A stretch of 64,000 nucleotides of DNA from an uncultured Candidatus Saccharibacteria bacterium (GTDB taxonomy: Bacteria > Patescibacteriota > Minisyncoccia > Phycocordibacterales > 2-02-FULL-43-11): assembly GCA_964348785.1 (NCBI GenBank), contig CAYGDO010000002.1, positions 66,238 through 130,237 on the forward strand, given 5' to 3'. Positions within the stretch are counted from its first letter, which is position 1. Each line of letters starts with the position of its first letter. The notes under the pieces were generated by a model that saw only the letters and a list, made by a program, of their open reading frames with translations, was not told the origin of the DNA and did not search any database. The position numbers were made by a program, and so were the translations under genes. Shown one piece after another: positions 1 through 64,000 of this stretch.

Positions 1-377
1 AGCTTATAGAAAAATTTTTAAAATGGGTAGAAAGTGTGGGGGAGTGGACTATAGCAGGACAAAACCCATCTTTTGATAGAGACTTCCTCATGAAAACTGC
101 CCATAGATACCATCTAAACTGGCCATTGGCGCACAGAACACTAGATTTACACTCAGTGGCATATATGCATATGGTTAAAGCTAAAATTGAGCCTCCGACA
201 ACCAAAAATCGTTCTGCTTTAAATCTTGATTCAATAACAAAATATTGCGGTTTAGACTTTGAAAGAAAAAAACATAACGCACTCGAGGACACATTACTTG
301 AAGCAGAGTGTTTTTCCAGATTAATGTACAACAAAAAACTTCTACCAGAATTTGAGAAGTTTGAGATACCGTTCTAA
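1..377 (+). CDS. 3'-5' exonuclease, DnaQ/DEDDh-like, C-terminal fragment (5' end outside window)
   Basis: Reading frame is open from the window start. ORF 36..377 begins at an internal GTG. Exo III-like motif 'HNALEDTLLEAECFSRL' is present. Confidence 0.55.
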   Translation, partial: LIEKFLKWVESVGEWTIAGQNPSFDRDFLMKTAHRYHLNWPLAHRTLDLHSVAYMHMVKAKIEPPTTKNRSALNLDSITKYCGLDFERKKHNALEDTLLEAECFSRLMYNKKLLPEFEKFEIPF

Positions 378-406
378 ATTAAAAATCAAATATCAAAAAG
401 TAAAAA

Positions 407-1030
407 ATGAATGAAGAAAAAGGAGATTTGATAAAAGGGAAGTTGGCTAAATTTTATGATTTAGCGACAATAAACTTTAAAGGATTGAAAACAGTACATA
501 AAAAAGCTCTATCCTTAATCAACCCAAAAGAAAATTCTGCTTTACTTGACGTCGGTTGTGGCACAGGAACAATTTTAAAAGCCTTGAGGGAAAAATTTGG
601 ATCAAACATCTCACTTTTTGGCATAGACCCAAGTTTAGATATGCTAGAAATAGCAAAAACAAAAACTAACAATTTAGAAATAACTTTTAAACAGGCCTAC
701 GGGGATGAATTACCTTTTGTAGATAACCAGTTTGATTGGGTCATTTCAATCCTTGCCATGCACCACATATCGAATGAACAAAAAGAAAAAGTGATTTCAG
801 AAATAAAAAGAGTATTAAAACCAAACGGTATAGTTCTAATTTCTGATCTTGGCAGACCTAAAAACTTTGCCGGTAAAATTTTGGCATGGTTTTCAAGAAA
901 CCACTCTTTTACAAGAGGTAACACAGAAACAATCGAAAAAATAATGATGGACAGCGGTTTCAAAATAATAGAAAAAAAGTGGTCCTGGTTTTTTATAGAA
1001 CATATAGTATTTAAGAAAGTCACTAGTTAA
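407..1030 (+). CDS. class I SAM-dependent methyltransferase (UbiE/COQ5-like, Methyltransf_11)
   Basis: Motif I 'LLDVGCGTGT', then acidic motif II and 'PNGIVLISD' motif. Confidence 0.8.
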   Translation: MNEEKGDLIKGKLAKFYDLATINFKGLKTVHKKALSLINPKENSALLDVGCGTGTILKALREKFGSNISLFGIDPSLDMLEIAKTKTNNLEITFKQAYGDELPFVDNQFDWVISILAMHHISNEQKEKVISEIKRVLKPNGIVLISDLGRPKNFAGKILAWFSRNHSFTRGNTETIEKIMMDSGFKIIEKKWSWFFIEHIVFKKVTS

Positions 1031-1109
1031 TAGTTGATAGAGTCTGTAAGGAAAATTGTAAATAAAAAACCTCCTCGAAAGAGAAGGTGGGGGAAGAACA
1101 CAGCCAAAA

Positions 1110-1349
1110 TCAAAGTACGGCTGGATCCATTTCCACACGAACATGTTCTCCGTGCAGGCGTTCAAATGCCCGCTCAACGACTATATTGTGATTCAAAACA
1201 AAACCTCCTCCTTGCTCTTTGTACTCCTCGCGCTGAACAGCCCCAAGAAAAACCAAGGCAAAAGAGTAAGCTTGATGGCTAGCACTACGAGCAATTGCCT
1301 CAGCAAATCTCACAACTGCGTGCCAATCATCGGCAGAAATCACTTTCAT
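1110..1349 (-). CDS. small hypothetical protein (about 80 aa) in a GC-rich island
   Basis: ATG at 1349 is preceded by GGAGGT RBS ('ggaggtaacttcaATG'). Local GC is clearly higher than the AT-rich background. The annotated ORF 1110..1427 over-extends upstream. Confidence 0.45.
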   Translation of the reverse strand: MKVISADDWHAVVRFAEAIARSASHQAYSFALVFLGAVQREEYKEQGGGFVLNHNIVVERAFERLHGEHVRVEMDPAVL

Positions 1350-1502
1350 TGAAGTTACCTCCAAAAAGAATCCTACCACCAAACAATTTAACATACAAAT
1401 TATACAATTTTTTACAAAGTTAGACAAGAAAATTTTAGATAAAAATGGCTCAACAAAGCCATTTTTTAATGTTTGACATACCCCAATCGTTATCGTGTTG
1501 TA

Positions 1503-1531
1503 TTGACAATAAAAACGAAAGGTGATATAAT
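1503..1531 (+). promoter_or_regulatory. sigma70-type promoter: TTGACA, 17-nt spacer, extended -10 TGaTATAAT
   Basis: Exact TTGACA at 1503-1508 and TATAAT at 1526-1531 with 17-nt spacing. Followed by about 120-nt leader with hairpin 'cagaggttcgcctctg' before the 1651 start codon. Confidence 0.5.
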
Positions 1532-1650
1532 AGTAAAGTAATCAGAGGTTCGCCTCTGGTTTTTGTTTGAGACTTTCCAGTATTCGTAAGAGAACAGTTT
1601 CAAACGCTTTCTGGTGCACTTTACAATAAAAGCCGCCAGATTGAAATAAA

Positions 1651-2121
1651 ATGAGTATACAAATAGTTACTAGCATGGTTTTGCTCCTCATGAACTTATA
1701 CAGTGGAACAACGACCACAGAAGCAGTTATACAAAAAAATATAGAGGACAGTTTTAAAAAAGAAATTCAGTCTACGGGACCTATCACTCTTGAGTCTCAC
1801 GTTAGAGAATACTTCAAAGATGACCCAATCTTAGCTGAAATTGCTAAATGCGAAAGCCAATTTAGACATATTGGAAGCACGGGTAAGGTCATAAGAGGTA
1901 AAGCTAATAAAGCTGATGTCGGAGTGATGCAGATAAACGAAAAGTATCACTTAGATCAAGCTGAAAAAATGGGTTACGACTTACATACTCTTGAAGGTAA
2001 TATGGCTTATGCAAAATGGCTATATGAAAAACAAGGTTCTCAACCTTGGTATCCATCAGAGAAATGTTGGAGTAAAGCGGTAATAAATACTGAAAACCAA
2101 AAAGAGTTAGCGAAATCATAA
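1651..2121 (+). CDS. secreted transglycosylase-like (Rpf/lysozyme-like domain) protein
   Basis: N-terminal hydrophobic signal. 'AKCESQF...VGVMQINEKYH...AYAKWLYEKQGSQPW' resembles the transglycosylase-like (Rpf) catalytic Glu region. Confidence 0.65.
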   Translation: MSIQIVTSMVLLLMNLYSGTTTTEAVIQKNIEDSFKKEIQSTGPITLESHVREYFKDDPILAEIAKCESQFRHIGSTGKVIRGKANKADVGVMQINEKYHLDQAEKMGYDLHTLEGNMAYAKWLYEKQGSQPWYPSEKCWSKAVINTENQKELAKS

Positions 2122-2136
2122 AAATTTCTTTCAAAA

Positions 2137-2166
2137 CCGCCACAAAATGTGGCGGTTTTGTTTTTT
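2137..2166 (+). terminator. rho-independent terminator
   Basis: ccgccac/gtggcgg stem followed by TTTTGTTTTTT. Confidence 0.7.
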
Positions 2167-2261
2167 ACTAAACCAAAAAAATTCATTTTAAATTTAATTA
2201 TGAAATAAAATAAAATTTAGTAAATATTTAAATATTTTATAAAAAGTTCATACTTTTAATT

Positions 2262-2723
2262 AGGCGAAGACTTCTCGATCGAACGGAAGAGTCAGGCGAC
2301 TCCTAGAAGCTCAATCGAGATGAGTTGAAAATTCTGCATCTGAACGGGTGTTCAGTCAGGATGAGAGTCCTTTGAAAATAGACTGGAAGATGTGACTTCC
2401 TATTCAGTCTCAAGGACAGAACCATAGCTAAGGTCAAAGGTCACCGTTCCACACGGCAAGCGCAATTCAGTGTCGGTAAGCTCGCGGAAAGGCGCGCTCT
2501 GCCAACGCAATGTGGAATGAACAAAATGCGGGTAACTATAATCCCGCTACCGAAGCTTGGTCCCTCCGGCAAACCATCATCGTCTTGGTTTTGACGATTG
2601 ATTAGGTAAGCCCTAAAAATGCCTCGGCCAAACCGCAGGGTTAAAGGTCGACCAAAGGGGAGGGGGTACGCGTTCTTCGCCTCGTTCTTTGCAACCGGTC
2701 CAGCTTTCAGGGCCGGTTTTTTT
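2262..2723 (+). ncRNA. candidate structured non-coding RNA, class unassigned (about 460 nt)
   Basis: No ORF. GC sharply elevated against flanks. Many perfect local hairpins (CUGAAC-GGGU-GUUCAG; AGACUG...CAGUCU; CGCG-GAAAGG-CGCG; GCGGG...CCCGC). Ends in a GC stem plus U7 terminator at 2694-2723. Confidence 0.45.
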
Positions 2724-3065
2724 ATTTTATATAAAATATTTTTTTAGAAAATCTGTAATGTTTGGAATGAAGTACAAATAAATTTATTTCCATAAATTTT
2801 TATCTATTCATAAAACCCAAAAAAACGACCAAGAAGAATAGGGGGGTAATTTCAAACCTTGCTCTATGACCCCCGTTACCATAAGCGTGTCGCACAATAT
2901 ATCTTTCCGGTAGTTATACCTGAGGGCCTTTAGAAGAGACCTCTCAAACCTTATTGTTAGTATTAATAGATATCAACTCAACATAACCTAAACAATAATT
3001 TAAAGTTTTATTTAGATAATTTATTCTTCTTTATGTATTCCCCCTGCAATAATTAATTATAAAAA

Positions 3066-3098
3066 CAAAAACCGGAGTTTTTTCCGGTTTTTGTTTTT
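3066..3098. terminator. bidirectional intrinsic terminator (A-run, hairpin, T-run)
   Basis: aaaaacaaaa-accggag-tttttt-ccggttt-ttgttttt. Lies at the 3' end of the minus-strand gene 3147..3455. Confidence 0.6.
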
Positions 3099-3146
3099 AA
3101 TTTGTTTAATTTACAAAATTTAAGGATAAAAGACTAAAATCAGACT

Positions 3147-3455
3147 TTAATTGGCCGGGACAACCTGATCAGCCTTACCAGGTATAGCATCCTTTAACTT
3201 CTTTAGGCCTTCTAATCCCAAACCAATAATAACCTTATCCCAAATAAATCTAGCAGGTTTTGCTAAAAGATTATTCCAAATAGTTTTTACTAAGCCCCAA
3301 GCGTATCCCAAATTCTTTTTTACTGTTGGAGAATCAAAAACAGTTTGAATATTTAGACCAAAGAACCCTAAAACTACTAAAGCAATAATGATTAGCACGA
3401 TTGCTTGAAAAAAACCTCCCTGCCCTTTTTTATAAAAAAACATATTATTATTCAT
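3147..3455 (-). CDS. small membrane protein, hypothetical
   Basis: One strong TM segment ('AIVLIIIALVVLGFFGL'). Lies upstream in the same orientation as the M23 peptidase gene. Confidence 0.45.
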   Translation of the reverse strand: MNNNMFFYKKGQGGFFQAIVLIIIALVVLGFFGLNIQTVFDSPTVKKNLGYAWGLVKTIWNNLLAKPARFIWDKVIIGLGLEGLKKLKDAIPGKADQVVPAN

Positions 3456-3507
3456 ATGTCAATATTATATAATAAAAAATAATTTTAGAAAAGAAAAAAG
3501 TTGATAA

Positions 3508-4791
3508 TTATAAATAAATAAGGGGATTCAAATAAGCACGTAGGTCCGCAACAGGCATTATATAACTACCACTACAAACTTTACTCTTTCTACTCATTAT
3601 TTGAACACCTTGAGTGGCATAAACAGTAAAATGTAAATGTGGGCCAGTCGAATAACCAGTATTACCTGAATAGCCAATAGTTTGACCTGTAGAAACTTCT
3701 TGTCCTGCCCCACTAACCTCAAAAGCTGAAAGATGGGCATAAAGAGTTGAAAGACCATTTGGATGTTCAATTAGAATCCATTTACCATAAGAAGTTCCTG
3801 GGCAAGCGGTATCCGTATTACCAAAACCCTTAACAATTCCACCAAGAGAAGCTTTTATTGCCGTTCCAACATTTATAGCCAAATCGATGCCATTATGACC
3901 AGAACCGTTATAAAGTTGAGGATTAGAAAGTGCAAATTTTGTATTACCAAAATATTGACTAATTTTTACCTTATCAAGAGGCCACTGTAAAATACCTTTG
4001 CCTGTTTTTGGATAACTATCAGGATCAATAGCAAACTTAAGTTGAGATTCAAACTCTAAAAGTTCTTTTTCAAAAGCGTCCTTGTTAGCTAATTGATTTT
4101 TTAATAATTTTTGATACTCGGATTCTTTATTTTTAGTTTGAGTTAACAATTTTTCTTGTTCAGCTTTCAAAGATTGCGAGACTTTTTTGTTTCCCAACAA
4201 TTCTAAATTCAAATTCTCTAATTGTTTCTTTATCAAAAGAGCCTGCGCTTTATCTTTCTCTAAACCTTTTTTTGTAACTTTCAAATCTGTAATCAATTTT
4301 GATAGATTAGAAGAGAAAATCTGGTTCTGTCTTAAAGATGACCAATACTCTGACATATTGTCATAAGCCAAAACTGTAAAAATCACCGATTTTGATTCTA
4401 AAACTTCAGTATCCTTAATTGACGATGCAATACCGTCAACGCTTTTTTGTATAGATAAATTTTTGTTATCTATATCAAAACCCAATGATTGAATTTCCAA
4501 CTTTTTACCACCAATTTTCTGTTCAGTGACTTTTATTTGAGCGGTAATCTTTTTCATTTCACCGTCATATATCTTAATTTTATTACTCAAAGTATTCTGA
4601 GCATTTCTAGAAGATTGTATCTGCTTCTCAGTGTTAGCAATTTCTTCCTCCAAAGCTTTAATAGCGTCTTTTCGCAATTGAATTTTACTTTGCAACTCTT
4701 CTGGAGTTTCAGAAAATACAAAAGAAAAACTGACCACCCAAACGAGCGTCAAAAATAAAATAGCCCTTATCTTAAACTGGCACTTATCCAT
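3508..4791 (-). CDS. M23 family metallopeptidase (murein endopeptidase) with N-terminal coiled-coil, EnvC-like
   Basis: Signal/TM, long coiled-coil, 'HNGIDLAI' and 'GNTGYSTGPHLHFTVY' LytM/M23 motifs. Confidence 0.85.
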   Translation of the reverse strand: MDKCQFKIRAILFLTLVWVVSFSFVFSETPEELQSKIQLRKDAIKALEEEIANTEKQIQSSRNAQNTLSNKIKIYDGEMKKITAQIKVTEQKIGGKKLEIQSLGFDIDNKNLSIQKSVDGIASSIKDTEVLESKSVIFTVLAYDNMSEYWSSLRQNQIFSSNLSKLITDLKVTKKGLEKDKAQALLIKKQLENLNLELLGNKKVSQSLKAEQEKLLTQTKNKESEYQKLLKNQLANKDAFEKELLEFESQLKFAIDPDSYPKTGKGILQWPLDKVKISQYFGNTKFALSNPQLYNGSGHNGIDLAINVGTAIKASLGGIVKGFGNTDTACPGTSYGKWILIEHPNGLSTLYAHLSAFEVSGAGQEVSTGQTIGYSGNTGYSTGPHLHFTVYATQGVQIMSRKSKVCSGSYIMPVADLRAYLNPLIYL

Positions 4792-6133
4792 TTATTAATT
4801 TTACCGCAAATTCTATTCTTTTTATTGTTTCGTTCTTCCCCAAGACAGATGCGATTGTAAAAGGGTCTGGAGACTTTTCCTTGCCAGATAGTAAATACCT
4901 AAAAGGCCACAATACCTCTCCCCTTCCATTGCTTTCGGCAAATGGCCAAACAACTTTTTTTATATCCTCAGCGGAAAAATTAGCATCGTTCATCGAAGAT
5001 ATAATTTCCAAGATTCCATTAAGATTCTTTAAGACAGAATTGAGATCACCCTTACCTTTCCAAATAAGATTTTCTTTTTGAAAATTTGGTTGAGCAAAGA
5101 AAAACTGTAAATCATCGTTTGCAACCATAATATCAATATCACCAAACTTATTTATTCGTTCAGTAATAATTGGTTCAATCTTAGAAATCAAATCTTTTTT
5201 ATATCCAGAAATATTATTTTTACTCAACCAATTATCATAAATTTCCTGTCTTTCTTTAGAATCAATTCTTTTTAGATGTTCCTTGTTAACCCAATCTAAT
5301 TTTTCTTCACTCCAAATCGCACCAGCCTTCTGCACTCTTTTTAAATCAAAGACGTTAACTAATTCTTCTAAAGAAAAAATTTCTTGATTATCTTGAGGAT
5401 GCCATCCTAAAAGAGCCAAATAATTTATAATGGCCTCTGGCAAATAACCTCTTTCTAAAAATTCTCTGAGTGCAACAGAACCCTGTCTTTTAGAAAGTTT
5501 AGATCTATCAGAAGCTAAAACTAGAGGTATATGAGCGTATGACAAACCTTTTAAACCTAAAGCCTCTCTAATCAATATTTGCCTTGGAGTATTAGCTAAA
5601 TGCTCCTCCCCTCTTATGACATGGGTCACCCCCATAGCATCGTCATCTACCACATTTGCGAAATGAAAAATCGGTTCATCAAAAGATCTTGCTATAACAA
5701 AATCGCCAAGATCAGAAGTATTAACTTTCACTTCTCCATGTATCAAATCATTAAAAATAACGTCTTTGTTTGGATTTTTAAATCTTATAACCTCATCTTT
5801 CTGCCCTTCTTCCAACACGGTTTCTTTTGATATATAAGCAATACCCTCATTAACAAGTTTTTCAATTAACTTACGATATAGAGGTAAATTGTCTGATTGT
5901 CTATAAACAGGGTCATTATCCCAATTAATGCCCACGAGTTTAAAACCTTTTATGATATCTTCCTCATACTCTTTCTTATTTCTTTTTTTATCAGTATCTT
6001 CAATTCTTAATAAAAATTTACCACCATTTTGTCTAGCAAATAAATAAGAAAATAACGCACTTCTAACACCGCCAATGTGCAAGTACCCGGTCGGACTTGG
6101 AGCAAATCTAGTTACAACTTTTGAATCTTTCAT
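4784..6133 (-). CDS. gltX: glutamate--tRNA ligase
   Basis: 'RFAPSPTGYLHIGGVRSALF' (HIGH) and 'KLSKR' (KMSKS) class I motifs. Confidence 0.9.
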   Translation of the reverse strand: MKDSKVVTRFAPSPTGYLHIGGVRSALFSYLFARQNGGKFLLRIEDTDKKRNKKEYEEDIIKGFKLVGINWDNDPVYRQSDNLPLYRKLIEKLVNEGIAYISKETVLEEGQKDEVIRFKNPNKDVIFNDLIHGEVKVNTSDLGDFVIARSFDEPIFHFANVVDDDAMGVTHVIRGEEHLANTPRQILIREALGLKGLSYAHIPLVLASDRSKLSKRQGSVALREFLERGYLPEAIINYLALLGWHPQDNQEIFSLEELVNVFDLKRVQKAGAIWSEEKLDWVNKEHLKRIDSKERQEIYDNWLSKNNISGYKKDLISKIEPIITERINKFGDIDIMVANDDLQFFFAQPNFQKENLIWKGKGDLNSVLKNLNGILEIISSMNDANFSAEDIKKVVWPFAESNGRGEVLWPFRYLLSGKEKSPDPFTIASVLGKNETIKRIEFAVKLING

Positions 6134-6137
6134 AAAT

Positions 6138-7262
6138 TTATTGATGTGATAAAGAAATTTTTATAAGTTCCTCAGCGATCTTTTTAGCAGAATCTGGTTT
6201 GAAAAAAGCCTTAGCTGAATCAGACATCTTATTTAACAACTCTCTGTTTTCCAAAAGACGTTTAATCTCGGAAACCAAAATAATCGGGGATAAGTTAGAT
6301 TCTTCAACAACTAAACACCCACCAAATCTAGCATAGTTGTAAGCATTTTTTCTTTGATGATCTCCATTAGATTCTGTAATCGGAATAATGATTGAAGGTA
6401 TACCCCAAGATGCAATCTCAAAAATTGATGAGCCTGCTCTTGAGATTATAAAATTGGCCGATCCTGCAACCATAGACATTGCCTCATCGTCAAAATAAGA
6501 AAAAGGATGATACCTCGTCAAAAAATTAACATTGTTTACCACTATAGAAGCTCTCTCTTTTACGTCCTTTATATTACTACGTCCTGTTTGATGTATTACC
6601 TGACAAAATTTCAAAAGTTCCGGCAAAGAAGACAAGATTATCTCATTGATTTTTTCAGCCCCCGAAGACCCGCCCAAAACCAATAAAACTGGCAAATCGT
6701 CTTCAAGGCCTAAAAAATTAAACGCTTCTTCTTTTTTATGTTTTTTTATTGAATCTCGAACTGGCTGTCCCACCCAAGCAGTTTTATTCTTTGGAAAAAA
6801 ATCTGCTGAATCTGGATAAGAAACAGCAACTCTATTTGCTATTTTTCCTAAAAATCTATTAGCGCGCCCTGGGATACTATCTGACTCGTGAATAATCACT
6901 GGTATGCCCCAAATCTTAGCGGCCAAAACTGTAGGGAAACTTGCAAAACCACCCTTACCAAAGACGACATCGGGATAAATCAAAAAAAGTTTAAACCAGG
7001 CGATAATAAAACCAAAAATTGTTTTAAAAATATCAATGAAATTTTTAAAAGAAAAATATAATCTAAATTTTCCAGCCGGTATTTTTACAAATTTTATACC
7101 ATATCTTCTAAGAGTATTTTCATCATAAGGATCTGGAGCACAAAAATACAAAGTTGGTTCAAGCAACTTTTGCTCTTTTACTATCTGCCTTATTTCTTCA
7201 ACTATGGCGATTATGGGATAAAAATGACCACCGCTACCCCCGCCAGTAAAAACAATTTTCAT
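6138..7262 (-). CDS. murG: undecaprenyldiphospho-muramoylpentapeptide beta-N-acetylglucosaminyltransferase
   Basis: 'MKIVFTGGGSGGHFYPIIAI' MurG N-terminus. C-terminal GT28 domain. Confidence 0.9.
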   Translation of the reverse strand: MKIVFTGGGSGGHFYPIIAIVEEIRQIVKEQKLLEPTLYFCAPDPYDENTLRRYGIKFVKIPAGKFRLYFSFKNFIDIFKTIFGFIIAWFKLFLIYPDVVFGKGGFASFPTVLAAKIWGIPVIIHESDSIPGRANRFLGKIANRVAVSYPDSADFFPKNKTAWVGQPVRDSIKKHKKEEAFNFLGLEDDLPVLLVLGGSSGAEKINEIILSSLPELLKFCQVIHQTGRSNIKDVKERASIVVNNVNFLTRYHPFSYFDDEAMSMVAGSANFIISRAGSSIFEIASWGIPSIIIPITESNGDHQRKNAYNYARFGGCLVVEESNLSPIILVSEIKRLLENRELLNKMSDSAKAFFKPDSAKKIAEELIKISLSHQ

Positions 7263-7266
7263 AAAA

Positions 7267-8379
7267 TTAAGTACTCCTTGAAACTCCTAAAGCAACACCA
7301 AGACCAATAAGAGACGCTAGCATTGAACTACCTCCGTGACTAATAAAAACCAGCGCCAAACCCGAAAGCGGTATTAACCCCAACATAGCAAAAATATTTA
7401 CAAATGATTGGGTGGTTATAAGTATAACAATGCCAATAACCACAAGTCTACCAAAAGAATCTGATGTTTTTTTTGCTATTCTAAAACCCTGAAACAAAAA
7501 TGCCATATAAAGAAAAATAATACTTAGACATCCAACAAGCCCAAATTCTTCTCCAATAACTGCAAATATGGAGTCCCCTATCGGTTCTGGCAATCTTCCA
7601 TATTTACTCGCACTTTGACCAAAACCCTTTCCAAAAAGGCCACCTGACCCAATAGCTATTAAAGACTGATTAACCTGATATCCAGAATCAATTAAATCTT
7701 TGCTGGGATCAAAAAAAGTTACAATTCTTTCTTTTATATAAGGCCTGGCTGAAATCAAAACTGAAAAACCTAAAATACCTATTACAAGAAATATGAGCAT
7801 ATCCTTCCATCTCGCTCCAGATACAAAAAACATACCGAAAGCAGAGACTAATAACACAAGCGCGTTATCAGTATCTTTTTGCCACATCATAAAACCCATA
7901 GCAACCGATAAAATAATTATAAAAGGTAATAAACCGTGTGTTCTGGTATTAATTTTATCTTTTACCGAAGCTATCCAAGCAGCAAGATAAATTATTGTGG
8001 CAATCTTTAAAAATTCCGCCGGTTGGACTGTACTACCGAAAATATTAAGCCACCTGGTCGCGCCACCGTGTTCAAAAGCCAAACTCGGAAAAAACAAAAG
8101 AGAATTTATGGCAAGAGCTAATAGAAAAATAAAAATTGAAACTTTCTTCCAAACAACATGTTTAAACTTTGAAATCAGATAGCAAAAAATAATACCCGGA
8201 ATAATGCCAAAAAAAATCTGACTTTTTAAAACAGAATAAAAAATAGGATTGCCTCTTGCCAGCAATCCAAAAGATGCCGAAAAAAAAGCAAAAAAACCTA
8301 CAACTACAAGCAAGATAGAGACTACTAAAAATTGTCTATCAACGCTTTTTTTTACTAAATAAAGATTAGAAAAACTCAT
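7267..8379 (-). CDS. ftsW: SEDS family cell-division/peptidoglycan polymerase FtsW
   Basis: Polytopic protein with SEDS-like loops ('SGYQVNQSLIAIGSGGLFGKGFGQS'). Lies between mraY and murG. Start set at the internal ATG at 8379, 2 nt after the mraY stop. Confidence 0.85.
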   Translation of the reverse strand: MSFSNLYLVKKSVDRQFLVVSILLVVVGFFAFFSASFGLLARGNPIFYSVLKSQIFFGIIPGIIFCYLISKFKHVVWKKVSIFIFLLALAINSLLFFPSLAFEHGGATRWLNIFGSTVQPAEFLKIATIIYLAAWIASVKDKINTRTHGLLPFIIILSVAMGFMMWQKDTDNALVLLVSAFGMFFVSGARWKDMLIFLVIGILGFSVLISARPYIKERIVTFFDPSKDLIDSGYQVNQSLIAIGSGGLFGKGFGQSASKYGRLPEPIGDSIFAVIGEEFGLVGCLSIIFLYMAFLFQGFRIAKKTSDSFGRLVVIGIVILITTQSFVNIFAMLGLIPLSGLALVFISHGGSSMLASLIGLGVALGVSRST

Positions 8380-8381
8380 TT

Positions 8382-9455
8382 TTAAGCTATAAAAGCAATT
8401 ATCATTCCTATAACAGATAAAATAATTGATATAACCCAATACCTCATTACCACCTTATAAGCTGGCCAACCTATAGCTTCGAAATGGTGATGCATGGGGG
8501 CAACTAAGAAAACTTTTTTACCTCTAAATTTTTTTGATAAAACCTGAATAATAACAGAAAGTGCTGTGACAAAAAGAGGCAAAGCGATTATAGGTAAAAC
8601 TGATACCCCGTATCCATCACCAAGAGTATCACTCATAAAAGCGACAACGGTTAAAGCTAAAGTGAGAGCCATCGAGCCAGTCTCCGTCATATAGTATCTA
8701 GCTGGTGGTATGTTAAACCACAAAAAGGCCAGGATAGCTCCCGCCACAACAGCACAAAAAGCCGATAGATTTATTTGATTCTGATGAAAAGCAATACCGG
8801 CGTAAGCTAAAAATATTGACCCAAAAACACCTCCAGCCAGACCATCGAGTCCGTCTATAATTCCACCCGCATAAACCGCAAGGGCTACCAATACAAAGAA
8901 AGGTATAAACCAGTATCCTAAAAATAATTCTTTCCAAAAAGGAATATTTATAGAATCAACATCCAATTTAAAATAAAACCAAAGAGACACCAAAAAAGCA
9001 CAAAGTCCGACAAAAAATAAACGTTTTTTTAGAGACAAACCTCCCACCTTGTAAGTAGAATTACCTTTAATTTCCAAATAGTCATCAACAAAGCCAACAA
9101 AAGCTCCTAAAATTAAGACTGACAAAGGTATCCACGTCTGATCTCTTGAGAGAAAATCTAGCTTATCAAAAAACTGAAAAGGTGTGGCCTTGTCTAAAAA
9201 AACCACCAATAAAGTTGATAGCAAAACTGAAAACCATATCACTACCCCACCCAAACGTGGTACTTGTGTTTCCCTCTCTTTATGAAGTTGATTAAAAATT
9301 GGAGTACCCGTGCCGTCAAAAGAAATGTCTTTAGCCTTTTTCTTCCACATTTCATTTTTGTATAAAAAATTGGCCCAGGGAAAAGTAAAAACAATACCGA
9401 TAAAAAATGAAATGGTTGCCGGAATTAAAACTTTTGCTATATCAGTTAACATCAT
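8382..9455 (-). CDS. mraY: phospho-N-acetylmuramoyl-pentapeptide transferase
   Basis: 'DDYLEI' and 'APMHHHFEAIGW' MraY motifs, polytopic. Confidence 0.9.
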   Translation of the reverse strand: MMLTDIAKVLIPATISFFIGIVFTFPWANFLYKNEMWKKKAKDISFDGTGTPIFNQLHKERETQVPRLGGVVIWFSVLLSTLLVVFLDKATPFQFFDKLDFLSRDQTWIPLSVLILGAFVGFVDDYLEIKGNSTYKVGGLSLKKRLFFVGLCAFLVSLWFYFKLDVDSINIPFWKELFLGYWFIPFFVLVALAVYAGGIIDGLDGLAGGVFGSIFLAYAGIAFHQNQINLSAFCAVVAGAILAFLWFNIPPARYYMTETGSMALTLALTVVAFMSDTLGDGYGVSVLPIIALPLFVTALSVIIQVLSKKFRGKKVFLVAPMHHHFEAIGWPAYKVVMRYWVISIILSVIGMIIAFIA

Positions 9456-9459
9456 AAAA

Positions 9460-10488
9460 TTAATTGTTCTTTTTACTTAAATACTCGAGCGTCGCCGTAG
9501 TTAGTTTTTCAACGTCAGTAAACCTATCTTCAAAAGTTGAACCCAGCGCAACTACAGATATTGGATTACCGAAACCTGCATCAAAAACTATGACCAAATT
9601 TCCACCTGCCAAATTAGTATACCCAGTTTTTGATGCTATGACACCTGGTATGGAGTTGATAGTTTTATTTGTATTTATTGCATTATGTTTCAAATTGCTT
9701 AATGAACTAATTTTTAATTCATCATATTTTGTATTCCTAAATATATTGGGATATTGATTGACTGCATAACCTATCAAAAAAGCCATATCTCTCGCTGAAC
9801 CATAACCACCTGCCAAAAAATCATTCTCATCGAGACCACTTTCATTATTGAAATAAGTCTGTGCCAAACCTAAATCTTTAGCTTTTTCATTCATCATTTT
9901 TATAAAATACTTTCTCCCCTCTTCCCTGCCCGTCTTTACAAAAATTTCTCCCAAACTTGAGGAAACTGTATAAGCGCCATCATTGGATGACTCAATTAAA
10001 ACCAAATTTAACAAATCGCCTAAACGCCATTTTTCGTCGGCATACAATCCGCTGTCACCTTCCATAACTAAATCTGTTTTCTCAACACTTATAATTGTTG
10101 ACTCAGAAACTAATGATAAGGCCGTAACTGCTGTCATTGTTTTGGTCAACGAAGCAAGGGGCAATTGAGAATCACCATTTTTTTCAAAAAATATCTCTCC
10201 AGAATTTACATCAAAAACGTATGCGGATTTGGCTTTTATATCAATATCTTTAAAAAAATCCTCTTTTTTAATTTCGACCAATGCAACACTGGCCTCATTA
10301 TCTTTTGAAAAATTATCTCCAGAAAAAATCTGTCCTCCGCTAAACAAAAATACTAAAATAAAAATAGAAAAAAGGGATAAAAAAATCTCAGTTTTTGTTA
10401 AAAATTTATCCCTTTTTACCTCTATAGGTAAATTTTCAGGAACATAATTATATTCAATACTATTATTCTGTTCCAAGTTGTCCATCAT
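9460..10488 (-). CDS. D-alanyl-D-alanine carboxypeptidase (serine-type, PBP5/6-like, S11)
   Basis: SxxK 'ASLTKTMT', SxN 'ESSND', KTG 'KTGYT'. Confidence 0.8.
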   Translation of the reverse strand: MMDNLEQNNSIEYNYVPENLPIEVKRDKFLTKTEIFLSLFSIFILVFLFSGGQIFSGDNFSKDNEASVALVEIKKEDFFKDIDIKAKSAYVFDVNSGEIFFEKNGDSQLPLASLTKTMTAVTALSLVSESTIISVEKTDLVMEGDSGLYADEKWRLGDLLNLVLIESSNDGAYTVSSSLGEIFVKTGREEGRKYFIKMMNEKAKDLGLAQTYFNNESGLDENDFLAGGYGSARDMAFLIGYAVNQYPNIFRNTKYDELKISSLSNLKHNAINTNKTINSIPGVIASKTGYTNLAGGNLVIVFDAGFGNPISVVALGSTFEDRFTDVEKLTTATLEYLSKKNN

Positions 10489-11074
10489 CTTGTTTTAAAT
10501 CATCTACTAATTGTTCACTTTTCTGTTCTTTTTGTTCATTCACAGAACTCTTAAAACTTTCTATATCCCTTCTTACTTCTTCATAATTAGGCAAATCTTT
10601 TAAATTTGAAACGCCCATAAAAGCAAGCGAGTCTGGGGTCGGCTTATACAAAAGAGCTCTGTGGTCTTTTGGGTCTTCAAATTTCTCTATCAATCCTCTA
10701 ATCATCAAATTTCGTAGAACAAATCCGGAATTAACACCTCTTATGTAATCTATTTCTTTTCTTGAAACTGGCCCCTGATATAAAACAATAGACAAAGTTT
10801 CCATTCCGGCTTTTCCGATATCTCTATTAAACTCATCTTTCGTTAATTCAGAAAAAAAATCAGCCAGGGATGGGTTAGTAGCCAAGACCAATTCATCACC
10901 TGTTTCCATAAGAAAAATACCCCGATTCTTAAGTTCTTCTTTAAGCTTAGTTATAGAATTCTTAACATTTTCCTCATTTTCTTTTAGCAAAGAGGCCACC
11001 TTTTTAATAGTAGTGGGTTCTGCCTTAAAGAATAACAAGGCCTCTATTTTTTGTTCTAAACTTATTTGATCCAT
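10463..11074 (-). CDS. scpB: segregation and condensation protein B
   Basis: 'IEALLFFKAEPTTIKKVASLL' ScpB N-terminal wHTH. Adjacent to scpA. Confidence 0.85.
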   Translation of the reverse strand: MDQISLEQKIEALLFFKAEPTTIKKVASLLKENEENVKNSITKLKEELKNRGIFLMETGDELVLATNPSLADFFSELTKDEFNRDIGKAGMETLSIVLYQGPVSRKEIDYIRGVNSGFVLRNLMIRGLIEKFEDPKDHRALLYKPTPDSLAFMGVSNLKDLPNYEEVRRDIESFKSSVNEQKEQKSEQLVDDLKQDDGQLGTE

Positions 11075-11104
11075 TTGGTCAATTCTAACAGAAAAACGAT
11101 ATTT

Positions 11105-11857
11105 TTAAATGTATTTAGGAGTTCCTATATCCTTTGTTTCTATAGTGATGTCCGAAAAATGTTCCTCCTGAGCGACATGCACTACTCCCTGTTTAACAAG
11201 TTCAAGCATAGCCAAAAAACTAACTATAACGTGTACTTTTTCTTTTTTCCCAAAACCTGAAAATTCTTTAAAACTCATCTTCAAAGAATCTTGGACTCTT
11301 TTTGAGAGATTTTGAATGACTTCTTCTAAGCTAATAACTTTCTGAACTATTGCTTTAGACAATTTCTCAAATTTTGGCAAAGAAAAAATAACTTGTTTTA
11401 TAGATAAAAGTAGATTTGGTAAAGTGATATTTTGATGAGGCGCAAAAACTTTACTAATCATTCTATTTTCCTGAAAAAGCAAAACATTTCTACCAAAAGA
11501 TGGTCTTAGGGTTTTTGATAATTCTTTGAATCTCTGGTAAATCTTTAACCTTCTCTCCAAATCTTCCATACTTCCCTGCTCTTCTTCTGACAATGCCAAC
11601 TCCGGCAAAAGAGCTTTTGATTTTATAAGAAGCAAAGTGGACGCCACCAAAATAAAATTAGCACTTTGTTCAATTGGAAAATCCGTAAAACTATTTACAT
11701 AACTTATATAATCATCAGCCACCTTAGCCAAAGAAATTTCGGTAATAGAAAGTTTTCTTTTTTCTATCAAAGATAAAAGCAACTCAAGTGGCCCCTCAAA
11801 TGCTTCCTGTTTAACTGTAAAAGATGACTGCATAATAAAATTTTTATTTTTTGACAC
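11105..11857 (-). CDS. scpA: segregation and condensation protein A
   Basis: 'FEGPLELLLSLIEKRKLSITEISLAKVADDY' ScpA signature. Confidence 0.85.
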   Translation of the reverse strand: MSKNKNFIMQSSFTVKQEAFEGPLELLLSLIEKRKLSITEISLAKVADDYISYVNSFTDFPIEQSANFILVASTLLLIKSKALLPELALSEEEQGSMEDLERRLKIYQRFKELSKTLRPSFGRNVLLFQENRMISKVFAPHQNITLPNLLLSIKQVIFSLPKFEKLSKAIVQKVISLEEVIQNLSKRVQDSLKMSFKEFSGFGKKEKVHVIVSFLAMLELVKQGVVHVAQEEHFSDITIETKDIGTPKYI

Positions 11858-13262
11858 TAAGACCCAATTCTAATAACTGTTCTTTTGAGATTTCGCTTGG
11901 CGCACTCATCATCAAGTCCTTTCCTTCGCCAGTTTTTGGAAATGCAATAACTTCTCTAATGTTTGGCTCGTTCTGAAGCAACATTACTATTCTATCAATT
12001 CCAGGAGCAAAACCACCGTGTGGAGGAGCTCCATATTTAAAGGCTTCAATCATATGAGCAAACTTTCTCTGTTGATCTTCTTCTCCAACACCAAGCAAAT
12101 CAAAAACTTTTTTCTGAATTTCTGATTTATGAATTCTTATACTTCCTGAAGACAACTCATAACCATTTAAAACTAAGTCATATGAATTTGCTCTGATTTC
12201 AAAAAGATTTTTATCAGTAGGACCAGTTGCGGACATAAACTTTTCTTCATCCTCTTTTTTAATTGAACAAAATGGATGATGTGCCGCTTGAACTTTTCCG
12301 TCATCAGTTCTTTCAAACATTGGAAAATCTACAATCCAAGCGAAAGCTAATTCATCAGGATTGCTTTTGTCTTTTCGAAGATCCGGCTTATCAGATCCAT
12401 ATTTATCCATAGATTCTTTAAAAGTTAATCTTGGGAATGGAGTTTCTGAAATTTTCTTATTTGGATAAACAGTTTTAATAAGTTCAATAAACATTTTTTC
12501 TGTATAAACCAAAACATCTTCTTGTTCAACAAAAGACATTTCAAAATCCAACTGAGTGAATTCTGGCTGTCTGTCGCCTCTTGTATCTTCGTCTCTCATA
12601 CATCTAGCAATCTGAAAATACTTTTCAAAGCCAGCAACCATCGAAAGTTGTTTAAATTGTTGAGGTGATTGAGGTAAGGCGTAAAATCTTCCTTTCTCAA
12701 GTCTTGAAGGAACAACATACTCTCTTGAACCTTCCGGAGTTCCCTTCATAAGTATAGGAGTTTCAATTTCAATGAAATCATTCTTGTGCATGTAGTCTCT
12801 AAAAAAAGCAATAATCTTATCTCTCATTCTGATATTTTTTTGAAGTCTTGATCTTCTCAAATCCAAATAACGATACTTCAATCGAACATCTTCACTAATT
12901 TCTTTTCCGTCAGTTCTAAGATCAAAAGGTGGGGTCTCAGCTTTATTTAGTATTTCTATACCCAATATTTCAAGTTCAATAGAACCATTTTCTTCATCTT
13001 TGTTTATCATCTTTTCAGGTCTGCCGTTTACTTTGGCCTTTAGAGCAAGAACCCATTCTGATCTTATTTCACCGGCAACTTGATGTGCCTCTTTGTGGTT
13101 AGGAAGAACAACAGATTGAACCTTGCCCGTCATATCACGAAAATCAAAGAAAATTAATTTTCCATGATCACGTCTAATATCTACCCAACCCTTCACTAAA
13201 ATTTCTTTACCAATATTATTTTTTAAATCTCTGATATATGTCCTTTCCATATTTTTAGACAT
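11844..13262 (-). CDS. aspS: aspartate--tRNA ligase, short form lacking the full bacterial insertion domain
   Basis: Class IIb motif 2 'RCMRDEDTRGDRQPEFTQLDFEMSF' matches AspRS 'FRDEDLRADRQPEFTQID'. N-terminal OB fold. 472 aa. Confidence 0.85.
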   Translation of the reverse strand: MSKNMERTYIRDLKNNIGKEILVKGWVDIRRDHGKLIFFDFRDMTGKVQSVVLPNHKEAHQVAGEIRSEWVLALKAKVNGRPEKMINKDEENGSIELEILGIEILNKAETPPFDLRTDGKEISEDVRLKYRYLDLRRSRLQKNIRMRDKIIAFFRDYMHKNDFIEIETPILMKGTPEGSREYVVPSRLEKGRFYALPQSPQQFKQLSMVAGFEKYFQIARCMRDEDTRGDRQPEFTQLDFEMSFVEQEDVLVYTEKMFIELIKTVYPNKKISETPFPRLTFKESMDKYGSDKPDLRKDKSNPDELAFAWIVDFPMFERTDDGKVQAAHHPFCSIKKEDEEKFMSATGPTDKNLFEIRANSYDLVLNGYELSSGSIRIHKSEIQKKVFDLLGVGEEDQQRKFAHMIEAFKYGAPPHGGFAPGIDRIVMLLQNEPNIREVIAFPKTGEGKDLMMSAPSEISKEQLLELGLSVKK

Positions 13263-13687
13263 TAACTATTAAAATATTTTTCTAAAACTTTATAATATTC
13301 TGAATTTTCATAAAAATTCTTGTAATTATTTTTATCTACCCATTCAAATTTGTCATGTTCACTTGATAACTTCACTTCACCTTTTTTATACTTACATTTG
13401 AAAGCCACTAAATAAACTTTCTTGGGATAATTTCTATGATTTTTTGGAAACTCATTATACCAAACAGCAAATGGCCGACCGACTTCAATCTCCAAAGTTG
13501 TTTCTTCTCTAACTTCCCTTTCTAAGGCAGAGACCAGACTGTTGGGATTTTCCATCTTGACTTCATCTTCTTGAATTTTTCCACCAGGAAAATCGAGGCC
13601 TAGAACTGGATCCATTAAAACCAAAACTTTATTGTCTTTTTCTATAAAAGCTTTTTGACCTACACAAAATAATGCATCTTCTTTCAT
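13262..13687 (-). CDS. NUDIX hydrolase
   Basis: Nudix box 'GGKIQEDE...ALEREVREETTLEI'. Confidence 0.8.
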   Translation of the reverse strand: MKEDALFCVGQKAFIEKDNKVLVLMDPVLGLDFPGGKIQEDEVKMENPNSLVSALEREVREETTLEIEVGRPFAVWYNEFPKNHRNYPKKVYLVAFKCKYKKGEVKLSSEHDKFEWVDKNNYKNFYENSEYYKVLEKYFNS

Positions 13688-13718
13688 TTTTTAATATTTT
13701 AATTTTTTAAAATAAAGC

Positions 13719-13758
13719 GCCCTCGCAAAAAACCAAAAACTGGTTTTTTGCGAGGGCG
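13719..13758 (-). terminator. 18-bp perfect-stem hairpin, minus-strand intrinsic terminator
   Basis: cgccctcgcaaaaaacca/tggttttttgcgagggcg with a 4-nt loop. Followed on the minus strand by CUUUAUUUU. Confidence 0.55.
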
Positions 13759-13984
13759 TTCTTCGCCAATTGGCGAAACGCGGTACCACCTCACTTTGTC
13801 TGGAATCATGATACAATCCCAAACCTCTTTAATGGCTTTTACAGTGCCAATTCTGTGGAGTTCTACATGGGAAAATACCCAATTCTTCTCCAAGCTCAGC
13901 CGTGTTTTCGGCTTCATCGCTACAAGGGTAGTTTATAACAAAAACATCTCTTTATATATGTTGACAAAACATCATTTTTAATAT

Positions 13985-14773
13985 TTAATTTTCGGTTTTT
14001 GATTTATTGTAGATTTCCGCCACTATCGCCTTATGATCACTCACCCCTTCTATAAGTTCAACATTCTCAACTAAATAATCAGGAGTTGAAAACAGACCGT
14101 CAACCATTAACTTTAAATTTTTTACTCTGTGTAAATTCGGATCAATACTTGAATCATATTTAAGCGGTATATTATCTTTATATCTTAAAGCAATTTTATT
14201 AAAAATTTCACCTCCTCTTGGTGCATTAAAATCTCCACATAAAATCAACGACTCTTTTTTATCACAAAAAGACAATAGTTTTTCAACGTCTTTTTTCTGA
14301 AATTCATTCGCCTTACCATCTGGTGTCCAAGTGAAGTGTGTTGTCGAAATAAAATAACTAACACCGTTCTTAATAACTTCTCCAAAAATAATGACTTTTG
14401 CTTCAATTTCATTCAGTAAAATCAATTGATCCTTTGTCATTGTGGAACTAAAATTTAAATCTTTTGGATCCCAACATTTTACAGAACTCTCATCACCCAC
14501 ATAATAAAATTTTTCTATATTCTTAATTTCAAATTTTGACAAAATTGCGACACCAACTGTATGTCTTACTCCATTTTTTATATCCCAGATAACCATCGGA
14601 GAAAAAACACCAAATACACCTAATTCTTTTTTCAAAGACAAAAAATCTTTTTCTGAGACTTCCTGAAGACAAATTACTTCTGGATCAAATTTATTGAAAA
14701 AATCTAAAACACTACTCAGGTGTTTATCTATTTCAATGTTTATAGAAACAAATCTAATAAAATCTTTGGGCAT
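13985..14773 (-). CDS. endonuclease/exonuclease/phosphatase (EEP) family protein
   Basis: 'VICLQEV', 'CGDFNAPR', 'SDHKAIVAEI' EEP catalytic motifs. Confidence 0.75.
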   Translation of the reverse strand: MPKDFIRFVSINIEIDKHLSSVLDFFNKFDPEVICLQEVSEKDFLSLKKELGVFGVFSPMVIWDIKNGVRHTVGVAILSKFEIKNIEKFYYVGDESSVKCWDPKDLNFSSTMTKDQLILLNEIEAKVIIFGEVIKNGVSYFISTTHFTWTPDGKANEFQKKDVEKLLSFCDKKESLILCGDFNAPRGGEIFNKIALRYKDNIPLKYDSSIDPNLHRVKNLKLMVDGLFSTPDYLVENVELIEGVSDHKAIVAEIYNKSKTEN

Positions 14774-14775
14774 CT

Positions 14776-15750
14776 TTAAAAATCAACACCGACAAGTTTT
14801 CGAACTAATTTCATTTTTTCTACCGCCTTAGATTTTGCCTTTTCACCTCCCTCTTTCAAAATTTTCAAAACACCAGCTTTATCCTTTGCAAACTCTTTTC
14901 TTTTTTCACGAAGTGGAGCAATAAAAGCAATCATGTCAGCCAACAATGCTTCTTTTAGATCTTTATATTTACCCTTTTTCTCTTCATAAAAAGCATCGAG
15001 ATATTTTTTATCTCTAAAGAGTTCATGTATTGCATAAACATTCTTTGGCAAATCACCGGTTGAATCAGTCACAATACCCATAACTAAAGTTTTAAGTTCG
15101 CTATCTTCGGCAAAAAGCGGGATAGTGTTTCCATAGCTTTTAGACATCTTTTGTCCATCAATGCCAGGAATTGTTTTAACAGATTCCAAAATCAAAGGTT
15201 CAGGCAATTTAAATGCTTCTCCAAAAATTCTGTTAAATTTTTCTGCTGTATCTCTTGCATATTCAACGTGTTGCTTTTGATCTTGCCCCACAGGCACAAC
15301 ATCCGCGTCATAAAGCAAAATATCCGCTGACATCAAAAGCGGATAATCAAAAGTACCGACAGAGACTTCCTTACCTTTCGCCATAGCGTCTTTGTACGCA
15401 TGAGCTCTTTCAAGATAAGGCATAGTAGTAATGCAATTAAAAATCCAAGCGAGTTCAGTGTGCTCAATAACATCTGATTGTTTAAATAAGGTGACTTTTT
15501 TTGGATCAAGACCTAATGCCAAGTAATCCAAAGCCAAATCAACAATATTTTCTGAAAGTTCTTTACCATTTTGAAGAGTGGTCAAAGCATGATAATCAGC
15601 AATAAAAACGTAAGAATCATGATCATTTTGCAAATCAACAAATTGTTTCATCGCGCCAAAATAGTTGGCAATATGAGGCCTGCCAGTTGGCTTAACGCCT
15701 GAAAGTAAAATTTTCTTTGAATTCATAAACTCAATGTTATCAGAAACCAA
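14776..15750 (-). CDS. trpS: tryptophan--tRNA ligase
   Basis: About 324 aa class I enzyme. 'SGVKPTGRPHIANYFGA' and 'KMSKS'. Confidence 0.9.
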   Translation of the reverse strand: MVSDNIEFMNSKKILLSGVKPTGRPHIANYFGAMKQFVDLQNDHDSYVFIADYHALTTLQNGKELSENIVDLALDYLALGLDPKKVTLFKQSDVIEHTELAWIFNCITTMPYLERAHAYKDAMAKGKEVSVGTFDYPLLMSADILLYDADVVPVGQDQKQHVEYARDTAEKFNRIFGEAFKLPEPLILESVKTIPGIDGQKMSKSYGNTIPLFAEDSELKTLVMGIVTDSTGDLPKNVYAIHELFRDKKYLDAFYEEKKGKYKDLKEALLADMIAFIAPLREKRKEFAKDKAGVLKILKEGGEKAKSKAVEKMKLVRKLVGVDF

Positions 15751-15829
15751 CTTTTTGAGAAAGAGTTGATTTAGACATACATGTCTTATTTATTTTCTAC
15801 AAGGTTCGACCTTGTAACTTTGAATACTA

Positions 15830-15997
15830 CCAACCATAAGGATAATAGACGGTTAACTCCACAATGTCCCCTTTTGTGTCTGTGGATAGAGTAATGGAAC
15901 CGAAGTGGTCGGTGAGGTGATATGAAAGAGCGGGAGATGGGGTTACTTCTACAGCTTTGGTTTGTTTTACTGCTCCGCCTTTTTTGATGAGTTAGTC
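15830..15997 (-). pseudogene. orphan remnant of an RHS core start (no start codon, begins right after a stop, ends 'YYPYGW*')
   Basis: About 165-nt duplicate, roughly 75% identical, of main-gene segment 17205-17362. Translates to 'IKKGGAVKQTKAVEVTPSPALSYHLTDHFGSITLSTDTKGDIVELTVYYPYGW'. Main-gene counterpart reads '...LIKKGGTIRQLKPIDLTSSSSLSYHLIDHLGSITLSTDTAGKVVELIDYYPYGS'. Confidence 0.6.
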
Positions 15998-16356
15998 CAA
16001 TAGTAAAGTTTAGTAGAATCAGTTGGATAATCACCTCCGCAATCTTTGTCTTTTTGGGGATCCACAATTTTATCAATTTCAACATCAAACATCCGCCAAC
16101 TGGGATTCTTAGCGTACGTATTGTCCCCCCTCTTTTCGTGACTAATAAAATGGCGCTCACTGGCACCGAAATTCTTAAAATTGTCCTGTGCCTGAAGTAA
16201 AGAAACTTCATTGGCTCCCAAAGTTTCAACAAACTTTAGTTGAGAAATGTCATCCTCCCAATTACAAATCGGGCAAATTTCGTAGTGTCCGGGAGGTTCT
16301 GAAAATACATCATACCCACAACACGGGCAAGTGAACATTGTTTCGTCTTTTTTCAT
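15967..16356 (-). CDS. CPCC-family cysteine-rich protein, putative cognate immunity protein of the upstream RHS toxin
   Basis: Literal 'CPCCGYDVFSEPPGHYEICPICNWEDD'. Starts 5 nt after the stop of the 2417-aa toxin gene. Confidence 0.6.
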   Translation of the reverse strand: MKKDETMFTCPCCGYDVFSEPPGHYEICPICNWEDDISQLKFVETLGANEVSLLQAQDNFKNFGASERHFISHEKRGDNTYAKNPSWRMFDVEIDKIVDPQKDKDCGGDYPTDSTKLYYWTNSSKKAEQ

Positions 16357-16361
16357 ACTAA

Positions 16362-19300
16362 TTACTTTAAACTTTTAAGTAAGCTCTTCAAACTGTTTGA
16401 GAGAGACTGCAAGTTGTTAATTAATTGTCCAGCTTGACGATCAAAATACGCCTGACCTGCTGACGGCTTAAAAAATGTATTGATGACAGTACCACCAGTT
16501 TTAGGATTAATTTGAAAAACCGCAAAAGAGTTCGACAAAGAATCGTAGGCCCTTGCCACACCTCCAGCATCTATTTTTAGTGAAGTTTTACCATTCATTG
16601 CGTCAGTTACAAAATCTCTAGCACCTTTTATATACTCCTTAGTATTTTTAAATCCAAATTTCTCTGCATGTTTCCCAGCATGATAAATTGCATTATCGGC
16701 CAACGTTAACTTGGTTCCTTTACTCCAGATACCCTCAAAGACTGGCACCACTTTCCCCGCGGGTATCTCCCCCGCAGTCAATGCCCCAACGGCCGCCATC
16801 CCATAATTTCCTTTATCTACATCATCTATTACTTGGCTGACAGCAACTTGCCCAAGTGGAGTGAGTAACGATTGGGCAAAGGAAGTTATCTGTGGAGCGT
16901 ACATTGTCAAAACCCCTGCAACAGCCACTAGAGCTGGAAGAAACCTCCCATCCGGGTCTTTGTAAGTTACGGGATTATTACCTCCATACGAATACGAATT
17001 CTGAACTTGAGGATTTAAAAGAGCTTCCTTCCCTTCTTTACTCATCCCCACTTCCCAAAACACCGGATCCTGATTAAGAAACTGCCCTCTTGCTCCATCG
17101 TAGTAACGAGCATTAAGGTAAGAAAGTCCTGTACTTGCATCAAACTCCTGCCCTATATACTTCCTCTGTTCTTTTGGAGAACCTCCTTCATCTGCCCTAA
17201 TACTACCATAAGGATAATAGTCGATTAATTCCACAACTTTACCAGCGGTATCTGTGGAGAGAGTAATAGAACCAAGGTGGTCGATTAAGTGGTAAGAGAG
17301 AGATGAAGATGACGTTAGGTCTATAGGCTTTAGCTGGCGGATTGTTCCTCCTTTTTTGATTAAGACGCCACCTCCTTTCTTAACTAGAAGCTTGGAGGCT
17401 TTGAGGTTGATGTAGAGAGTGGAGTCTGCTGTGACAGTAAGAACTTTACCTACAGGGACAATGACAGAAGCGGGAGCGGTAACGGAGCCCACAATAGTAC
17501 ACGAAGAAATCAGCGTGAAATCTCCTGTTTCTGGAATAACACAAGTACCAGCGTTTGCATTTGTTAACTTTGGAGCTACGGGTGTCTTTTTGTCAAAAGT
17601 GGAGAGTAACGTGTCGCCCACAAAAACGTGAGAAGTCTCGGACACAACAACGTCGTCAGAATTGTATCCTGCGTTGAAGTATTTAGATGGATACAAAGTA
17701 ACACCGCCTTTCCCATCAGAAACCTTCACCCTAGCGCCTCCGTGATCATAAGCGTAAGTGGAAGTGGCGAGACCGTTTGCAACAGAAATTAGGCGGTTGT
17801 TGTAGTCATATATATAGGAAATATTGCCAAACGAAATCAAATTACCACTTTTGTCGTAAGAGAGAGTGTTGGTTGCCACAGAACTACCGGTAACCGTCGA
17901 CGCGTGGGGGTTGGCGTAATCGGTACCATCATAAAAATAGTTAGTAGTTGTAAACTTCCCCACAGCACTACTAAATGGGGTATTTTCATTAAAAATAGGA
18001 GCTCCGAAAGCCGTGAGATGGTATGCATTCGCCGTAAAATCGTAATAATTATTGCCAAGTTTGTAGTAAGCAACAAGATTGGCCTCATTCCCACTCAACT
18101 CAGTAAGATAATTGCTATCCAAATCAACAAGCGAACGACTTGTATTCCAAAATCGGACATCGTCAACAAGACCGTCCCAATTATGCGGATTTGGGAAAGT
18201 GGCCTTACCGATAGCCAATTCATTAAACCCGCCATAACCTCTACCGACAGCAAGAGTGGGGCCTTTCACCAAAGTATGCCCGCTGCTAGTTGATGTTGCC
18301 AAATACAAGTTCATTTCTGTGCCATTGTAAGTTCCGACAATATGGTACCAAGAGCCGACAGAGAGGGTGGTGTCATAAATTATTCTTGCCCCCCCAACTC
18401 CTTCTATATGCCTGTCAAAATTAATGTGGTGAGATCCGTCAGTATAGCTTGTAGATAAAGAGTAACCGACATTGGTCACAGCATCCTGTTGAGACGCAAT
18501 AATATTGAACCCAGCGGAAGGCAAACTTTCAGGTTTTATCCAAGCCTCTATAGTAATAGGTCCCCCAGAAATACCAGCATTAGTTGGGACGGAAGCATAC
18601 TGACTAGAGTCTCCTTCAACATCTAAAGAATATGGGTTGAGTGAAACTTGCCCTTCAATTTTACTAATAATATTTCCAAGCGGATTGTAAGCAAAAGATT
18701 GTTGATTTGGCGTCGCCAATGCATCTACCAATCGATACAAATCATCATACTTATACGTCGCGATTTTCTTTGTGTTGGTTTCCGAATTATCCACAATCTG
18801 CAAAATATTTCCGACAGAATCGTAAGTGTAGGACAAATTTTGAAGTTGTAAGTTGTTAGCTGAAAGAGTCTTTTTATTTGTTAAGCGATAAAGTCGCGCT
18901 GGATCATAGGTATTTGTAGCAACAACACCATTACCATAAGTAATCGTTTTTAGCTGACCAAGTGGCGAATAATCAAAAGCGCCGATTTGCGTTACAGGTG
19001 TAGTTGTGGAAACTCCAGTTGCCGATATTGAATCAACTAAACCTGCGGAATTGTATATGTATGAAGTTTTTTTGGAATCAACGCCGGTCATTTCTGTCAC
19101 ACCTCCTCCTAAATTGTAGAGATAACTTGAAATGAAAGTTTTACCTCCAATAATTTTAGTTTCAGTTTTTGCTTGCCCCGCGGGGGTGTATGCGTAGCTA
19201 GTACTATTCATTTCTAAATTTGCCCCGACAGAATCATCGGCATAAGAAACCGCACAAAGCTTACCGATGCCGAAATCACAGGCGTCATAAGTGTAAGTTG

Positions 19301-22300
19301 TCCTAACACCTACAGGGATAGTTGAAATTGGAGAAGAAGCTGCCTCAATTTTCCCCAATCTATTCAACGAATCGTAAGTATAAACTGTTCGCGTACCATT
19401 CGGATCGGTTTTCCCCGTAAGATTGCCGACATCGTCATACTGATATGAGTAAACCCCGAAAGCGGTGTCACTTGGCGTGTGCAAATCTTCCGCCAAAAGT
19501 CGTCTACCGGAAAAGTCATAAGTGAAATTACGAATATTTTGAAGCGCATCTGTGATTTTTACAAGATTTCCTAAAGAATCATATTCATAAAATGTGGAGT
19601 AGGTGTCGGGATAATTAAATTCATCCACACGAGTAAGTCGGCCAAAAACATCTTTATAATATATTTTACTTTTACCGAGCGTGTCGGTAATTTTTGTCTG
19701 ACCGGGACTGAAATATGTATTGGTCGTCCCTAAAGCGTCAGTTTTCTGCACATTCCTACCGAGTGCATCATAAGTAAAGCTAGTATACAAAGAACTGTCA
19801 CTCGTGGCAGAAGTTTTACCTGAACCGTCACTAAAATATGGCAAAGATTGTTTTCCAACGCGACCCTCAGAATCATAAATTATGTCTGACACAATAAAAG
19901 TATTGGGATTTTCAGATTGTTTTCGAGTTTGTATCTCCCTACCAATGCCATCAAAATAAGTGTAGGTTTCGTTTGAAAGAGTACTGTTTATGAAATCAAC
20001 TTTTTTAACAGAAATATTATTTGGAGTATCTGTGTATTGATAAATTGTTTTTGTCACTAAAGAAGCCGAAATACCCGAAACCACGACGGAATTTCCGTCA
20101 GGCTGTTTTTCTTGAAGAGTACGGCCAAAAGCGTCGTATGCTTTGGAATAAATTTGATTATTTGAATCGGTGATTTGAATTGGCTTTCCTAGAGCGTAAT
20201 CGTAAAGATAAGTGGTTTTTTGATTCAAATGATTAGTGACTGAAATCGGAAAAAGATTGTATGTGTCGTAAGAATAACCGGTAGAATTTCCATTTGCATC
20301 GGTTGATGTTGCCACAAGCGCAAACGGATTGTATGTTGCAGAAGTAATGGAATACCTACCATCAGAAATCAAAGATTCTTGTTTTGTGCCATTGCCTTCT
20401 AAAAGTTGACCAAAAGGTAAATCATCAAAATATGTTTTTGATTCCGAAATCACATTTCCAGATTGCGAATTAGTAGTTTTATGAGATACCTCGTAATGAA
20501 TTTGTATTGAAGTTGAAGTGGAAACGCCCGCGTTTGAAGCGTACTCAACATTAGTTATAGTTTTGTCATTTCCAATATCAACAAAAGAATAAGAAGCGAG
20601 CGTGTTTGTTGACGCGGAAGTTACCTCGCCATAATCAACAGAAGAAATTAAATTGCCATTTGAGGTATCGTATGAATATTCCGTAGCGTGATCTTTGTGA
20701 GAAGTCGTGCCGTCAAAACTTTCTTCAATCTTTTTAGAAAGATACACAAATACCGGTGCGGAAGAAGTAAAGCCTGCTGAATTTACTCCCGCTAAAGGAG
20801 ACTCACTATAAATATTTTGATTTCTGGCGAACAACTTACCCTCCCTATCAAAAACTTCTGTTTTATATACAGAGCCGATTTTGCCGTAACTATCCCCTGT
20901 TTCTCCAGTTGAAGAGTTATCACCATTCCCCTGATGAAAATATGAAATTGTCACAGATTTTCCGGAATCTTTTGTAACCTTGCCAAATCCGGCAAATTTT
21001 CTATCGTGCGAACCGTTAAAAAATCCTTGCCCATCTGCGTAAGTGTATGTATCTACTTGTGGCTCTCCACCCACGCCATCGGTTGTAGTTATTTTGGACA
21101 CAATCCAAAGAACTGTTGGCAGTTTTAGATTAAACCGCTCACCCGAAGCGGAAGTTTTGTAATCAATAGATGTTTTTCCGCCTTGCGGGTAAGTTATAGT
21201 TTTTAAAATATCCGCTCTTGTTGTGGGGCCACTTGGAATATCAACGAGGGTGTCACCGTTGGTGTCATAGTAGTCGGTCAGTTGATAGGAAAAATTCCAC
21301 TTCCAATTGTAAGGATTTATTTTAATAAAATATGGAGACTTGAGGGTTGAACTTTTTACAAATCCATTTCCTGTATTTATGTAAACTTCATTATAATCCC
21401 CTGTTGTGTACCCGTTATCAAAATTTGGGTTGTTTGGCAAAACCCAACCACGCAAAACATCAACTAGCCCGTCAGCGTTAATATCCAGATACCGAACCCC
21501 CATATCATTACCGTCACCATCAGTCATCATTAATGTGTGGTCAGGTGAATCACCAAAAATAGGAACCATTGGTCCAGTTAACCCCCCATCTCCAGTACCT
21601 ATACGAAAAGAACTGTATCTATCGCTAGTCTTTGTATCATCTAAACCATCACCATTAACATCCATCGCACCCACTCGCCTCCTCTCCTCCCACCCAGATA
21701 TTTCGCGTCCATAAATTTCTGGTAGGCCATCTCCATTTGTGTCTGCAACGAAAGAGCCTTTGGCTACTAGCAAAGGAGTGGTAGTTGATATGTATGTATA
21801 ACTATTATCCAAACTATTAATACCGCTATTCAGATAAAGTGTCGGTGGATTGGGAGGAGGAGGACAGGTGGCGTTGGTACAACTACCTGCATTAAAGAGT
21901 GTAACCGGAACACCGAAAAAATCAGTTAAACCGTCACCATTCAAATCCGCAATACGCGCACCACTATCCTCTGGGCCTGAACCGTTTGAACCCCTAGTAT
22001 GATAAGCAAATCTTAAATTAGGTAGGGAATTTGAACCCGCTACGCCTAACTTGTTCCACTCCACCTGAATATTAAAACTATTTGATTCATAAGGGTTAAT
22101 TCCAAGCACAAATGAATCTGTGTAGCCATCACCATTCAAATCAGCATAAACATCTCCCCCTCTTTCTGGACCGTAAAAGAAAGAGCCGAGAGCCCAACTA
22201 AACGTACCGGATGAAATAGCAGGCTCAAGCCCCGTCGGTAAAACAGGATTTTCAAACCCCTTCGTGTACTCAAAAGTTGTTTGCGGTAAAGTTGTTGCAA

Positions 22301-23615
22301 CGTTTTGGGAGTCGTAGCCAGTTTCAGTAATTCCTGAAAGGATTGAACGTACGCCGTTTACACCAACTCCGTAGGCAAATTCGTATTTCTTTTTCAAAAT
22401 ATCACTGACACGAATTTCAATTATTTTGAGTCGTTTGGCATTGGTACTTAAAAATGCAAACTTGTATGAAGAAATAGCACTGTCTGAACGAGTATCTTCA
22501 TATACAAAAGTGACTTTGTAAATTCCAGATACAACTTCTCCGGAATTTGCCTGATGATTGGTATAAGTAATTTCAGTTGGATATACCTGACCGCCAGTTA
22601 CCGTATAGTTATATGAAATGTAATTACCGTTTGAATCACGGACTTCATCTAGATACCATTTAGCAACACGAGAAGCATTTGCAGGGTCCGCGTTTCGTGA
22701 AGTTGCCACCGAACCGAAAGTGTAGACTCTGCCGTTTTTATCATAAACCTTCCAACTCGTAGTGGTGGCGTTGTAAACATATTTCAAAAATTCGCCGGAA
22801 TCAACGCGAGGTTGATATAAACCAGCAATTGTAGTTGAGGCTAATTCACCGGATAAGCTGGAACTGAAATAATCTTGACCATACATTACTATATTTCCCT
22901 GCTTATTGATTCTCTCAATTGATGGAATGTTAAAATCCCAACCATACCCCATCGTATTTATGTTGGAATTCTCGGACGAGTTATATGAAATATTTAAAGA
23001 TGTCTCAACACCTGCCCTACCGGAAGGTGTAACAATCGGATAGGAATATGAAAGCGCTCCCGAGGAAGCATTGGCTTCGGGAAGAGTGGTTTTTCTATAA
23101 GCAAAATTGGAATTATCGTAAGTGGTTGGCTTGTTTTCCAACTGAGCGCTAGTGGCTTCAATTTCTGGAGGTAACAAGTCTTGCGCGTCCGGAGAAACCT
23201 CTGGAATTTCAGTGTCCAACTTTGGAGCTTCCGGAGCAATCTCGGGCACCACTTCAGTTTTTGGATTTGCATCTACAGTTGTTTCGGGAGTTATTTGTGT
23301 CGGGTCAGGTAAAATAGTAGAGCCTATTTCAGAATTTTCTGATGCAGAACTGCTTGGTGTTGATGTATCAGGAGAAACGTTGGTCTCAGCTGGGGTAGAT
23401 GGAGATGCAGTTTGGTCAGAGGAGGTTTCAACGGAAGCTACGGGGACAGGAGGTTGCGAAGCAACCTCCTGCGCAAACGCCACAGCAATCGGTTGCATTA
23501 AAAAAGCAACCACCAAAAAACTGGTTACGATTTTTTGCGTATTTGATTTTCTTATTTTCTTTGTAGAAACAATTGAAAAAAAGAAATTCATAGAATTTTT
23601 ACTGACACTTCCCAA
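16362..23615 (-). CDS. Tc-toxin-like TcB/TcC fusion / RHS polymorphic toxin: signal, S/T/P linker, SpvB domain, FG-GAP beta-propeller, YD repeats with LamG insertion, RHS core, C-terminal toxin domain
   Basis: SpvB-like N-terminal region. 'ADLNGDGLTD/DVNGDGLDD/LDINADGLVD' FG-GAP repeats. Many YD repeats ('YTYDALGR','YEYDSLGNL','YQYDDVGNL'). RHS core 'YHLIDHLGS...YYPYG...RYYDGARGQFLNQDPV...NPVTYKDPDGRF'. About 195-aa tip follows. Confidence 0.85.
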   Translation of the reverse strand: MGSVSKNSMNFFFSIVSTKKIRKSNTQKIVTSFLVVAFLMQPIAVAFAQEVASQPPVPVASVETSSDQTASPSTPAETNVSPDTSTPSSSASENSEIGSTILPDPTQITPETTVDANPKTEVVPEIAPEAPKLDTEIPEVSPDAQDLLPPEIEATSAQLENKPTTYDNSNFAYRKTTLPEANASSGALSYSYPIVTPSGRAGVETSLNISYNSSENSNINTMGYGWDFNIPSIERINKQGNIVMYGQDYFSSSLSGELASTTIAGLYQPRVDSGEFLKYVYNATTTSWKVYDKNGRVYTFGSVATSRNADPANASRVAKWYLDEVRDSNGNYISYNYTVTGGQVYPTEITYTNHQANSGEVVSGIYKVTFVYEDTRSDSAISSYKFAFLSTNAKRLKIIEIRVSDILKKKYEFAYGVGVNGVRSILSGITETGYDSQNVATTLPQTTFEYTKGFENPVLPTGLEPAISSGTFSWALGSFFYGPERGGDVYADLNGDGYTDSFVLGINPYESNSFNIQVEWNKLGVAGSNSLPNLRFAYHTRGSNGSGPEDSGARIADLNGDGLTDFFGVPVTLFNAGSCTNATCPPPPNPPTLYLNSGINSLDNSYTYISTTTPLLVAKGSFVADTNGDGLPEIYGREISGWEERRRVGAMDVNGDGLDDTKTSDRYSSFRIGTGDGGLTGPMVPIFGDSPDHTLMMTDGDGNDMGVRYLDINADGLVDVLRGWVLPNNPNFDNGYTTGDYNEVYINTGNGFVKSSTLKSPYFIKINPYNWKWNFSYQLTDYYDTNGDTLVDIPSGPTTRADILKTITYPQGGKTSIDYKTSASGERFNLKLPTVLWIVSKITTTDGVGGEPQVDTYTYADGQGFFNGSHDRKFAGFGKVTKDSGKSVTISYFHQGNGDNSSTGETGDSYGKIGSVYKTEVFDREGKLFARNQNIYSESPLAGVNSAGFTSSAPVFVYLSKKIEESFDGTTSHKDHATEYSYDTSNGNLISSVDYGEVTSASTNTLASYSFVDIGNDKTITNVEYASNAGVSTSTSIQIHYEVSHKTTNSQSGNVISESKTYFDDLPFGQLLEGNGTKQESLISDGRYSITSATYNPFALVATSTDANGNSTGYSYDTYNLFPISVTNHLNQKTTYLYDYALGKPIQITDSNNQIYSKAYDAFGRTLQEKQPDGNSVVVSGISASLVTKTIYQYTDTPNNISVKKVDFINSTLSNETYTYFDGIGREIQTRKQSENPNTFIVSDIIYDSEGRVGKQSLPYFSDGSGKTSATSDSSLYTSFTYDALGRNVQKTDALGTTNTYFSPGQTKITDTLGKSKIYYKDVFGRLTRVDEFNYPDTYSTFYEYDSLGNLVKITDALQNIRNFTYDFSGRRLLAEDLHTPSDTAFGVYSYQYDDVGNLTGKTDPNGTRTVYTYDSLNRLGKIEAASSPISTIPVGVRTTYTYDACDFGIGKLCAVSYADDSVGANLEMNSTSYAYTPAGQAKTETKIIGGKTFISSYLYNLGGGVTEMTGVDSKKTSYIYNSAGLVDSISATGVSTTTPVTQIGAFDYSPLGQLKTITYGNGVVATNTYDPARLYRLTNKKTLSANNLQLQNLSYTYDSVGNILQIVDNSETNTKKIATYKYDDLYRLVDALATPNQQSFAYNPLGNIISKIEGQVSLNPYSLDVEGDSSQYASVPTNAGISGGPITIEAWIKPESLPSAGFNIIASQQDAVTNVGYSLSTSYTDGSHHINFDRHIEGVGGARIIYDTTLSVGSWYHIVGTYNGTEMNLYLATSTSSGHTLVKGPTLAVGRGYGGFNELAIGKATFPNPHNWDGLVDDVRFWNTSRSLVDLDSNYLTELSGNEANLVAYYKLGNNYYDFTANAYHLTAFGAPIFNENTPFSSAVGKFTTTNYFYDGTDYANPHASTVTGSSVATNTLSYDKSGNLISFGNISYIYDYNNRLISVANGLATSTYAYDHGGARVKVSDGKGGVTLYPSKYFNAGYNSDDVVVSETSHVFVGDTLLSTFDKKTPVAPKLTNANAGTCVIPETGDFTLISSCTIVGSVTAPASVIVPVGKVLTVTADSTLYINLKASKLLVKKGGGVLIKKGGTIRQLKPIDLTSSSSLSYHLIDHLGSITLSTDTAGKVVELIDYYPYGSIRADEGGSPKEQRKYIGQEFDASTGLSYLNARYYDGARGQFLNQDPVFWEVGMSKEGKEALLNPQVQNSYSYGGNNPVTYKDPDGRFLPALVAVAGVLTMYAPQITSFAQSLLTPLGQVAVSQVIDDVDKGNYGMAAVGALTAGEIPAGKVVPVFEGIWSKGTKLTLADNAIYHAGKHAEKFGFKNTKEYIKGARDFVTDAMNGKTSLKIDAGGVARAYDSLSNSFAVFQINPKTGGTVINTFFKPSAGQAYFDRQAGQLINNLQSLSNSLKSLLKSLK

Positions 23616-24840
23616 TACAAATATCTCCGTCCGACACTAAATTCCCTGATAGTTTTATATCCCCAGCAACATCGAGTTTTGCCCCTGGAGTAGTAGTTCC
23701 GATTCCCACCCTACCCGTAGACTTTACTATAAGATATGAAGAAGAATTAATATACACGTCCCCTTTTGGTGGCGCGCCGACAGTCACATTATCAGCCGAA
23801 CTAAAACTAATAACATTTCTTTCGGTCCCAGAAGAATCTTTAAATTTTATAGATTGGCTATTATCAAGCAGTATGCTACCGCCACTTATGGTGAGTTTTT
23901 GAGTGGGCGATAAGGTACCTATACCTAATTTACCCCCAGTAAATACCATGTCTGGAGTAAGAGGATTAGAAACAACATTAGCAGTTAAACCAGTAGGGGT
24001 ATACCATCTAAAATCTGTAGCGGTATTTAATTGAACAGTAGCTGCCGTGCCAGAAGGAGTCACTCTATAACCAGCGCTATAAGATGGTTTACCTCCGGTA
24101 GACTGTAAAAACTCATTATTACCAGTCGTGTCGGTCATATATGTACCAAGATTTACATTATCTCCCCCTGTTGCACCTGAAGTTAATCTTAAATATCCTC
24201 CATTCAAAGTTAACCTCTCTGACGGTGAAATCGTCCCGACACCAACATTACCGGTTGAACCGACTATTACCATTCTTGACAGATGACCAGCCTTAAAATT
24301 AATGAGTGAGGTATAATCACCGAAATTAATTGGCAATGTGGTCTTACTGCCTGCCCCACCTGCAAAATAGAAACCAGTTGGATCCATACCAGCAATAATC
24401 TCTCTGTTTCTGTTTGAGAAAATATATCCACTAGTGGTATTACCGATACCAATACTACCGTAGGTTTCAAAAGGATAAAAAGGAGTTGTCGTACCCACCC
24501 CCATTCTTCCCGTCGTATCTATAGTAACTTTTGGATTGGAATTATTGGTGAAAAAATATAAATTGTGATTACTTTGAGTGCCTAGCCAACCACCAGGAAT
24601 TGAAGTATTCCAAACAAAAGTACCCATTTTCACCAAACCGTCTGTATGAACGAGACCATACTTACCGGTAGCTGTTTTTATAGTGAGAGGGCTTTCTGGA
24701 GAAGTCGTCCCGATACCAACATTACCAATGTTAGTATTGTAAATATTATTACCATTACTTTGCCAAAAAGCATCAGCAAAATTAATGTCCAAAAGAGTTA
24801 GAGTTGATAAAAAGACAACCAAAAATATTTTTTTATACAT
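23599..24840 (-). CDS. secreted repeat protein with tail-fiber-like 'G(N/S)VGIGTT(S/T)P' repeats, first gene of the RHS operon
   Basis: Signal peptide. Seven or more 'VGIGTTSP/ VGVGTISP / LGIGTLSP / VGIGTTTPGAKLDV' repeats. Ends 'DICIGKCQ'. Overlaps the RHS gene start by 17 nt. Confidence 0.6.
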   Translation of the reverse strand: MYKKIFLVVFLSTLTLLDINFADAFWQSNGNNIYNTNIGNVGIGTTSPESPLTIKTATGKYGLVHTDGLVKMGTFVWNTSIPGGWLGTQSNHNLYFFTNNSNPKVTIDTTGRMGVGTTTPFYPFETYGSIGIGNTTSGYIFSNRNREIIAGMDPTGFYFAGGAGSKTTLPINFGDYTSLINFKAGHLSRMVIVGSTGNVGVGTISPSERLTLNGGYLRLTSGATGGDNVNLGTYMTDTTGNNEFLQSTGGKPSYSAGYRVTPSGTAATVQLNTATDFRWYTPTGLTANVVSNPLTPDMVFTGGKLGIGTLSPTQKLTISGGSILLDNSQSIKFKDSSGTERNVISFSSADNVTVGAPPKGDVYINSSSYLIVKSTGRVGIGTTTPGAKLDVAGDIKLSGNLVSDGDICIGKCQ

Positions 24841-24983
24841 TTTTAAAATAGATGCCTATTTTACACAGGCAAGCTTTATATACGAGGCATTGATAAATCC
24901 GTCGCTTATAGTACCACTTTTAAAAATCAAGTCAAATTTAAAACAAACTAGATGCTACCAAAAATACCAAATATGAGAAAGTC

Positions 24984-25325
24984 TTATCTATTCAATTCGT
25001 CCTCTAACGATATAATGTAGATCTTATTAGCTACCAACCCCGAAAATTGCCCTCGAGAAGCGTTCATTGGATTAACACTTTCTAAACTCAATCTATAATT
25101 ATTAAAATAATTTTTTAAAACTTTTACATCATCACCATCTTTAAAATTTTTCAGAGTCTGCCACATATACATATCCTCTATATTTAAATCTTCAGAATTA
25201 AAACCTGCCAAATGTGAAGTCTTCCCGGAAACAGCCTCATCCTCGGAAAACTTGCGCATTTCATCTTTAAATACAATAAGCTTCTCCATCTCTAAATTTT
25301 GTTCACCTTGTTCCATATTTGCCAT
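24984..25325 (-). CDS. hypothetical protein
   Basis: ORF only. Acidic, no recognizable motif. Confidence 0.35.
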   Translation of the reverse strand: MANMEQGEQNLEMEKLIVFKDEMRKFSEDEAVSGKTSHLAGFNSEDLNIEDMYMWQTLKNFKDGDDVKVLKNYFNNYRLSLESVNPMNASRGQFSGLVANKIYIISLEDELNR

Positions 25326-25340
25326 AAAATTGTGATTAAA

Positions 25341-26936
25341 TTAATCTAATAAACTCAATTCTACAAAAAATTCTGACCCTTTGCCTTCTCCCTCAGACTC
25401 AACCCAAATTTTTCCGGAGTGTGCTTCTATAATCTTTTTTGCTAAATACAAACCTAAACCTGTACCAAGAATATTGACCTTTGATGCATCCTCCGCCCTG
25501 CTAAACTTCTGAAACAGATGCTCAATTGTCTCCTTCTTAATACCCACACCGGTATCTTTTACAGAAAAAATTGCTTTGTCATCTTTTTTATAGACAGAAA
25601 TCAACATAAAACCTGCCGGTGTATATTTGATTGAATTATCAATTATATTAGCTATTATCTGCCTAATTTTCAATTGATCTGCCATTACAAAAACTTTTTC
25701 GTTTATATTGATCTTCAACTCTAAACCTTTATTATCAATATTTGGCTTTATTTCATTTATCACCTCTTTTACAAGTTCAGATAAATCAAATTTGGCCATT
25801 TCATATTTCATTCTTCCTTGTTCAATTCTCGAAATATTCAAAAAATCTTCCACTAAATCGGCCAGTGAATCACTAGACTGAAAAATAGTTTTTACCGGCT
25901 CTTTTAAATGCGCTGGGACTTCACCAAAATCTCCCTCCATTATTTCTGACGCATAACCTTTTATAGCAGTCAAAGGGCCACGAATTTGATGGCTAGCAAG
26001 AGATAAAAATTCGCTTTTCAATTGATCCAAATCTTTCAATTTATCGTTGGCTTTTTCCAATTCCACTGCCAAGATTTGAATTTTTTCCCTTTGAGCGACT
26101 TCTCTATAAACACTTCTTACCAATAAAATACCAAATACAGTAGTTAATATTAAAACCGTTCCATTTATTAATTGATCAATTAACCTATCAGACAAAACGG
26201 TCCTAAAAAGCAAAATAAGCCATAGAGTTCCGGTCAACATTTCAGCTGAAATAATTCTTACGTTAAACAATTTATATCTCAAAATTGCGATAGTAATAAT
26301 TATTGGATAGAAAGCAAAAAGTGGTAATAAATAAGGAGGAATCTGCACGTTAAAAGTTAAAAAGAATACACTTCCCCCTCCTATAAATCCAAACAAAGAA
26401 GAAAAGAAAACCCACCACAACCTAGGTCTTTCTCTTTTCGCATAATTTTTTATAGCGTTAAACAGAAAAAACTGAGCAAGAATAGTGACTGCAAAAAAAT
26501 AGAAGGTAAAATAAATATAAAGAGGGCCAGCATCGGGAACAAATGGAAATGGGCCTTTGGCTAAGACATCTCTGATGTAGACTTGCGTATTACCAAAATA
26601 TAAAAAGAAAATGGTAAAAGGAATCGTTAAATAAAAATAAAATTTATAGCGATCAAACACTCTTACCAATTTTAAAATAAACAATAAATAAAAAAGTGGT
26701 ATTAAAATAGCCCCATAATGTAATATTTGGTCACTAATAAATGCAGTTTTTTTATCATCAGTAACAATCATCAAAAAATACCCGAAACTCCAGATGGCGG
26801 TGCTTAGGTTTAACAACATCCAAGAATTGCCTTCTTCTTTTTTTGAATCACTAAAATAAACTGCGGCACCAGACAATAAGGCCACTACCCCGCCAAGAAA
26901 AAGAGAAACGCTATAATAATTAAAAATAGAAAACAT
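25341..26936 (-). CDS. sensor histidine kinase with polytopic N-terminal sensor domain
   Basis: H-box 'LSLASHQIRGPLTAIKGY', G-boxes 'DTGVGI' and 'GTGLGLYLAKKIIEAHSGKIWVES'. Six or more TM helices. Confidence 0.85.
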   Translation of the reverse strand: MFSIFNYYSVSLFLGGVVALLSGAAVYFSDSKKEEGNSWMLLNLSTAIWSFGYFLMIVTDDKKTAFISDQILHYGAILIPLFYLLFILKLVRVFDRYKFYFYLTIPFTIFFLYFGNTQVYIRDVLAKGPFPFVPDAGPLYIYFTFYFFAVTILAQFFLFNAIKNYAKRERPRLWWVFFSSLFGFIGGGSVFFLTFNVQIPPYLLPLFAFYPIIITIAILRYKLFNVRIISAEMLTGTLWLILLFRTVLSDRLIDQLINGTVLILTTVFGILLVRSVYREVAQREKIQILAVELEKANDKLKDLDQLKSEFLSLASHQIRGPLTAIKGYASEIMEGDFGEVPAHLKEPVKTIFQSSDSLADLVEDFLNISRIEQGRMKYEMAKFDLSELVKEVINEIKPNIDNKGLELKININEKVFVMADQLKIRQIIANIIDNSIKYTPAGFMLISVYKKDDKAIFSVKDTGVGIKKETIEHLFQKFSRAEDASKVNILGTGLGLYLAKKIIEAHSGKIWVESEGEGKGSEFFVELSLLD

Positions 26937-26943
26937 AATTAAA

Positions 26944-28587
26944 CTACATCTTGTATAAATCTAAATACTTATTACCCAAAACAGACACTTGCGAATCTTT
27001 ATTCAGAAAATCTGCTAAGCCAACCAAAGATGGAAACATAATATTTGAACCGTGGTGTGGCTCTATGTGTATGTCCCCCAAAAATATTTTACCAGAATTA
27101 ATCATTTCGTTAAAAATTTTTAATTTTCCGTCTATGGCATAAATCGCTGACTGCGGAGAAGAACAAGAAACATGAGGATTTGAAATACCATGATAAACCC
27201 AACCTTCTGGAATCTTTTCTGGATGAAAATAACCATGCCAATGCGCCATTGCTAAACCCTTATTTTTTACAAGATTTAAAAACTCATCTTTCGGAGAAAA
27301 CTTCTGTAAAATACTGGCAATTATTACATTACCTACGGCATGAGCCAAAATAACCTTAGTGTCAAAAGATGGCTTATAGTCACTTTTCAAAACTAAACCC
27401 TTAGGAGAACAAAGATGCATTCTCCCATTTTTTAATCCTAATTTAATTATATCCTTATTGGGATCAAAATTAGTTTTATTACAACCGGAACGCAAACTAA
27501 GAACCCAGACTTCTGGCAATTTCATTACATATTTTAAGCCTTTTAAAGATAAAGCGATATATAAATTTCCATCAAAATTGGCAAAGTCTTTGTCGCCGAA
27601 TACAACACCTGAATGATTCTTTATAAAATCATCATAAATGATTAGATCCTCTAATTTAGAAGGTAGCTGTCTAGCAAAAAAACCAAAACTCATACCACTT
27701 CTCTCATCCAAATGAATACTGCCAATCCATTTATAAAAATTATTTCTAAAAGGCAAATCTGCTATTTTTTTGCCGGGTGGGTATAGCTTTGTCTTTTCAA
27801 ATTCTTTAGAACCCTTAATCAAATCGTCGACTGACTCTTTATGAAATGTATCAAAAGGATCAAAAGCGTTTGGTTGAAATACAAACTCAGAAAATTTATT
27901 TGGTCTTATGGGCGCCACAACTTTTGGCACTAAGGCGTGAAGAACAGAATTATTAAAATCTTTTTTTCTGTCATATATCGGATGCGAAGCATTAAAATTA
28001 TACAAAAGCCATTTATCTTTTTTTACTGCAATAACGATATTTGTCATATGATGTGCAAAAAGACTCATAGACGTATCAAAATGTTCCACAAAATCTGACT
28101 CCTCTGAAATACCCTTTGGCCAATTAACAATAGTAATAACAAAACTACCAGAAAAACTTATAGTATGATCCATTGGCAAATTCCAAGTTTCATTTTCTCC
28201 AAGAGCAATTACAGATATGCCCTTCTTTATCTTGTTTCTTCTAAACAAATTCCTGATAGCGCTAAGAGGCACATAATGTCTACTATTATCTAATTTAAAT
28301 ACTCCATTAAAAAAACAAATAAAATTATTTACCAAAATTCTGAAAAGTCTTCTAAAAATTCTAGGGATAGAAACCTTCTCTAAGGCCTCTTCATAAGGAA
28401 CAACATTCACCTTTAAATCACTAAAAGCTTTCTTTAATTGCTCAACAAAAGAAAAAACCTCTTCATCAATATGCTTCCCAACGTGAGGGTAAAAAGTCAC
28501 ATTCATTTTATCAGCCATCTCTTCAGCAGTAATTGAGACTGTTTCTTTTATGCTTAAAATTTTTTCTAGGGCTTCTTGACTTAACAT
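26944..28587 (-). CDS. hypothetical protein (547 aa)
   Basis: Long ORF with no motif I can assign. Confidence 0.45.
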   Translation of the reverse strand: MLSQEALEKILSIKETVSITAEEMADKMNVTFYPHVGKHIDEEVFSFVEQLKKAFSDLKVNVVPYEEALEKVSIPRIFRRLFRILVNNFICFFNGVFKLDNSRHYVPLSAIRNLFRRNKIKKGISVIALGENETWNLPMDHTISFSGSFVITIVNWPKGISEESDFVEHFDTSMSLFAHHMTNIVIAVKKDKWLLYNFNASHPIYDRKKDFNNSVLHALVPKVVAPIRPNKFSEFVFQPNAFDPFDTFHKESVDDLIKGSKEFEKTKLYPPGKKIADLPFRNNFYKWIGSIHLDERSGMSFGFFARQLPSKLEDLIIYDDFIKNHSGVVFGDKDFANFDGNLYIALSLKGLKYVMKLPEVWVLSLRSGCNKTNFDPNKDIIKLGLKNGRMHLCSPKGLVLKSDYKPSFDTKVILAHAVGNVIIASILQKFSPKDEFLNLVKNKGLAMAHWHGYFHPEKIPEGWVYHGISNPHVSCSSPQSAIYAIDGKLKIFNEMINSGKIFLGDIHIEPHHGSNIMFPSLVGLADFLNKDSQVSVLGNKYLDLYKM

Positions 28588-28593
28588 AAAAAA

Positions 28594-29310
28594 TTAATGA
28601 TTATACGTTTTTACTTTAGAGAGTTCTGACACAATTTTTAAAATATTTTTACTAGTTTCTTTATAATAATTAATCTCTGGGTCATGATCATTCTTAAGAA
28701 CCAGATCGCGCGCGTAAATAGGTCTCCCAAAAATCACTCGAACAAATCTTTTTCTCAAGACAAAGTCCCAAAAACCCATCTTATATAAATCAGTAAGCAA
28801 AATAGGAACAATTGGCAATTCTGTTTTTTCAGCAAGAAAAGTAACACCTCCTCTCGCCTCTTCAATCATAACATTTCCAGTCCTGGTTGTTTTACCTTCT
28901 GGAAATATCAAAAGACTATGTCCTTTTTGAATAATGTGAATGTGACGAGATAAAGAAATACCATAATCTTTATATCCCGATATTACAGAATGGGCTCCCC
29001 ATAATTTAAATACGGTCCCGCCATAAAAAATTTGTCTCCAACCACTAGTTTTATAAAAATCTTTTGGTCTTGAAGTGTAAAACATTGGCATAAACTTAGA
29101 TAAAAAAGGCAAACTAGCCGGAACCAAAACGGGATCAAGCTCACCTGTATGATTAGCAGCAAAAATTACGCCTGGAGATAATTTTTGTAAATTATCTAAA
29201 CCCTCCACTTTTAAGTGGAGGAAAAATCTAAAAAGTGGCCGAGTAATCGGCCATATTGCTGTTTGCAAAATTAAGGGGGTAAAGAGAAAAATTTTTTCTA
29301 TATTTTTCAT
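28594..29310 (-). CDS. plsC: 1-acyl-sn-glycerol-3-phosphate acyltransferase
   Basis: 'AANHTGELDP' (HX4D) and 'FPEGKTTRTG' LPLAT motifs. Confidence 0.8.
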   Translation of the reverse strand: MKNIEKIFLFTPLILQTAIWPITRPLFRFFLHLKVEGLDNLQKLSPGVIFAANHTGELDPVLVPASLPFLSKFMPMFYTSRPKDFYKTSGWRQIFYGGTVFKLWGAHSVISGYKDYGISLSRHIHIIQKGHSLLIFPEGKTTRTGNVMIEEARGGVTFLAEKTELPIVPILLTDLYKMGFWDFVLRKRFVRVIFGRPIYARDLVLKNDHDPEINYYKETSKNILKIVSELSKVKTYNH

Positions 29311-29367
29311 CTAATTTTGATGCCCGTATTTTAACATAAAACAACAAAAATAATACAAATTGTAAAG

Positions 29368-29395
29368 TTGCCAAATAAATAAGCAAGAGTAATAT
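29368..29395 (+). promoter_or_regulatory. candidate promoter TTGCCA, 16-nt spacer, TAATAT, driving the ncRNA candidate
   Basis: Sequence match placed about 7 nt before the GC-rich RNA start. Confidence 0.35.
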
Positions 29396-29400
29396 TTTCA

Positions 29401-29758
29401 ATGTCTTCGGTGTCGTGAGAAGGAAACGGAGCCACTGATGGGTCTCCCTGCGGAGATACAGAGGGCTCGTGTGATTCCCAAAAAAGTACCCGAAAGGGAC
29501 ATAAGGGAAGAGCCTAAACCCCGGCTTGGCTGGGGGGTTGAGGGACCTCAACATCACGGTATCTACGAACGGTCGCCGGAATAGGTTCGGCGTGACTTAG
29601 TAGGAGAACCGAGAGGTATCCCAAGTAGGTTCGTGCCATGCGACCGAATCCGTCCCAGAACTCTGGGATAAGGCTAAACTCTGAGCGCCCTTGCGAGCGC
29701 GCTCCTCCGAAGACCCGGACCCCCACGTTGCACAAGCGACGTGGGGTTTTGTTTTTTT
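29401..29758 (+). ncRNA. candidate structured non-coding RNA, class unassigned (about 355 nt)
   Basis: GC-rich island on the plus strand amid minus-strand genes. Long-range perfect 8-bp closing stem GUCUUCGG (29403-29410) with CCGAAGAC (29707-29714). GNRA hairpin CCC-GAAA-GGG. Ends with strong terminator ccccacg..cgtgggg plus U-run at 29721-29758. Annotated ORFs here are short and overlapping. Confidence 0.45.
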
Positions 29759-29765
29759 AAAAAAC

Positions 29766-31289
29766 CTAGAAAGAACTCAGCCCCGAATACTCCATAAGCA
29801 AATATTGAACTCTTTTCATTAAACGATCATCCTGATATTTTTCATACCCAACCGAATAAATTTTTCCATTTTCATTATTCCAAATCTCGTCAAAAAACTT
29901 TTGCGCATCTTTAAAAACCATTTCATCCTTGTCGCCCAAAACCAAAACGTTAGTTTCTAAATTATAATTTCCAAGATTTCTTCTTGTTAAATTTGCAGAG
30001 CCTTGTATGAGAGAATAATGATTACTTTTTCTAAAATTAAATGTTTTGTCACTTAAAGACGCCCCTACGGCATCTCTTTTAAATAAAATCAACTTGGAAT
30101 GACACTGCTCACCATGAGTTAAACACCATCTAACTTCAGTGTTATTTGATTTAAGAAGAACCTCGCTCGCCACTTGCCTATTTGGCACACCATCTTTTTC
30201 CCTACCAAAAGCATCTTTGTTGGGATCAAAAAAAAGTCTTATTTTCACCCCTCGCCTATCAGCCTTTTTTATGGCCCTCACAATATCTCTGTCAGAAATA
30301 TAAAACATTGCCATATCAAGACCGTCTCCACTTTGGAGAGTGCTCATCTCCTCCAAAATAGATTTTTTTATTGATTTCTCTGTTAAAAGTTGAACTCTCA
30401 AAGAAGAGGTCACTGTCTCAAAAATCTTTTTGTTAGAAAAATTTGGTTCTACAAAATTGCCATTTGAAAAATCAACAACTAATTTCTCGCTCTGAAGAAC
30501 ATCTCTCCATAATTTTTCATCCACAACTATGGCCGTATTACTGTGAGCACTTGATCCATCGTGAGGATTAGCAGAAGTTATAAGCACAGAAACTTTAATA
30601 TTATTGCTTTCTAACTTATCAGCCAAAACCACCTTCCTGTGGTTAGCCTTAAAATTAAAAAGGGAAAGGTAGGTTCTAATCCCAAGTTTTTGTCCACCTT
30701 GTTTAAAAGGGTTGGGTAAAAAACCAACCTCAGAACTATTAGGAAACCAACCAAAAAAAGCTCGCCAAAAACCACTATAAAGCGGGTTACTATCCCTTAA
30801 AACCTTCAAATTCGTGATTGTAACGCTTATTCCTGCGTCTTTAAGCTCCTCTAGGTGAATTGCCGTAATACCGCCATAAATCTCATTTATAGGGTCAGTA
30901 ATTACTTGTATGACAATTTCTGGATTTTGACGTTTTTTGGTTATTAATTTTTGAGTTAAATCATAAGATAAAGATTTGTAGGAAGAAGTGGCCGTGCCAA
31001 GCATTCCATTAAACAAAAACATATCCATAAGGATATACGAATGAGCTTCATCTATCATCTTAAAAACTTCATCAAAAATCTGTTGGTCCATTTTTCTACT
31101 GGAGGAATCGTCAATGTATGTCTTATCAGACAAAAATCGGACACTTTCTGAAGAAACATTGAAAACCGTTCCGGAAAAATTCACTCCTTTTGGCAAGAGT
31201 TTTACAAGACCATAAATAGCAAAAAAGACATAAATCAGAATTAAAACAAGAAAAAGTTTTTTACAAAAATTTTTAATTTTTAGAAACAT
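29766..31289 (-). CDS. phospholipase D family protein (cardiolipin synthase-like), N-terminal TM
   Basis: Two HKD-like motifs: 'HRKVVLAD...' and 'HSKLILFK...GSANLTRRN'. Confidence 0.65.
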   Translation of the reverse strand: MFLKIKNFCKKLFLVLILIYVFFAIYGLVKLLPKGVNFSGTVFNVSSESVRFLSDKTYIDDSSSRKMDQQIFDEVFKMIDEAHSYILMDMFLFNGMLGTATSSYKSLSYDLTQKLITKKRQNPEIVIQVITDPINEIYGGITAIHLEELKDAGISVTITNLKVLRDSNPLYSGFWRAFFGWFPNSSEVGFLPNPFKQGGQKLGIRTYLSLFNFKANHRKVVLADKLESNNIKVSVLITSANPHDGSSAHSNTAIVVDEKLWRDVLQSEKLVVDFSNGNFVEPNFSNKKIFETVTSSLRVQLLTEKSIKKSILEEMSTLQSGDGLDMAMFYISDRDIVRAIKKADRRGVKIRLFFDPNKDAFGREKDGVPNRQVASEVLLKSNNTEVRWCLTHGEQCHSKLILFKRDAVGASLSDKTFNFRKSNHYSLIQGSANLTRRNLGNYNLETNVLVLGDKDEMVFKDAQKFFDEIWNNENGKIYSVGYEKYQDDRLMKRVQYLLMEYSGLSSF

Positions 31290-31348
31290 AACGAAAGGTA
31301 TTTTAACATTTTGTCATAAAAAACACCCCTCGCAAACCAAAAGAGATG

Positions 31349-31582
31349 TTAAATCGGCACAATGACAAATCTGTCATTTTCCTGGCACAGTTCGAGCTCG
31401 CGCAAAAACGCCCTGACAACACCAAGCTCAACCCACGTTTTATCATCAACGTGAATGACACTAGTTCCAAGCAACCTGACCAAGTCCTCGTCGCGCCTAA
31501 ATGGTTTAAGAAACCGTTTTGCCCTCTTGCCCAGTTTCAATCCCCTTTTCCGTAATCTATGCAAGAAATTTTTAACAGTCAC
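31349..31582 (-). CDS. small basic hypothetical protein (77 aa) in a GC-rich island
   Basis: GTG start preceded by GGAGGT RBS ('ggaggtataagGTG'). Elevated GC. The overlapping plus-strand ORF 31346..31555 is rejected. Confidence 0.45.
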   Translation of the reverse strand: MTVKNFLHRLRKRGLKLGKRAKRFLKPFRRDEDLVRLLGTSVIHVDDKTWVELGVVRAFLRELELCQENDRFVIVPI

Positions 31583-31632
31583 CTTATACCTCCAGAGAAT
31601 ATGATAACTCTAAAACAAAGAGAATCAAAAAA

Positions 31633-32730
31633 TTATAAACCCTGTTTCTTCAATTCCTCAATCAATTTTTTAGAATCTTTTGAAAGTCTGGTTGGTATAT
31701 CTATCTTTATGTGAATCATCAAATCCCCTCTTCTTGTTTTATCAACCGGAACACCTCTACCTTTTACTCTTAATATTTCACCATGTTTAATTCCTTCGGG
31801 AATTTTTATTTTTATACTTCCATCCAAAGCTTTTATCTCATATTCATCGCCAAGAAGAGCACTAGAAAGTTTAATCGGTAAATCCATCGCCAAATTTGAA
31901 CCCTCCTTTCTAAACATTGGATGATTTCTAACATGAACCTTTATATACAAATCACCACTAACACCTTTTGAAATCGCTTCTCCTTCGCCGGTCATCCTAA
32001 TCATCTCACCATTTTCAATACCAGATGGAATTTTAACTGATATTTCGTGTTGTTTTTTTAACACACCCTCTCCGCGACATTTAGAACATGGTTTTTCAGG
32101 AACCTTTCCTCTTCCTCCGCAGACATTACAATTTCTAACAGTTGAAAAAGAGCCGAGAAAAGATTTTTTAGTTTCTCTAACTTGTCCCTTACCATTGCAA
32201 GTCACACAAATTTTTTCCCCAGTCCCTTTTTCAGCTCCATTCCCACTACAAGAATCACAAACTGAAGTCTTATTTAACAAAACCCTTCTTTCTGTACCAA
32301 AAATTGATTCTTCAAAAGAAAGTTCCACATCTATTGAAATATCTCTACCTCTTTTTTGCCTTCCACCCCCACCACCAAAAAAATCTCCAAATATATCTCC
32401 TAAATCAAACTCATTAGAAAAACCTCCCTGTCCGCCGAAACCTTTAGCAAAATCAGAAAAATCAAAACCACCAAAACCTTGAGATGGGTCAAATCCCCCG
32501 GCCTGCCCTCCACCATTTCCACCAAAAACTCTGCCGTAAGTATCATATTCGGCTCTTTTCTTATCATCAGACAACACTGAATAGGCCTCGCTGGCTTCTT
32601 TAAATTTCTGCTCATCACCACCTTTTTTATCAGGATGATATTTATGAGCTAAATTTCTAAAAGCTTTTTTGACTTCATCTTTTGAGGCTCCTTTTTGCAA
32701 ACCTAAAATTTCGTAATAATCTTTATTCAT
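31633..32730 (-). CDS. dnaJ: molecular chaperone DnaJ
   Basis: J-domain 'DYYEILGL...HKYHPDK', G/F-rich region, four CxxCxGxG repeats. Confidence 0.9.
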
Positions 32731-32821
32731 TTGGCTTGTAGTTTATTATTTAAGAGTTTTGAAAGCAAGGACGAAGACCGAATCGGTTTTTTATAAAACC
32801 GATTCGGTCTTAAAAACAATT

Positions 32822-34738
32822 TTATTTTGTTTCCGCGTCTCTTACATTTCCATCATTAGGAGAAGGGTCTGTTTTGCCTCCTTCTTCTCCATTTGGAGTA
32901 GCGTTGGCATTTTTATTCTGTTCATTCATATACTGGCCAATTTTCTGCATCTCAAGGGACAAAGCTTCAGTTGCACTTTTTATAACTCCCATATCAGTAC
33001 CATCTTTTACCTTTTTTACATCTTCAATTTTTATTTCAATACTCTTAACAACATCAGCTGGAATTTTTTCCTTGTAATCCCTTAAAGATTTTTCTGCCAT
33101 ATAGACTGATTGCTCGGCAATATTTTTCACCTCAACGGATTCTTTCTTTTTCTTGTCTTCTTCACCGTGAAGATCTGCTTCCTTCTTCATCCTCTCAACG
33201 TCAGCGTCCGACAAGCCACTTCTGGCTTCAATTCTTACAGATTGAGTTTTACCACTGGCTTTATCTTTAGCTGTAACTGATAAGATGCCGTTTGCATCAA
33301 CGTCAAAGACAACTTCAACCTGTGGCATACCACGTGGAGCTGGTGGAATTCCGTCCAAAATAAATCGTCCTAGAGATTTGTTATCTCCTGCCATAGCTCT
33401 TTCACCTTGAACAATGTGAATTTCTACAGAAGTCTGATTATCGGCCGCAGTTGAAAAAACTTGAGACTTAGAAGTTGGAATTGTGGTATTTTTATCAATC
33501 AATTTTGTCGCCACACCACCCAAAGTCTCAATACCAAGAGAAAGTGGAATGACATCAAGAAGTAAAATATCCCTAACGTCTCCAGAGATGACTCCACCTT
33601 GGATAGCGGCGCCAATGGCCACAACTTCGTCAGGGTTTACTCCCATATGAGGTTCTTTACCGAAAAAGTCTTTAACCATTTTCTGCATTGCAGGCATTCT
33701 TGTTTGACCTCCCACAAGAACCACTTCATTTATATCTCCTACTTTAAACGGAGAATTATCCATAGCTCTTTTTGTAATGGTCATAGCTCTATCCAAAAAT
33801 TCCGAGGCAAGTTCTTCAAGCTTGGCTCTGGTTAATTTCATAAGCAAATGCTTTGGACCGTTAGCATCAGAGGTAATAAAAGGTATATTGATTTCAGTCT
33901 CTACGGCCGTAGAAAGTTCAATCTTAGCCTTTTCAGAAGCCTCATCTAGTCTTTGCAGGGCCAATGGATCTTTGGTCACATCTATACCATTTTCTTTCTT
34001 AAATTGATCTGCTACAAAATTTATAATTTTCGCATCGATATCTCTACCTCCCAAGTGAGAATCCCCATCGGTTGATTTTACTTCAACTACATCATCTCCA
34101 ACTTCAAGAATCGAAACATCGAAAGTTCCTCCACCGAAGTCAAAGACTGCAATTTTCTCATCTTTCTTTTTGTTAAATCCGTACGCAAGAGCGGCGGCGG
34201 TTGGTTCGTTAATAATTCTTTTTACATCAAGGCCTGCAATCTTACCAGCATCTTTTGTGGCTTGTCTTTGGCTATCGTTAAAATAAGCAGGTACTGTGAT
34301 AACAGCTTCAGTAATTTTTTCTCCAAGCCTTGCCTCAGCATCTTGTTTAAATTTCTGAAGAATCATGGCCGAAACTTCTTCTGGTGTCATCCACTTGCCT
34401 GCCTTGCCGTCAGGCAGGTCACCAAGCTTTACTTCAACGCCACCATTTGATGCCTTTCTTACTTCAAACGAAACATTTTTTATATCCTTCTGAACTGCAG
34501 GATCGTCAAAGGTGTGTCCGATAAATCTTTTAATTTGAAAGATTGTATTTTTTGGATTTGTAACGGCTTGTCTTTTTGCAAGTAAGCCCACCAACCTCTC
34601 TCCAGTTTTCGAAGCTGAAATAATTGATGGTGTAGTTCGGACACCTTCTGCATTTTCTATTATCTTTGGTGTACCACCTTCCATAATGGCCATAGCTGAA
34701 TATGTAGTACCCAAGTCTATTCCTAATATTTTACTCAT
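32822..34738 (-). CDS. dnaK: molecular chaperone DnaK (Hsp70)
   Basis: '[15 protein letters not shown]', '[12 protein letters not shown]' Hsp70 signatures. Confidence 0.95.
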
Positions 34739-34762
34739 AGTTTTTTTAATTAGTTGTTAATC

Positions 34763-34789
34763 GCCTCATCGGCGATCTGCCGATGAGGC
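34763..34789 (-). promoter_or_regulatory. perfect 11-bp inverted repeat (GCCTCATCGGC-N5-GCCGATGAGGC) 25-50 nt upstream of dnaK start
   Basis: Palindrome in the dnaK 5' region. It is not the CIRCE consensus and is not followed by a U-run on the minus strand. Confidence 0.35.
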
Positions 34790-34937
34790 AGATTTATAAC
34801 CTTACTCGATAAGAACACGTTAAAAAAATAAAACCTCAATCAGTTACCGATTCATCGTTTTTTTCAATGAAAATTGGTTCACCAGTTGGCTAATTGAGAA
34901 TTGTCTCGCATGGCGAAATTCCGCCTAGCGGGAAAAA

Positions 34938-35237
34938 TTAAAAAGATGGAGCTCTAGTCATCTGACTGACAAAAAATTGATTTTGAAGGTAAGGAGAAAC
35001 CCTTTCAGAAAATTTTCTAAAAATATTTCGATTTTCAATATATTTCTTACTACCACATAAAAGGCAAAGCCTTGAATCATTTGAGTCAAAATTTGAATCT
35101 ACCGGAACCAGACTGACCACTTTCCAAAAAAATTTACCTCCTTTAAATACAACAAGAAAACTGGCCTGATATTCATTACCAGATTTATCAAAAATACGTC
35201 TCTCTACAATTTTTGCTCTATAATTTAAATCAAGCAT
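34938..35237 (-). CDS. hypothetical protein between grpE and dnaK
   Basis: ORF only. Confidence 0.35.
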   Translation of the reverse strand: MLDLNYRAKIVERRIFDKSGNEYQASFLVVFKGGKFFWKVVSLVPVDSNFDSNDSRLCLLCGSKKYIENRNIFRKFSERVSPYLQNQFFVSQMTRAPSF

Positions 35238-35243
35238 TTTATT

Positions 35244-35825
35244 TTATTTTGAAACGTACCTTCCAACCCTCACTTTGGCCGGTCTTAACACTCTATCATA
35301 GATTTTATATCCCTTCTGTAAAACATCGATAATAAAACCATCCTGTTTTTCATCCGCCACATCAACCATCTCAACTGCCAAATGTTTAGCAGGCTCAAAT
35401 TCTTCACCTTTTGGATCATCGGCTTTAATATTATTTTTCTCCAATGCCAAAATCAATTGAGAATAAATCATTTCCATCCCCTTTCTAAAGTTTACGTCAG
35501 CATTTTCCCAAGCTGGACTATTTTTAGCGGAATCAAAACTATCCATAGCATTTAAAATATCATTGGCTAACGGTTCAACAGCAAACTTTAAAAACTCAGC
35601 TCTTTCTGAAACTTCTCTCTTTTTATAATTTACAAAATCTGCCTGATTCCTTTGCCACCCAGTAAGATACTCGGTTGCTTTTGATTCGGCCTCCTTCAAC
35701 TTTAATCGCAATTTCTTTATAGTCTCAGCTTGAGATTCTTCAGCAACAACAGAGTCGTCAAGATCAGAATCTTGTTCTATTACAACGTCATTTTCGTCTT
35801 TGTTTTGCTTATTATCTTCGTCCAT
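35244..35825 (-). CDS. grpE: nucleotide exchange factor GrpE
   Basis: Acidic N-terminus, coiled-coil, 'GWQRNQADFVNYKKR' GrpE core. Confidence 0.85.
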   Translation of the reverse strand: MDEDNKQNKDENDVVIEQDSDLDDSVVAEESQAETIKKLRLKLKEAESKATEYLTGWQRNQADFVNYKKREVSERAEFLKFAVEPLANDILNAMDSFDSAKNSPAWENADVNFRKGMEMIYSQLILALEKNNIKADDPKGEEFEPAKHLAVEMVDVADEKQDGFIIDVLQKGYKIYDRVLRPAKVRVGRYVSK

Positions 35826-35913
35826 AGTCCATCTATTTTATACAAAAACTAGATAAAATCAAATGACGACATTTATAAAAAAATCCCGCTTGTGTAGCGG
35901 GATTTTTTTATAA

Positions 35914-36321
35914 TTAACGTTTGGACCACTGTGGAGCCTTTCTGGCCTTCTTCAAACCGAACTTTCTTCTTTCCTTACTTCTTGGGTCTCTCTTTAAAAA
36001 TCCTGCTTTTTTTAATTTCCTTCTAAGTTCCTGATCTTTTTCAACCAATACTCTTGCCAAACCGTGTCTTATGGCTTCAGCTTGCGAAGAAAAACCTCCG
36101 CCCTGAACCATAACTTCAACTTTAAATTTATCTTCAACTTTTGCTTTTGAAAATGCCTCAGTGGCAACTCTGTTGCCTTCTTTTGATTTAAAATAATCTT
36201 CAACGTTTTTACCATTCACAGTAAAAGAAGACTTTGTTGCAGGAGAAACTCTAACTCTGGCGATTGAAGTTTTTCTTCTACCCACTGCTTCTACATATGC
36301 TTTTTTTGTATCATTTTCCAT
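35914..36321 (-). CDS. rpsI: 30S ribosomal protein S9
   Basis: C-terminal '...GLKKARKAPQWSKR'. Confidence 0.9.
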   Translation of the reverse strand: MENDTKKAYVEAVGRRKTSIARVRVSPATKSSFTVNGKNVEDYFKSKEGNRVATEAFSKAKVEDKFKVEVMVQGGGFSSQAEAIRHGLARVLVEKDQELRRKLKKAGFLKRDPRSKERRKFGLKKARKAPQWSKR

Positions 36322-36331
36322 ATAACTTTTA

Positions 36332-36685
36332 TTATTCTGTAACCGATAGTTTCTTTAATCTGCCGACCTGTAGTCTATTTCTTGGCATCATTTTTCTTAC
36401 AGCCCCTCTAAATGCTTCGCCGATACCTTTCTTAGCAATAAGAGCTTCTAAAGAAAAACTTCGGAGACCTCCTGGATAACCAGAATATTTTGTATAAGTC
36501 TTGTTTTTCAATTTCTTTTCAGAAATATTAACTTTTGAAGCATTGATAATCTCAACACTTCCATCATAGACTTCATTCTTGGAGAAACTAACACTTTCTT
36601 TCCCCATAAGAATACTAGCTGCTTTTGAAGCAACTCTTCCGAACGATTTACCTGTAGCGTCTATGGTGTGTTTGTTCATAATCAA
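36332..36685 (-). CDS. rplM: 50S ribosomal protein L13
   Basis: L13 N-terminal signature. Immediately upstream of rpsI. Confidence 0.9.
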   Translation of the reverse strand: MIMNKHTIDATGKSFGRVASKAASILMGKESVSFSKNEVYDGSVEIINASKVNISEKKLKNKTYTKYSGYPGGLRSFSLEALIAKKGIGEAFRGAVRKMMPRNRLQVGRLKKLSVTE

Positions 36686-36718
36686 CGATTCTATAATAAA
36701 AACCTTTTAAAAATCAAC

Positions 36719-37066
36719 TTATACAAACTCAATGACTGCCATCTTGGCACCGTCACTCTTTCTAATTTTGGTTTTGATAATTCTTGTGTAACCACCACTC
36801 CTTTTTTCATACTTTGAAGCTAAATCGGTAAAAACCTTATCAGCAACTCTTTTTGAAGATCTTGAAGTAAGAAGTCTTTTTGAAGCTTGGCCACCTCTTT
36901 TACCAAGAGTAATCAATTTCTCAACAAAAGGACGTATTTCCCTAGCCTTCGCTTCAGTTGTTTGAATTTTTCCATTACTAAACAAACCTTCAATTAAAGT
37001 TTTTATAAGGGCTCTTCTTACCCCTTTTTCTCTACCAAATTTTCTTATGTTCTTTTTCTTTTTCAT
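36719..37066 (-). CDS. rplQ: 50S ribosomal protein L17
   Basis: L17 signature. Follows rpoA. Confidence 0.9.
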   Translation of the reverse strand: MKKKKNIRKFGREKGVRRALIKTLIEGLFSNGKIQTTEAKAREIRPFVEKLITLGKRGGQASKRLLTSRSSKRVADKVFTDLASKYEKRSGGYTRIIKTKIRKSDGAKMAVIEFV

Positions 37067-37078
37067 CTTTCTCTAAAA

Positions 37079-38053
37079 TTATTTCAATTTAATGCCTAAA
37101 TCTGAAAGAACCTTCTTAATTTCTTGAACACCTTTTGTGCCTAAACCATCAATATCTAAAATATCAGCTTCGCCCTTTCTTGCAAGACCACCGACTGTTC
37201 TGATATTAGCATTGATAAGAGCATTAGAAGTTCTCTGTGACAATTCAAGGGCTTCGATTCTAGTTTTCAAAATTTCTGGATCAACTTCCTTTTTAGGTTC
37301 TTTAGAAACTTCTTTTTCTGCTGAGGTGTTATTTTCAACAGGAGCTTCCTCTATAGGCGCTTCTTCAAAACCCACGACGGCTTTCAACTGATCAATCATA
37401 ATTTTTATTGATTGTTCTAAAGCATCATTGGGTGTAATTGTACCGTTAGTTTCAATAAACAATTTCAATCGATTGAAATCCGTTCTATTGCCAACTCTCA
37501 TATTTTCAACTTCATAATTAACCCTTTTTATAGGAGTGAAGCTGGCATCAAGAGCAATTTCTCCAATTGAAACTCTATCCTTTTGAATAGATTCTTTTGG
37601 CATGTAACCCAAACCTTGTTCAACTTTAATTTCCATATCTAATACAGCACCCTTTTCAGTTAAAGTGGCAATGTGTTGATCAGGATTCAAAACTTCAATT
37701 TGTCCAGGCACTTCAATATCACCGGCCTTAACTTCACATGGACCAGTAGCCTTAATTCTTAAAACTTGCGGCTCTTCAGTGGTTGCTTTGAAAATAACCT
37801 TCTTCAAATTAAGAATGATCATTATAACGTCCTCCTTTACTCCAGAAATAGTAGAAAATTCGTGACCAACATTTTCTATTTTTAAAGAAATTGGAGCAAC
37901 ACCAGGCAAAGAAGAAAGAATTATTCTTCTTAAAGAATTTCCTAGTGTATGACCATAACCAGGATAAAGACTGTCAATTTCATAAGAACCAGAGTTTTCT
38001 GATTCTTTAACTATCCTTGGCTTTGATGGCAAGACTATTTTTATATCAGGCAT
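37079..38053 (-). CDS. rpoA: DNA-directed RNA polymerase subunit alpha
   Basis: 'SLYPGYGHTLGNSLRRILLSSLPG' N-terminal domain, C-terminal domain HhH. Confidence 0.95.
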   Translation of the reverse strand: MPDIKIVLPSKPRIVKESENSGSYEIDSLYPGYGHTLGNSLRRIILSSLPGVAPISLKIENVGHEFSTISGVKEDVIMIILNLKKVIFKATTEEPQVLRIKATGPCEVKAGDIEVPGQIEVLNPDQHIATLTEKGAVLDMEIKVEQGLGYMPKESIQKDRVSIGEIALDASFTPIKRVNYEVENMRVGNRTDFNRLKLFIETNGTITPNDALEQSIKIMIDQLKAVVGFEEAPIEEAPVENNTSAEKEVSKEPKKEVDPEILKTRIEALELSQRTSNALINANIRTVGGLARKGEADILDIDGLGTKGVQEIKKVLSDLGIKLK

Positions 38054-38097
38054 ACTAATAAAAATTAGCTTTTAAAAATAAAAAATAAAAAATTAAA

Positions 38098-38700
38098 CTA
38101 TCTTCTGTAAAACTCCAAAATTGTAAAGATATCAAAAGCCAATTCTGTTGGGGAAAATCTTGGCAAAGACAAGACCTTACCCTCCATCTTTGAAACATCA
38201 AAATTAAGCCAATTTGGGACATTTGCTTCTTTTGATTTTTCTGCAATATTTGAAAAAATCTTCTTTCCTTTACTACTTGCTACTACAGTGACCAAATCAC
38301 CAATAGAAGCTGTAAAAGATGGCACATCTACTCTTTTGCCGTTAACTGCTATATGTCCGTGAGAAACCATTTGTCTTGAAGCAAGTCTTGTAGGAGCCAA
38401 ACCTAATCTGTATACAACATTGTCTAATCTTGTTTCAAGGGCTTCTATCAAACTTTCCTCTGGTTTCTTACTCTTCTCTGCAATAGCTTTTTCGGCATAT
38501 TTTTTAAACTGTCTTTCATTCATCAAATAAGTAAAACGGGCTTTTTGTTTTTCAAGCAAAGCTTTACCGAAATCAGTAACCATGCCCTCAAACTTTTTAC
38601 CCTTTCTTGACATTCGAGCAGCAAATTTTTGAGTTTGAGTTTTCTCAAATATTGCCGGTCCCAATCTTCTTGCTATTTTATATTTTGACTTTATTTGCAT
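38098..38700 (-). CDS. rpsD: 30S ribosomal protein S4
   Basis: S4 N-terminus and S4 RNA-binding domain. Confidence 0.9.
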   Translation of the reverse strand: MQIKSKYKIARRLGPAIFEKTQTQKFAARMSRKGKKFEGMVTDFGKALLEKQKARFTYLMNERQFKKYAEKAIAEKSKKPEESLIEALETRLDNVVYRLGLAPTRLASRQMVSHGHIAVNGKRVDVPSFTASIGDLVTVVASSKGKKIFSNIAEKSKEANVPNWLNFDVSKMEGKVLSLPRFSPTELAFDIFTILEFYRR

Positions 38701-38732
38701 ATACCTTTTGATCTTTTAAGTAAAATAATATT

Positions 38733-39161
38733 TTAGACTCTTCTTGGTTTTGGCGGTCTTGGCCCGTTATGTGGTACGGGGGTTGCGTCCTTTATTTTTT
38801 TCAAAACAATTCCTTTTGATATAAAACCTCTAACCGCTGATTCTCTACCCGCTCCAACACCGGAGATAACAACAGAAACTTCTCTCATGCCATATTCATT
38901 AGCTTTGTCAGCCAAAGTCTCTCCGACTTTCGCTGCGGCAAAAGGAGTACCTTTCTTTGCACCCTTGAAACCCAAAGCTCCGCTTGAAGATGAAAAAGCA
39001 ATATTACCCTTTTCATCAGCAACAGATAAGATAGTATTGTTATAAGTAGAACTAACAAAAAGAACACCGGAAGTTAAAACTTTCTTTTTTGATGACTTCC
39101 CAACTTTACTATTTTTATCGCTGGAAGTTTCGTTTGTTGTTACTATTCTTTTCTTTCCCAT
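38733..39161 (-). CDS. rpsK: 30S ribosomal protein S11
   Basis: S11 core 'ILSVADEKGNIAFSSSSGALGFKGAKKGTPFAA'. Confidence 0.9.
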   Translation of the reverse strand: MGKKRIVTTNETSSDKNSKVGKSSKKKVLTSGVLFVSSTYNNTILSVADEKGNIAFSSSSGALGFKGAKKGTPFAAAKVGETLADKANEYGMREVSVVISGVGAGRESAVRGFISKGIVLKKIKDATPVPHNGPRPPKPRRV

Positions 39162-39179
39162 TTTTTAAAAAATTATTTT

Positions 39180-39560
39180 TTATTTTTTCTCAGCAGCCCT
39201 TCTTCCTGTACCCATAGTCTTTCTAATGTTACCCCTTCTTGTTCTTGAATTTGTCTTTGTTCTCTGCCCTCTTGAAGGTAAACTTCTTGCGTGTCTTGCT
39301 CCTCTATAACACTTTACATCTTTAAGTCTTTTTATGTTTCCTGAAACTTCTCTTTTTAAATCGCCTTCAATTTTGTAACTCTCAATCACTTTTCTTATTG
39401 CATTCTCTTCATCCGCAGTGACTTCCTGTGATTTCTTATTAAGATCAACTTTGGCCTTTTTTAAAATTTCATTTGCTCTAGAGTGACCGATACCGAAAAG
39501 ATAAGTCAAAGCAATATCTATTCTTTTATTTTCTGGAAGTGTTATACCTAAAATTCTCAT
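39180..39560 (-). CDS. rpsM: 30S ribosomal protein S13
   Basis: 'MRILGITLPENKRIDIALTYLFGIG'. Confidence 0.9.
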   Translation of the reverse strand: MRILGITLPENKRIDIALTYLFGIGHSRANEILKKAKVDLNKKSQEVTADEENAIRKVIESYKIEGDLKREVSGNIKRLKDVKCYRGARHARSLPSRGQRTKTNSRTRRGNIRKTMGTGRRAAEKK

Positions 39561-39595
39561 TTTTTTTCAGAATAAGATTATAAAAAATAATTTGA

Positions 39596-39712
39596 TTAAC
39601 CCTGTCTCTGTTTATGTCTTGGGTTACCTGTACAAATAACATAAAGATAGCCCTTTCTACGGACTGTCTTACATTTCGGACACAACTTTTTTACTGATGC
39701 CTTGACTCTCAT
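39596..39712 (-). CDS. rpmJ: 50S ribosomal protein L36 (38 aa; below the ORF-track size cut-off)
   Basis: Hand translation gives '[38 protein letters not shown]' (C-x2-C...C-x-H zinc ribbon). Lies between infA and rpsM as in canonical operons. Confidence 0.85.
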
Positions 39713-39778
39713 CTATTTTTATTACAAAAACAAAAAACCTTTTTGTAGGCAGAAGCTTAACATCTCCTTGATTTTAAG

Positions 39779-40003
39779 TCAAAGTCTTTTGACAATTCTG
39801 CCTTTACCACCATAAGGATCCAAAACCAATCTTACCTTATCACCCAAAAGTACCCTTATATGGTTCATTCTCATTTTGCCAGCCAAATATGCCAAAATTA
39901 CATTCCCCCCATCTATTTCAACCTTAAATAAGGCATTTGGCAGGGCATCGACGACTACCCCGGCAACTTCATTTTGAATTGGTTTTTCAACGTTTTCTGA
40001 CAT
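39779..40003 (-). CDS. infA: translation initiation factor IF-1
   Basis: S1-like OB fold '...GKMRMNHIRVLLGDKV...GRIV'. Confidence 0.9.
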   Translation of the reverse strand: MSENVEKPIQNEVAGVVVDALPNALFKVEIDGGNVILAYLAGKMRMNHIRVLLGDKVRLVLDPYGGKGRIVKRL

Positions 40004-40044
40004 TTAAACAATTTTATACGTAGTACAATATAAGTCAATAAAGA

Positions 40045-41328
40045 TTACTCAGTTTTTACAACAATCTTCTCAGCAGAATCAGGAAAATGAATCATCCACA
40101 CCGGAGAAAGTATTGCTTCTGCACTAACCAATCCTTCATAATTAGGAAAAACTTCTTCTCTAATTTCCTTCCTTGTCTTACCAGCAACATCCATTGATAA
40201 TTTTTCGGAATCGATAACCCAAGTAAACAAGGCATTACCAGAAAGTCTAAAATCTATTTCCGGTGAATCAATTTTTGGTCTTTTTTTCCAAGAAAAATTA
40301 AGACCTTCATTAGATACGGAAACTCTAGCAGTAGAAGAGGAATTAGAAAAGATAGTTTTTGATACTATGTTTTCTTCCCAAACATCTTTTTCAAAAGCAA
40401 AAACATTCATAGTGGCTTTTTCCCTTACCAAGACGTTGGAACCACTTTTTGGATCAATAGGTAAAGACTCAAACTCTATGGTATAAGCTCCAGACGGAAA
40501 TACCTTACCTTCTGGTACTTTAGTAATTGCCTCAGCGATCATAGATTTCTCTAAATTGGCACGAAGTTCAGTTTTAACTGTTTTTTGTTTTGCGTCAGAC
40601 AACACATTTGTTACTCCAGAGTAACCCCCGGTCATTGGTGTTTTTGATTTTGCATAAAATCCGGCAAACCTTTTAGCATCAGATTTAAATCCTGGTATGG
40701 TAAAATCTGCCAAATCAATATTGTATTTCTCACCGGCCTCATCTGCATAAACCACCGCCTCAACGCTACCAAAGACAGATTCACCGTTTACAACCTTCAT
40801 ACCTGGGATATCAACCGATCTGTCTATTCTGTAAATCAAACCGTCTTTTGTCTCAAATCTAGTATTTTTTATCAATCTTTGAATGTCTTTAGAAAAAGCA
40901 TTGTAGATAGTTATAGTACCTGTAGCTTTTTTAGTAACCTGTTTTCTGCCATCAGCCGGAACTTCCTTACTTTCAATTTTAGAAAACGAAGCGCCGTAAT
41001 ACTTTAAAAAACCATCAGATTCAAGAGAAGAAATTTTCGCTTTCATATCAAGAGCTATTTCCTGACTTTCTGTTTTCGGAACAATTACAATCTCCGCTTT
41101 AGAAAAAACATAAGAAAGAGCAAACAAAAGAAACAAAACTGCCAATACAGCCACAACCCATAAACCTTTTCTGCTTGTATGTTTATATTCAATCATCTTT
41201 TCTTTTGTCTGGTGATAAACCGTTCCCCACTCTTTAGAATCCTTATTTACAACCTCTTTAGAAGATGACCGAACATAACTTTTAGGCAAAACATCCCTCA
41301 AAAAATTTTTTTTATTCATCTCACTCAT
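40045..41328 (-). CDS. membrane-anchored hypothetical protein (single TM after about 55-aa cytoplasmic N-terminus), possible PilN/PilO-like partner
   Basis: TM 'GLWVVAVLAVLFLLFALSYVF'. Directly downstream of the actin-fold ATPase gene. Confidence 0.4.
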   Translation of the reverse strand: MSEMNKKNFLRDVLPKSYVRSSSKEVVNKDSKEWGTVYHQTKEKMIEYKHTSRKGLWVVAVLAVLFLLFALSYVFSKAEIVIVPKTESQEIALDMKAKISSLESDGFLKYYGASFSKIESKEVPADGRKQVTKKATGTITIYNAFSKDIQRLIKNTRFETKDGLIYRIDRSVDIPGMKVVNGESVFGSVEAVVYADEAGEKYNIDLADFTIPGFKSDAKRFAGFYAKSKTPMTGGYSGVTNVLSDAKQKTVKTELRANLEKSMIAEAITKVPEGKVFPSGAYTIEFESLPIDPKSGSNVLVREKATMNVFAFEKDVWEENIVSKTIFSNSSSTARVSVSNEGLNFSWKKRPKIDSPEIDFRLSGNALFTWVIDSEKLSMDVAGKTRKEIREEVFPNYEGLVSAEAILSPVWMIHFPDSAEKIVVKTE

Positions 41329-41358
41329 TGAAATATAAAACTATTATAACACAACGAA

Positions 41359-42615
41359 CTAATTTTGTTGATGATAGTGGAAAAGAAAATCATTAAAAAA
41401 TACTGTTTGAGCAAATAAAAATGGATCTCTTTCAATAATACTTGGTGAATTTAAATATTTAATAAACAAATCAGCATCTAAAGCCTCAGCATTTATCGGA
41501 TAGGGACTCCTGCCGAAGACGGGTATTTTTTTACTCGTAATCAAATCGGCAAAAAGATGTCCTGAACCATCTCCCACTAAAATAAAAGCTTTGCTAGGCA
41601 TAAAAAATTGCCTAGAAATATCAGAAATCGATTCTGAAAATAATGCTAGCCAATCTTCCTCAACTTGTTTCAAAATATTTTTTAATTTTTCAGATAATTT
41701 TGGGCTGGTATTCTTTTCATCATGCACTCTAATCATTGAGAGAGCTAGATTGGGAGTAAGTCCGTGCATATCTTCCATAATTTTTCTGGCGATAAAATTT
41801 CTTCCTAGTGGAAAAGAGGCGTTGTCAGTAACGATACCATTTTTTACAACTGTAATATCTGTCGTCTCTCCGCTAATGTGAATAAGCATAAAATCTTTTT
41901 CATCGGGAAAAACTTTCCCCAAGACATCGTTGTAAACATGAACAGCTGAGTGAAATTCTATATCTGCACCGACAAAGTGCTTTAAACAAATTTTAGACAA
42001 ACTCCTTTCAACATCCTTAGACATCACACTAAAAAACATAAATAGCTCTAGCTCGGAACATTCTTTATTAAAAATATTTTTTACGTTATAACCATTAACA
42101 AAAGAGCCGACGACCACTTTCTCCACAACTTCAAAATGTTTAATTTCGCCCACAATATCATATTCTTCTTTAGCTTCTTTAGATAAAGAATGAAGAAATT
42201 GTTCTGATTCTCTATCAAGCAACTCCTTTAAAAATTTCTTATCAATCATAACAGGCTTTTGAAAAGAAAAATTTAAAGATTTTGTAGCATCAATATTCCA
42301 AGGAGAAGATACTGAACAAAAAATTTTATAGTAACTTGCTTTAACATCCTTTCCGTTCTTTCCAAGCAAAAAGGCCTTATCGGCCACCGACTTTAAAACA
42401 TCATCCAAAACACCAGACATCAAAGGTAACATCCTATGATTTGAAGACTTCAATTGTATTGGTATTTGTTTTCTTACAGAAAAAATAATCTCCGGTTTAG
42501 CTTCTTTTTGAAAATTAACTAAAGAAGCACCAACACTTCCACCACCAATATCTACCAAAATCGCTCTTCCTTCTGTAAATTCCTTATGTCCTTTAAGCAA
42601 TGAGAAAAAACTCAT
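41359..42615 (-). CDS. actin-fold ATPase, FtsA/PilM-like
   Basis: 'AILVDIGGGSVGASLV' phosphate-1 and 'HISGETTDITVVKNG' phosphate-2 motifs. Confidence 0.6.
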   Translation of the reverse strand: MSFFSLLKGHKEFTEGRAILVDIGGGSVGASLVNFQKEAKPEIIFSVRKQIPIQLKSSNHRMLPLMSGVLDDVLKSVADKAFLLGKNGKDVKASYYKIFCSVSSPWNIDATKSLNFSFQKPVMIDKKFLKELLDRESEQFLHSLSKEAKEEYDIVGEIKHFEVVEKVVVGSFVNGYNVKNIFNKECSELELFMFFSVMSKDVERSLSKICLKHFVGADIEFHSAVHVYNDVLGKVFPDEKDFMLIHISGETTDITVVKNGIVTDNASFPLGRNFIARKIMEDMHGLTPNLALSMIRVHDEKNTSPKLSEKLKNILKQVEEDWLALFSESISDISRQFFMPSKAFILVGDGSGHLFADLITSKKIPVFGRSPYPINAEALDADLFIKYLNSPSIIERDPFLFAQTVFFNDFLFHYHQQN

Positions 42616-42644
42616 TAAAATATTATAACATTTATGAATGTTTT

Positions 42645-44516
42645 TTAAACAAGCACGGCCTTGATTCTTCTTACTCCAGCTGAAACAGCTTCTTCTTTAG
42701 AAATTTTAAACGTACCAACAAGCTCGCTGGTATTCGAAACATGAGGACCTCCACAAAATTCTTTTGAGTATGCGTTGTCTAATGTATCTCCAATGTAATA
42801 GATGGAGACCTCATCACCATATTTCTCACCAAAAAAATGTCTGGCTCCAGTTTTTTCAGCATCTTTTAAAGGCATAACGATCTTGTTAACTGGCAATTTA
42901 GCTTTTATTTTATCATTTACTATTTCTTCTGCTTTCTTAATTTGTTCTGCTGTCATTTTTTGGGGATATGAAAAATCAAATCGAAGTCTTTCGGAAGTAA
43001 TATTACTTCCCTTTTGACCTACGCCTTCGCCCAAGACATCATGCAAAGCTTGATGCAATAGATGCGTCGCAGTGTGATATCGGACAACTTGCTCACTATT
43101 GTCAGCCAAACCTCCTTTAAATTTTTGTTCGGCGCCTGCGCGAGAAAGATCTTGATGTTTTTTCATTTCAGATTTAAATCCCTCTAAATCAACCGCGACA
43201 CCCCTTTCGACTGCAAGTTCCAAAGTCATCTCAATCGGAAATCCGTAACTAGAAAAAAGGACAAACGCGTCCCTGCCAGAAATATTATTTTTTGCTAATT
43301 TCTCAAATTCACGCAAACCGAACATAATTGTACCAACGAATTTAGTTTCCTCTAGAGCGATTTTATTTTCTATTTCTGCCTGTTTTGCCAAAAGGTTTGG
43401 ATAACAATCTTTATACTCCTCAATTATCTTGCCGACAAAAAAAGCTGCCGAGATGTCAGATTTAAGCTTATGAAGATGGTATACCGCTCTTCGCAAAATC
43501 CGTCTAACGAAATAACCTTGATCAGTATTTGAAGGATCAACACCGTCACCAATCAAAAATACAACGGCACGTAGATGATCTGCAACGATACGAAAGGATT
43601 TTTTCAGCGATAAGTCTCCGTAAGATTTTCCAGACAATTTCTCTAATTCTTTTATAAATGAATCAAAAACATCAATATTAAAAATATCTCTATAATCATT
43701 AACAGCCATCGCCATACGCTCTAATCCTCCACCGAAATCTACATTCCTCTGCGGTAATTTTGAAAAAGTTCCATCAACATTTTTCTTGTATTCCATAAAC
43801 ACATTATTACCGATCTCCAAAAAACGCCCGCAATCGCAGTTGGGGTGACAATGCTCACCAAACTTTTTGTCATGAATAATATCTGTAAATTCATAGAACA
43901 TTTCTGAATCCGGTCCTCCTGGCTCTCCTTTTGGCATATTCTCAGGAATTCCAGCTCTACTCCACCAATTTTTCCTAGCATCGTAATAAAAAATTCTTCC
44001 GCCTTGCATACCCAACTTATAACCATTTTCTTCGCTACCTATTTCTACTTCCTTGGCTTCCAATCCTTTTTGATTAAAGAGATTTTTCCATAACTCTGCG
44101 GATTCAACATCTTTAGGAATATTATTTTTTTTGTCACCAATAAAAACTGTAAAATATAATTTTTTAGGATCAATATTCATCTCTTCCGTTAAAAACTTAA
44201 ACATCCACTCTACCTGCTCTTTTTTAAAATAGTCACCAAGAGACCAATTACCCAACATTTCAAAAAAAGTAGTGTGACGATTGTCACCCACTTCTTCTAT
44301 ATCTACTGTACGAAAAGATTTCTGTGAATCAGCAATTCTACTGCCGAGAGGATGTTTTTCTCCAAGCAAATAAGGCACCATAGGTTGCATACCAGAACCA
44401 GTAAAAAGTGTAGTTGGGTCATTTTCAGGCACCAAAGAAGCAGAAGGAATGATGGCATGTCCTCTTTTTTTAAAGAAATCTAAAAATCTTTGCCTTATTT
44501 CATTTGAAGTTAACAT
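42645..44516 (-). CDS. alaS: alanine--tRNA ligase, short form lacking the C-terminal C-Ala domain
   Basis: AlaRS N-terminus '...DPTTLFTGSGMQ...FEMLGNWSLGDYFK'. Editing-domain 'HTATHLLHQAL' and 'CGGPHV'. 623 aa. Confidence 0.85.
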   Translation of the reverse strand: MLTSNEIRQRFLDFFKKRGHAIIPSASLVPENDPTTLFTGSGMQPMVPYLLGEKHPLGSRIADSQKSFRTVDIEEVGDNRHTTFFEMLGNWSLGDYFKKEQVEWMFKFLTEEMNIDPKKLYFTVFIGDKKNNIPKDVESAELWKNLFNQKGLEAKEVEIGSEENGYKLGMQGGRIFYYDARKNWWSRAGIPENMPKGEPGGPDSEMFYEFTDIIHDKKFGEHCHPNCDCGRFLEIGNNVFMEYKKNVDGTFSKLPQRNVDFGGGLERMAMAVNDYRDIFNIDVFDSFIKELEKLSGKSYGDLSLKKSFRIVADHLRAVVFLIGDGVDPSNTDQGYFVRRILRRAVYHLHKLKSDISAAFFVGKIIEEYKDCYPNLLAKQAEIENKIALEETKFVGTIMFGLREFEKLAKNNISGRDAFVLFSSYGFPIEMTLELAVERGVAVDLEGFKSEMKKHQDLSRAGAEQKFKGGLADNSEQVVRYHTATHLLHQALHDVLGEGVGQKGSNITSERLRFDFSYPQKMTAEQIKKAEEIVNDKIKAKLPVNKIVMPLKDAEKTGARHFFGEKYGDEVSIYYIGDTLDNAYSKEFCGGPHVSNTSELVGTFKISKEEAVSAGVRRIKAVLV

Positions 44517-44544
44517 AGAGAAAAATATACCAGAAAAAAGGCCA

Positions 44545-44575
44545 ATAAAAAAGGGCGGATTGCTCCACCCGCGAG
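44545..44575 (-). terminator. intrinsic terminator after the GC-rich ORF
   Basis: Minus strand: GGGTGGA-gcaa-TCCGCCC then TTTTTT. Confidence 0.5.
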
Positions 44576-45070
44576 TCAGTCCTTCCTCATTCTATAAGGA
44601 CTGGGCCCGTCTGGAGATCGGTCCAATAACTCTTGAACCCGATCCCTCATCCGAGGTTCCATTTTCTGAAGCAACCCCGCCATCGTGTCCGGACAAGCAG
44701 GTGAAGTCTCAGCGGTCAGTTGTGGCCAACCACCATCACCGTCCGCCGGATCCTGCATAGGCCAACCGTTGCCAGTTTCGGCCGTAACGGGAGGTGTAGA
44801 AGCCGGGACAAGTTCCACATCCGGCTCTCCAAACATTCGACACAAAACTGTCAGAATATTATTCTCCGCATCAATCCCAATCCCTAAAAACCTTCCCAGG
44901 GCATCCGAGACTACGGTAGAATCTGGGACACACTCACCGTGCGCAACGAAGCCCTGCTCTCCAACACTTACCCACTGACCGAACATCGGCGAACCGTCGA
45001 GCTGAAGACCGAGAATTCTCTGACGAGCTTCAGAAGTCAAAAAATTCACACCAGCTTTTTCATTACTCAT
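44576..45070 (-). CDS. hypothetical protein in a strongly GC-rich island
   Basis: ATG preceded by AGGAGG RBS (8-nt spacing). GC far above neighbours. Own terminator. Confidence 0.5.
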   Translation of the reverse strand: MSNEKAGVNFLTSEARQRILGLQLDGSPMFGQWVSVGEQGFVAHGECVPDSTVVSDALGRFLGIGIDAENNILTVLCRMFGEPDVELVPASTPPVTAETGNGWPMQDPADGDGGWPQLTAETSPACPDTMAGLLQKMEPRMRDRVQELLDRSPDGPSPYRMRKD

Positions 45071-45108
45071 AGAAAGATCCTCCTAAACACCAATTTACTC
45101 CAAAAAAA

Positions 45109-45444
45109 TCAGGCGTCAACAACCATAGATTCTTCCTTCAAAATCTTCTCTTTATTTTTAATTCCACGATTATACCCACCAAGAGAACCGTCAGATTTTA
45201 TAACTCGATGACACGGAACTTTAGGATTATAATTTGTATGTAAAATTGCTCCAACAGCTCGCGTTGCTTTTTCATTTCCAGCCAACTTTGCCACTTCCTT
45301 ATAAGACAAAGTCTCACCTTTTTTTATTTTTCGAACAATAGAAAAAACTTTATCCCTGAAAGAGAGTTTGTCCTGAATTTGCTTTTGATTCTTTTTTAAT
45401 TTTTGTTTTCTTTTCTCCATCTTCTTTTTTTTCTTCATTATCAA
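45109..45444 (-). CDS. ogt: methylated-DNA--protein-cysteine methyltransferase
   Basis: 'VPCHRVIKSDGSLGGY' MGMT active-site motif. 5' end overlaps the upstream nuclease ORF, so the true start may be the internal Met near 45420. Confidence 0.8.
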   Translation of the reverse strand: MIMKKKKKMEKRKQKLKKNQKQIQDKLSFRDKVFSIVRKIKKGETLSYKEVAKLAGNEKATRAVGAILHTNYNPKVPCHRVIKSDGSLGGYNRGIKNKEKILKEESMVVDA

Positions 45445-46207
45445 TTTTTAAATTCATCACAGAATCTTTAAATGCTTTGCCAGCCGATTCTCTATATTCA
45501 CAATACTCGCAACCTTGTCCAGATTTTGGTATTTTTTCTGAAACTAAACAATTTTTTATTTTTGGCAAAACCTCATCTATCCAATCCGCGTTTCCTGTAT
45601 ATGGAATTATATTCACATCAAATTCAAGTTTGGCATCAAAAGCTTCTCTATCCCTCTGACCATTAACATAAACAAAATAACCAGTATCCGACACTTCAAA
45701 ATTATTTTTTCGAAGTAACCATTGATAAACTTCCATCTGTCTTCTGTATTGATTATGCCAACGAGTGTCTTCCAATTCTTTGACCTCTTTATCCTTACTT
45801 GTAGCCTTATAATCAACCACATGAAGTTCACCAGTTTTGTTATTTTTCCAAATATCATCAACGGCTCCAAATATCAACAAATTTGTTTCCTTATCTAAAT
45901 ATTGAACACCGGTAAAATTATGCCTCCACTCATCCATCATTTCATTTTGAAAAGGTACAGCATCAACTCCAAAACTTTTCATCAAAGGGTGTGCTGTCTC
46001 TTTTGCCCTATGAAGATCAAATTCTTTCTTAAGAAGATGGTCAACAGCATTATTGAGCGTGAAAGACGGAATCGAAGGCCTACCCACTCCCAACCTCTGT
46101 TCAAGATAAAAACATCTAGAGCATTCCAAAAATAAATCAATTTTTGACCTTGAGACTTTAAATGGATTTTTCTGATTAGGAACAAATGGATTTTTTTTAA
46201 AAGGCAT
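45350..46207 (-). CDS. Cas4/RecB-like PD-(D/E)xK nuclease with Cys cluster
   Basis: 'GAVDDIW...LHVVDYKATS' (D...DYK motif III), N-terminal 'CSRC' and C-terminal 'CEYCEY' cysteines. Confidence 0.6.
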   Translation of the reverse strand: MPFKKNPFVPNQKNPFKVSRSKIDLFLECSRCFYLEQRLGVGRPSIPSFTLNNAVDHLLKKEFDLHRAKETAHPLMKSFGVDAVPFQNEMMDEWRHNFTGVQYLDKETNLLIFGAVDDIWKNNKTGELHVVDYKATSKDKEVKELEDTRWHNQYRRQMEVYQWLLRKNNFEVSDTGYFVYVNGQRDREAFDAKLEFDVNIIPYTGNADWIDEVLPKIKNCLVSEKIPKSGQGCEYCEYRESAGKAFKDSVMNLKIDNEEKKEDGEKKTKIKKESKANSGQTLFQG

Positions 46208-47066
46208 TTTGTTTAATATTATTTTGATGTGTTTGCTCCTGACTACAAACCTGTCTAGCTTCTTCAGAAATAATTTTTATACTTTGTTCTGAAAAACCCA
46301 AATTAACAAGTTTACTTGCATCCATTGCGTCCTTACATAAAACAACCCCAGATTCTATAAGAGTTCTTTTTTCAACCTGACTAATAGAATTAAGACAAGT
46401 TATAGGATGAAGCCCGACATCTTCGATAAAATCATGGAGATTGTGTTCTCTTGGATAATTCCAACCCATAAGACGAAGTCCGGCGCATCTAGCATAAGAA
46501 ATCGCCCTATCTGTAAATTTAGTATTTGTTATTAACCAAAATTCATCAAGTTTTCTTTTTTTACCGTAAGAAAAATCAATATTTTTTAAATCATCAGCTC
46601 TAGCTTTTACATAAAGTGCCACCTTTAAATCAGATTTTAAACCGATCTGATTATGAAATTTTGCTTCTGCCATTATAAGTTTATTCTCATTCCAAGCTAC
46701 CAAATCAATTTCATGCTCAGCACAATGCCCTTTTACAAAATGATTATTGTCCGATTCATAACCATACATCTTAAAAACACTAGCCATAAATTTTTCAAAA
46801 GGAAATCCTGAAGGACCAAGTTCTCCAAGAGCGCGTCTTAAAGAATATCTAGCGGCGGCAGGTTTTATTTTTTTACCCAATAGGTAAAAAGCATGATCAT
46901 AAATCATAGACGTGGACATTCCGTCTTCTAATTCCCTAGCAATATGTTCAACCACACCCTTAGCGACATTAACCTCCGCACCAGAATTCAAAAGTGATTG
47001 CTCTAGTTTATCTGGATTGAAAATCTCTCTCTGACCATTAGATTTTGTAATGTATATATCTTTCAC
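46197..47066 (-). CDS. ATP-cone domain fused to Mrr-like restriction-endonuclease-fold domain
   Basis: N-terminal ATP-cone-like 'ITKSNGQREIFNPDKL...'. C-terminal 'HEIDLVAWNENKLIMAEAKF' D-x-E-x-K-like core. Confidence 0.55.
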   Translation of the reverse strand: MKDIYITKSNGQREIFNPDKLEQSLLNSGAEVNVAKGVVEHIARELEDGMSTSMIYDHAFYLLGKKIKPAAARYSLRRALGELGPSGFPFEKFMASVFKMYGYESDNNHFVKGHCAEHEIDLVAWNENKLIMAEAKFHNQIGLKSDLKVALYVKARADDLKNIDFSYGKKRKLDEFWLITNTKFTDRAISYARCAGLRLMGWNYPREHNLHDFIEDVGLHPITCLNSISQVEKRTLIESGVVLCKDAMDASKLVNLGFSEQSIKIISEEARQVCSQEQTHQNNIKQNAF

Positions 47067-47107
47067 AGAGAAATTATACTACAGAAAAGAACCTTCGTTT
47101 AAAGGCT

Positions 47108-48310
47108 TTATGCCACTATTCCACCCCCCATACAAATATCACCTTTATAAAAAACTATTGATTGCCCCGATGCCACCATTTGAGGTTTTTTAAATTTTAC
47201 CTCTATTCCATTACTCATTTTTGCAATCTTGCAATTCTCAAGCTCTTGCCTATACCTAGTTCTAGCTAAAAAACCCTTTGTTCCTTCCTTTAAAAAAACA
47301 TTATCGTCAACTAACAAATTTAATTTCTTCAAGATTATTTTTTCATTTCTAAAATAAAAATTTTTATCATTTGAAACAGTAACCGTGTTATTTTTCAAAT
47401 CTTTAGCCACAACAAAATATGGTCTATCGTTTGGAGTTTTTTCTGTAATAGTAAAACCACCCCTTTCACCAATAGTCACAAAATAAGCCCCATCATGAAA
47501 ACCAATTTTTTTACCTTTTTCATTAAAAACTTCACCTTTTTTAGTTTTAATATAATGTTTCAGAAAATCTTTCATATCAACTTTGCCCAGAAAACAAACT
47601 CCCTGGCTATCTTTTTTCTTTGCCGTTGGTAAATTAAATTTCTTAGCCAACTTTCTGACTTCGCTTTTTTCCAAATGACCAACAGGAAAAAGTATTTTAG
47701 ACAGATGTTCTTTTTTAATATTCCACAAAAAATAACTTTGATCTTTATTTTTATCAATGCCAACCAACATTTGATAATGGAAAGTAGAAGGTAGAAAGTA
47801 GCCAGACTTTTGACTCTCATCTTTTTTCATTCCACTTTCCAATTTCAACTTTCTACTTTCCAATATTTGTGCATAATGTCCAGTCGCCACATAATCCGCA
47901 CCTTGCCTTATTGCCCAATCAAAAAAAGCTCCGAATTTTATTTCCTTATTACACATCACATCAGGATTGGGAGTTTTCCCTTTTCTATATTCCTCAATCA
48001 TATAATCAGCCACTTTTTCTTTATACTCCTTCTCTAAATCTAAAGTCATAAAAGGAATATCGAGAGTTGCGCAAACTCTCATGGCATCAAGTCTCTCTTC
48101 CTTCCAAGTACATTCCATAAAATCTGGTGACCATGTTTTTATAAAAACACCAACAACATCAAAACCTGCCTTTTTAAGTAAAGCAGCAGAGACCGAAGAA
48201 TCCACACCTCCGGACATACCGACAAAGGCCTTATTTTTATTTATTTTTTCTAATTGACTTATCACAAAAATGATGTTATCACGTATCATGGTTAAACCCA
48301 AGTTCATCAT
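47108..48310 (-). CDS. mnmA: tRNA-specific 2-thiouridylase
   Basis: PP-loop 'VGMSGGVDSS', 'CFLG' catalytic Cys region. Confidence 0.85.
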   Translation of the reverse strand: MMNLGLTMIRDNIIFVISQLEKINKNKAFVGMSGGVDSSVSAALLKKAGFDVVGVFIKTWSPDFMECTWKEERLDAMRVCATLDIPFMTLDLEKEYKEKVADYMIEEYRKGKTPNPDVMCNKEIKFGAFFDWAIRQGADYVATGHYAQILESRKLKLESGMKKDESQKSGYFLPSTFHYQMLVGIDKNKDQSYFLWNIKKEHLSKILFPVGHLEKSEVRKLAKKFNLPTAKKKDSQGVCFLGKVDMKDFLKHYIKTKKGEVFNEKGKKIGFHDGAYFVTIGERGGFTITEKTPNDRPYFVVAKDLKNNTVTVSNDKNFYFRNEKIILKKLNLLVDDNVFLKEGTKGFLARTRYRQELENCKIAKMSNGIEVKFKKPQMVASGQSIVFYKGDICMGGGIVA

Positions 48311-48650
48311 GTCGCCGTCATCTTTTCAAAAATCAGAACCCCAAACGCTGTCGGAGTTTGTCGCCCTGAGTCAAGAAATGGGTATAGTGGTCAAAAATCC
48401 CCCGACAAGTGTCGATCTCGATCGGCTAGCTGAGAGGTTCGCCGGTATAGAAATACCCCTTCAGCCTCTCCCTTGTTCTTTCAGTTATTTCGGTGGTTGG
48501 TATAGTGACCAATGGAAACGCGAAGTCCGGACAGAAGATGGTCGGTTACTTTTCACCATCAGGATCGGCGATCAACATATCTGCAGATTTCACTTCACTC
48601 TCACCATAGAGCCAGAAGCGTTCAGGCTTCTCTCTATACCGATACCATAA
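48309..48650 (+). CDS. hypothetical plus-strand ORF in a GC-rich island (could instead be non-coding)
   Basis: GC-rich. Plus-strand terminator hairpin at 48651-48680. No convincing RBS. 5' end overlaps the mnmA start divergently. Confidence 0.3.
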   Translation: MSPSSFQKSEPQTLSEFVALSQEMGIVVKNPPTSVDLDRLAERFAGIEIPLQPLPCSFSYFGGWYSDQWKREVRTEDGRLLFTIRIGDQHICRFHFTLTIEPEAFRLLSIPIP

Positions 48651-48713
48651 AGATTGCGCACGCAGTCTTTTTTATTTTCTATACCCCACTCTCCACCTTC
48701 TACTCTCTAACTC

Positions 48714-49733
48714 CTACCTCAAATATTTCTCCTTATTCAAAACATGTTCATCGTGTGTCGAAGCGTAATACATTTTGCCATCCTTACCAGTTAAATAATA
48801 AAGATAATTAGATTTTTTTGGATAAATAACAGCTTTAATAGAATCAAGCCCCGGATTGGTTATTGGGGTAGGAGGCAAACCAATTCTAGTATAAGTATTG
48901 TAAGGAGAATCCTCTTTTAAATCCTCAGTAGTTAAAGTAAAAGAATGTTTACCATTCCAATATCGAAAGACCGCATCCACTTGAAGTGGCATCTTTATAT
49001 CCAATCTTTTCCACAAAATTCCAGCAATCATTTGTTTACTTAAATAATCCTTACCCTCTTCTTCAACAATAGAGGCCATATTTATTATTTGATCTAAAGT
49101 GCGTTTGGTTTTTTTAATATCTGATTCAAGAGGTTTAATCTTTAATAAAAAATTATTGTTCAAAGTTTTTATAACATCATCGGGGCTTACATCATACAAA
49201 AATAAATAAGTGTCAGGAAAAAGTTTTCCTTCAAAAGCTAACGCTTTTTTTACAAATTCCTCACTTTTAAAATCACTAATTTTTTGTTTCAAAATTTCTG
49301 CCATTTCTTTGACGGATGTTCCTTCAGGAAAAACAAACTCTAGAGATTCAAAGCCCCTCTTTCCTTCAACCAAACGGTACAAAACAAAAAAAAGATTTTG
49401 CCTTTTATCAAATAAATAAGCCTCAGCTTTAACCTTTGCGTCACCCGGAAAAAAAGAAACCAAAACCCTAAAAGCTAAAGGTGATTTTATAATTTTTTCT
49501 TTATCCAGTCTTAAAGCGACCGCATTTAAAGTCTCACCTTTTTCAATTTTAAAAATAAAACTTTTTTCTCCTTTGAGAAAATTAACCGGAGTTGCAATAA
49601 AAATAAAATAAAAAACTAAAAAAATAAAGCCGAAAAACCCAAAGATATAAAATAATCGTTTGAGTCTAGAATCCCTTTTACCGTACAAATCAAAAAAATG
49701 ATTGTCTCTTATATTTTTATTGTCAAAATCCAT
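48714..49733 (-). CDS. mltG: endolytic murein transglycosylase MltG (YceG family)
   Basis: N-terminal TM. '...GLPPTPITNPGLDSIKAVIYP...YLYYLTGKDGKMYYASTHDEHVLNKEKY' YceG motif. Confidence 0.8.
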   Translation of the reverse strand: MDFDNKNIRDNHFFDLYGKRDSRLKRLFYIFGFFGFIFLVFYFIFIATPVNFLKGEKSFIFKIEKGETLNAVALRLDKEKIIKSPLAFRVLVSFFPGDAKVKAEAYLFDKRQNLFFVLYRLVEGKRGFESLEFVFPEGTSVKEMAEILKQKISDFKSEEFVKKALAFEGKLFPDTYLFLYDVSPDDVIKTLNNNFLLKIKPLESDIKKTKRTLDQIINMASIVEEEGKDYLSKQMIAGILWKRLDIKMPLQVDAVFRYWNGKHSFTLTTEDLKEDSPYNTYTRIGLPPTPITNPGLDSIKAVIYPKKSNYLYYLTGKDGKMYYASTHDEHVLNKEKYLR

Positions 49734-49739
49734 AAAAAA

Positions 49740-51119
49740 CTAACGTGGTAAATTGGTAGGCGGCTCCGATTTCTTTGAAGGAATTCTACCCAAAGTTGGA
49801 GTGCCAGCGACAGTACCAGGAAAATGAAAAATTGTTGCCAATTCTTCAGTCATTAAAATCATAGGCGTAGCTTCAAAATTCTTAAACGGATACTGAAAAA
49901 AAGACCGCATTTTGTAAGCTTCAAGCATTTCCTCCTCCATAACGTTTCTTCTAAATCTTTTCAAATCTCTCCACGGTTCATCTGGATCCGTATACCAGCC
50001 AAGCTTAAAGCCATTTGAGTTAGCTGAATTATATTGACGAAAACTACCAACCAAACCAGTTATAGAAATTGGTGTAAAAGATTCTTTAGTACAAACATAT
50101 ATACCACGAATGATAGCTTCAAACGGAAATTTGTCTCGGCTGCGCTCAAGAGATTTTATAGTTTCAATTTGTCCAGGAGTATAATTTGGAAAACCTGGAA
50201 TTTTTTCTCCATCGGAATTTATTCTAACGGAGGTCGCCTCTTTCTTTATTTCCGCTATCTTCTCATCTATTTCCTCTTTCCAGTCACCTTTCAATCCTAA
50301 AAATCTACCGTCAATAGTCTTTTCTTTTCTATGGGCTTGAACAATTATCTGAATCCAAACCTGCTCACCCTTCTTTAAAGATCCTAAGTATTCTAAAACG
50401 GAAGTCATTGGATCAATTTTAAATTCTTCTTTTGTATCTAGTTTATCTAAACCATAATCTACATATGTTTTTATAGGGAAAACATCTTCTTTTTCTAAAG
50501 TGAAATAGGTTCCCCACATCGGAAAATTAATTGGGTCGTGATGAATAGATTTTGTATAATCTTCGGCTTCATAAATCTCGATAGTTGGATACTGAGCATA
50601 AAGTTGAGCTTCTATTAAATTTCTCCATTTTTTCAAAGCCCAAATAAAAAACCTTACTTCACCATCAATGGAAGCTATTTCAAAAGAAAACCAAGGCCTT
50701 ACCTTTCCTAAAGAAAAAGCTTCCTTGGTAGTTGCGGAACCAGTTTGATATAAAGAAGTAAAAAATATCTCCATTGCCAGGGGGCTTTTATTGGTCTCTT
50801 TAGGGATTTTTATTTCAAGAAGAACTGACCCCTCTTTCCTTATCCAAGCAGCCCTTATGTATCTCATATAATAGTTGAAAAGTATGTTAGCCAAAATCAA
50901 AGGAACAAAAAATGGTGCAAAAACCATAACCATTTTGATAACCCCAAAAATTATCGGGCTATGAAAGAAAAAACCTCCAAAAAAATAAACTGAGACTAAA
51001 ATACCTAAAAAAGAAAGCCAAAAGACCGACCACTCCAAAAAATGTCCGCTTTTTGGTTCAGCCAGTTTATAAAATAAATCTAAAAGTTCGTAAAAAAGTT
51101 TTTTAAGAAACTTCAACAC
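49740..51119 (-). CDS. hypothetical membrane protein (459 aa)
   Basis: Two N-terminal TM helices. No assignable motif. Confidence 0.45.
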   Translation of the reverse strand: MLKFLKKLFYELLDLFYKLAEPKSGHFLEWSVFWLSFLGILVSVYFFGGFFFHSPIIFGVIKMVMVFAPFFVPLILANILFNYYMRYIRAAWIRKEGSVLLEIKIPKETNKSPLAMEIFFTSLYQTGSATTKEAFSLGKVRPWFSFEIASIDGEVRFFIWALKKWRNLIEAQLYAQYPTIEIYEAEDYTKSIHHDPINFPMWGTYFTLEKEDVFPIKTYVDYGLDKLDTKEEFKIDPMTSVLEYLGSLKKGEQVWIQIIVQAHRKEKTIDGRFLGLKGDWKEEIDEKIAEIKKEATSVRINSDGEKIPGFPNYTPGQIETIKSLERSRDKFPFEAIIRGIYVCTKESFTPISITGLVGSFRQYNSANSNGFKLGWYTDPDEPWRDLKRFRRNVMEEEMLEAYKMRSFFQYPFKNFEATPMILMTEELATIFHFPGTVAGTPTLGRIPSKKSEPPTNLPR

Positions 51120-51191
51120 AACTCTATTTTACATCATATTTAGAAATCAAAAAACCGTCCTTTTTAAAAAAGACGGTTTTTTGATTAAAAT

Positions 51192-52229
51192 TTACGATAT
51201 ATGGTACCTATTCTCTTTATCTTTATAAAAATATCGAGTATTTTGTAGATTAACCAAAATGGTATTTTCCTTTACGTATCTTTCTTTCATGACCTTATCA
51301 ATAATCTCCTGTTTAGTCATCGGACCATTTTTATCCAAAACCTTCTTTATTACGTCTTTGACTACGCCAGAAACATAACCCCACTCCGACAAAGCATAAA
51401 GACCTCTACCCACCAAAACAAATCTTTTATCTTTTATGAGTTCATTGTGAGTGGTGGCAATGTGAGCCTTTTTACCAAAAAGTTTTTCAATAGATTTGGC
51501 TACTTCCACAAAGTGAATCGGTGAACCGTGTTTTCTAAGAACCAAAAAAGCGTAATCTCTTATACCTTTTGCTTTAATATTCGGAGAAGAAACTAAACCC
51601 CATTCACCAAGAGGATTTTTACCAATGGTCTTTGAAATCGATAACCATCTTCTGATAATGTCGTCCTTCTTATAATGATCGGCAACATCCTCAACATGAG
51701 TCAAAAATTGAGCAATAATATCAAGTTCTGAAACTAAATGGTCTTCATTCAAATTTTCATAAAGTTTTTTTAATGCCTTGTGAACTTTCTCAGCGAGTTG
51801 TTCATTAACATACCAACGATGTTTAAAATGGTCATCATCTTTTTCTTTTTTGAACGAACCTCCTAACACCAAAAGAAAATGTATGTGGTTCTGTATACTT
51901 TTATCATTTGAGATATGGTTCAATAGATCATCCTCTCCAACCATTCCACCAAGAGTCTCCAAGAGTTGCTCTAATTCAACAAAAACATCCTTTTCTTTAG
52001 AATAGATTTCTGACTTTTTTATACTATGAAGAGCGTAATTTTCTATTTGCCTAACTCTTTCTCTTGTAATGCCATATTTCTTGCCAATAGCCTCCAGTGT
52101 CATCTTGTGAGAATCCTTTCCTAAACCAAATCTGCCCGTCAAAACATCCCTTGCTCTGTCAGGCAAAGCGGTTAGAAGTCTCTTCACTACCTGCTTTGGC
52201 TTGCTATTTATTGCATTTTTGGCACTCAT
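51192..52229 (-). CDS. sigma-70 region-4-like HTH domain protein
   Basis: 'TLEAIGKKYGITRERVRQIE' region-4.2-like HTH at the N-terminus. C-terminal HTH-like 'GPMTKQEIIDKV'. Confidence 0.5.
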   Translation of the reverse strand: MSAKNAINSKPKQVVKRLLTALPDRARDVLTGRFGLGKDSHKMTLEAIGKKYGITRERVRQIENYALHSIKKSEIYSKEKDVFVELEQLLETLGGMVGEDDLLNHISNDKSIQNHIHFLLVLGGSFKKEKDDDHFKHRWYVNEQLAEKVHKALKKLYENLNEDHLVSELDIIAQFLTHVEDVADHYKKDDIIRRWLSISKTIGKNPLGEWGLVSSPNIKAKGIRDYAFLVLRKHGSPIHFVEVAKSIEKLFGKKAHIATTHNELIKDKRFVLVGRGLYALSEWGYVSGVVKDVIKKVLDKNGPMTKQEIIDKVMKERYVKENTILVNLQNTRYFYKDKENRYHIS

Positions 52230-52336
52230 TTTTTTATTTTTATAAATTTAAGTAATTAATCAAAACAATTGGAGATTGTTTTTTATCATTAACTATCATT
52301 CTAGTCAAGTCAAGACTTTTGTCAATAGTTAAACCG

Positions 52337-55300
52337 CTAAACGACCAAACTTACCAGCTTACCTTTAACATAAATTTCCTTTTTTATACTCTTACCCTCT
52401 ATCCAATTCTGCACCTCTTTAAGGCTTTTTGCCCTAGCAAACACTTCATCTTCCGATATGTCCTTCGAAACTAAAAATTGCCCTCTAATTTTGCCATTTA
52501 TTTGAACCATTATCATAAACTCATCATCAACCATCTTAGTTTCATCATATTTTGGCCAACTTTCTAGCGCAATAATGTCTTTATTCCCTAACTCATTCCA
52601 TAGTTCTTCCGCTAAATGAGGGGCGAATGGCGAAAAAATTTTAAGATAATCTTCAAACATCTTTTTTGGAACAAAATCAGAAGAATCCATCTCATTGGCA
52701 CAAATCATAAGAGCTGAAATGGTCGTGTTAAATCTCATACCCTCTATATCTTCACCAACTTTTTTTATAGTCTTATGAACAAGAGTTTCTAATTTATTAT
52801 TAATGTTTTCTTTTGTAGCCTCTATCCTAGAGTTGGCGAGCTGGCTTACAACTTTTTGTCCTATTCTCCATACTTTTTCAACAAATCTTCTTGCTCCAAC
52901 AATTCCATCAACACTCCAACTAATGGCCTGATCAAAAGGTCCCATAAACATTTCATAAATGCGCAAAGAATCAGCACCAAGTTTGTTTACAATATCATCA
53001 GGATTTATAACGTTCCCTTTAGATTTGGACATTTTTACGCCACCTTCTGCCAAAATAAGACCGTGGGAAGTTCTCTTATTATAGGGTTCTTTGGTTGGCA
53101 CAACACCAATATCAAATAAAAATTTATGCCAAAAACGAGAATACAAAAGGTGCAATGTTGTATGTTCCATTCCACCGTTATACCAATCCACGGGGCCAGT
53201 TTTTAGTTGATAGTTTTTAGTTGATAGTTTTTCGGAAATACCGGACCAATAATTAAATTCTTTATCAAAATCTTGAATCTTTAATTTTTTATTTTTGATT
53301 TTTGATTTCATCAAATACGCGAGGTAATACCAAGAACTACCGGCCCAATTTGGCATAGTGTCAGTCTCTCTTCTAGCATGCCCTCCACAATGAGGACATT
53401 TTGTATTCACCCATTTTTCAATAGATGATAAAGGTGACTCACCGTCATCAGTTGGTTGATATTTCTCCACATTGGGTAATTTAACAGGCAAATCTTTTTC
53501 TGGAACTGGGATAAATCCCGATGGAATTGTTAGACCAAAAACTGCTGGTTCATCAGATCCACAAAAATGTCTATCAGAAGGATAAGCAAAATTGACTTCA
53601 ACTCCATATGCTAAGGCCAAAGCATCATTTTCTTTTTTTGGAATAACGCCCTCCGAACTATCACCTAGCACTTCAACAAATTTTGTCTTAGTCCGAGCTT
53701 TTTTGAAATCAAACTCCCAATCATTACTTTTTTCAACACCCTCTCTTCTCTTATCAGAAAAGTTGGGGCTAATAAAGCTGTCTACAAAAACTACTTTATG
53801 AATTTTCGTCTTGAGTCTCGGCAAAAGCTTGTGGACAACAATTCCCCCCAAACTGTGGGCAACGATAATCGTATTTTCATTAAATTCAACATTTTTAAGC
53901 AAAAAATCTACCTGTTCGTCTATTTTTATACCATCCTTACCAATCGGTAAATTTTTAGCAAAGACCGAGTGCCCACCCGCTAATAATCTTCTTTTGAGTT
54001 CCGGGAAAAAATTAGCGTCTACTGAACCACCTCTGCCATGAATGATGACAAAATTAAATTTTTGCTTGGCACATTGTTCACAAAAAACTACTGGAATTGG
54101 TTCACCCCAATAATGTTGTCTTGAAAAAACCCAATCGCGAAGTTTATAATTAATAGCTTTTTTGCCCCAACCATTTTTAATCAAAAACTTTATGATGTCT
54201 TCCCGCGCCTCATCCCATCTTCGCCCTTTGAATTCTACCGGCTCTTCAAGAATACCATCCTCCTCCCGATAAAAAATTTCTTGTTTCCTAACAAGCTCGG
54301 CCTTAACCTCGTCTTTTGGAAAAAGCACTGGATGAAGTGGTATATCGAATTTTTTGGCAAAAGCATAATCTCGTTCATCATGAAAACTACAATTAACAAC
54401 ACCCGTACCATAATCAGAGACAACAAACGAAGCGACCCAGATTGGTAACTGTCTTTTAGCTGGAATATAATCAACATATCGCCCTGTAAAAATTCCATCC
54501 ATCTCACCTGTCTTTTCGTAAACACCGTTTGAACGTTTAGCAATCATCTCTTTCGCCTTCTTCATTACACCGTCCTCAAACTGTGTACCTTTTACTAGTT
54601 CAAAAAGCTTTGGATGATCCGGAGCAATTACAGTGAAAGTCTGCGCCATATAGGTTTGAGGAATTGAATCATACATCTCAAAATGCATATCTAGATCTTT
54701 AACTTTGAACTGTAGATTAACTCCTTCTGAACGTCCGATCCAATTTCTTTGCTGAATTTTTATTTTTTCCAAAAAATTTACATCGTCTAAATCTTTATCC
54801 AATCTGTCAGCATATTTTGTAATAGCAAGCATCCACTGCTCTTTGTCTTTCTTTTCAACTGGAGTACCACATCTTTCACAACATCCATCAACCACCTCTT
54901 CATTTGCTAAACCAATTTTATCTTTTGGACACCAATTTATAGGCATTTTCTTTTTGTATGCCAAACCATGTTTCAACAATTGAAGAAAAATCCATTGCGT
55001 CCATTTGTAATATTTAGGATCAGTAGTATTTATTTCTCTATCCCAATCAAAAGAAAATCCTACCGCCTTCAACTGCCTCCTGAAAGTATCTGTGTTTTGT
55101 TTAGTAACCTTTATGGGATGAATACCTGTTTTGATAGCATAATTTTCTGTTGGTAATCCGAAAGCATCCCAACCAATAGGATACAAAACATTAAAACCCT
55201 CCATCCTTCTTTTTCGACAAATCACATCCATAGCTGTATTCGAGCGAATATGCCCAACGTGAAGTCCATCGCCTGAAGGATAAGGAAATTCAATCAACCC

Positions 55301-55402
55301 GTAAAATTTAGGTTTTTTACTTCCATCAACGGCCTTGAAAATTTTCTTCTTTTCCCAAACTTTTTGCCATTTATTTTCTATCTTTTTATGGTCATAATCC
55401 AT
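52337..55402 (-). CDS. leuS: leucine--tRNA ligase carrying an inserted alpha/beta-hydrolase-like domain
   Basis: 'P..GDGLHVGH' HIGH, 'KMSKSKGN'. CP1 'IWVASFVVSDYGTGVVNCSFHDERDYAFAKKF'. About 230-aa insertion between 'CEQCAK' and 'KCPHCGG' contains 'IIHGRGGS' and 'AHSLGG'. Confidence 0.9.
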   Translation of the reverse strand: MDYDHKKIENKWQKVWEKKKIFKAVDGSKKPKFYGLIEFPYPSGDGLHVGHIRSNTAMDVICRKRRMEGFNVLYPIGWDAFGLPTENYAIKTGIHPIKVTKQNTDTFRRQLKAVGFSFDWDREINTTDPKYYKWTQWIFLQLLKHGLAYKKKMPINWCPKDKIGLANEEVVDGCCERCGTPVEKKDKEQWMLAITKYADRLDKDLDDVNFLEKIKIQQRNWIGRSEGVNLQFKVKDLDMHFEMYDSIPQTYMAQTFTVIAPDHPKLFELVKGTQFEDGVMKKAKEMIAKRSNGVYEKTGEMDGIFTGRYVDYIPAKRQLPIWVASFVVSDYGTGVVNCSFHDERDYAFAKKFDIPLHPVLFPKDEVKAELVRKQEIFYREEDGILEEPVEFKGRRWDEAREDIIKFLIKNGWGKKAINYKLRDWVFSRQHYWGEPIPVVFCEQCAKQKFNFVIIHGRGGSVDANFFPELKRRLLAGGHSVFAKNLPIGKDGIKIDEQVDFLLKNVEFNENTIIVAHSLGGIVVHKLLPRLKTKIHKVVFVDSFISPNFSDKRREGVEKSNDWEFDFKKARTKTKFVEVLGDSSEGVIPKKENDALALAYGVEVNFAYPSDRHFCGSDEPAVFGLTIPSGFIPVPEKDLPVKLPNVEKYQPTDDGESPLSSIEKWVNTKCPHCGGHARRETDTMPNWAGSSWYYLAYLMKSKIKNKKLKIQDFDKEFNYWSGISEKLSTKNYQLKTGPVDWYNGGMEHTTLHLLYSRFWHKFLFDIGVVPTKEPYNKRTSHGLILAEGGVKMSKSKGNVINPDDIVNKLGADSLRIYEMFMGPFDQAISWSVDGIVGARRFVEKVWRIGQKVVSQLANSRIEATKENINNKLETLVHKTIKKVGEDIEGMRFNTTISALMICANEMDSSDFVPKKMFEDYLKIFSPFAPHLAEELWNELGNKDIIALESWPKYDETKMVDDEFMIMVQINGKIRGQFLVSKDISEDEVFARAKSLKEVQNWIEGKSIKKEIYVKGKLVSLVV

Positions 55403-55465
55403 AGCGAAATATTACACTAGAAGTGTCTATTTTCAAAAAAGGAAATTTGATGGGCAAATATACTT

Positions 55466-58400
55466 TTAATTTGTCACAACATCAGTAGAAGAGGCTGTCG
55501 GTTCTATAATCGCCGGCATAGTCGTAGTAGATATATCGATAACAGGTAAAGTTGTTGACGCTTGAGAGTTCGGATTAAAAACAACTACAGTCCTTGTGGA
55601 AGTGGCAAAATTCATCATTGAATCATGGGCAACCCAAACTACTTCATAGGTACCCTCTCTAGATGTGTCCACTGTGCTACTTGCCAAATCAGGCATCAAG
55701 CTTTGCCCTTTAGAATCTAAAGCTGTGGCCCCCAAATCAATATACGTAGAATTTAAAGCGATTTCTGATGGGTTATTACCAATAAGAGTAATGACGGGTG
55801 TAGAAGTTGATACTACATTTGTCTGATTATCAATTTTTATATTAGAAAATACAGTTTTAAATTGTTCTTTAGTAACACATATATCCTCCAAACAAAGTTC
55901 TTTAGTCTCAACTCGATCAAACACTCCTAAAACTGAAGTAATTTTTGAGCCCATCCACTCAGCAACATTTGAGACAAAACTAGAAACCGTAGAAGTTGAA
56001 ATTTTAGATTCTAAATTCAAAATTCTTGATTCAATATCATTTAGACGAATAGAAGAAAAAACCGGAACGGAAATTAAAGTTGAGGAGGCCGTTGAAGATG
56101 CAATGGAAAAAGTGCTTGTTGCCGTCTGCCTCATATTTAAAACTGAAGCCAAATCTTGAACCGCAGAAACTGTTAAAGCTGTTAAGTTGCCATAAGAAAT
56201 ACCTTTACTACCCTCTTCACCAGAAACCACTTCAGGAATTTCTTTCTCGATATCTTGAGCAATAAAACCTATTTGAGGTAAGTGGTTCCCTTTCATCTCA
56301 TAATAAACAGGTTTTAAATTTAAAATGGATTGAAAAGAATATTTATTATTTAAAGGAATAATATTTTCCTTGTACGAAATATCAGATGCGCTAGTCCAAG
56401 CTCCAGCAGCATTTAAAGTCGCAGTATTTAATGACCCCCCTGTATCTCCTCCCAAAAAGGACATTACCCCAGACGTATTCATATATATGCTACGAAAATC
56501 AGTATTACCCGTTTCAGCTATATAAAGACCGCCCGTTTGATCATTAGCCGATTGAGTAATTGATAATCTGGCAGTAGGCGATGTTGTGCCCAATCCAATA
56601 ACACCAGTATTTTTAACTATAAAATCAGTTCTAGTTGAGGAGCCAATAACAAAAGATGGTCCGCCTATGCTATTTGGATTTATAGAAAATTGACCCCATG
56701 GAGTAGTAGTACCAACACCTAAATTACCATCAGAAGATTGTGCATAAAAAGTCGGATATAAATTATTTATAAAAGTTGAAATATATGATGATGTGCCGTG
56801 GATCACATCCTTAAGGCCATCACCATTTACATCCCCGACTGCAATTGAATTACCAGCCCCAACCGTATTATAAAGTTTTCGTGTTCTGAAAGTTCCATTA
56901 CCATTATTAATCAAAACTGATATTTGAGCTGTATTATTATTAGGAATAACTATATCTGGCCTAGTATCATCATTTAAATCACCGATAGCTATAACGAAAG
57001 GATTAACAATAGAAATACTATAAGCAACAGGTGATGCCAAAGTTCCACTAGTACTTCCCATAAAAATTGATACAGTACTTGGACCATTTGCGTTTGTAGA
57101 AACAACGTCATCATAGCCATCACCATCGAAGTCATCTACTCCTACCCAATAAGGCTGACCACTATTTGGCGAATAATCCGTCCTTGTGGCAAGAGTCCCA
57201 TCACCATTATTTAAAAAAATAGAAATTTTTGAACTACTCCAACAAGCAGTTGCGACATCCAACCAACCATCACCGTTAAAATCACCAAAAGTTGCCCCTC
57301 TTGAAGCAGAAAGATTCGAATAAGATACATAAGATGCAAAAGTGCCATCGCCATTATTCAAAAGAACGGAAATACCGCTAGCTCCTTGTGCCACCGCAAC
57401 AATATCATTCCAACCATCCCGATTAATATCACCAATATCGACACCATTAGGCCCAGCGCCAGTTGAATAATCAACTTTATTAGCAAAAGTTCCATCACCA
57501 TTATTTATAAAAACAGAAATAGTATTCGCGGTATAATTCCCAACAATTACATCTTGCGAACCGTCATTGTTTACATCACCTATAATAGAATCAATAGGAT
57601 TTGTACCCGCAGTATAGGTTACAGGAGCAGATAACACACCGGAGCTATTTAAAAACACTGTCATATTACTATTTGTATAATCCACACCAACAGCGTCAAC
57701 CCGTCCGTCACCATTTAAATCAGCAGTTTTGTCTCCCAAGGCGGCGCCAGTTGCAGATAAATCTACTCTTGTAGCAAAACTACTATCCATTTTAGAAACA
57801 GTTAAACCGGATGGTCCATTAACCTTCAGAGAACCAGCAAAAGTAGACGTGGCATTATAAGTATTAGTAGTTAAATTACCAGAAACAAATGCGTCACCAA
57901 CCACAGTAAACTTAACAAAAGGTGAGGATGTACCAACGCCAACATTACCTCCATTAGTGACAACAAAATTTGTAGCGGTAGAAGAACCTATCACAAAAGA
58001 TGGTGTTGTTATGCCATTTGGATTTATAGAAAATTGACCCCAAGGTGTACTAGTCCCGACTCCGATTCTGTTATTAATAGAATCGACATATAAAGTCCCA
58101 GAATCAAAATTGACATCGCTTGAAATTGTAGAAGTACCCGAACTTAAAGAAACAGTGAGTACTCCAGAAATAGTTGTGGAACCGCCAGATAAAGCTCCAG
58201 AAAAATTTCCGGTAACACTATCTAATCCTCCAGTTAAAGTGATAGAAGAACCGGAAAAAGAAGAATCTGAAATTGTGGCTCCACTTATAGTAACACTCGA
58301 TAATTTATCTATTTTATTAGATAAAGATATAGCTTGATAAACAGGAGCTAAAGATAAAGAATTATATGCTTGCTGTTTTTGTTGTTGATTAGCAACTAAA

Positions 58401-58873
58401 TATTTTATTTCGCTAATTTGTCTCTCCAATTTAAGCTTCAAATCATTAACGGAATTATCTATATCATTTTGAGATACACCAGAAATTTCTATTGTTTTAA
58501 TAATTTTTATTTGAGGTTCTTTTTTTTCTTCGGGCACAATATCTTGTGATTGTCTTGGCGTTGTTGAACTAACAACCGTGTTTAAATTTGCACCAAAACT
58601 TAAAGAATTTACAGAAGCCGGCAAATGATTGACCTTATCAAGCAAAACTGAAAAAGATGCTGAGGTATGATTAAAAATTCTAACCACTGTTCTGTTAAAA
58701 TTTAAAGCAAAATAAAAAGGAGCTCTTAAAACTTCAGAAAATGAAAGGGCCGAAGCAAAAGAGGGTGAAAAAATAAAAGAAGTAAACACCAAAATAACCA
58801 AAAAAATGTTTAGATTATTTTTTATGCTTTTATTCCACATACTTAAGACAAAAAACTTTTTTATCTCGTTCAT
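55466..58873 (-). CDS. large secreted surface protein: tail-fiber-like GxGTxTP repeats, FG-GAP beta-propeller, peptidase-S74 intramolecular-chaperone domain, C-terminal Ig-like (DUF5011-like) domain
   Basis: Signal peptide. 'NRIGVGTSTPWGQFSINPN' repeated. Seven 'D(L/V/F)N(G/N/R/D)DG..D' FG-GAP motifs. 'SDISYKENIIPLNN...LKPVYYEMKGNHLPQIGFIAQDIEKEIPEVV' S74 chaperone motif. 'VITLIGNNPSEIALNSTYIDLGATALD' Ig-like. Confidence 0.7.
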   Translation of the reverse strand: MNEIKKFFVLSMWNKSIKNNLNIFLVILVFTSFIFSPSFASALSFSEVLRAPFYFALNFNRTVVRIFNHTSASFSVLLDKVNHLPASVNSLSFGANLNTVVSSTTPRQSQDIVPEEKKEPQIKIIKTIEISGVSQNDIDNSVNDLKLKLERQISEIKYLVANQQQKQQAYNSLSLAPVYQAISLSNKIDKLSSVTISGATISDSSFSGSSITLTGGLDSVTGNFSGALSGGSTTISGVLTVSLSSGTSTISSDVNFDSGTLYVDSINNRIGVGTSTPWGQFSINPNGITTPSFVIGSSTATNFVVTNGGNVGVGTSSPFVKFTVVGDAFVSGNLTTNTYNATSTFAGSLKVNGPSGLTVSKMDSSFATRVDLSATGAALGDKTADLNGDGRVDAVGVDYTNSNMTVFLNSSGVLSAPVTYTAGTNPIDSIIGDVNNDGSQDVIVGNYTANTISVFINNGDGTFANKVDYSTGAGPNGVDIGDINRDGWNDIVAVAQGASGISVLLNNGDGTFASYVSYSNLSASRGATFGDFNGDGWLDVATACWSSSKISIFLNNGDGTLATRTDYSPNSGQPYWVGVDDFDGDGYDDVVSTNANGPSTVSIFMGSTSGTLASPVAYSISIVNPFVIAIGDLNDDTRPDIVIPNNNTAQISVLINNGNGTFRTRKLYNTVGAGNSIAVGDVNGDGLKDVIHGTSSYISTFINNLYPTFYAQSSDGNLGVGTTTPWGQFSINPNSIGGPSFVIGSSTRTDFIVKNTGVIGLGTTSPTARLSITQSANDQTGGLYIAETGNTDFRSIYMNTSGVMSFLGGDTGGSLNTATLNAAGAWTSASDISYKENIIPLNNKYSFQSILNLKPVYYEMKGNHLPQIGFIAQDIEKEIPEVVSGEEGSKGISYGNLTALTVSAVQDLASVLNMRQTATSTFSIASSTASSTLISVPVFSSIRLNDIESRILNLESKISTSTVSSFVSNVAEWMGSKITSVLGVFDRVETKELCLEDICVTKEQFKTVFSNIKIDNQTNVVSTSTPVITLIGNNPSEIALNSTYIDLGATALDSKGQSLMPDLASSTVDTSREGTYEVVWVAHDSMMNFATSTRTVVVFNPNSQASTTLPVIDISTTTMPAIIEPTASSTDVVTN

Positions 58874-58907
58874 TTTAGCACGAAAACAAAAAAATTATGT
58901 GGAAAAG

Positions 58908-60062
58908 TTAGATTTTGAACTCAATCACATCTCCATCCTTAACAACATACTCTTTGCCCTCAGTCTTCACCCATCCTTTTTCTCGAGCAAGAGAATAAGA
59001 ACCAGCTTCAAGCAGTTTGTCCCAATGTACAACCTCAGCCCTTATAAATTTCTCTTTAAAATCTGTGTGTATTGCCATACCTGCAATTGGCGCAGTAGAA
59101 CCGACTTTAACAGTCCAAGCCCTGGTTTCGTCTTCACCGGTCGTAAAATATGTCATGAGACCTAAAATTTCATAACTTTTTACGATTAAGTCATCTACAC
59201 CTCCCGCAAAAGCACCCATTTCTTTTTTCATTGTTTCTTTTTCTTCACCACTCATATCTTTCAAATCACTTTCAACTGAAGCATCAATCAAAACCCAACC
59301 CGAATTTGTTTCTTTGAAAAATTCCATGAGTTTAGTCCACCGAGGATCAACTACTTCACTTGCCCCGTTAGAAGTAGCCCCTCCCGCCGCGGGCGGGGCG
59401 TCAGTTCTAATGGGGTCCAAATTTTTACCTCCTGATTTTTTGTTTAAAACATAAAGAATTGGCTTTGAGGTCAAAAGATTTACTTGCTTTAAAATATTTT
59501 TCTCATCTTCAGTTAAAACAACACTGTTAGCCAATTTACTATCTTCTAAGACTGGTTTGATTTTTGATAAAATTTCGTGCTCAGCGATCGCTTCTTTTTT
59601 TCTAGCTTTTACATCTTTATTTAAGGATTCCATTCTTTTTGTAACAGTTTCAAGATCAGACAAAATCAATTCTAAATTTATAACCCCAACATCTCTTAAT
59701 GGATCAATTCCCCCATCAACGTGAATAACCTTGTCATCTTCAAAAATACGAACTACTTCAGCAATCGCATCTGTTTCTCTAATATGAGATAAAAATTTAT
59801 TACCCAAACCCTGACCTTCTGACGCTCCTTTTACAAGCCCGGCAATATCTACAAATTCGACAATGGCGGGGATAGTTTTTAATGATTTACTAAATACAGA
59901 TAATTTTCCTAGTCTATCGTCTGGCACGGCAACCACCCCAACTGACGGGTCGATAGTACAAAATGGATAATTTTCAGCTGGAACACTCTTCTTTGTTAAA
60001 GCGTTAAAAAGCGTTGATTTGCCGACATTCGGTAATCCCACAATCCCAATTGATAAATTCAT
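58908..60062 (-). CDS. ychF: ribosome-binding ATPase YchF/Ola1 with in-frame 18-aa insertion
   Basis: 'IGIVGLPNVGKSTLFNALT', 'NYPFCTIDPSVGVV', 'VDIAGLVKGASEGQGLGNKFL', TGS C-terminus. Insertion 'PIRTDAPPAAGGATSNGA' is encoded by the palindromic element at 59362-59415. Confidence 0.9.
   Translation of the reverse strand: MNLSIGIVGLPNVGKSTLFNALTKKSVPAENYPFCTIDPSVGVVAVPDDRLGKLSVFSKSLKTIPAIVEFVDIAGLVKGASEGQGLGNKFLSHIRETDAIAEVVRIFEDDKVIHVDGGIDPLRDVGVINLELILSDLETVTKRMESLNKDVKARKKEAIAEHEILSKIKPVLEDSKLANSVVLTEDEKNILKQVNLLTSKPILYVLNKKSGGKNLDPIRTDAPPAAGGATSNGASEVVDPRWTKLMEFFKETNSGWVLIDASVESDLKDMSGEEKETMKKEMGAFAGGVDDLIVKSYEILGLMTYFTTGEDETRAWTVKVGSTAPIAGMAIHTDFKEKFIRAEVVHWDKLLEAGSYSLAREKGWVKTEGKEYVVKDGDVIEFKI
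59362..59415. repeat. MITE-like palindromic element copy 1, in-frame inside ychF
   Basis: TIRs GCCCCGTTAGAA ... TTCTAATGGGG flank GC palindrome cccgccgcgggcggg. Local GC spike. Confidence 0.5.
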
Positions 60063-60102
60063 ATTAAATGCGAAACAACTAATAACAAATGACCACTTCT
60101 CG

Positions 60103-60146
60103 CCCCGTTAGAAATAGCTCTTTTAAGAGCGTTATTTCTATTGGGG
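60103..60146. repeat. MITE-like palindromic element copy 2, intergenic upstream of ychF
   Basis: Same TIRs GCCCCGTTAGAA ... TTCTATTGGGG with a different internal palindrome AGCTCTTttAAGAGCG. Confidence 0.5.
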
Positions 60147-60210
60147 CCGACATTCGGTAGGCCTACAATCCCAATTGATAAACTCATATTAAATGCGATG
60201 CAACTAATAA
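60146..60210. repeat. about 65-bp direct duplicate (roughly 90% identical) of the ychF 5' end, including a start codon and the first 10 codons (copy at 60021-60085)
   Basis: gccgacattcggtaggcctacaatcccaattgataaactcatattaaatgcgatgcaactaataa versus gccgacattcggtaatcccacaatcccaattgataaattcatattaaatgcgaaacaactaataa. The two copies flank element copy 2. Confidence 0.5.
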
Positions 60211-60292
60211 TAAACCGCCAATCAAAGACATAAAAAAGAGTATATATTAAATACTCATCATTATCTAGATTAATCTATTAAAAACAAAAAAC

Positions 60293-60766
60293 TTAAAAAC
60301 CCTTCGTAACACATCCGGATTTAGAAGTGAAATCCCATTCAGCATTACCGATATACCAACCAGACGCATTATAACCCAAACCGCATACTATATATCTATT
60401 TACTCCATCAAACACAGATATGGCATATCTAGGAACTGAAATATCACTAGTCCAACCACCACACGCGACACCGCAATATCTAAAACCTGTATCTGTTATA
60501 TTTGGCAGAACAGCCACATCACCATTACAAACATTTCCTCCTCCAAGGGCATCGCTTGCTGGAATATTCAAAGCAACTCCACCATTCAAACAATTATGTG
60601 CCACATCATTTACAACCATCATCATCTGAATTATCTTCGCCTGTTTAGCTTTTGTCCTTGCACTACTTAAGCTTGCAAAAACTACTGAAGATAAAACTCC
60701 AATTATTGATATAACCACCAAAAGTTCAACTAGAGTAAAAGCTTTATTACTATGAAAAATTGACAT
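60293..60766 (-). CDS. type IV pilin / pseudopilin-like protein with prepilin N-terminal methylation motif
   Basis: 'KAFTLVELLVVISIIGVLSSVV' class III signal. Cys-rich C-terminal globular part. Confidence 0.75.
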   Translation of the reverse strand: MSIFHSNKAFTLVELLVVISIIGVLSSVVFASLSSARTKAKQAKIIQMMMVVNDVAHNCLNGGVALNIPASDALGGGNVCNGDVAVLPNITDTGFRYCGVACGGWTSDISVPRYAISVFDGVNRYIVCGLGYNASGWYIGNAEWDFTSKSGCVTKGF

Positions 60767-60834
60767 TATGATATTTTTCTAAAATAGAAAAAATAAACTA
60801 CCAATCGAGTATAATAATGATAATATAAAACCAA

Positions 60835-63800
60835 ATGAATTCCAAATTTACACATCTCCACACTCATTCCCACTATTCACTTCTTTCTGCTTTACCAAAG
60901 ATTGATGAGTTAATCACAAAAACCAAAGAAAAAGGAATGAACGCCATCGCCCTTACTGATAATGGTAATTTATATGGTGCAATTGAATTTTACAAAGCTT
61001 GCAAAAAAGCAGAAATCAAACCAATAATCGGGATTGATGGCTATATGGCAATAAGAAAAGCAACTGACAAACAAGCAGGTATAGACAACAAAAGAACCCG
61101 TCTAATACTTCTCGCAAAAAATAACGATGGTTATAAAAATCTAATAAGATTGACTACGGAGTCCCACACAGAAGGCTTCTACTACAAACCTAGAATGGAT
61201 TTTGCAATGCTTGAAAAGTACAAAGAAGGATTAATAGCAATAATTCCATCATTTTCTGGAGATATTATAAATTCACTACGATACGACGATGAAGAAAAAG
61301 CTTTAGAAAAGCTAAAAAAATATCAAGAAATTTTTGGAAAGGACTTATATTTTGAAATAACTCACCACAGCGAACTTGAAGGTCACGAAGAAAACATAAA
61401 AAAAATAATAGATTTTGCCAAAAAACAAAAAATTCCATTGGTCGCTTGCCATGACGTTTATTATTTGGAAAAAGAAGACCATAAAGCAAGAGAAACGCTT
61501 GTTGCTGTAAATAACCAAACCGATTTTGCTGATAGAGAAAGGAATGAGGCTGATTTTTCTTTTGTCGGAGAAGAAGAAATAAATAAATGGTTCAAAAATA
61601 ACCCTGAGGCTATAGAAAATACACAAAAAATAGCTGAAATGTGTAACGTAACACTAGATTTAGGAAAATGGGTTTTCCCTGCTTACAAAACTAAAGATGG
61701 AGTAACACCGGACGAAGAATTAAAAAGGTTAGCTTATGAAGGGGTAAAAACTAGAGGGGTAAAAGATACCGAAGAACTTAGAAAAAGAGTTGACTACGAA
61801 CTTGAAGTTATAAAAAATAAAGGTTATTCACCATACTTTTTAGTTGTGTCTGATTTGTTAAGACATGCTAAAAAGACTGGCATTTTAAGCACCACAAGAG
61901 GCTCGGCCGGAGGTTCAATGGTTTCTTACCTTACATATATCACCACAGTAAACCCGATAGAATACAATTTGCCCTTCGAAAGATTTTTAAATCCGGAAAG
62001 ACCTTCGGCTCCCGATATTGATATGGATATAGCGGACGACAAACGTGATGCAATGATTGATTACGTTAAACAAAAATATGGTGCCGACAAAGTTGCCCAA
62101 GTTGGAACTTTTGGAACAATGATGGCAAGAGGTAGTGTAAGAGATGTAGCAAGAGCACTTGGACATCCATATACCTTAGGAGATCAAATAGCAAAATTAA
62201 TTCCTATGGGTTCACAAGGATTTCCAATGACGATAGAGCATGCCTTTGAAATTGTACCGGAACTTAAAAAACTTTATGACGGCGATAAAACTGTACAAGA
62301 AATAATTGACACCGCAAAAAAAATTGAAGGTTGTGCAAGACATGTTTCAGTCCACGCGGCAGGTGTGGTTATTGCCCCAGAACCACTGACAAACTTCACA
62401 CCTCTCCAATACGATCCCAAAGGTGAAGGTAAAATTATTACTCAATACGACATGTATTCCATAGAAGAAGCTGGTTTATTAAAATTTGATTTTCTTGGAA
62501 TTAAAAACCTTTCCATTTTAGCTGACGCAGTCCACCGTGTTGAAGTAATAGAAAATAAAAAAATAGATTTAGATAATATACCAATTGATGATAAAAAAAC
62601 TTACGAGATGCTAGCGCGAGGCGAAACTACCGGTGTTTTCCAATTGGGAGGTGACGGGATGACAAAATATTTAAAAGATTTGAGACCTTCTAGAGTTGAT
62701 GATATTAGCGTTATGGTCGCATTGTACCGTCCAGGCCCAATGGACAATATCGATGAATATATTGCACGAAAACACGGCCAAAAACCCGTCAAATATCTTC
62801 ATCCAAAAATGAAAGACTTTCTTGACAGAACTTTTGGCGTGCTTGTTTATCAAGACGATCTCCTTATGACCGCTCTTGTTCTCGCTGGATATTCTTGGGG
62901 TGAAGTCGATAAATTCAGAAAAGCTGTTGGTAAAAAAATCCCCGAAGAAATGGCAAAACAACACAAGATATTCGTGGAGGGATGTAAAAAACATAGCGAT
63001 ATTCCAACTGAAAAAGCCGAAGAAATTTGGAAATTGTTCGAACCCTTTCAAGGTTACGGTTTCAACAAAGCCCACGCTGCGAGCTACGGCCGTCTTGCCT
63101 ATCAAACTGCTTACATGAAAGCCAACTTCCCTGCCATCTATATGTCTTCAGTTCTTACGGCCGATTCAGGTGATGTGGAAAAAATTGGAGAAACAATCAC
63201 CGAATGCAAAAGAATGGGTATCCCAGTTTTACCTCCATCTGTTAACGAAAGCTATTCTGGCTTTTCAGTCGTCCGAACTGATGTGCCAGAAAATGACAAA
63301 ATTCGTTTCGGTTTAACAACAATAAAAAACTTTGGTGAAGGGATTGCAAAAATCATCATTGAGGAAAGAAAACTTGGCGGAAAATTTAAATCGCTTTCAG
63401 ATTTTTTAAAAAGAGCAAAAGACAGAAATTTAAATAAAAAATCAATCGAGGCCCTTGTTATGTCTGGCGCACTTGATGAATTTGGTGAGAGAGGACAAAT
63501 GATGGCCAATATGGAAAAAATTTTAGCTTTCGTAAAAGAAGAAGGGAACAAAGCTACTGATCAGACTTCCCTTTTCTTTGGCTTTCAATCAAATGTAGGT
63601 GAAAACGTTGACGAATTAAAACTTGATAAATCAGAACCAGCAAAAACCGAAGACAAACTAGCTTGGGAAAAAGAATTGCTTGGTCTTTATATTTCTGGAC
63701 ATCCGCTTGATAAATTCAGAGATGTTCTAGAAAAAAGAGATGTAAATGTCAAAAAAGTTAAAGAAGAAATGAAAGAAGGAATGATTGTAGTAATCGGAGG

Positions 63801-64000
63801 AATTTTAGAAGAAATAAGAACAACAATCACAAAAAAGAACGACCAAATGGCTTTTGCCAAAATCAGTGATTTTTCTGGGGGAATTGATACAGTATTTTTC
63901 CCTAAAGTCTACGAAGAATTTAAATCCTTAATTATAGGAGAAGCTTGTATTGCCGTGAAAGGTAGAGTTTCAGATAGAAATGGAGAAAAAAGCATTGTTG
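60835..64000 (+). CDS. dnaE: DNA polymerase III subunit alpha (3' end outside window)
   Basis: PHP domain 'HLHTHSHYSLLSALPKIDELI...IALTDNGNLYGAIEFYKAC'. Pol III alpha core motifs. Frame open to window end. Confidence 0.9.
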   Translation, partial: MNSKFTHLHTHSHYSLLSALPKIDELITKTKEKGMNAIALTDNGNLYGAIEFYKACKKAEIKPIIGIDGYMAIRKATDKQAGIDNKRTRLILLAKNNDGYKNLIRLTTESHTEGFYYKPRMDFAMLEKYKEGLIAIIPSFSGDIINSLRYDDEEKALEKLKKYQEIFGKDLYFEITHHSELEGHEENIKKIIDFAKKQKIPLVACHDVYYLEKEDHKARETLVAVNNQTDFADRERNEADFSFVGEEEINKWFKNNPEAIENTQKIAEMCNVTLDLGKWVFPAYKTKDGVTPDEELKRLAYEGVKTRGVKDTEELRKRVDYELEVIKNKGYSPYFLVVSDLLRHAKKTGILSTTRGSAGGSMVSYLTYITTVNPIEYNLPFERFLNPERPSAPDIDMDIADDKRDAMIDYVKQKYGADKVAQVGTFGTMMARGSVRDVARALGHPYTLGDQIAKLIPMGSQGFPMTIEHAFEIVPELKKLYDGDKTVQEIIDTAKKIEGCARHVSVHAAGVVIAPEPLTNFTPLQYDPKGEGKIITQYDMYSIEEAGLLKFDFLGIKNLSILADAVHRVEVIENKKIDLDNIPIDDKKTYEMLARGETTGVFQLGGDGMTKYLKDLRPSRVDDISVMVALYRPGPMDNIDEYIARKHGQKPVKYLHPKMKDFLDRTFGVLVYQDDLLMTALVLAGYSWGEVDKFRKAVGKKIPEEMAKQHKIFVEGCKKHSDIPTEKAEEIWKLFEPFQGYGFNKAHAASYGRLAYQTAYMKANFPAIYMSSVLTADSGDVEKIGETITECKRMGIPVLPPSVNESYSGFSVVRTDVPENDKIRFGLTTIKNFGEGIAKIIIEERKLGGKFKSLSDFLKRAKDRNLNKKSIEALVMSGALDEFGERGQMMANMEKILAFVKEEGNKATDQTSLFFGFQSNVGENVDELKLDKSEPAKTEDKLAWEKELLGLYISGHPLDKFRDVLEKRDVNVKKVKEEMKEGMIVVIGGILEEIRTTITKKNDQMAFAKISDFSGGIDTVFFPKVYEEFKSLIIGEACIAVKGRVSDRNGEKSIV

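What the first reader, a model, noticed from the sequence alone, without database searches (positions are those of the whole stretch)
2262..2723. About 460-nt GC-rich structured RNA candidate with terminator, class unassigned
This is a sharp GC-rich island in an AT-rich genome with no ORF. It contains a dense series of perfect hairpins, including CUGAAC-GGGU-GUUCAG, AGACUG..CAGUCU enclosing GGAAG..CUUCC, CGCG-GAAAGG-CGCG and GCGGG..CCCGC. It ends in a stem-plus-U7 terminator. Its size fits RNase P RNA or tmRNA, but a P4 pseudoknot cannot be formed: the 'GGAAGAGUCAGGCGACUCC' and 'ACAGAACCAUAGCUAAGG' look-alikes lie only about 110 nt apart and are not complementary. No tRNA-like T-arm or CCA end is present either. 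It is either a very divergent essential RNA or a new large ncRNA.
Basis: seen in the sequence. Interest (0 to 1): 0.8.

Follow-up and report, generated by a model that had tools for sequence, protein, structure and literature searches.

The report
New large structured RNA in CPR bacteria
A roughly 460-base stretch with no protein gene encodes a heavily folded RNA whose shape has been preserved by evolution in a few closely related ultra-small (CPR) bacteria.

Summary
Window 2262-2723 (+) is a 50% GC island in a 36% GC genome, with no conserved ORF. It has its own promoter-like -10 box and a stem-plus-U7 terminator.

Syntenic homologs exist in four other metagenomic lineages, 63-85% identical. 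Their helices change by compensatory substitutions:
- Domain 1: 18 of 43 pairs changed on both sides.
- Both modelled domains: about 90% of cells paired, against 49% or less in slid controls.
- G-U pairs fix the plus strand as the functional one.

The fold has three domains closed by an invariant 9-bp P1, with one covarying pseudoknot and one invariant pseudoknot candidate.

No Rfam 15 family matches, even at E<=10, in three homologs. ARAGORN finds no tmRNA. Both RNase P look-alikes sit in other helices that covariation supports.

One lineage inside the clade keeps only a ~70-nt 3' remnant. Four outgroup lineages lack the RNA at the syntenic site. Exact-motif scans of large genome, metagenome and viral collections found nothing. 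So this is an accessory, narrowly distributed RNA and not a divergent essential one.

Best reading: a new class of large structured ncRNA of unknown function, probably an RNP scaffold or ribozyme-like core.

A second unassigned GC-rich RNA candidate lies at 29404-29760.

The parts
2227..2254 (+). Promoter-like region: -10 box CATACT at 2249-2254 (CATAAT in L003, TATAAG in L008), 7-8 nt before the conserved AGGCG start. An A/T-rich -35-like TTTAAA sits 16 nt upstream.
   Evidence: Read from the sequence and the alignment of upstream regions. The consensus scanner instead flagged 2187-2216. No transcript data, so this is inferred.
2262..2723 (+). The whole RNA gene (about 421 nt from P1 5' to P1 3', plus a 3' tail and terminator).
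   Evidence: Conserved from the first base AGGCGAAG to the U-run in the window, L092, L003 and L008. L005 is the same but cut at its 5' end. nhmmer E-values are 1e-101 to 1e-143.
2262..2270 (+). P1 5' strand AGGCGAAGA. Pairs with 2674-2682.
   Evidence: 9 bp, invariant in all four full-length homologs. No covariation, so supported only by conservation and folding.
2273..2320 (+). P2 domain: P2 stem 2273-2282/2311-2320, a purine-rich asymmetric internal loop, and P2a hairpin 2289-2293/2298-2302.
   Evidence: Five of the ten P2 pairs change on both sides, and those two helices are 100% and 90% paired (helices 1-2). The P2a sequence is replaced in L003 and L008. Weak C/D-box sRNA hits appear in L003 and L008 only.
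2321..2330 (+). J2/3, conserved single-stranded UGAGYKGAAA.
   Evidence: Nearly invariant block.
2331..2362 (+). P3 (AUUCUG 2331-2336 / CAGGAU 2357-2362) enclosing hairpin P3a (2340-2345/2350-2355).
   Evidence: P3 reads AGUGA/UCGCU in L003 and GCUCUG/CAGGGC in L008. P3a differs in every lineage. helices 4-5 have 8 pairs changed on both sides.
2367..2417 (+). P4 (GUCCUU 2367-2372 / AAGGAC 2412-2417) enclosing P5 (2380-2385/2405-2410) and P5a, whose loop AUGUGA is invariant.
   Evidence: P4 is GUUCC/GGAAC in L003 and GUCCUU/AGGGAC in L008. helices 6-8.
2392..2398 (+). GUGACUU in the P5a loop and 3' stem. Candidate pseudoknot partner of AGGUCAC at 2438-2444.
   Evidence: 7-bp complementarity, invariant in all homologs. 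It would explain why both segments never change. No covariation, so it remains a candidate.
2421..2434 (+). P6 5' strand ACCAUAGCUAAGGU (bulged U2425, 2x2 purine loop). Pairs with 2549-2561.
   Evidence: 11 pairs, 100% paired. A-U becomes G-C in L003 and L005 (helix 1).
2445..2547 (+). Interior of domain 2: P7 (2445-2452/2512-2519), branched P8 with a hypervariable distal part, J AACAAAA, and P9 hairpin (2528-2532/2543-2547).
   Evidence: P7 has two pairs changed on both sides and is 100% paired. P8 and P9 are partly out of register in the alignment, so they were curated by hand. The distal P8 cassette is swapped between L003 and L005, which are otherwise near-identical.
2549..2561 (+). P6 3' strand ACCGAAGCUUGGU.
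2562..2664 (+). Domain 3. P10 (CCCUCC 2562-2567 / GGAGGG 2659-2664) starts directly after P6. Inside are hairpin P11 (2579-2584/2593-2598), whose loop GGUUU (2587-2591) pairs with AAACC (2571-2575), and an insert of variable length.
   Evidence: P10 is UUCUCC/GGAGAA in L008. The pseudoknot is GGCG/CGCC in L008. Insert length differs between all lineages.
2665..2682 (+). J10/1 GGUACGCRU followed by the P1 3' strand UCUUCGCCU (2674-2682).
   Evidence: Conserved block. It is also the part that survives in the L093 remnant.
2683..2723 (+). Conserved 3' tail CGUUCUUUGCAA (a near-repeat of the P1 3' strand), then the intrinsic terminator 2693-2718 plus U7.

Best explanation
Window 2262-2723 (+) is a stand-alone gene for a trans-acting non-coding RNA of about 420-460 nt. 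It belongs to a family that has not been described.

Shown:
- It is conserved at one locus in a small clade of Patescibacteria (Paceibacteria-like).
- It sits between a terminator of the upstream gene and its own terminator.
- Its helices are maintained by compensatory substitutions, while the junction sequences stay nearly invariant.
- It folds into three domains (P2-P5, P6-P9, P10-P11) that all open onto one central junction closed by the invariant helix P1.
- One pseudoknot (P11 loop with AAACC) covaries.
- The RNA is dispensable, because one lineage in the clade has deleted it.

Inferred:
- A second pseudoknot (P5a loop GUGACUU with J6/7 AGGUCAC) would tie domains 1 and 2 together.
- Transcription starts at about 2261-2262, from a CATACT -10 box.
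- The RNA works through its fold, not by base-pairing to a target. The invariant junctions, the bulged U and purine loop in P6, and the pseudoknots would build a compact core. That core would bind a protein partner or small ligand, or be catalytic, in the manner of the orphan large bacterial RNAs OLE, raiA, ROOL and GOLLD.

My split within this reading: protein-binding scaffold about 0.4, regulatory or sequestering RNA about 0.2, ribozyme or self-assembling RNA about 0.15, other about 0.25.
For: - GC island without an ORF.
- Upstream-gene terminator at 2132-2160 and the RNA's own terminator at 2693-2718, both on the plus strand.
- Homologs in L092, L003/L004/L006, L005 and L008 at the same locus.
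- Alignments show conserved junction blocks and variable helices.
- Covariation, domain 1: 18 of 43 pairs changed on both sides and 88.8% of cells paired, against 49% or less when partners are slid. 0 of 500 shuffles reach the observed value for four of the five measures, the exception being the count of further pair types (74 of 500).
- Covariation, domain 2: 91.5% paired against 42% or less when slid. Covariation score is 0.197 against 0.108, with 0 of 500 shuffles reaching it. Weaker measures: pairs changed on both sides number 5 against a shuffled mean of 3.3 (51 of 500 reach it), and further pair types fall below the shuffled mean.
- Hand-curated table: 6 non-canonical cells of 513.
- G-U pairs (P3, P7, P4, P9, terminator) would be A-C mismatches on the other strand.
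- No Rfam family matches, and no tRNA or tmRNA.
- Loss in L093, which belongs to the clade by MurG, M23, RNase T and methyltransferase identity of 82-87%.
- Absence at the syntenic site in L011/L013, L014, L094 and L095.
Against: - Only five distinct sequences from one narrow clade. The shuffle controls do not correct for relatedness, and parts of the alignment were fitted to the structure.
- P1, P6b/c, P5a and the second pseudoknot never vary, so they rest on conservation alone.
- There are no expression data, so the transcript ends are inferred.
- A complex 420-nt fold is unlikely to have arisen within such a small clade, so relatives should exist somewhere. I found none with exact 16-18-nt motifs. 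This may only mean the motifs vary.
- CPR RNase P RNAs are known to score below Rfam thresholds (PMC8172020). A negative Rfam scan is therefore weak evidence by itself.
- No partner protein or target has been identified, so the mechanism is by analogy only.
Confidence: 0.65

Rival explanations
1. It is the lineage's highly divergent RNase P RNA, possibly rearranged.
For: - The size fits.
- A closing P1 helix is present.
- There are CR-V-like (GACAGAACCAUAGCUAAGG) and CR-I-like (GAGYKGAAA-helix) motifs.
- CPR RNase P RNAs are diverged. 10 of 35 complete CPR genomes needed sub-threshold scores to find them (PMC8172020).
Against: - No RNase P model scores at E<=10 in the window, L003 or L008.
- Both look-alike strands are used in other helices that covary: P3 is local and P6 pairs downstream. 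They are not complementary to each other.
- The sequence just 5' of P1's 3' strand is GGAGGG-GGUACGCGU, not a P4 strand.
- The order required by a circular permutation (P2 strands flanking the look-alikes) is not met. This is my reading of the sequence.
- The RNA was deleted in L093 and is absent from the syntenic site in outgroups.
Confidence: 0.03
2. It is a divergent tmRNA (or another housekeeping RNA such as SRP or 6S RNA).
For: - The size fits, and it has pseudoknots.
- The paired 5' and 3' ends resemble an acceptor stem.
- tmRNA and 6S RNA can be lost without lethality.
Against: - ARAGORN finds no tmRNA, standard or permuted.
- There is no Rfam tmRNA, SRP or 6S match at E<=10.
- There is no T-arm between J10/1 and P1 3'.
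- Position 3:70 of the stem is C-G, not G-U.
- There is no CCA and no conserved tag frame.
- The multi-domain architecture is unlike the single bubble hairpin of 6S RNA.
Confidence: 0.02
3. It is the RNA of a mobile or formerly mobile element (an intron-derived, IscB/TnpB-guide-like or retron-like RNA) that inserted at this locus and is now decaying.
For: - It is present only in one small clade at one intergenic site.
- There is one clean deletion (L093).
- Cassettes are swapped between near-identical strains (L003 against L005).
- Peripheral inserts are hypervariable.
Against: - No transposase, reverse transcriptase, IscB/TnpB or integrase lies next to it in any RNA-bearing locus.
- There are no flanking repeats and only one copy in 64 kb.
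- There are no HEARO, group I, group II or retron hits.
- There are no matches in phage, plasmid or viral collections.
- Compensatory substitutions show that selection on the fold continues.
Confidence: 0.12
4. It is a cis-acting element (a long 3' UTR or riboswitch-like leader), or the functional product is on the minus strand.
For: - It lies 140 nt downstream of the 156-aa gene on the same strand.
- The minus-strand fold has the lower z-score.
- A conserved block at 2888-2903 could be a promoter facing it.
Against: - A strong terminator (13 bp plus a T-run) separates it from the upstream gene.
- No plus-strand gene follows it; the next gene is convergent.
- The conserved G-U pairs become A-C on the minus strand.
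- The terminator and the -10 box are plus-strand features.
Confidence: 0.06

Closest known systems
Orphan large structured bacterial ncRNAs (OLE, raiA, ROOL, GOLLD; Rfam families, reviewed in PMC10861870 and PMC12286853)
   Same: - More than 400 nt with many helices and pseudoknots.
- Sequence-invariant junctions combined with covarying stems.
- A stand-alone gene that is not essential.
- Function not deducible from sequence.
   Different: - No sequence or structure match to any of them.
- Found in Patescibacteria, not Bacillota or phages.
- Far narrower distribution.
- No conserved partner gene such as oapA next to it.
Bacterial RNase P RNA, type A (RF00010)
   Same: - Similar length, with a closing P1 helix.
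- A long-range helix with a bulged U (P6), preceded by a CAGAA-like run.
- A GAAA-rich junction before a helix.
   Different: - The strand order of the P4-like helix is reversed.
- The CR-I-like strand pairs locally.
- There is no P2/P3 arrangement and no model hit.
- It is dispensable and clade-restricted.
tmRNA (RF00023 and relatives)
   Same: - Similar length.
- Paired 5' and 3' ends.
- H-type pseudoknot(s).
   Different: - No tRNA-like domain (T-arm, G3-U70, CCA).
- No tag reading frame.
- ARAGORN and Rfam are both negative.
HEARO / IscB omega-RNA and other element-borne guide RNAs
   Same: - Large structured RNA with a patchy, lineage-specific occurrence.
- Variable cassettes.
   Different: - No IscB, TnpB or transposase gene nearby.
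- A single copy.
- No Rfam HEARO hit.

Membership tests
RNase P RNA (bacterial) | Match to the family covariance models (RNaseP_bact_a/b and relatives) | tested here: not met
   No hit at gathering score in 64 kb. None at E<=10 in about 0.5-1 kb scans of the window, L008 and L003. Caveat: scores below roughly 10-15 bits would not be listed, and CPR RNase P RNAs can score low (PMC8172020).
RNase P RNA (bacterial) | P4 pseudoknot between CR-I (after P3, near the 5' end) and CR-V (just before the P1 3' strand) | tested here: not met
   The look-alike strands are not complementary to each other. Each is held in another helix that covaries (P3 local; P6 with a downstream strand). The sequence before P1 3' is GGAGGG-GGUACGCGU.
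RNase P RNA (bacterial) | Essential, and present in every genome of a lineage | tested here: not met
   Reduced to a ~70-nt 3' remnant in L093, which is inside the clade. Absent at the syntenic site in L011/L013, L014 and L094/L095. Whole genomes could not be scanned, so a second copy elsewhere is not excluded.
tmRNA | tRNA-like domain: 7-bp acceptor stem with G3-U70, T-arm, 3' CCA or a site for it | tested here: not met
   ARAGORN found 0 genes in the window. P1 has C-G at the third pair, no T-arm precedes its 3' strand, and UCG follows it.
tmRNA | Conserved tag-peptide reading frame with a resume codon after PK1 | tested here: not met
   On the minus strand, the longest stop-free stretch falls in different frames in different homologs. 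On the plus strand, the stop-free stretches differ in frame and length between homologs, but their frames were not compared across the alignment. Indel lengths between homologs are not multiples of 3.
SRP RNA / 6S RNA | Family model match (helix 8 motif; or a single long hairpin with a central bubble) | tested here: not met
   No hits. The architecture is a three-domain multi-junction fold.
OLE / ROOL / GOLLD / raiA / HEARO | Match to the family covariance model | tested here: not met
   No hits at E<=10 in three homologs.
K-turn / C/D-box-like module | Canonical stem, 3-nt bulge, then tandem sheared G-A pairs, conserved across homologs | tested here: not met
   Sub-threshold archaeal C/D sRNA hits in L003 (20.4 bits against 50) and L008 (9 bits) only. 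UGAUGA/CGAAA is present in L003 and L008. The window and L092 read CUAGAAGC/ACGGAA, so the motif is not conserved.
Group I / group II intron | Family model match, exon context, P3-P7 pseudoknot or domain V | tested here: inconclusive
   No Rfam hit. It is not inside any gene, and the paired 5' and 3' ends are unlike a group I intron. Short resemblances to P/R/S elements come from my memory only and were not tested further.
New structured ncRNA class (operational criteria: conserved, covarying, non-coding, own transcription signals) | Helices maintained by compensatory change in independent lineages | tested here: met
New structured ncRNA class (operational criteria) | Expressed as a discrete transcript | not testable with these tools
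   Only promoter-like and terminator signals are available.

The most novel reading that the evidence does not exclude
The RNA is the founding member of a new class of large RNA that is catalytic or self-assembling (OLE-, ROOL- or GOLLD-like) and specific to CPR bacteria. Together with the second unassigned GC-rich RNA candidate at 29404-29760 in the same 64 kb, it would indicate that reduced CPR genomes carry a repertoire of large structured RNAs that current family libraries miss entirely.
Probability: 0.15. Interest if true: 0.85.

Novelty: categorically new. Interest (0 to 1): 0.6.

Why it matters
Bacterial RNAs longer than 400 nt with many conserved helices and pseudoknots are rare. Almost all of those whose function is known are ribozymes or the cores of essential ribonucleoproteins. 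The few orphan classes (OLE, raiA, ROOL, GOLLD) have each opened a line of research.

CPR/Patescibacteria have tiny genomes with little spare DNA, and their biology is largely unknown. A dedicated gene for a 420-nt ornate RNA kept under structural selection is therefore likely to do something specific.

The natural deletion variant (L093) and the hypervariable cassettes give ready-made comparisons.

The limits are the very narrow distribution (five sequences from one clade) and the complete lack of functional or expression data. The finding is a solid candidate and not yet a characterised class.

Tried and rejected
- **Rfam.** At gathering score on the whole window, and at E<=10 on the window region, L008 and L003. 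Only terminator-type noise and weak C/D-box hits appeared.
- **ARAGORN.** Nothing found.
- **BLASTN against annotated collections.** Distant-mode searches against phages and plasmids found nothing.
- **Exact-motif scans.**
  - CAGAACCNTAGCTAAGG in 185,579 species genomes gave 58 hits, all chance by nhmmer.
  - TACCGAAGCTNGGNNNCTCCGG in JGI metagenomes gave 13 chance hits. The known JGI homologs were not returned, so that collection does not hold those samples.
  - Five motifs in IMG/VR gave chance hits only.
- **Synteny walk.** I used GluRS and the 156-aa neighbour. Beyond the clade (neighbour proteins 60% identical or less), the intergenic space is too short and the CMs find nothing.
- **RNase P mapping.** I tried both the normal and the circularly permuted order. 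Both were rejected on helix partners.
- **A P4/UCCUU-AAAGG pseudoknot.** I first considered this, then dropped it in favour of the covarying local P4.
- **K-turn in P2.** Not conserved in the window or L092.
- **Minus-strand ORF.** Rejected.
- **Homology between this RNA and the second island at 29.4 kb.** The layout of the first domain looks similar by eye, but the CMs give no signal.
- **Alignment register.** MAFFT and CM alignments left P2a, P3, P4 (in L003) and P9 partly out of register. The tool counts therefore understate pairing, and my hand-curated table has some arbitrary registers in the replaced hairpins.

Full report
**What is at the coordinates**

The window is a cellular, AT-rich genome (36% GC) of the Patescibacteria/CPR. 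The neighbouring genes are GluRS, MurG, FtsW, MraY and an M23 peptidase, and the best protein matches are Paceibacteria/Taylorbacteria-like MAGs.

Between the terminator of a 156-aa secreted-protein gene (2132-2160) and a convergent 102-aa membrane-protein gene lies 1 kb without ORFs. Its first half, 2262-2723, reaches 48-52% GC, 3.4 sd above the window's 400-nt mean.

The plus strand folds to -164 kcal/mol (z -3.45). The minus strand folds equally well (z -5.33), so energy alone does not choose a strand.

**Known families**

- Rfam 15 gives no hit at gathering score anywhere in the 64 kb.
- With E<=10 on short stretches, it gives no large-RNA family in the window copy or in two diverged homologs.
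- ARAGORN finds no tRNA or tmRNA in the window.
- Phage and plasmid collections hold nothing similar.
- Lui et al. (PMC8172020) showed that CPR RNase P RNAs can fall below Rfam thresholds. I therefore did not rely on the negative scan and tested the defining features directly (see the section on RNase P and tmRNA below).

**Relatives**

The exact 102-aa neighbour is on contigs with an identical RNA (L001, L002).

Homologs of GluRS and of the 156-aa neighbour led to four further lineages with the RNA at the same place:

| Locus | Position | Strand | Note |
|---|---|---|---|
| L092 | 581-1079 | + | full length |
| L003 | 11554-11991 | - | identical in L004 and L006 |
| L005 | 9402-9800 | - | cut by the contig end |
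| L008 | 3467-3920 | - | full length |

These are 63-85% identical to the window and to each other. L003 and L005 are 95% identical.

L093 (GCA_964625375.1) belongs to the same clade, with MurG, M23, RNase T and methyltransferase at 82-87% identity. It keeps only about 70 nt of the 3' end (P10 3' strand, J10/1, P1 3' strand) behind the upstream gene's terminator.

The next-nearest lineages have neighbour proteins 54-67% identical. These are L011/L012/L013, L014, L094 and L095. Their intergenic spaces are too short, and neither nhmmer nor the covariance models find the RNA there.

Exact-motif scans of one genome per GTDB species, of JGI metagenome contigs and of IMG/VR returned only chance matches. 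The metagenome collection evidently lacks the samples that hold the known homologs. These negatives bound the exact motifs, not the family as a whole.

**Structure and covariation**

The alignments show blocks of invariant sequence separated by stretches that differ but can always form the same helices.

The resulting model, in window coordinates:
- **P1:** 2262-2270 with 2674-2682.
- **P2:** 2273-2282 with 2311-2320, with a purine-rich internal loop and hairpin P2a.
- **J2/3:** UGAGYKGAAA.
- **P3:** 2331-2336 with 2357-2362, with hairpin P3a.
- **P4:** 2367-2372 with 2412-2417, enclosing P5/P5a.
- **P6:** 2421-2434 with 2549-2561, enclosing P7, the branched P8, an AACAAAA junction and P9.
- **P10:** 2562-2567 with 2659-2664, starting directly after P6. 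It encloses hairpin P11, whose loop pairs with the upstream AAACC, and an insert of variable length.
- **3' end:** J10/1 GGUACGCRU, then a conserved tail, then the terminator.

Covariance models of domains 1 and 2 were used to align the five sequences.

| Measure | Domain 1 | Domain 2 |
|---|---|---|
| Pairs changed on both sides | 18 of 43 | 5 of 31 |
| Cells paired | 88.8% | 91.5% |
| Cells paired when partners are slid | 49% or less | 42% or less |
| Covariation score (shuffled mean) | 0.351 (0.176) | 0.197 (0.108) |
| Shuffles reaching the observed covariation score | 0 of 500 | 0 of 500 |

The weaker measures are the further-pair-types count in both domains (74 of 500 and 485 of 500 shuffles reach it) and the pairs-changed count in domain 2 (51 of 500).

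A hand-curated helix table, which corrects registers the aligners missed, has 6 non-canonical cells among 513.

P10 (CC to UU with GG to AA) and the P11 pseudoknot (AAACC/GGUUU to GGCG/CGCC) also change in a compensatory way in L008.

Conserved G-U pairs in P3, P7, P4, P9 and the terminator would be A-C mismatches on the minus strand. The functional strand is therefore plus.

A 7-bp complementarity between the invariant P5a loop (GUGACUU, 2392-2398) and the invariant J6/7 (AGGUCAC, 2438-2444) is a candidate second pseudoknot.

Caveats:
- There are only five sequences from one clade.
- P1, most of P6 and P5a never vary.
- The shuffle control ignores relatedness.

**Not coding**

No ORF exceeds 44 aa. 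The long stop-free stretch on the minus strand is in different frames in different homologs and has no start.

**Why it is not RNase P RNA or tmRNA**

In the second look-alike (ACAGAACCAUAGCUAAGG):
- The AC is paired in P4.
- CCAUAGCU..GGU pairs with a strand 115 nt downstream (P6, with one compensatory change).
- L003 reads CCAGAAC at this position.

A better CR-I look-alike (GAGCGGAAAG plus a helix strand) forms the local helix P3, which covaries.

The stretch before the P1 3' strand carries no P4 strand, and a circularly permuted order does not fit either.

For tmRNA there is no T-arm, no G3-U70, no CCA and no conserved tag frame.

Loss of the gene in L093 and its absence from outgroup loci argue against any essential role. 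Second copies elsewhere in those genomes could not be excluded.

**What it most likely is**

It is an independently transcribed, trans-acting, accessory structured RNA of a family not yet described. The evidence for independent transcription is a conserved -10 box (CATACT/CATAAT/TATAAG) 7-8 nt before the invariant AGGCG start, together with its own terminator.

Invariant junctions combined with freely covarying stems, two pseudoknots, and peripheral cassettes that are hypervariable (even swapped between L003 and L005) are the signature of RNAs that act through a compact tertiary core. I rank a protein-binding scaffold first. A sequestering or regulatory RNA comes second. A ribozyme or self-assembling RNA comes third.

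A mobile-element origin is the main rival (0.12). It is suggested by the single-clade, single-site distribution and the deletion. Against it, there are no element genes, repeats, extra copies or viral or plasmid relatives.

**Seen in passing**

A second GC-rich, ORF-free island at 29404-29760 (+) has a closing helix, many hairpins and its own terminator, with z -4.05. It has no Rfam match at E<=10 and is not matched by the models of the first RNA. Its identity is open.

Other items are listed in the separate section of the report.

Noticed in passing
window 29404-29760 (+): Second GC-rich (about 0.55), ORF-free island between an acyltransferase gene and a PLD-like gene. It has a closing helix UCUUCGG/CCGAAGA, many hairpins and its own terminator, with MFE z -4.05. 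It has no Rfam match at E<=10 and is not matched by the CMs of the first RNA. It carries GAAGGAAACGGAGCC and CCAGAACUCUGG..GGCUAAAC motifs of RNase P flavour in the right order. By my reading it lacks a P3 and has only a 5-bp P4 candidate. It could be the lineage's diverged RNase P RNA or another unassigned RNA.
   Followed up: partly
window 2888-2903 (also L092 ~1240-1255, L093 ~6432-6447, L003, L008, L011/L013): The 16-nt block TGTCGCACAATATATC is invariant in six lineages, including L011, which lacks the large RNA. It is followed by CGGTAGTTATA in most of them, and then by what looks, by eye, like a variable hairpin. It may be a promoter or operator, or the start of a small RNA, lying between the large RNA's terminator and the convergent gene.
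   Followed up: partly
window 2674-2693: The 3' tail repeats the P1 3' strand: GUUCUUCGCCUC is followed by GUUCUUUGCAAC. The tail could pair with the P1 5' strand instead (GCGAAGA/UCUUUGC, 7 bp) or with J2/3 (GAUGAG/CUCGUU). Whether this is an alternative conformation or a duplication relic is unexplained.
   Followed up: no
L003:11676-11820 against L005:9524-9678: Two otherwise near-identical RNAs differ by a complete swap of a 40-50-nt distal P8 cassette. Each version forms its own stem (GCACA/UGUGC against GCAAC/GUUGC). The insert in domain 3 also differs in length in every lineage.
   Followed up: partly
L093:8527-9876: The GluRS of this genome is only 58% identical to the clade, while the flanking MurG, M23, RNase T and methyltransferase are 82-87% identical. 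The aminoacyl-tRNA synthetase gene appears to have been replaced in place.
   Followed up: partly
window 1-64000: No tRNA, tmRNA or any Rfam family at gathering score is found in 64 kb of a bacterial genome.
   Followed up: no
window 44576-45070 (-): A 164-aa ORF with 55% GC, far above the genome's 36%, has its own terminator and no Pfam match. It may be a foreign gene.
   Followed up: no
window 2262-2723 (-), and all homologs: A stop-free stretch of 80-94 codons on the minus strand occurs in every homolog. The frames differ between homologs and there is no start codon. It is a composition effect and not a gene.
   Followed up: yes
L014:13085-15597: In this outgroup, the site that holds the RNA in the clade is occupied by two phage-integrase-family genes and a 182-aa ORF.
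   Followed up: no

Follow-up and report, generated by a model that had tools for sequence, protein, structure and literature searches.

A probable TcdB/TcaC-type RHS polymorphic toxin-immunity module on an apparently strain-variable island of a Paceibacteria genome

The genomes of CPR bacteria (Patescibacteria) are tiny, and the means by which these organisms combat rivals or take advantage of their hosts are poorly understood. The locus described here raises the question of what kind of weapon a Paceibacteria lineage maintains when it spends 9 kb on a complete and apparently intact toxin-immunity module, and against whom such a weapon might be used. An earlier note on the window (the whole 64-kb stretch of DNA that was analyzed) had read the locus as a Tc-toxin-like fusion of TcB and TcC with an RHS shell, preceded by a secreted repeat protein and followed by a CPCC-type immunity gene, in a CPR-like genome. 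This last point was borne out by DnaK, which places the window in Paceibacterota (CPR), near Taylorbacteria. The analysis indicates a known kind of bacterial weapon in an unusual host: as judged from sequence comparisons and structural models, the locus is likely to be a TcdB/TcaC-type RHS polymorphic toxin-immunity module that lies on a strain-variable island.

Results and discussion

Organization of the locus

The three open reading frames were found as the earlier note had described them, co-oriented and overlapping or abutting one another, and all three lie on the minus strand (cf. Table 1). The toxin ORF opens with a TTG codon and overlaps the upstream 413-aa gene by 17 nt, while an alternative ATG is located at 23591, 7 nt past the stop codon of the 413-aa gene. 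The ATG of the CPCC gene follows the toxin stop codon after exactly 5 nt. The block is flanked by a gene for a 113-aa protein and by trpS. In a relative (L086, GCA_964625375.1) that is syntenic with the window and shares 75-88% nucleotide identity with it, the corresponding 113/114-aa gene is followed by TrpRS after 76 nt, and the 9.2-kb three-gene block is missing. By comparison with this one relative, the block appears to be a strain-variable island. The GC3 of the toxin gene (z = +2.7) and of the CPCC gene (z = +4.3) is atypical, and that of the 413-aa gene (0.278) resembles the host background.

Table 1. Coordinates of the features of the locus, given in positions of the window
Feature	Position	Strand	Basis
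Strain-variable island: 413-aa, toxin and immunity genes plus Rhs-core scar	15751..24983	minus	
413-aa gene	23599-24840	minus	ORF list
2417-aa toxin gene, single-chain TcB/TcC-type RHS cocoon	16362-23615	minus	ORF list and domain HMMs
129-aa CPCC gene, predicted cognate immunity	15967-16356	minus	ORF list and Pfam
Putative Sec signal peptide, aa 1-48, cleavage site AFA/QE	23472..23615	minus	by eye
S/T/P/E-rich low-complexity stalk, aa 49-182	23070..23471	minus	residue count
SpvB (TcB N-terminal) domain, aa 183-355	22551..23069	minus	Pfam and PDB-chain matches
FG-GAP (integrin-like) beta-propeller, ~aa 490-800	21216..22148	minus	FG-GAP_3 and motifs
RHS/YD-repeat shell including TcdB_toxin_midN (aa 796-883) and DUF6443	17220..21230	minus	HMM
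Laminin_G_3 (ConA-like lectin) shell insert, aa 1670-1828	18132..18608	minus	Pfam
~70-aa insert, aa 2025-2097 (CVIPETGD...KKGGTIRQLKP)	17325..17543	minus	alignment
Rhs-associated core, aspartyl autoprotease plug, aa 2133-2224	16944..17219	minus	TIGR03696
Hydrophobic Gly-rich pre-toxin linker, aa 2225-2290 (MYAPQITSFAQSLLTPLGQ...KGNYG.AA.G..TAGE)	16746..16943	minus	homologue comparison
Toxin domain, BECR-fold colicin D-like predicted RNase, aa 2291-2395	16431..16745	minus	
C-terminal amphipathic helical tail, aa 2396-2417	16365..16430	minus	
Truncated Rhs-core remnant, C-terminal displacement scar	15833..15988	minus	direct repeat of 17205-17360

The 2417-aa protein has the layout of a single-chain TcB/TcC-type cocoon

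The domains that the earlier note had named (SpvB, FG-GAP, RHS repeat, RHS core TIGR03696, Laminin_G_3 and Cys_rich_CPCC) were all matched in HMM searches. In the 2417-aa protein, Pfam identified SpvB (E = 8.5e-16), FG-GAP_3 (aa 557-635, E = 2.3e-6) and Laminin_G_3 (E = 1.2e-18), and HMMs for TcdB_toxin_midN (E = 1.7e-12), RHS_repeat (E = 1.1e-29) and Rhs_assc_core (TIGR03696, aa 2133-2223, E = 1.4e-16) gave matches as well. The SpvB region (aa 185-356) also matches the PDB chains of YenB, TcdB1 and SpvB, and the propeller contains six DxNGDG-type motifs (at aa 492, 557, 625, 652, 711 and 784) that are conserved in our alignment of homologues (A3). The best relatives of solved structure are TcdB2-TccC3 fusion constructs, and T6SS Rhs proteins were found as well. 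Thus, both the HMMs and the PDB relatives uphold the reading of SpvB, propeller and YD/RHS shell as a TcB/TcC-like assembly in one polypeptide. A teneurin-like (FN-plug/NHL) architecture was also considered and was ruled out by the TcB-like N terminus composed of SpvB and FG-GAP.

The putative signal peptide (...KKIRKSNTQKIVTSFLVVAFLMQPIAVAFA/QE) was judged by eye, and its hydrophobic segment is kept at the N terminus of the homologues P0143, P0145 and P0146. It is followed by the predicted S/T/P linker, in which S, T and P account for 55 of the 134 residues. The entire architecture is common to four homologues, including the signal peptide, both catalytic aspartates and the PxxxxDxxG motif. 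Two inserts distinguish the shell. The Laminin_G_3 domain is missing from the closest homologues: compared with P0143 and P0145 it is an insertion, and P0146 has another insert in its place. Inserts similar to the Laminin_G_3 one were seen in a Saccharibacteria locus (L008), and we regard this domain as a candidate receptor-binding module. The second insert is unique to the window protein, the three homologues aligned with it having nothing at this position, and by eye it looks like a beta-helix.

This layout is that of a class recognized earlier. Zhang et al. defined in 2012 the TcdB/TcaC-type polymorphic toxins, which combine a signal peptide, SpvB, an integrin-like propeller and RHS repeats, and which carry a variable C-terminal toxin with an immunity gene downstream, colicin D-type BECR domains being listed among the tips (PMC3482391). 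The same succession of putative signal peptide, SpvB, propeller and RHS repeats is found in the window locus, with a predicted immunity gene next to it, so that the architecture is not unusual. The window locus differs from the class as published in three respects: neither CPR/Patescibacteria among the lineages nor CPCC among the immunity families is listed there (PMC3482391), and the window toxin adds Laminin_G_3 and a second insert in the shell. As this architecture was already described in 2012 and occurs widely, we consider the locus a useful example rather than a new kind.

The Rhs core precedes a colicin D-like tip

The Rhs-associated core holds D2183, D2220 and the motif P2215-xxxx-D-xx-G2223-R2224, and D2183, D2220, P2215 and G2223 are invariant in alignment A3. 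In TcC proteins, cleavage takes place at a PxxxxDxxG motif in which P-1 is Arg and P-3 is Asp (PMC7861908). The sequence DPDGRF, with which the core had been said to end, was indeed found at aa 2220-2225, but according to the TcC rule the cut is expected after R2224 and not after F2225. The hydrophobic linker that follows is common to P0001, P0143, P0145, P0146 and P0002, the last of which has a different toxin behind it. The linker has no match in Pfam, and its identification as PT-TG was dropped for lack of Pfam support.

For the tip and for the 129-aa CPCC protein alike, a homologous chain is present in one and the same solved toxin-immunity complex, CdiA-CT/CdiI of E. coli O32:H37 (PDB 8EY4; the immunity protein alone is 8EY3). 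The tip has a BECR fold with colicin D-like topology, residues H2312, K2315 and H2316 are conserved in it, and its C-terminal tail (aa 2396-2417) is longer than in the homologues. The fold is shared with colicin D (tRNase domain and ImmD; PDB 1V74, 1TFK, 5ZNM), whereas a Pfam search of the tip at E ≤ 10 gave only noise and no match to Colicin_D (PF11429), and this profile matched just 1 of 45 members of the tip family, weakly (6e-4). Because Pfam gives no Colicin_D match in the tip, we infer the designation tRNase from the fold; together with the homology, the fold suggests that the tip is most likely a tRNase. The two systems also differ in their immunity proteins, since that of colicin D is ImmD, while the one predicted here is an unrelated CPCC zinc ribbon.

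A word-indexed search retrieved three relatives of the tip, and an exhaustive HMMER search was needed to reveal the family, which comprises 2622 representative clusters in which the domain is always C-terminal. It is carried by SpvB-RHS, DUF6531-RHS, PT-TG and CdiA proteins and by small lipoprotein-like proteins, that is, by several delivery scaffolds, as is typical of TcdB/TcaC-type polymorphic toxins. The toxin of 8EY4 sits on a CdiA filament exported by two-partner (type V) secretion, whereas the tip described here is borne by an RHS cocoon, and the Pfam output of the 2417-aa protein contained neither hemagglutinin nor PT-VENN domains that would point to CdiA-type delivery. A search of the literature for 8EY4, 8EY3, PF14206 and CPCC immunity brought up nothing pertinent, and a CASP14 paper deals with a different CDI complex.

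The CPCC protein is predicted to be the cognate immunity protein

The 129-aa protein matches Cys_rich_CPCC (PF14206) with E = 1.5e-26 and 92.4 bits, against a cut-off of 24.5, and contains the zinc-ribbon cysteines C10, C12/C13, C28 and C31. It is similar to 8ey4_I (4e-11) and 8ey3_A (2e-10). The E. coli immunity protein of 8EY4 is only 65-70 aa long, and the window protein is extended at its C terminus by ~55 further, conserved residues (YP.D.T.LYYW) that end in LYYW. Orthologues of the CPCC gene lie 4-5 nt behind related toxins in loci L002 and L003, and another one follows the toxin in L006; among the eight tip-family toxins with downstream sequence, five are followed by a CPCC gene. A second immunity family found behind related tips has the zinc-ribbon motif in common with it (hhalign probability 77%, E = 2e-5).

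Contrary to expectation, the closest 80 metagenomic CPCC relatives (40-53% identity) all stand alone amid unrelated housekeeping genes, and a tip-family toxin was found near none of them (0/80). For this reason, membership in the CPCC family does not in itself mean immunity, and one could argue that the window gene, located downstream of the toxin by chance, encodes a small zinc-ribbon protein that serves some other function in the cell, much as those relatives stand beside metabolic genes with no tip toxin nearby. We consider this very improbable in view of the 5-nt spacing, of the occurrence of the same pairing in four independent loci on different scaffolds and of a crystal structure (8EY4) in which homologues of the CPCC protein and of the toxin are bound to each other. 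The position of the gene had been taken in the earlier note as that of a cognate immunity gene, which agrees with the 5-nt gap, the homology to the 8EY4 chain and the adjacency in L002, L003 and L006. Hence, we predict that the CPCC protein is the cognate immunity protein of the tip.

A remnant of the Rhs core lies behind the immunity gene

The truncated remnant listed in Table 1 shows 72% identity over 156 nt with the copy at 17205-17360. It is in frame with aa 2086-2137 of the toxin and encodes IKKGGAVKQ...SYHLTDHFGSITLSTDTKGDIVELTVYYPYGW followed by a stop codon, and its overlap with the CPCC gene, which is read in a different frame, spans the last seven codons of that gene. A related locus, L002, consists of an array of orphan modules. 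Such displacement scars and orphan modules belong to the picture of TcdB/TcaC-type toxins, and both were found here, as the 156-nt remnant and as the L002 array. The scar suggests that recombination in the core-coding region installed the present tip together with its immunity gene and left behind the remnant of an older 3' end. These signs of recent acquisition and of tip replacement suggest that antagonism shapes the populations concerned.

No TcA accompanies the toxin, and the 413-aa protein resembles phage tail fibers

The absence of a nearby TcA noted earlier was confirmed for the 64-kb window, in which no TcA-like ORF was found; the other ORFs longer than 600 aa encode DnaK, AlaRS, LeuRS and a 1135-aa protein with FG-GAP, Peptidase_S74 and Ig-like surface domains. 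Neither was a TcA found beside the homologues in L003, L004 and L005. The locus could nevertheless belong to a true ABC-type Tc toxin, in which a TcA injector encoded elsewhere in the genome would bind to the propeller and deliver the tip by injection into eukaryotic cells. The window toxin does resemble TcdB2-TccC3 (PDB 4O9X) and YenB/YenC2 (PDB 4IGL) in its SpvB, propeller, TcdB_midN, YD cocoon and two-Asp Rhs core, a layout that is that of TcB/TcC and agrees with TcdB2-TccC3 constructs being its nearest solved relatives, and its PxxxxDxxG motif shares with TccC3 of P. laumondii TT01 the residues DxDGR at positions P-5 to P-1. Both the succession of SpvB and beta-propeller and the RHS/YD cocoon with a TcC-type core (two Asp and PxxxxDxxG, from which cleavage is predicted) are features of Tc toxins. 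Moreover, natural B-C fusions are known in Burkholderia pseudomallei and, like the window toxin, form one polypeptide, and the contig, of which the search for TcA covered 64 kb, is at least 170 kb long.

Against this stands, besides the lack of TcA in the window and beside the L003, L004 and L005 homologues, the nature of the cargo. The BC proteins of Photorhabdus and Yersinia carry eukaryote-aimed enzymes, and an immunity gene is normally lacking for such TcC cargoes, whereas the window tip is a predicted RNase of antibacterial type with a dedicated immunity gene. Unlike these BC proteins, the window toxin also has a putative Sec signal peptide and an S/T/P stalk. Furthermore, among the matches listed, the class spans many phyla without known Tc complexes, including DPANN archaea, and it was set apart as a polymorphic-toxin class by Zhang et al. 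(PMC3482391). We therefore hold an ABC-type Tc toxin to be extremely improbable and retain the assignment to the TcdB/TcaC-type polymorphic toxins.

The upstream 413-aa protein had been described as a secreted repeat protein that may substitute for TcA or for a receptor-binding partner. The first part of this description stood, since six G-x-[VMIL]-G-[IV]-G-[TN] repeats (GxxGIGT) are present together with a putative signal peptide (MYKKIFLVVFLSTLTLLDINFADA/F), judged by eye. The protein has no match in Pfam, but it matches the PHROG tail-fiber families phrog_9942 (1.6e-12) and phrog_18345 (1.8e-11). Many of its 1569 homologues have Peptidase_S74 or collagen domains, though a C-terminal Peptidase_S74 chaperone domain is absent from the 413-aa protein itself according to Pfam. 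Phage tail fibers were also matched in Foldseek by its AF2 model, which is poor (pLDDT 63.7). From these comparisons, the protein resembles a generic phage-tail-fiber-like repeat protein.

A role as functional partner of the cocoon, be it as adhesin, receptor binder or TcA stand-in, would fit the close arrangement of the two ORFs, which overlap by 17 nt or, with the alternative start, sit 7 nt apart, the location of the gene within the same 9.2-kb block missing in L086, the putative signal peptide, and the listing of tail-fiber repeats among the repeats of polymorphic toxins (PMC3482391). However, none of the 85 related loci, which encode SpvB-RHS proteins or the tip, had a homologue of the 413-aa protein within ~6 kb, and the genes upstream of the toxins in L003, L004 and L005 are unrelated. 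In addition, the family is huge and generic, its 1569 matches being mostly of phage tail-fiber or Peptidase_S74 type, the GC3 of the gene is host-like, unlike that of the toxin and CPCC genes, and the protein shows no similarity to TcA. As it accompanies none of the 85 loci, the idea of a TcA substitute is unsupported, and we judge a partnership of any kind quite unlikely.

Possible mode of action and targets

The preferred reading of a polymorphic toxin-immunity module suggests the following course of events. The 2417-aa protein would be exported by the Sec pathway, to judge from its signal peptide, and the single-chain TcB+TcC cocoon formed by SpvB, propeller and YD shell would fold extracellularly, with the Laminin-G lectin domain inserted in the shell probably acting as an outward-facing binding module. 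The Rhs core protease (D2183, D2220), as its conserved motifs suggest, would cut after DPDGR2224 and free a 193-aa fragment within the shell. This fragment would consist of the hydrophobic linker and an RNase with a colicin D-like BECR fold, which is most likely a tRNase. The CPCC zinc-ribbon protein, encoded 5 nt downstream, is expected to bind and neutralize the RNase, because both partners resemble those of the 8EY4 complex and the gene order is conserved. As an immunity protein would be needed, the toxin can be argued to act in a prokaryotic cytoplasm, and possible targets are rivals, sibling cells or the bacterial host.

Delivery would proceed without TcA, and its nearest precedent may be a Sec-exported RHS toxin of Gram-positive bacteria of the WapA type. 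WapA of Bacillus subtilis is a Sec-dependent RHS protein of a single-membrane bacterium that carries RNase (tRNase) tips and has adjacent immunity genes, and it serves as a model for delivery that requires neither TcA nor T6SS nor CdiB. WapA has cell-wall-binding repeats and is not known to have the module of SpvB and propeller, whereas no wall-anchoring domain was found in the 2417-aa protein.

The weapon could also be host-directed, so that the RNase of an episymbiont would cripple or kill the bacterium or archaeon to which it is attached, with immunity protecting the producer only before export. CPR bacteria live attached to hosts, the lectin insert could bind glycans of the host surface, and among the matches listed are similar proteins from Saccharibacteria and DPANN, which are episymbiotic lineages too, with the same tip family present on a DPANN RHS protein. 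On the other hand, strain-variable tips, displacement scars and orphan arrays (L002) are a classic signature of competition between close relatives, and the stand-alone CPCC genes, which are widespread, resemble orphan immunity genes with a defensive role in many free-living bacteria. A host-directed use is thus possible but, in our opinion, rather doubtful.

Under the polymorphic-toxin reading, one may further speculate that the TcA-less single-chain BC cocoons with a Sec signal in Paceibacteria, Saccharibacteria and DPANN represent a distinct, TcA-independent delivery class, in which lectin inserts, and perhaps a tail-fiber-like protein, would dock on the partner cell and a trigger other than TcA would pass the RNase into a host or rival. 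We regard this proposal as unlikely as it stands. The locus nevertheless adds one more case to the question of how the cargo of BC-type cocoons is released without TcA, and it offers a concrete pair, in which a predicted colicin D-like RNase is matched by a putative immunity protein of the CPCC zinc-ribbon type and for which a structural precedent has been solved. A literature search for RHS or Tc toxins in CPR bacteria returned only a passing mention of Rhs genes.

Other features of the region

No tRNAs, Rfam families or tandem repeats were found in the region. Terminator-like sites were more numerous than in shuffled sequences (19 versus 7.9), and since the majority lie within coding sequence, nothing was drawn from this excess. 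The promoter scan yielded 30 sites, which is no better than the 24.7 expected from shuffled sequence. One plausible -35/-10 pair was seen at 24935-24908.

Gene layout and domain composition of the toxin locus

The locus consists of the three co-oriented ORFs that the earlier note had described, all of them on the minus strand. The 2417-aa ORF opens with a TTG, before which GGAG stands at a suitable distance, and this start overlaps the 413-aa gene by 17 nt. If translation began instead at an ATG 24 nt downstream, the two genes would be 7 nt apart; the N-terminal hydrophobic segment is kept with either start. The ATG of the CPCC gene lies 5 nt past the toxin stop codon, which confirmed the spacing reported before. 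HMM searches supported SpvB, FG-GAP_3, TcdB_toxin_midN, DUF6443, RHS_repeat/YD_repeat, Laminin_G_3, Rhs_assc_core, and Cys_rich_CPCC, and thus every domain that had been named from the sequence. A direct check also confirmed an S/T/P stalk, six DxNGDG propeller motifs, and DPDGRF at aa 2220-2225 in the 2417-aa protein, while the 413-aa protein was confirmed to have six GxxGIGT repeats. The main interpretation of the earlier note, i.e. a TcB/TcC-type RHS toxin with a CPCC immunity gene, was supported, and we consider this identification probably the best explanation of the locus.

Features of the window and their GC content at third codon positions (GC3; background 0.257 +/- 0.028)
Feature	Position	Strand	GC3	z
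129-aa ORF (CPCC protein)	15967-16356	minus	0.377	+4.3
2417-aa ORF (RHS toxin)	16362-23615	minus	0.331	+2.7
413-aa ORF	23599-24840	minus	0.278	+0.8
9.2-kb island	15751..24983			
113-aa acidic protein	24984-25325	minus		
1135-aa ORF	55466-58873	minus		

The solved structures closest by sequence to the 2417-aa protein were TcdB2-TccC3 fusion constructs (4O9X, 6H6G, and others; E about 1e-17), followed by T6SS Rhs proteins, and its N-terminal residues 185-356 matched YenB, TcdB1, and SpvB. Three full-length homologues (P0143, P0145, and P0146; 32-38% identity) share the whole plan: signal peptide, low-complexity stalk, SpvB, propeller, shell, core, linker, and the same tip. Laminin_G_3 (aa 1670-1828) and a segment of about 70 aa (aa 2025-2097) are insertions when compared with the closest homologues, and lectin inserts of a similar kind occur in a Saccharibacteria RHS protein. 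In the alignment with homologues, the two catalytic Asp residues of TcC, D2183 and D2220, were invariant, as was the PxxxxDxxG motif. According to Song et al., P-1 may be Arg if P-3 is Asp, as in the DTDGR of TccC3 from P. laumondii TT01 (PMC7861908). Since the window protein has DPDGR2224, which fits this rule, we place the predicted autoproteolytic cut after R2224, where it would free 193 residues.

The toxin tip and its predicted pairing with the CPCC protein

The fragment freed by the predicted cut comprises a hydrophobic, Gly-rich linker of about 65 aa and a domain of about 105 aa. The linker is common to P0143, P0145, P0146, and a further homologue, P0001, and also to P0002, whose toxin differs. 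Pfam gave no match to the tip, and phmmer matched it to PDB 8ey4_A, a CdiA C-terminal toxin (E 2.3e-5). The first helix of the tip carries three conserved residues, H2312, K2315, and H2316, in a pattern that resembles the Tox-ColicinD signature [KH]K, Hxx[ED] (PMC3482391). We identify the domain as a colicin D-type RNase with a BECR fold, whose activity and substrate are predicted. A tip-domain profile, run with full HMMER against 1.84 billion representatives, retrieved 2622 proteins of 83 to 2181 aa, in all of which the domain was C-terminal; the scaffolds included SpvB-RHS, DUF6531-RHS, and PT-TG proteins and small lipoprotein-like proteins.

The 129-aa protein matched 8ey4_I (E 4e-11) and 8ey3_A (E 2e-10), both deposited as 'Cys_rich_CPCC domain-containing protein'. 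Chain I partners chain A in 8EY4, an entry titled 'Contact-dependent growth inhibition toxin-immunity protein complex from E. coli O32:H37'; thus the tip and the CPCC protein each have a homologue in a single solved complex of cognate partners. The gene order in related loci agrees with this homology: (i) a CPCC gene begins 4 nt past a related tip in L002 and 5 nt past one in L003, and (ii) L006 has a full-length CPCC gene behind a tip that is more distant and carried on a DUF6531-RHS protein. These toxin-linked CPCC proteins share 45-56% pairwise identity over their whole length and a C-terminal YP.D.T.LYYW extension, which the 70-aa E. coli protein lacks.

In L002 (GCA_964372465.1, 1-3891), orphan C-terminal modules of RHS proteins form an array. 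Its first module is a 303-aa core and tip fragment followed by the CPCC gene, and the second a 408-aa fragment with a PT-TG domain and a related tip, followed by a 100-aa gene for a zinc-ribbon protein from a second family. This different small protein, which also follows the related tip of L004, can be aligned through its N-terminus to the zinc ribbon of CPCC (hhalign probability 77%, E 2e-5). DPANN Archaeon GW2011_AR15 (CP010425.1; L015, 5659-15856) also has an RHS locus, broken up into several fragment ORFs, of which the one at 14089-15429 ends in the toxin family of the window tip (H..KH..FG / TYFKP) and is followed by an unrelated 156-aa ORF rather than by a CPCC gene.

A metagenome scan with the CPCC alignment yielded 422 relatives, the best 80 of which (L089-L168) were examined. 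These were full-length, and their identity to the window protein (40-53%) equals that of the toxin-linked copies. An HMM of the tip domain, which recovered all eight positive controls (1e-25 to 1e-35), found no match on either strand in these 80 loci; in 59 of them the upstream sequence was 350 nt or longer. Most close relatives of the CPCC protein thus stand alone. Their upstream neighbours were ordinary genes, e.g. for aldolases, dehydrogenases, hydrolases, and integrases, and one neighbour bears a T6SS immunity domain. The stand-alone genes may be orphan immunity genes retained for defence; alternatively, the CPCC family may serve a different function, with immunity confined to some of its members. 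The predicted immunity function of the window gene is based on the 8EY4 homology and gene order, not on family membership.

The 413-aa protein

The earlier note had proposed that this protein may substitute for TcA, the Tc-toxin injector. No TcA-like gene was found within the 64-kb window, as that note had also stated. Pfam gave no match for the 413-aa protein, while its 1569 homologues include many with a C-terminal Peptidase_S74 (the chaperone domain of phage tail spikes) or collagen repeats, and PHROG tail-fibre families matched it at 1e-11 to 1e-12. Foldseek also retrieved phage tail fibres; however, the AF2 model was poor, so these matches do no more than echo the sequence signal. By tblastn, homologues were present in none of 85 related loci (flanks up to about 6 kb), and in the three closest RHS homologues the upstream position is taken by unrelated genes. 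The gene is a physical part of the island and is probably co-transcribed; beyond this, nothing ties it to the toxin, it has no resemblance to TcA, and the proposed substitution was not supported.

Genomic setting and a probable recombination scar

The window is housekeeping DNA (aminoacyl-tRNA synthetases, MurG, FtsW, DnaK, and DnaJ) of 32-36% GC with nearly all genes on one strand. The closest named relatives of its DnaK are Candidatus Paceibacterota and Taylorbacteria (76-81% identity), and therefore the CPR assignment made earlier holds. Between 3.1 and 60 kb, the genes lie almost without exception on the minus strand, the GC skew is strong throughout except across the toxin gene, and no tRNA genes or Rfam families were detected in the 64 kb.

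A syntenic relative, L086 (GCA_964625375.1; 75-88% nucleotide identity), lacks the 9.2-kb block that carries all three genes and has a 113/114-aa gene, 76 nt, and then trpS. The window counterpart of this gene, just upstream of the island, encodes an acidic protein without a family match. In L086, TrpRS was called as two ORFs (518-1437) on either side of a run of X, which probably marks an assembly gap and not a pseudogene.

Toxin codons 2086-2137 recur as a 156-nt copy (72% identity) that immediately follows the CPCC gene and shares the last seven codons of that gene; in frame, the copy reads IKKGGAVKQ...SYHLTDHFGSITLSTDTKGDIVELTVYYPYGW and then stops. It corresponds to the beginning of an older Rhs core. 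In the established model of C-terminal displacement in rhs genes, an incoming core-tip-immunity cassette recombines in, and the previous 3' end is pushed downstream. Read by this model, the remnant would be the usual trace of such an event: a new cassette would have recombined into the rhs gene and displaced the older 3' end, most of which would since have been deleted.

A second large surface protein in the window, of 1135 aa, mixes propeller and tail-fibre elements: six FG-GAP_3 repeats, Peptidase_S74 (tail-spike chaperone), and a bacterial surface Ig-like domain.

Relation to known systems

Zhang et al. (2012) defined the 'TcdB/TcaC' polymorphic toxin class by a signal peptide, SpvB, an integrin-like propeller, and RHS repeats, and recorded it in many bacterial phyla and Euryarchaeota, with colicin D-type tips (PMC3482391). 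Natural B-C fusions, single chains like the window toxin, are already known, and 8EY4 provides a solved structure for this type of toxin-immunity pair; therefore, the locus belongs to an already known kind. No description of such systems in CPR was found in the literature. What is new is (i) the host lineage, (ii) the explicit tie of this tip family to CPCC immunity outside E. coli, and (iii) the island with its Rhs-core scar. The locus also adds to the question, general to such systems, of how cargo is delivered without TcA from a closed BC-type cocoon. Among the matches listed in the genome scan, toxin relatives came from many phyla, including Gammaproteobacteria, Saccharibacteria, Omnitrophica, Elusimicrobia, Actinomycetota, Bacteroidota, and myxobacteria, as well as from DPANN and other archaea. 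The best whole-toxin match among those listed was in a MAG labelled uncultured Gammaproteobacteria (L007, CAZRDY010000002.1, 6001-14230), with 34% identity over aa 27-2289.

What the first reader, a model, noticed from the sequence alone, without database searches (positions are those of the whole stretch)
15830..15997. Orphan duplicate of the RHS core start immediately downstream of the immunity gene
A roughly 165-nt segment, about 75% identical to toxin-gene positions 17205-17362, encodes '...SYHLTDHFGSITLSTDTKGDIVELTVYYPYGW*'. It has no start codon, begins directly after a stop, and begins inside the last codons of the CPCC gene. It lies about 80 nt upstream of trpS. This looks like a recombination footprint of RHS tip or cassette exchange, or a decayed second rhs copy. 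It also explains the spurious ORF 15786..16232. Unusually, the remnant retains the beginning (DHLGS...PYG) of the core rather than the DPxGL end.
Basis: seen in the sequence. Interest (0 to 1): 0.65.

Follow-up and report, generated by a model that had tools for sequence, protein, structure and literature searches.

The report
Truncated relic of orphan Rhs toxin module
A dead, roughly 170-base leftover of an older Rhs toxin gene end sits just after the current toxin's immunity gene in a Patescibacteria genome; it is an ordinary by-product of how these toxin loci swap their tips.

Summary
Window 15823..15991 (- strand) is a second copy of rhs codons 2085-2139 (17199..17363): blastn 73.9% over 157 nt, E 4e-21; 35/54 residues in a gapless protein alignment. 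It is the only extra copy in the 64 kb.

It is best read as the vestige of a displaced "orphan" rhs C-terminal module.
- **5' end:** cut by a junction in codons 121-122 of the CPCC immunity gene. That gene reads its last 7 codons and its stop from relic DNA in another frame.
- **3' end:** cut after PYGSI, about 80 codons before the DPxG motif, at the edge of a ~9.6-kb higher-GC island inserted between hisK and trpS.
- **Divergence from the main gene is codon-structured:** dN/dS is about 0.3, and the relic is as far from its neighbour as from other organisms' cores. It therefore came from a separate, once-functional allele, not a recent local duplication.
- **Signs of decay:** F replaces an invariant L, V replaces a conserved D, and a 4-nt insertion creates a stop. 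There is no usable start codon.

Related Patescibacteria loci carry full orphan arrays, and one has a similar truncated fragment. This is a known kind of feature and of low interest.

The parts
15823..15991 (-). Relic of an rhs core fragment, equivalent to toxin residues 2085-2139 (LIKKGG...YYPYG, then AGTATT). It has no usable start codon and is non-coding.
17199..17363 (-). The matching segment inside the intact rhs gene (residues 2085-2139).
15991..15996 (-). 5' junction, in codons T121/N122 of the CPCC gene. Upstream is immunity-family sequence (conserved LYYW motif, W120). Downstream is rhs-derived DNA read in another frame.
15967..15990 (-). The last 7 codons (SSKKAEQ) and the TAA stop of the CPCC gene, encoded by relic DNA.
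15829..15832 (-). 4-nt TGGT insertion or duplication relative to the main gene. It shifts the frame and gives TGG TAG.
15827..15829 (-). TAG stop that ends the relic's frame.
15967..16356 (-). 129-aa Cys_rich_CPCC protein, the probable cognate immunity protein of the toxin tip.
   Evidence: PF14206, E 1.5e-26. The tip-CPCC pairing recurs in L091.
16362..23615 (-). Full-length 2417-aa Rhs/YD-shell polymorphic toxin with SpvB, FG-GAP, TcdB_midN, RHS repeat and LamG domains. Rhs_assc_core is at 16947..17219, DPDGRF at 16941..16958, and the tip at 16365..16940.
15797..15817 (-). Hairpin (TTACAAGGT CGA ACCTTGTAG) 6 nt after the end of the relic. It has no U-tract and its role is unknown.
   Evidence: The terminator scan did not call it.
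14776..15726 (-). trpS, the native gene flanking the island. TGATAACAT at 15734..15742 resembles the TGnTAnTAT element that relatives have 6-7 nt before their trpS ATG.
15823..24840 (-). Higher-GC inserted block (g413, rhs, CPCC gene, relic) between hisK and trpS. Whether g113 (24984..25325, GC 0.325) belongs to it is unclear.

Best explanation
The segment is a non-functional vestige of an "orphan" rhs C-terminal module, that is, the displaced 3' end of an older or different rhs allele.

**Proposed history (inferred).**
1. A DNA segment carrying the present core end, toxin tip and CPCC immunity gene was joined upstream of an older rhs 3' region.
2. The downstream joint was illegitimate. It fell two codons after the last conserved residue of the immunity gene and at the LIKKGG codons of the older core.
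3. The immunity gene now finishes on seven codons and a stop borrowed from the relic in another frame.
4. The rest of the older module (remaining core, DPxG motif, tip, immunity gene) is gone. It was lost either by later deletion or because the transferred island ended there.

The relic has no start codon and is decaying. It probably does nothing now except supply the tail and stop codon of the immunity gene.

**What is shown:** the homology, both boundaries, the codon-structured divergence, the decay marks, the island context, and orphan arrays in relatives.

**What is inferred:** the order and mechanism of the events.
For: - **Significant, unique homology** to the main rhs gene.
- **Codon-structured divergence:** identity at codon positions 1/2/3 is 37/47/30 of 53, pS 0.50, pN 0.21, dN/dS about 0.30. 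Most divergence therefore arose while both copies were coding.
- **Distance to other cores:** the relic is about 64% identical to the best database cores (P0014, P0001), the same as to its neighbour. It is not a recent local copy.
- **Decay marks:** F at a position that is L in 115/115 homologues, V where 106/115 have D, and a 4-nt insertion giving a stop.
- **Immunity-gene junction:** CPCC homologues are conserved up to LYYW and then have variable tails, so the junction at 15991-15996 leaves the immunity protein intact.
- **Orphan arrays in relatives:** a same-architecture 2336-aa rhs is followed by five orphan core+tip modules, each with a small downstream ORF. In L091 a homologous tip+CPCC pair is followed 8 nt later by the next orphan. 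That is the window's layout, except that here the next orphan is truncated.
- **A second truncated fragment:** L087 15573-15689, E 2.6e-9.
- **Composition:** the relic has GC 0.44, like rhs (0.41). The 94 nt after it have 0.30, like the host flanks.
- **Synteny:** relatives have hisK directly next to trpS.
- **Independent assemblies:** the same layout appears in three or more.
- **Literature:** orphan fragments lack initiation signals, retain variable upstream sequence, and are sometimes truncated without an immunity gene (PMC3150448).
Against: - No relative with an intact version of this particular orphan was found. A word-index search with the 54-aa peptide found nothing, as did a JGI metagenome scan. 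The history is therefore a reconstruction.
- The main core is nominally the relic's closest relative (35/54), so an old in-locus duplication cannot be strictly excluded.
- The 54-codon frame is still open, so either the decay is young or there is some constraint.
- Whether the 3' truncation was a deletion in place or the end of the transferred DNA is unresolved.
Confidence: 0.8

Rival explanations
1. Old in-place tandem duplication of the main gene's own core segment, followed by neutral decay. No second allele or cassette exchange is involved.
For: The two copies are direct repeats 1372 nt apart. The main core is nominally the best match, 35/54 against 34/53 for P0014 and P0001.
Against: - A neutrally decaying copy should differ equally at all codon positions. 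Observed differences at positions 1/2/3 are 16/6/23, and dN/dS is about 0.3. At most about 40% of the divergence can be neutral.
- The divergence equals that between different organisms' cores.
- Related loci show that orphans of distinct origin are the rule.
Confidence: 0.08
2. The relic is kept as a downstream homology "handle". Core segments would flank each tip-immunity cassette so that incoming cassettes can be captured, or resident ones looped out, by recombination between the main core and the terminal relic.
For: The direct repeats flank exactly the rest-of-core + tip + immunity unit. A similar terminal core fragment lies at the far end of the array in L087. The frame is still open over 54 codons.
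Against: - The longest identical run between the two copies is only 16 nt, at 72-74% identity. That is poor substrate for homologous recombination.
- The substitutions at invariant residues suggest no selection on the sequence.
- No variation among strains is available to test conservation.
Confidence: 0.07
3. Programmed -1 ribosomal frameshifting at A_AAA_AAG (15979-15985) in the CPCC gene. It would extend part of the immunity protein by the 48 relic-encoded residues.
For: The dnaX-type heptamer is in the correct zero frame. The -1 frame is the relic's frame, open to 15827 (read directly from the sequence).
Against: - The same AAAAAAG occurs in the main core, where it encodes LIKKGG. It is therefore inherited, not evolved.
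- There is no convincing stimulatory structure: the fold z-score is -0.83, and the only stem overlaps the slip site.
- The zero-frame stop is only 3 codons further on.
- CPCC homologues end with short variable tails.
Confidence: 0.03
4. Chance similarity, low-complexity sequence, an assembly artefact, or a template/variable repeat pair of a diversity-generating retroelement.
For: None beyond the presence of two ~160-nt direct repeats.
Against: - E 4e-21 at the nucleotide level and 5.7e-17 at the protein level.
- Identical sequence in independent assemblies.
- Mismatches fall on all four bases in both copies (A 15, C 17, G 9, T 4 in the relic; A 12, C 13, G 6, T 14 in the core). There is no adenine-specific pattern.
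Confidence: 0.01

Closest known systems
Orphan rhs-CT/rhsI modules of Enterobacteria (Dickeya, Yersinia, Salmonella; Poole et al. 2011, PMC3150448; Koskiniemi et al. 2014, PMC3967940)
   Same: It lies downstream of a full-length rhs and its immunity gene, on the same strand. It begins with a fragment homologous to the main gene's core and lacks its own initiation signal. It is attributed to displacement by an incoming tip/immunity cassette.
   Different: Only 54 codons survive, with no DPxG motif, no toxin tip and no immunity gene. Identity to the main core is low (about 72-74% nt), whereas enterobacterial orphans can share enough homology to recombine with the main gene. The host is a Patescibacteria bacterium, and the toxin has a SpvB/TcdB-type N-terminal region.
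Truncated cdiA-CT fragments lacking VENN and cdiI (Klebsiella variicola At-22, Erwinia pyrifoliae; PMC3150448)
   Same: A decayed piece of a polymorphic-toxin gene inside or at the end of an orphan array. It lacks both the motif that marks the toxin tip and a cognate immunity gene.
   Different: A different toxin family (CdiA, not Rhs).
Orphan arrays in related Patescibacteria loci found here (L084/L087, L086, L088, L091)
   Same: Same toxin architecture and the same position relative to immunity genes. L087 15573-15689 is a similarly truncated fragment of the same core segment.
   Different: Most of those orphans are intact (309-546 aa with tips and downstream small ORFs), and several have their own conserved N-terminal leader. 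The window's relic has none of these.

Membership tests
Orphan rhs-CT/rhsI module | [quoted passage not shown] | tested here: met
   rhs at 16362..23615, CPCC gene at 15967..16356, relic at 15823..15991, all on the - strand.
Orphan rhs-CT/rhsI module | Starts with a fragment homologous to the main gene's core and has no translation start of its own | tested here: met
   35/54 aa identical to residues 2085-2138. The only start-type codon is a GTG at codon 44.
Orphan rhs-CT/rhsI module | Encodes the core-end DPxG(L) motif followed by a variable toxin tip | tested here: not met
   Homology ends at 15823, after PYGSI. The main gene's DPDG is about 80 codons further on. There is no TIGR03696 hit for the relic peptide.
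Orphan rhs-CT/rhsI module | Followed by its own immunity gene | tested here: not met
   Only about 100 nt, containing a hairpin, separate the relic from trpS.
RHS repeat-associated core domain (TIGR03696) | Match to the ~76-position model that ends at DPxG | tested here: not met
   The main toxin matches at residues 2133-2223 (E 5e-18). The relic peptide gives no hit and covers only the first ~6 residues of that domain.
DGR template/variable repeat pair | Mismatches confined to adenines of one copy | tested here: not met
   The 45 mismatches are spread over A, C, G and T in both copies.
dnaX-type programmed -1 frameshift site | X_XXY_YYZ slippery heptamer in the zero frame | tested here: met
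   A_AAA_AAG at 15979-15985 in the CPCC frame.
dnaX-type programmed -1 frameshift site | Downstream stimulatory structure, and conservation of the shifted product | tested here: inconclusive
   The fold z-score is -0.83 and there is no separate stem 5-9 nt downstream. The heptamer is also present in the main core. No diverged strains are available to test conservation.
Cognate immunity gene of an Rhs tip (for the CPCC gene) | Immediately downstream of the toxin, and co-varying with the tip family in other loci | tested here: met
   There is a 5-nt gap after the rhs stop. In L091 a tip homologue (43% identity) is followed by a CPCC homologue (47.5% identity). Neutralising activity was not tested.

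The most novel reading that the evidence does not exclude
Terminal core relics may be maintained in Patescibacteria rhs arrays as recombination handles, so that whole tip-immunity cassettes can be captured or excised between the main core and the relic. Alternatively, the A_AAA_AAG site may yield a frameshifted immunity-relic fusion with a function. Either would make the relic a working part of a cassette-exchange or regulatory system rather than debris.
Probability: 0.07. Interest if true: 0.5.

Novelty: new member of a known kind. Interest (0 to 1): 0.2.

Why it matters
It documents, at base resolution, one junction of an Rhs toxin cassette replacement in a reduced-genome Patescibacteria bacterium. 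The immunity gene now ends on codons borrowed from the displaced toxin gene. It also shows that these organisms build orphan toxin/immunity arrays like those of Proteobacteria. For annotation, it flags 15823..15991 as a pseudogene fragment and ORF 15786..16232 as spurious. It does not reveal a new mechanism.

Tried and rejected
- **Word-index protein search with the 54-aa relic peptide:** no candidates.
- **JGI metagenome scan with the relic peptide:** 600 pattern matches, none confirmed. No intact counterpart of the relic was found.
- **trpS-anchored synteny search in 80 genomes:** none has rhs near trpS. This was useful only to show that hisK and trpS are normally adjacent.
- **Strain variant L083:** identical across the whole rhs-CPCC-relic region, so it gives no information on selection.
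- **Terminator and promoter scan:** nothing above chance. The promoter-like site inside the relic (15870..15842) is within the number expected from shuffles.
- **RNA fold of 15727..16000:** unremarkable, z-score -0.83.
- **Rfam:** only a meaningless E 0.5 hit. There is no T-box or other leader upstream of trpS.
- **DGR repeat-pair idea:** rejected on the mismatch spectrum.
- **A 22-nt repeat (15725-15746 and 25349-25370)** at both edges of the island, possibly a displaced hisK tail. The score is reached by 34/2000 shuffles and by 13/249 windows, two of which are the hisK tail matching itself, so about 11 others. This is too weak to use.
- **Pfam on the toxin tip, g113 and g413:** no credible family.
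- **ARAGORN:** no tRNA genes in the window, so the tRNA-Lys repertoire relevant to frameshifting could not be checked.

Full report
**1. Layout**

All relevant genes are on the - strand. Reading in the direction of transcription:
- hisK at 25341..26936
- a 113-aa ORF (g113) at 24984..25325
- a 413-aa ORF (g413) at 23599..24840
- a 2417-aa rhs gene at 16362..23615
- a 129-aa gene at 15967..16356
- the segment in question
- trpS at 14776..15726

Pfam places SpvB, FG-GAP, TcdB_toxin_midN, RHS repeats and a Laminin_G_3 domain in the large protein. It places Cys_rich_CPCC (E 1.5e-26) in the small one. NCBIfam puts the Rhs_assc_core domain (TIGR03696) at toxin residues 2133-2223, ending in DPDG. The variable tip is therefore residues 2226-2417. 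Synteny hits name the organism group as Patescibacteria/Paceibacteria.

**2.

- blastn of 15780..16010 against the whole window gives one real hit: 15833..15988 to 17205..17360, 73.9% over 157 columns, E 4e-21. Everything else has E >= 0.14.
- The repeat finder finds the same pair (D1).
- tblastn with the toxin C-terminus gives E 5.7e-17.
- The frame 15991..15827 reads LIKKGGAVKQTKAVEVTPSPALSYHLTDHFGSITLSTDTKGDIVELTVYYPYGW*. It aligns without gaps to toxin residues 2085-2138, 35/54 identical.
- It starts right after a stop, and its only start-type codon is a GTG at codon 44.
- The same sequence is present in independent assemblies, so it is not an assembly artefact.

**3. Boundaries**

*5' side.* An alignment of the CPCC protein with 17 homologues shows conservation up to the LYYW motif (W120 invariant). 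Short tails of variable length and sequence follow. Homology to rhs begins at 15991. The joint therefore lies in codons T121/N122 (15991-15996). The last seven residues (SSKKAEQ) and the TAA stop (15967-15969) are read from rhs-derived DNA in a different frame.

*3' side.* After TAT GGT (PYG) the relic has four extra bases (TGGT, 15829-15832), which create TGG TAG. It then shares AGTATT with the main gene. After 15823 there is no similarity. A hairpin follows at 15797-15817, and then AT-rich sequence up to trpS.

**4. Origin**

Divergence from the main gene is codon-structured. Identity at codon positions 1/2/3 is 37/47/30 of 53. By the Nei-Gojobori method, pS is 0.50, pN is 0.21 and dN/dS is about 0.30. 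Most of the divergence therefore accumulated while both copies encoded protein.

Against 120 homologues recovered with the toxin C-terminus, the relic is about 64% identical to the best cores (P0014, P0001). That is the same as its identity to its own neighbour. It therefore stems from a separate allele, not from a recent local duplication.

The relic also carries marks of relaxed constraint:
- F where 115/115 homologues have L (the DHLGS motif)
- V where 106/115 have D
- the frameshifting 4-nt insertion

The mismatch spectrum is not adenine-specific, which excludes a retroelement template/variable repeat pair.

**5. Context**

In many relatives, hisK is followed within 6-160 nt by trpS. None of the 80 relatives has rhs there.

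In the window, the block between hisK and trpS has GC 0.37-0.44, against 0.31-0.34 in the flanks. The relic has GC 0.44, like rhs (0.41). The 94 nt after it have 0.30. The relic is therefore the last piece of an inserted island.

A TGATAACAT element 7 nt before the trpS ATG resembles the TGnTAnTAT element seen at that position in relatives. This suggests that trpS keeps its own promoter (inference).

**6. Related loci**

A JGI/ENA contig (L084, L085, L087) has a 2336-aa rhs of the same architecture. It is followed by core+tip fragments that start at toxin-equivalent residues 2116, 1933, 1945, 2061 and 1950. Each of these has a small downstream ORF.

In the YHL..PYG block, that locus's main gene is only 21/32 identical to its four large orphans. 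Low main-to-orphan identity is therefore normal in this family.

The same locus has a truncated fragment at 15573-15689: LQPSETTTSTASSLSYHLTDHLNSVTIFTDPAG..., E 2.6e-9. It lacks the rest of the core. This is a second relic of the same kind.

In L091, a tip homologue (43% identity) is followed by a CPCC homologue (47.5% identity). The next orphan starts 8 nt later. This supports the CPCC protein as the cognate immunity protein. It also shows the exact layout of which the window holds a truncated version.

Poole et al. 2011 describe:
- orphan fragments without initiation signals
- variable amounts of retained upstream sequence
- truncated fragments without the tip motif or an immunity gene (PMC3150448)

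**7. Mechanism**

The best explanation (confidence 0.8) is displacement. A segment carrying the present core end, tip and CPCC gene was joined, by an illegitimate downstream joint, to the LIKKGG codons of an older rhs 3' region. The remainder of that older module was lost. The loss happened either by deletion or because the transferred island ended there. The relic is now inert apart from supplying the immunity gene's tail and stop.

The homology, the boundaries, the substitution pattern and the context are shown. The sequence of events is inferred.

Rivals:
- **Old in-place duplication (0.08).** The codon-position pattern argues against it.
- **A maintained recombination handle (0.07).** The longest identical run is only 16 nt, and invariant residues have been replaced.
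- **-1 frameshifting at A_AAA_AAG, 15979-15985 (0.03).** The heptamer is inherited from the LIKKGG codons and has no convincing stimulator.
- **Chance, artefact or DGR (0.01).**

**8. Verdict**

However, this is a known kind of object, a decayed orphan fragment in a polymorphic-toxin locus, here in a Patescibacteria genome. Retaining the upstream core piece is what a 3'-truncated orphan is expected to do. ORF 15786..16232 is spurious but lies in a third frame, so the relic does not explain it. Interest is low (0.2).

Noticed in passing
L087 5198-6838 and 11676-13136; proteins P0003, P0004, P0005; also P0009, P0103, P0026: Orphan rhs modules in related loci begin with conserved N-terminal leaders that are not homologous to the main gene. 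One is MQTKVK..VSLSEIWRAYQRAL. Another is MDGLNPPPYRQ, fused just before LSYHLTDHLGS, and P0026 has a signal-peptide-like start ahead of it. Some "orphans" may therefore be independently translated short toxins.
   Followed up: no
window 15979-15985 (- strand): A dnaX-type slippery heptamer, A_AAA_AAG, lies in the zero frame of the CPCC gene, and the -1 frame is the relic's open frame. The same AAAAAAG is in the main core (LIKKGG codons), so it is probably an inherited coincidence.
   Followed up: partly
window 15725-15746 and 25349-25370: A 22-nt direct repeat (11 nt exact, ATTGAGTTTAT on the - strand) lies at both edges of the island, at the hisK C-terminal codons (ELSL) and just before the trpS ATG. 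It could be a displaced hisK tail, but 34/2000 shuffles and 13/249 windows (two of them the hisK tail matching itself) score as well.
   Followed up: partly
window 15823-24840 against the flanks: The rhs block has GC 0.37-0.44 and near-zero GC skew. The flanking housekeeping genes have GC 0.31-0.34 and negative skew. This fits horizontal acquisition, or a composition peculiar to Rhs genes.
   Followed up: partly
window 14914-15059 (trpS 3' part) against L083: The strain contig L083 is identical through rhs, the CPCC gene and the relic. It has 60 mismatches packed into about 146 nt of trpS, at the end of the contig. This is either a recombination patch or a contig-end chimera.
   Followed up: no
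L091 1097-3886: An orphan array holds a tip homologous to the window's toxin tip (43% identity), a CPCC protein (47.5% identity), then a second orphan with a PT-TG domain and a 100-aa ORF. CPCC-family proteins thus recur as partners of this tip family.
   Followed up: partly
relatives L013, L023, L044, L063; window 15734-15742: A TGnTAnTAT element lies 6-7 nt upstream of the trpS ATG in several Patescibacteria. It looks like an extended -10 box that would give a leaderless or near-leaderless trpS mRNA.
   Followed up: no
window 23687-25241: Five copies of a 29-nt repeat (GGTGAAATCGTCCCGACACCAACATTACC on the + strand) lie inside the 413-aa and 113-aa ORFs upstream of rhs. They probably encode a repeated glycine-rich peptide motif. 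Neither ORF has a Pfam family.
   Followed up: no
window 16941-17219 (toxin residues 2133-2225): The toxin has a DPVFW motif at residues 2183-2187 and the canonical NNPxxxxDPDG about 35 residues later. The core-end region is therefore longer than the 76-position TIGR03696 model suggests.
   Followed up: no
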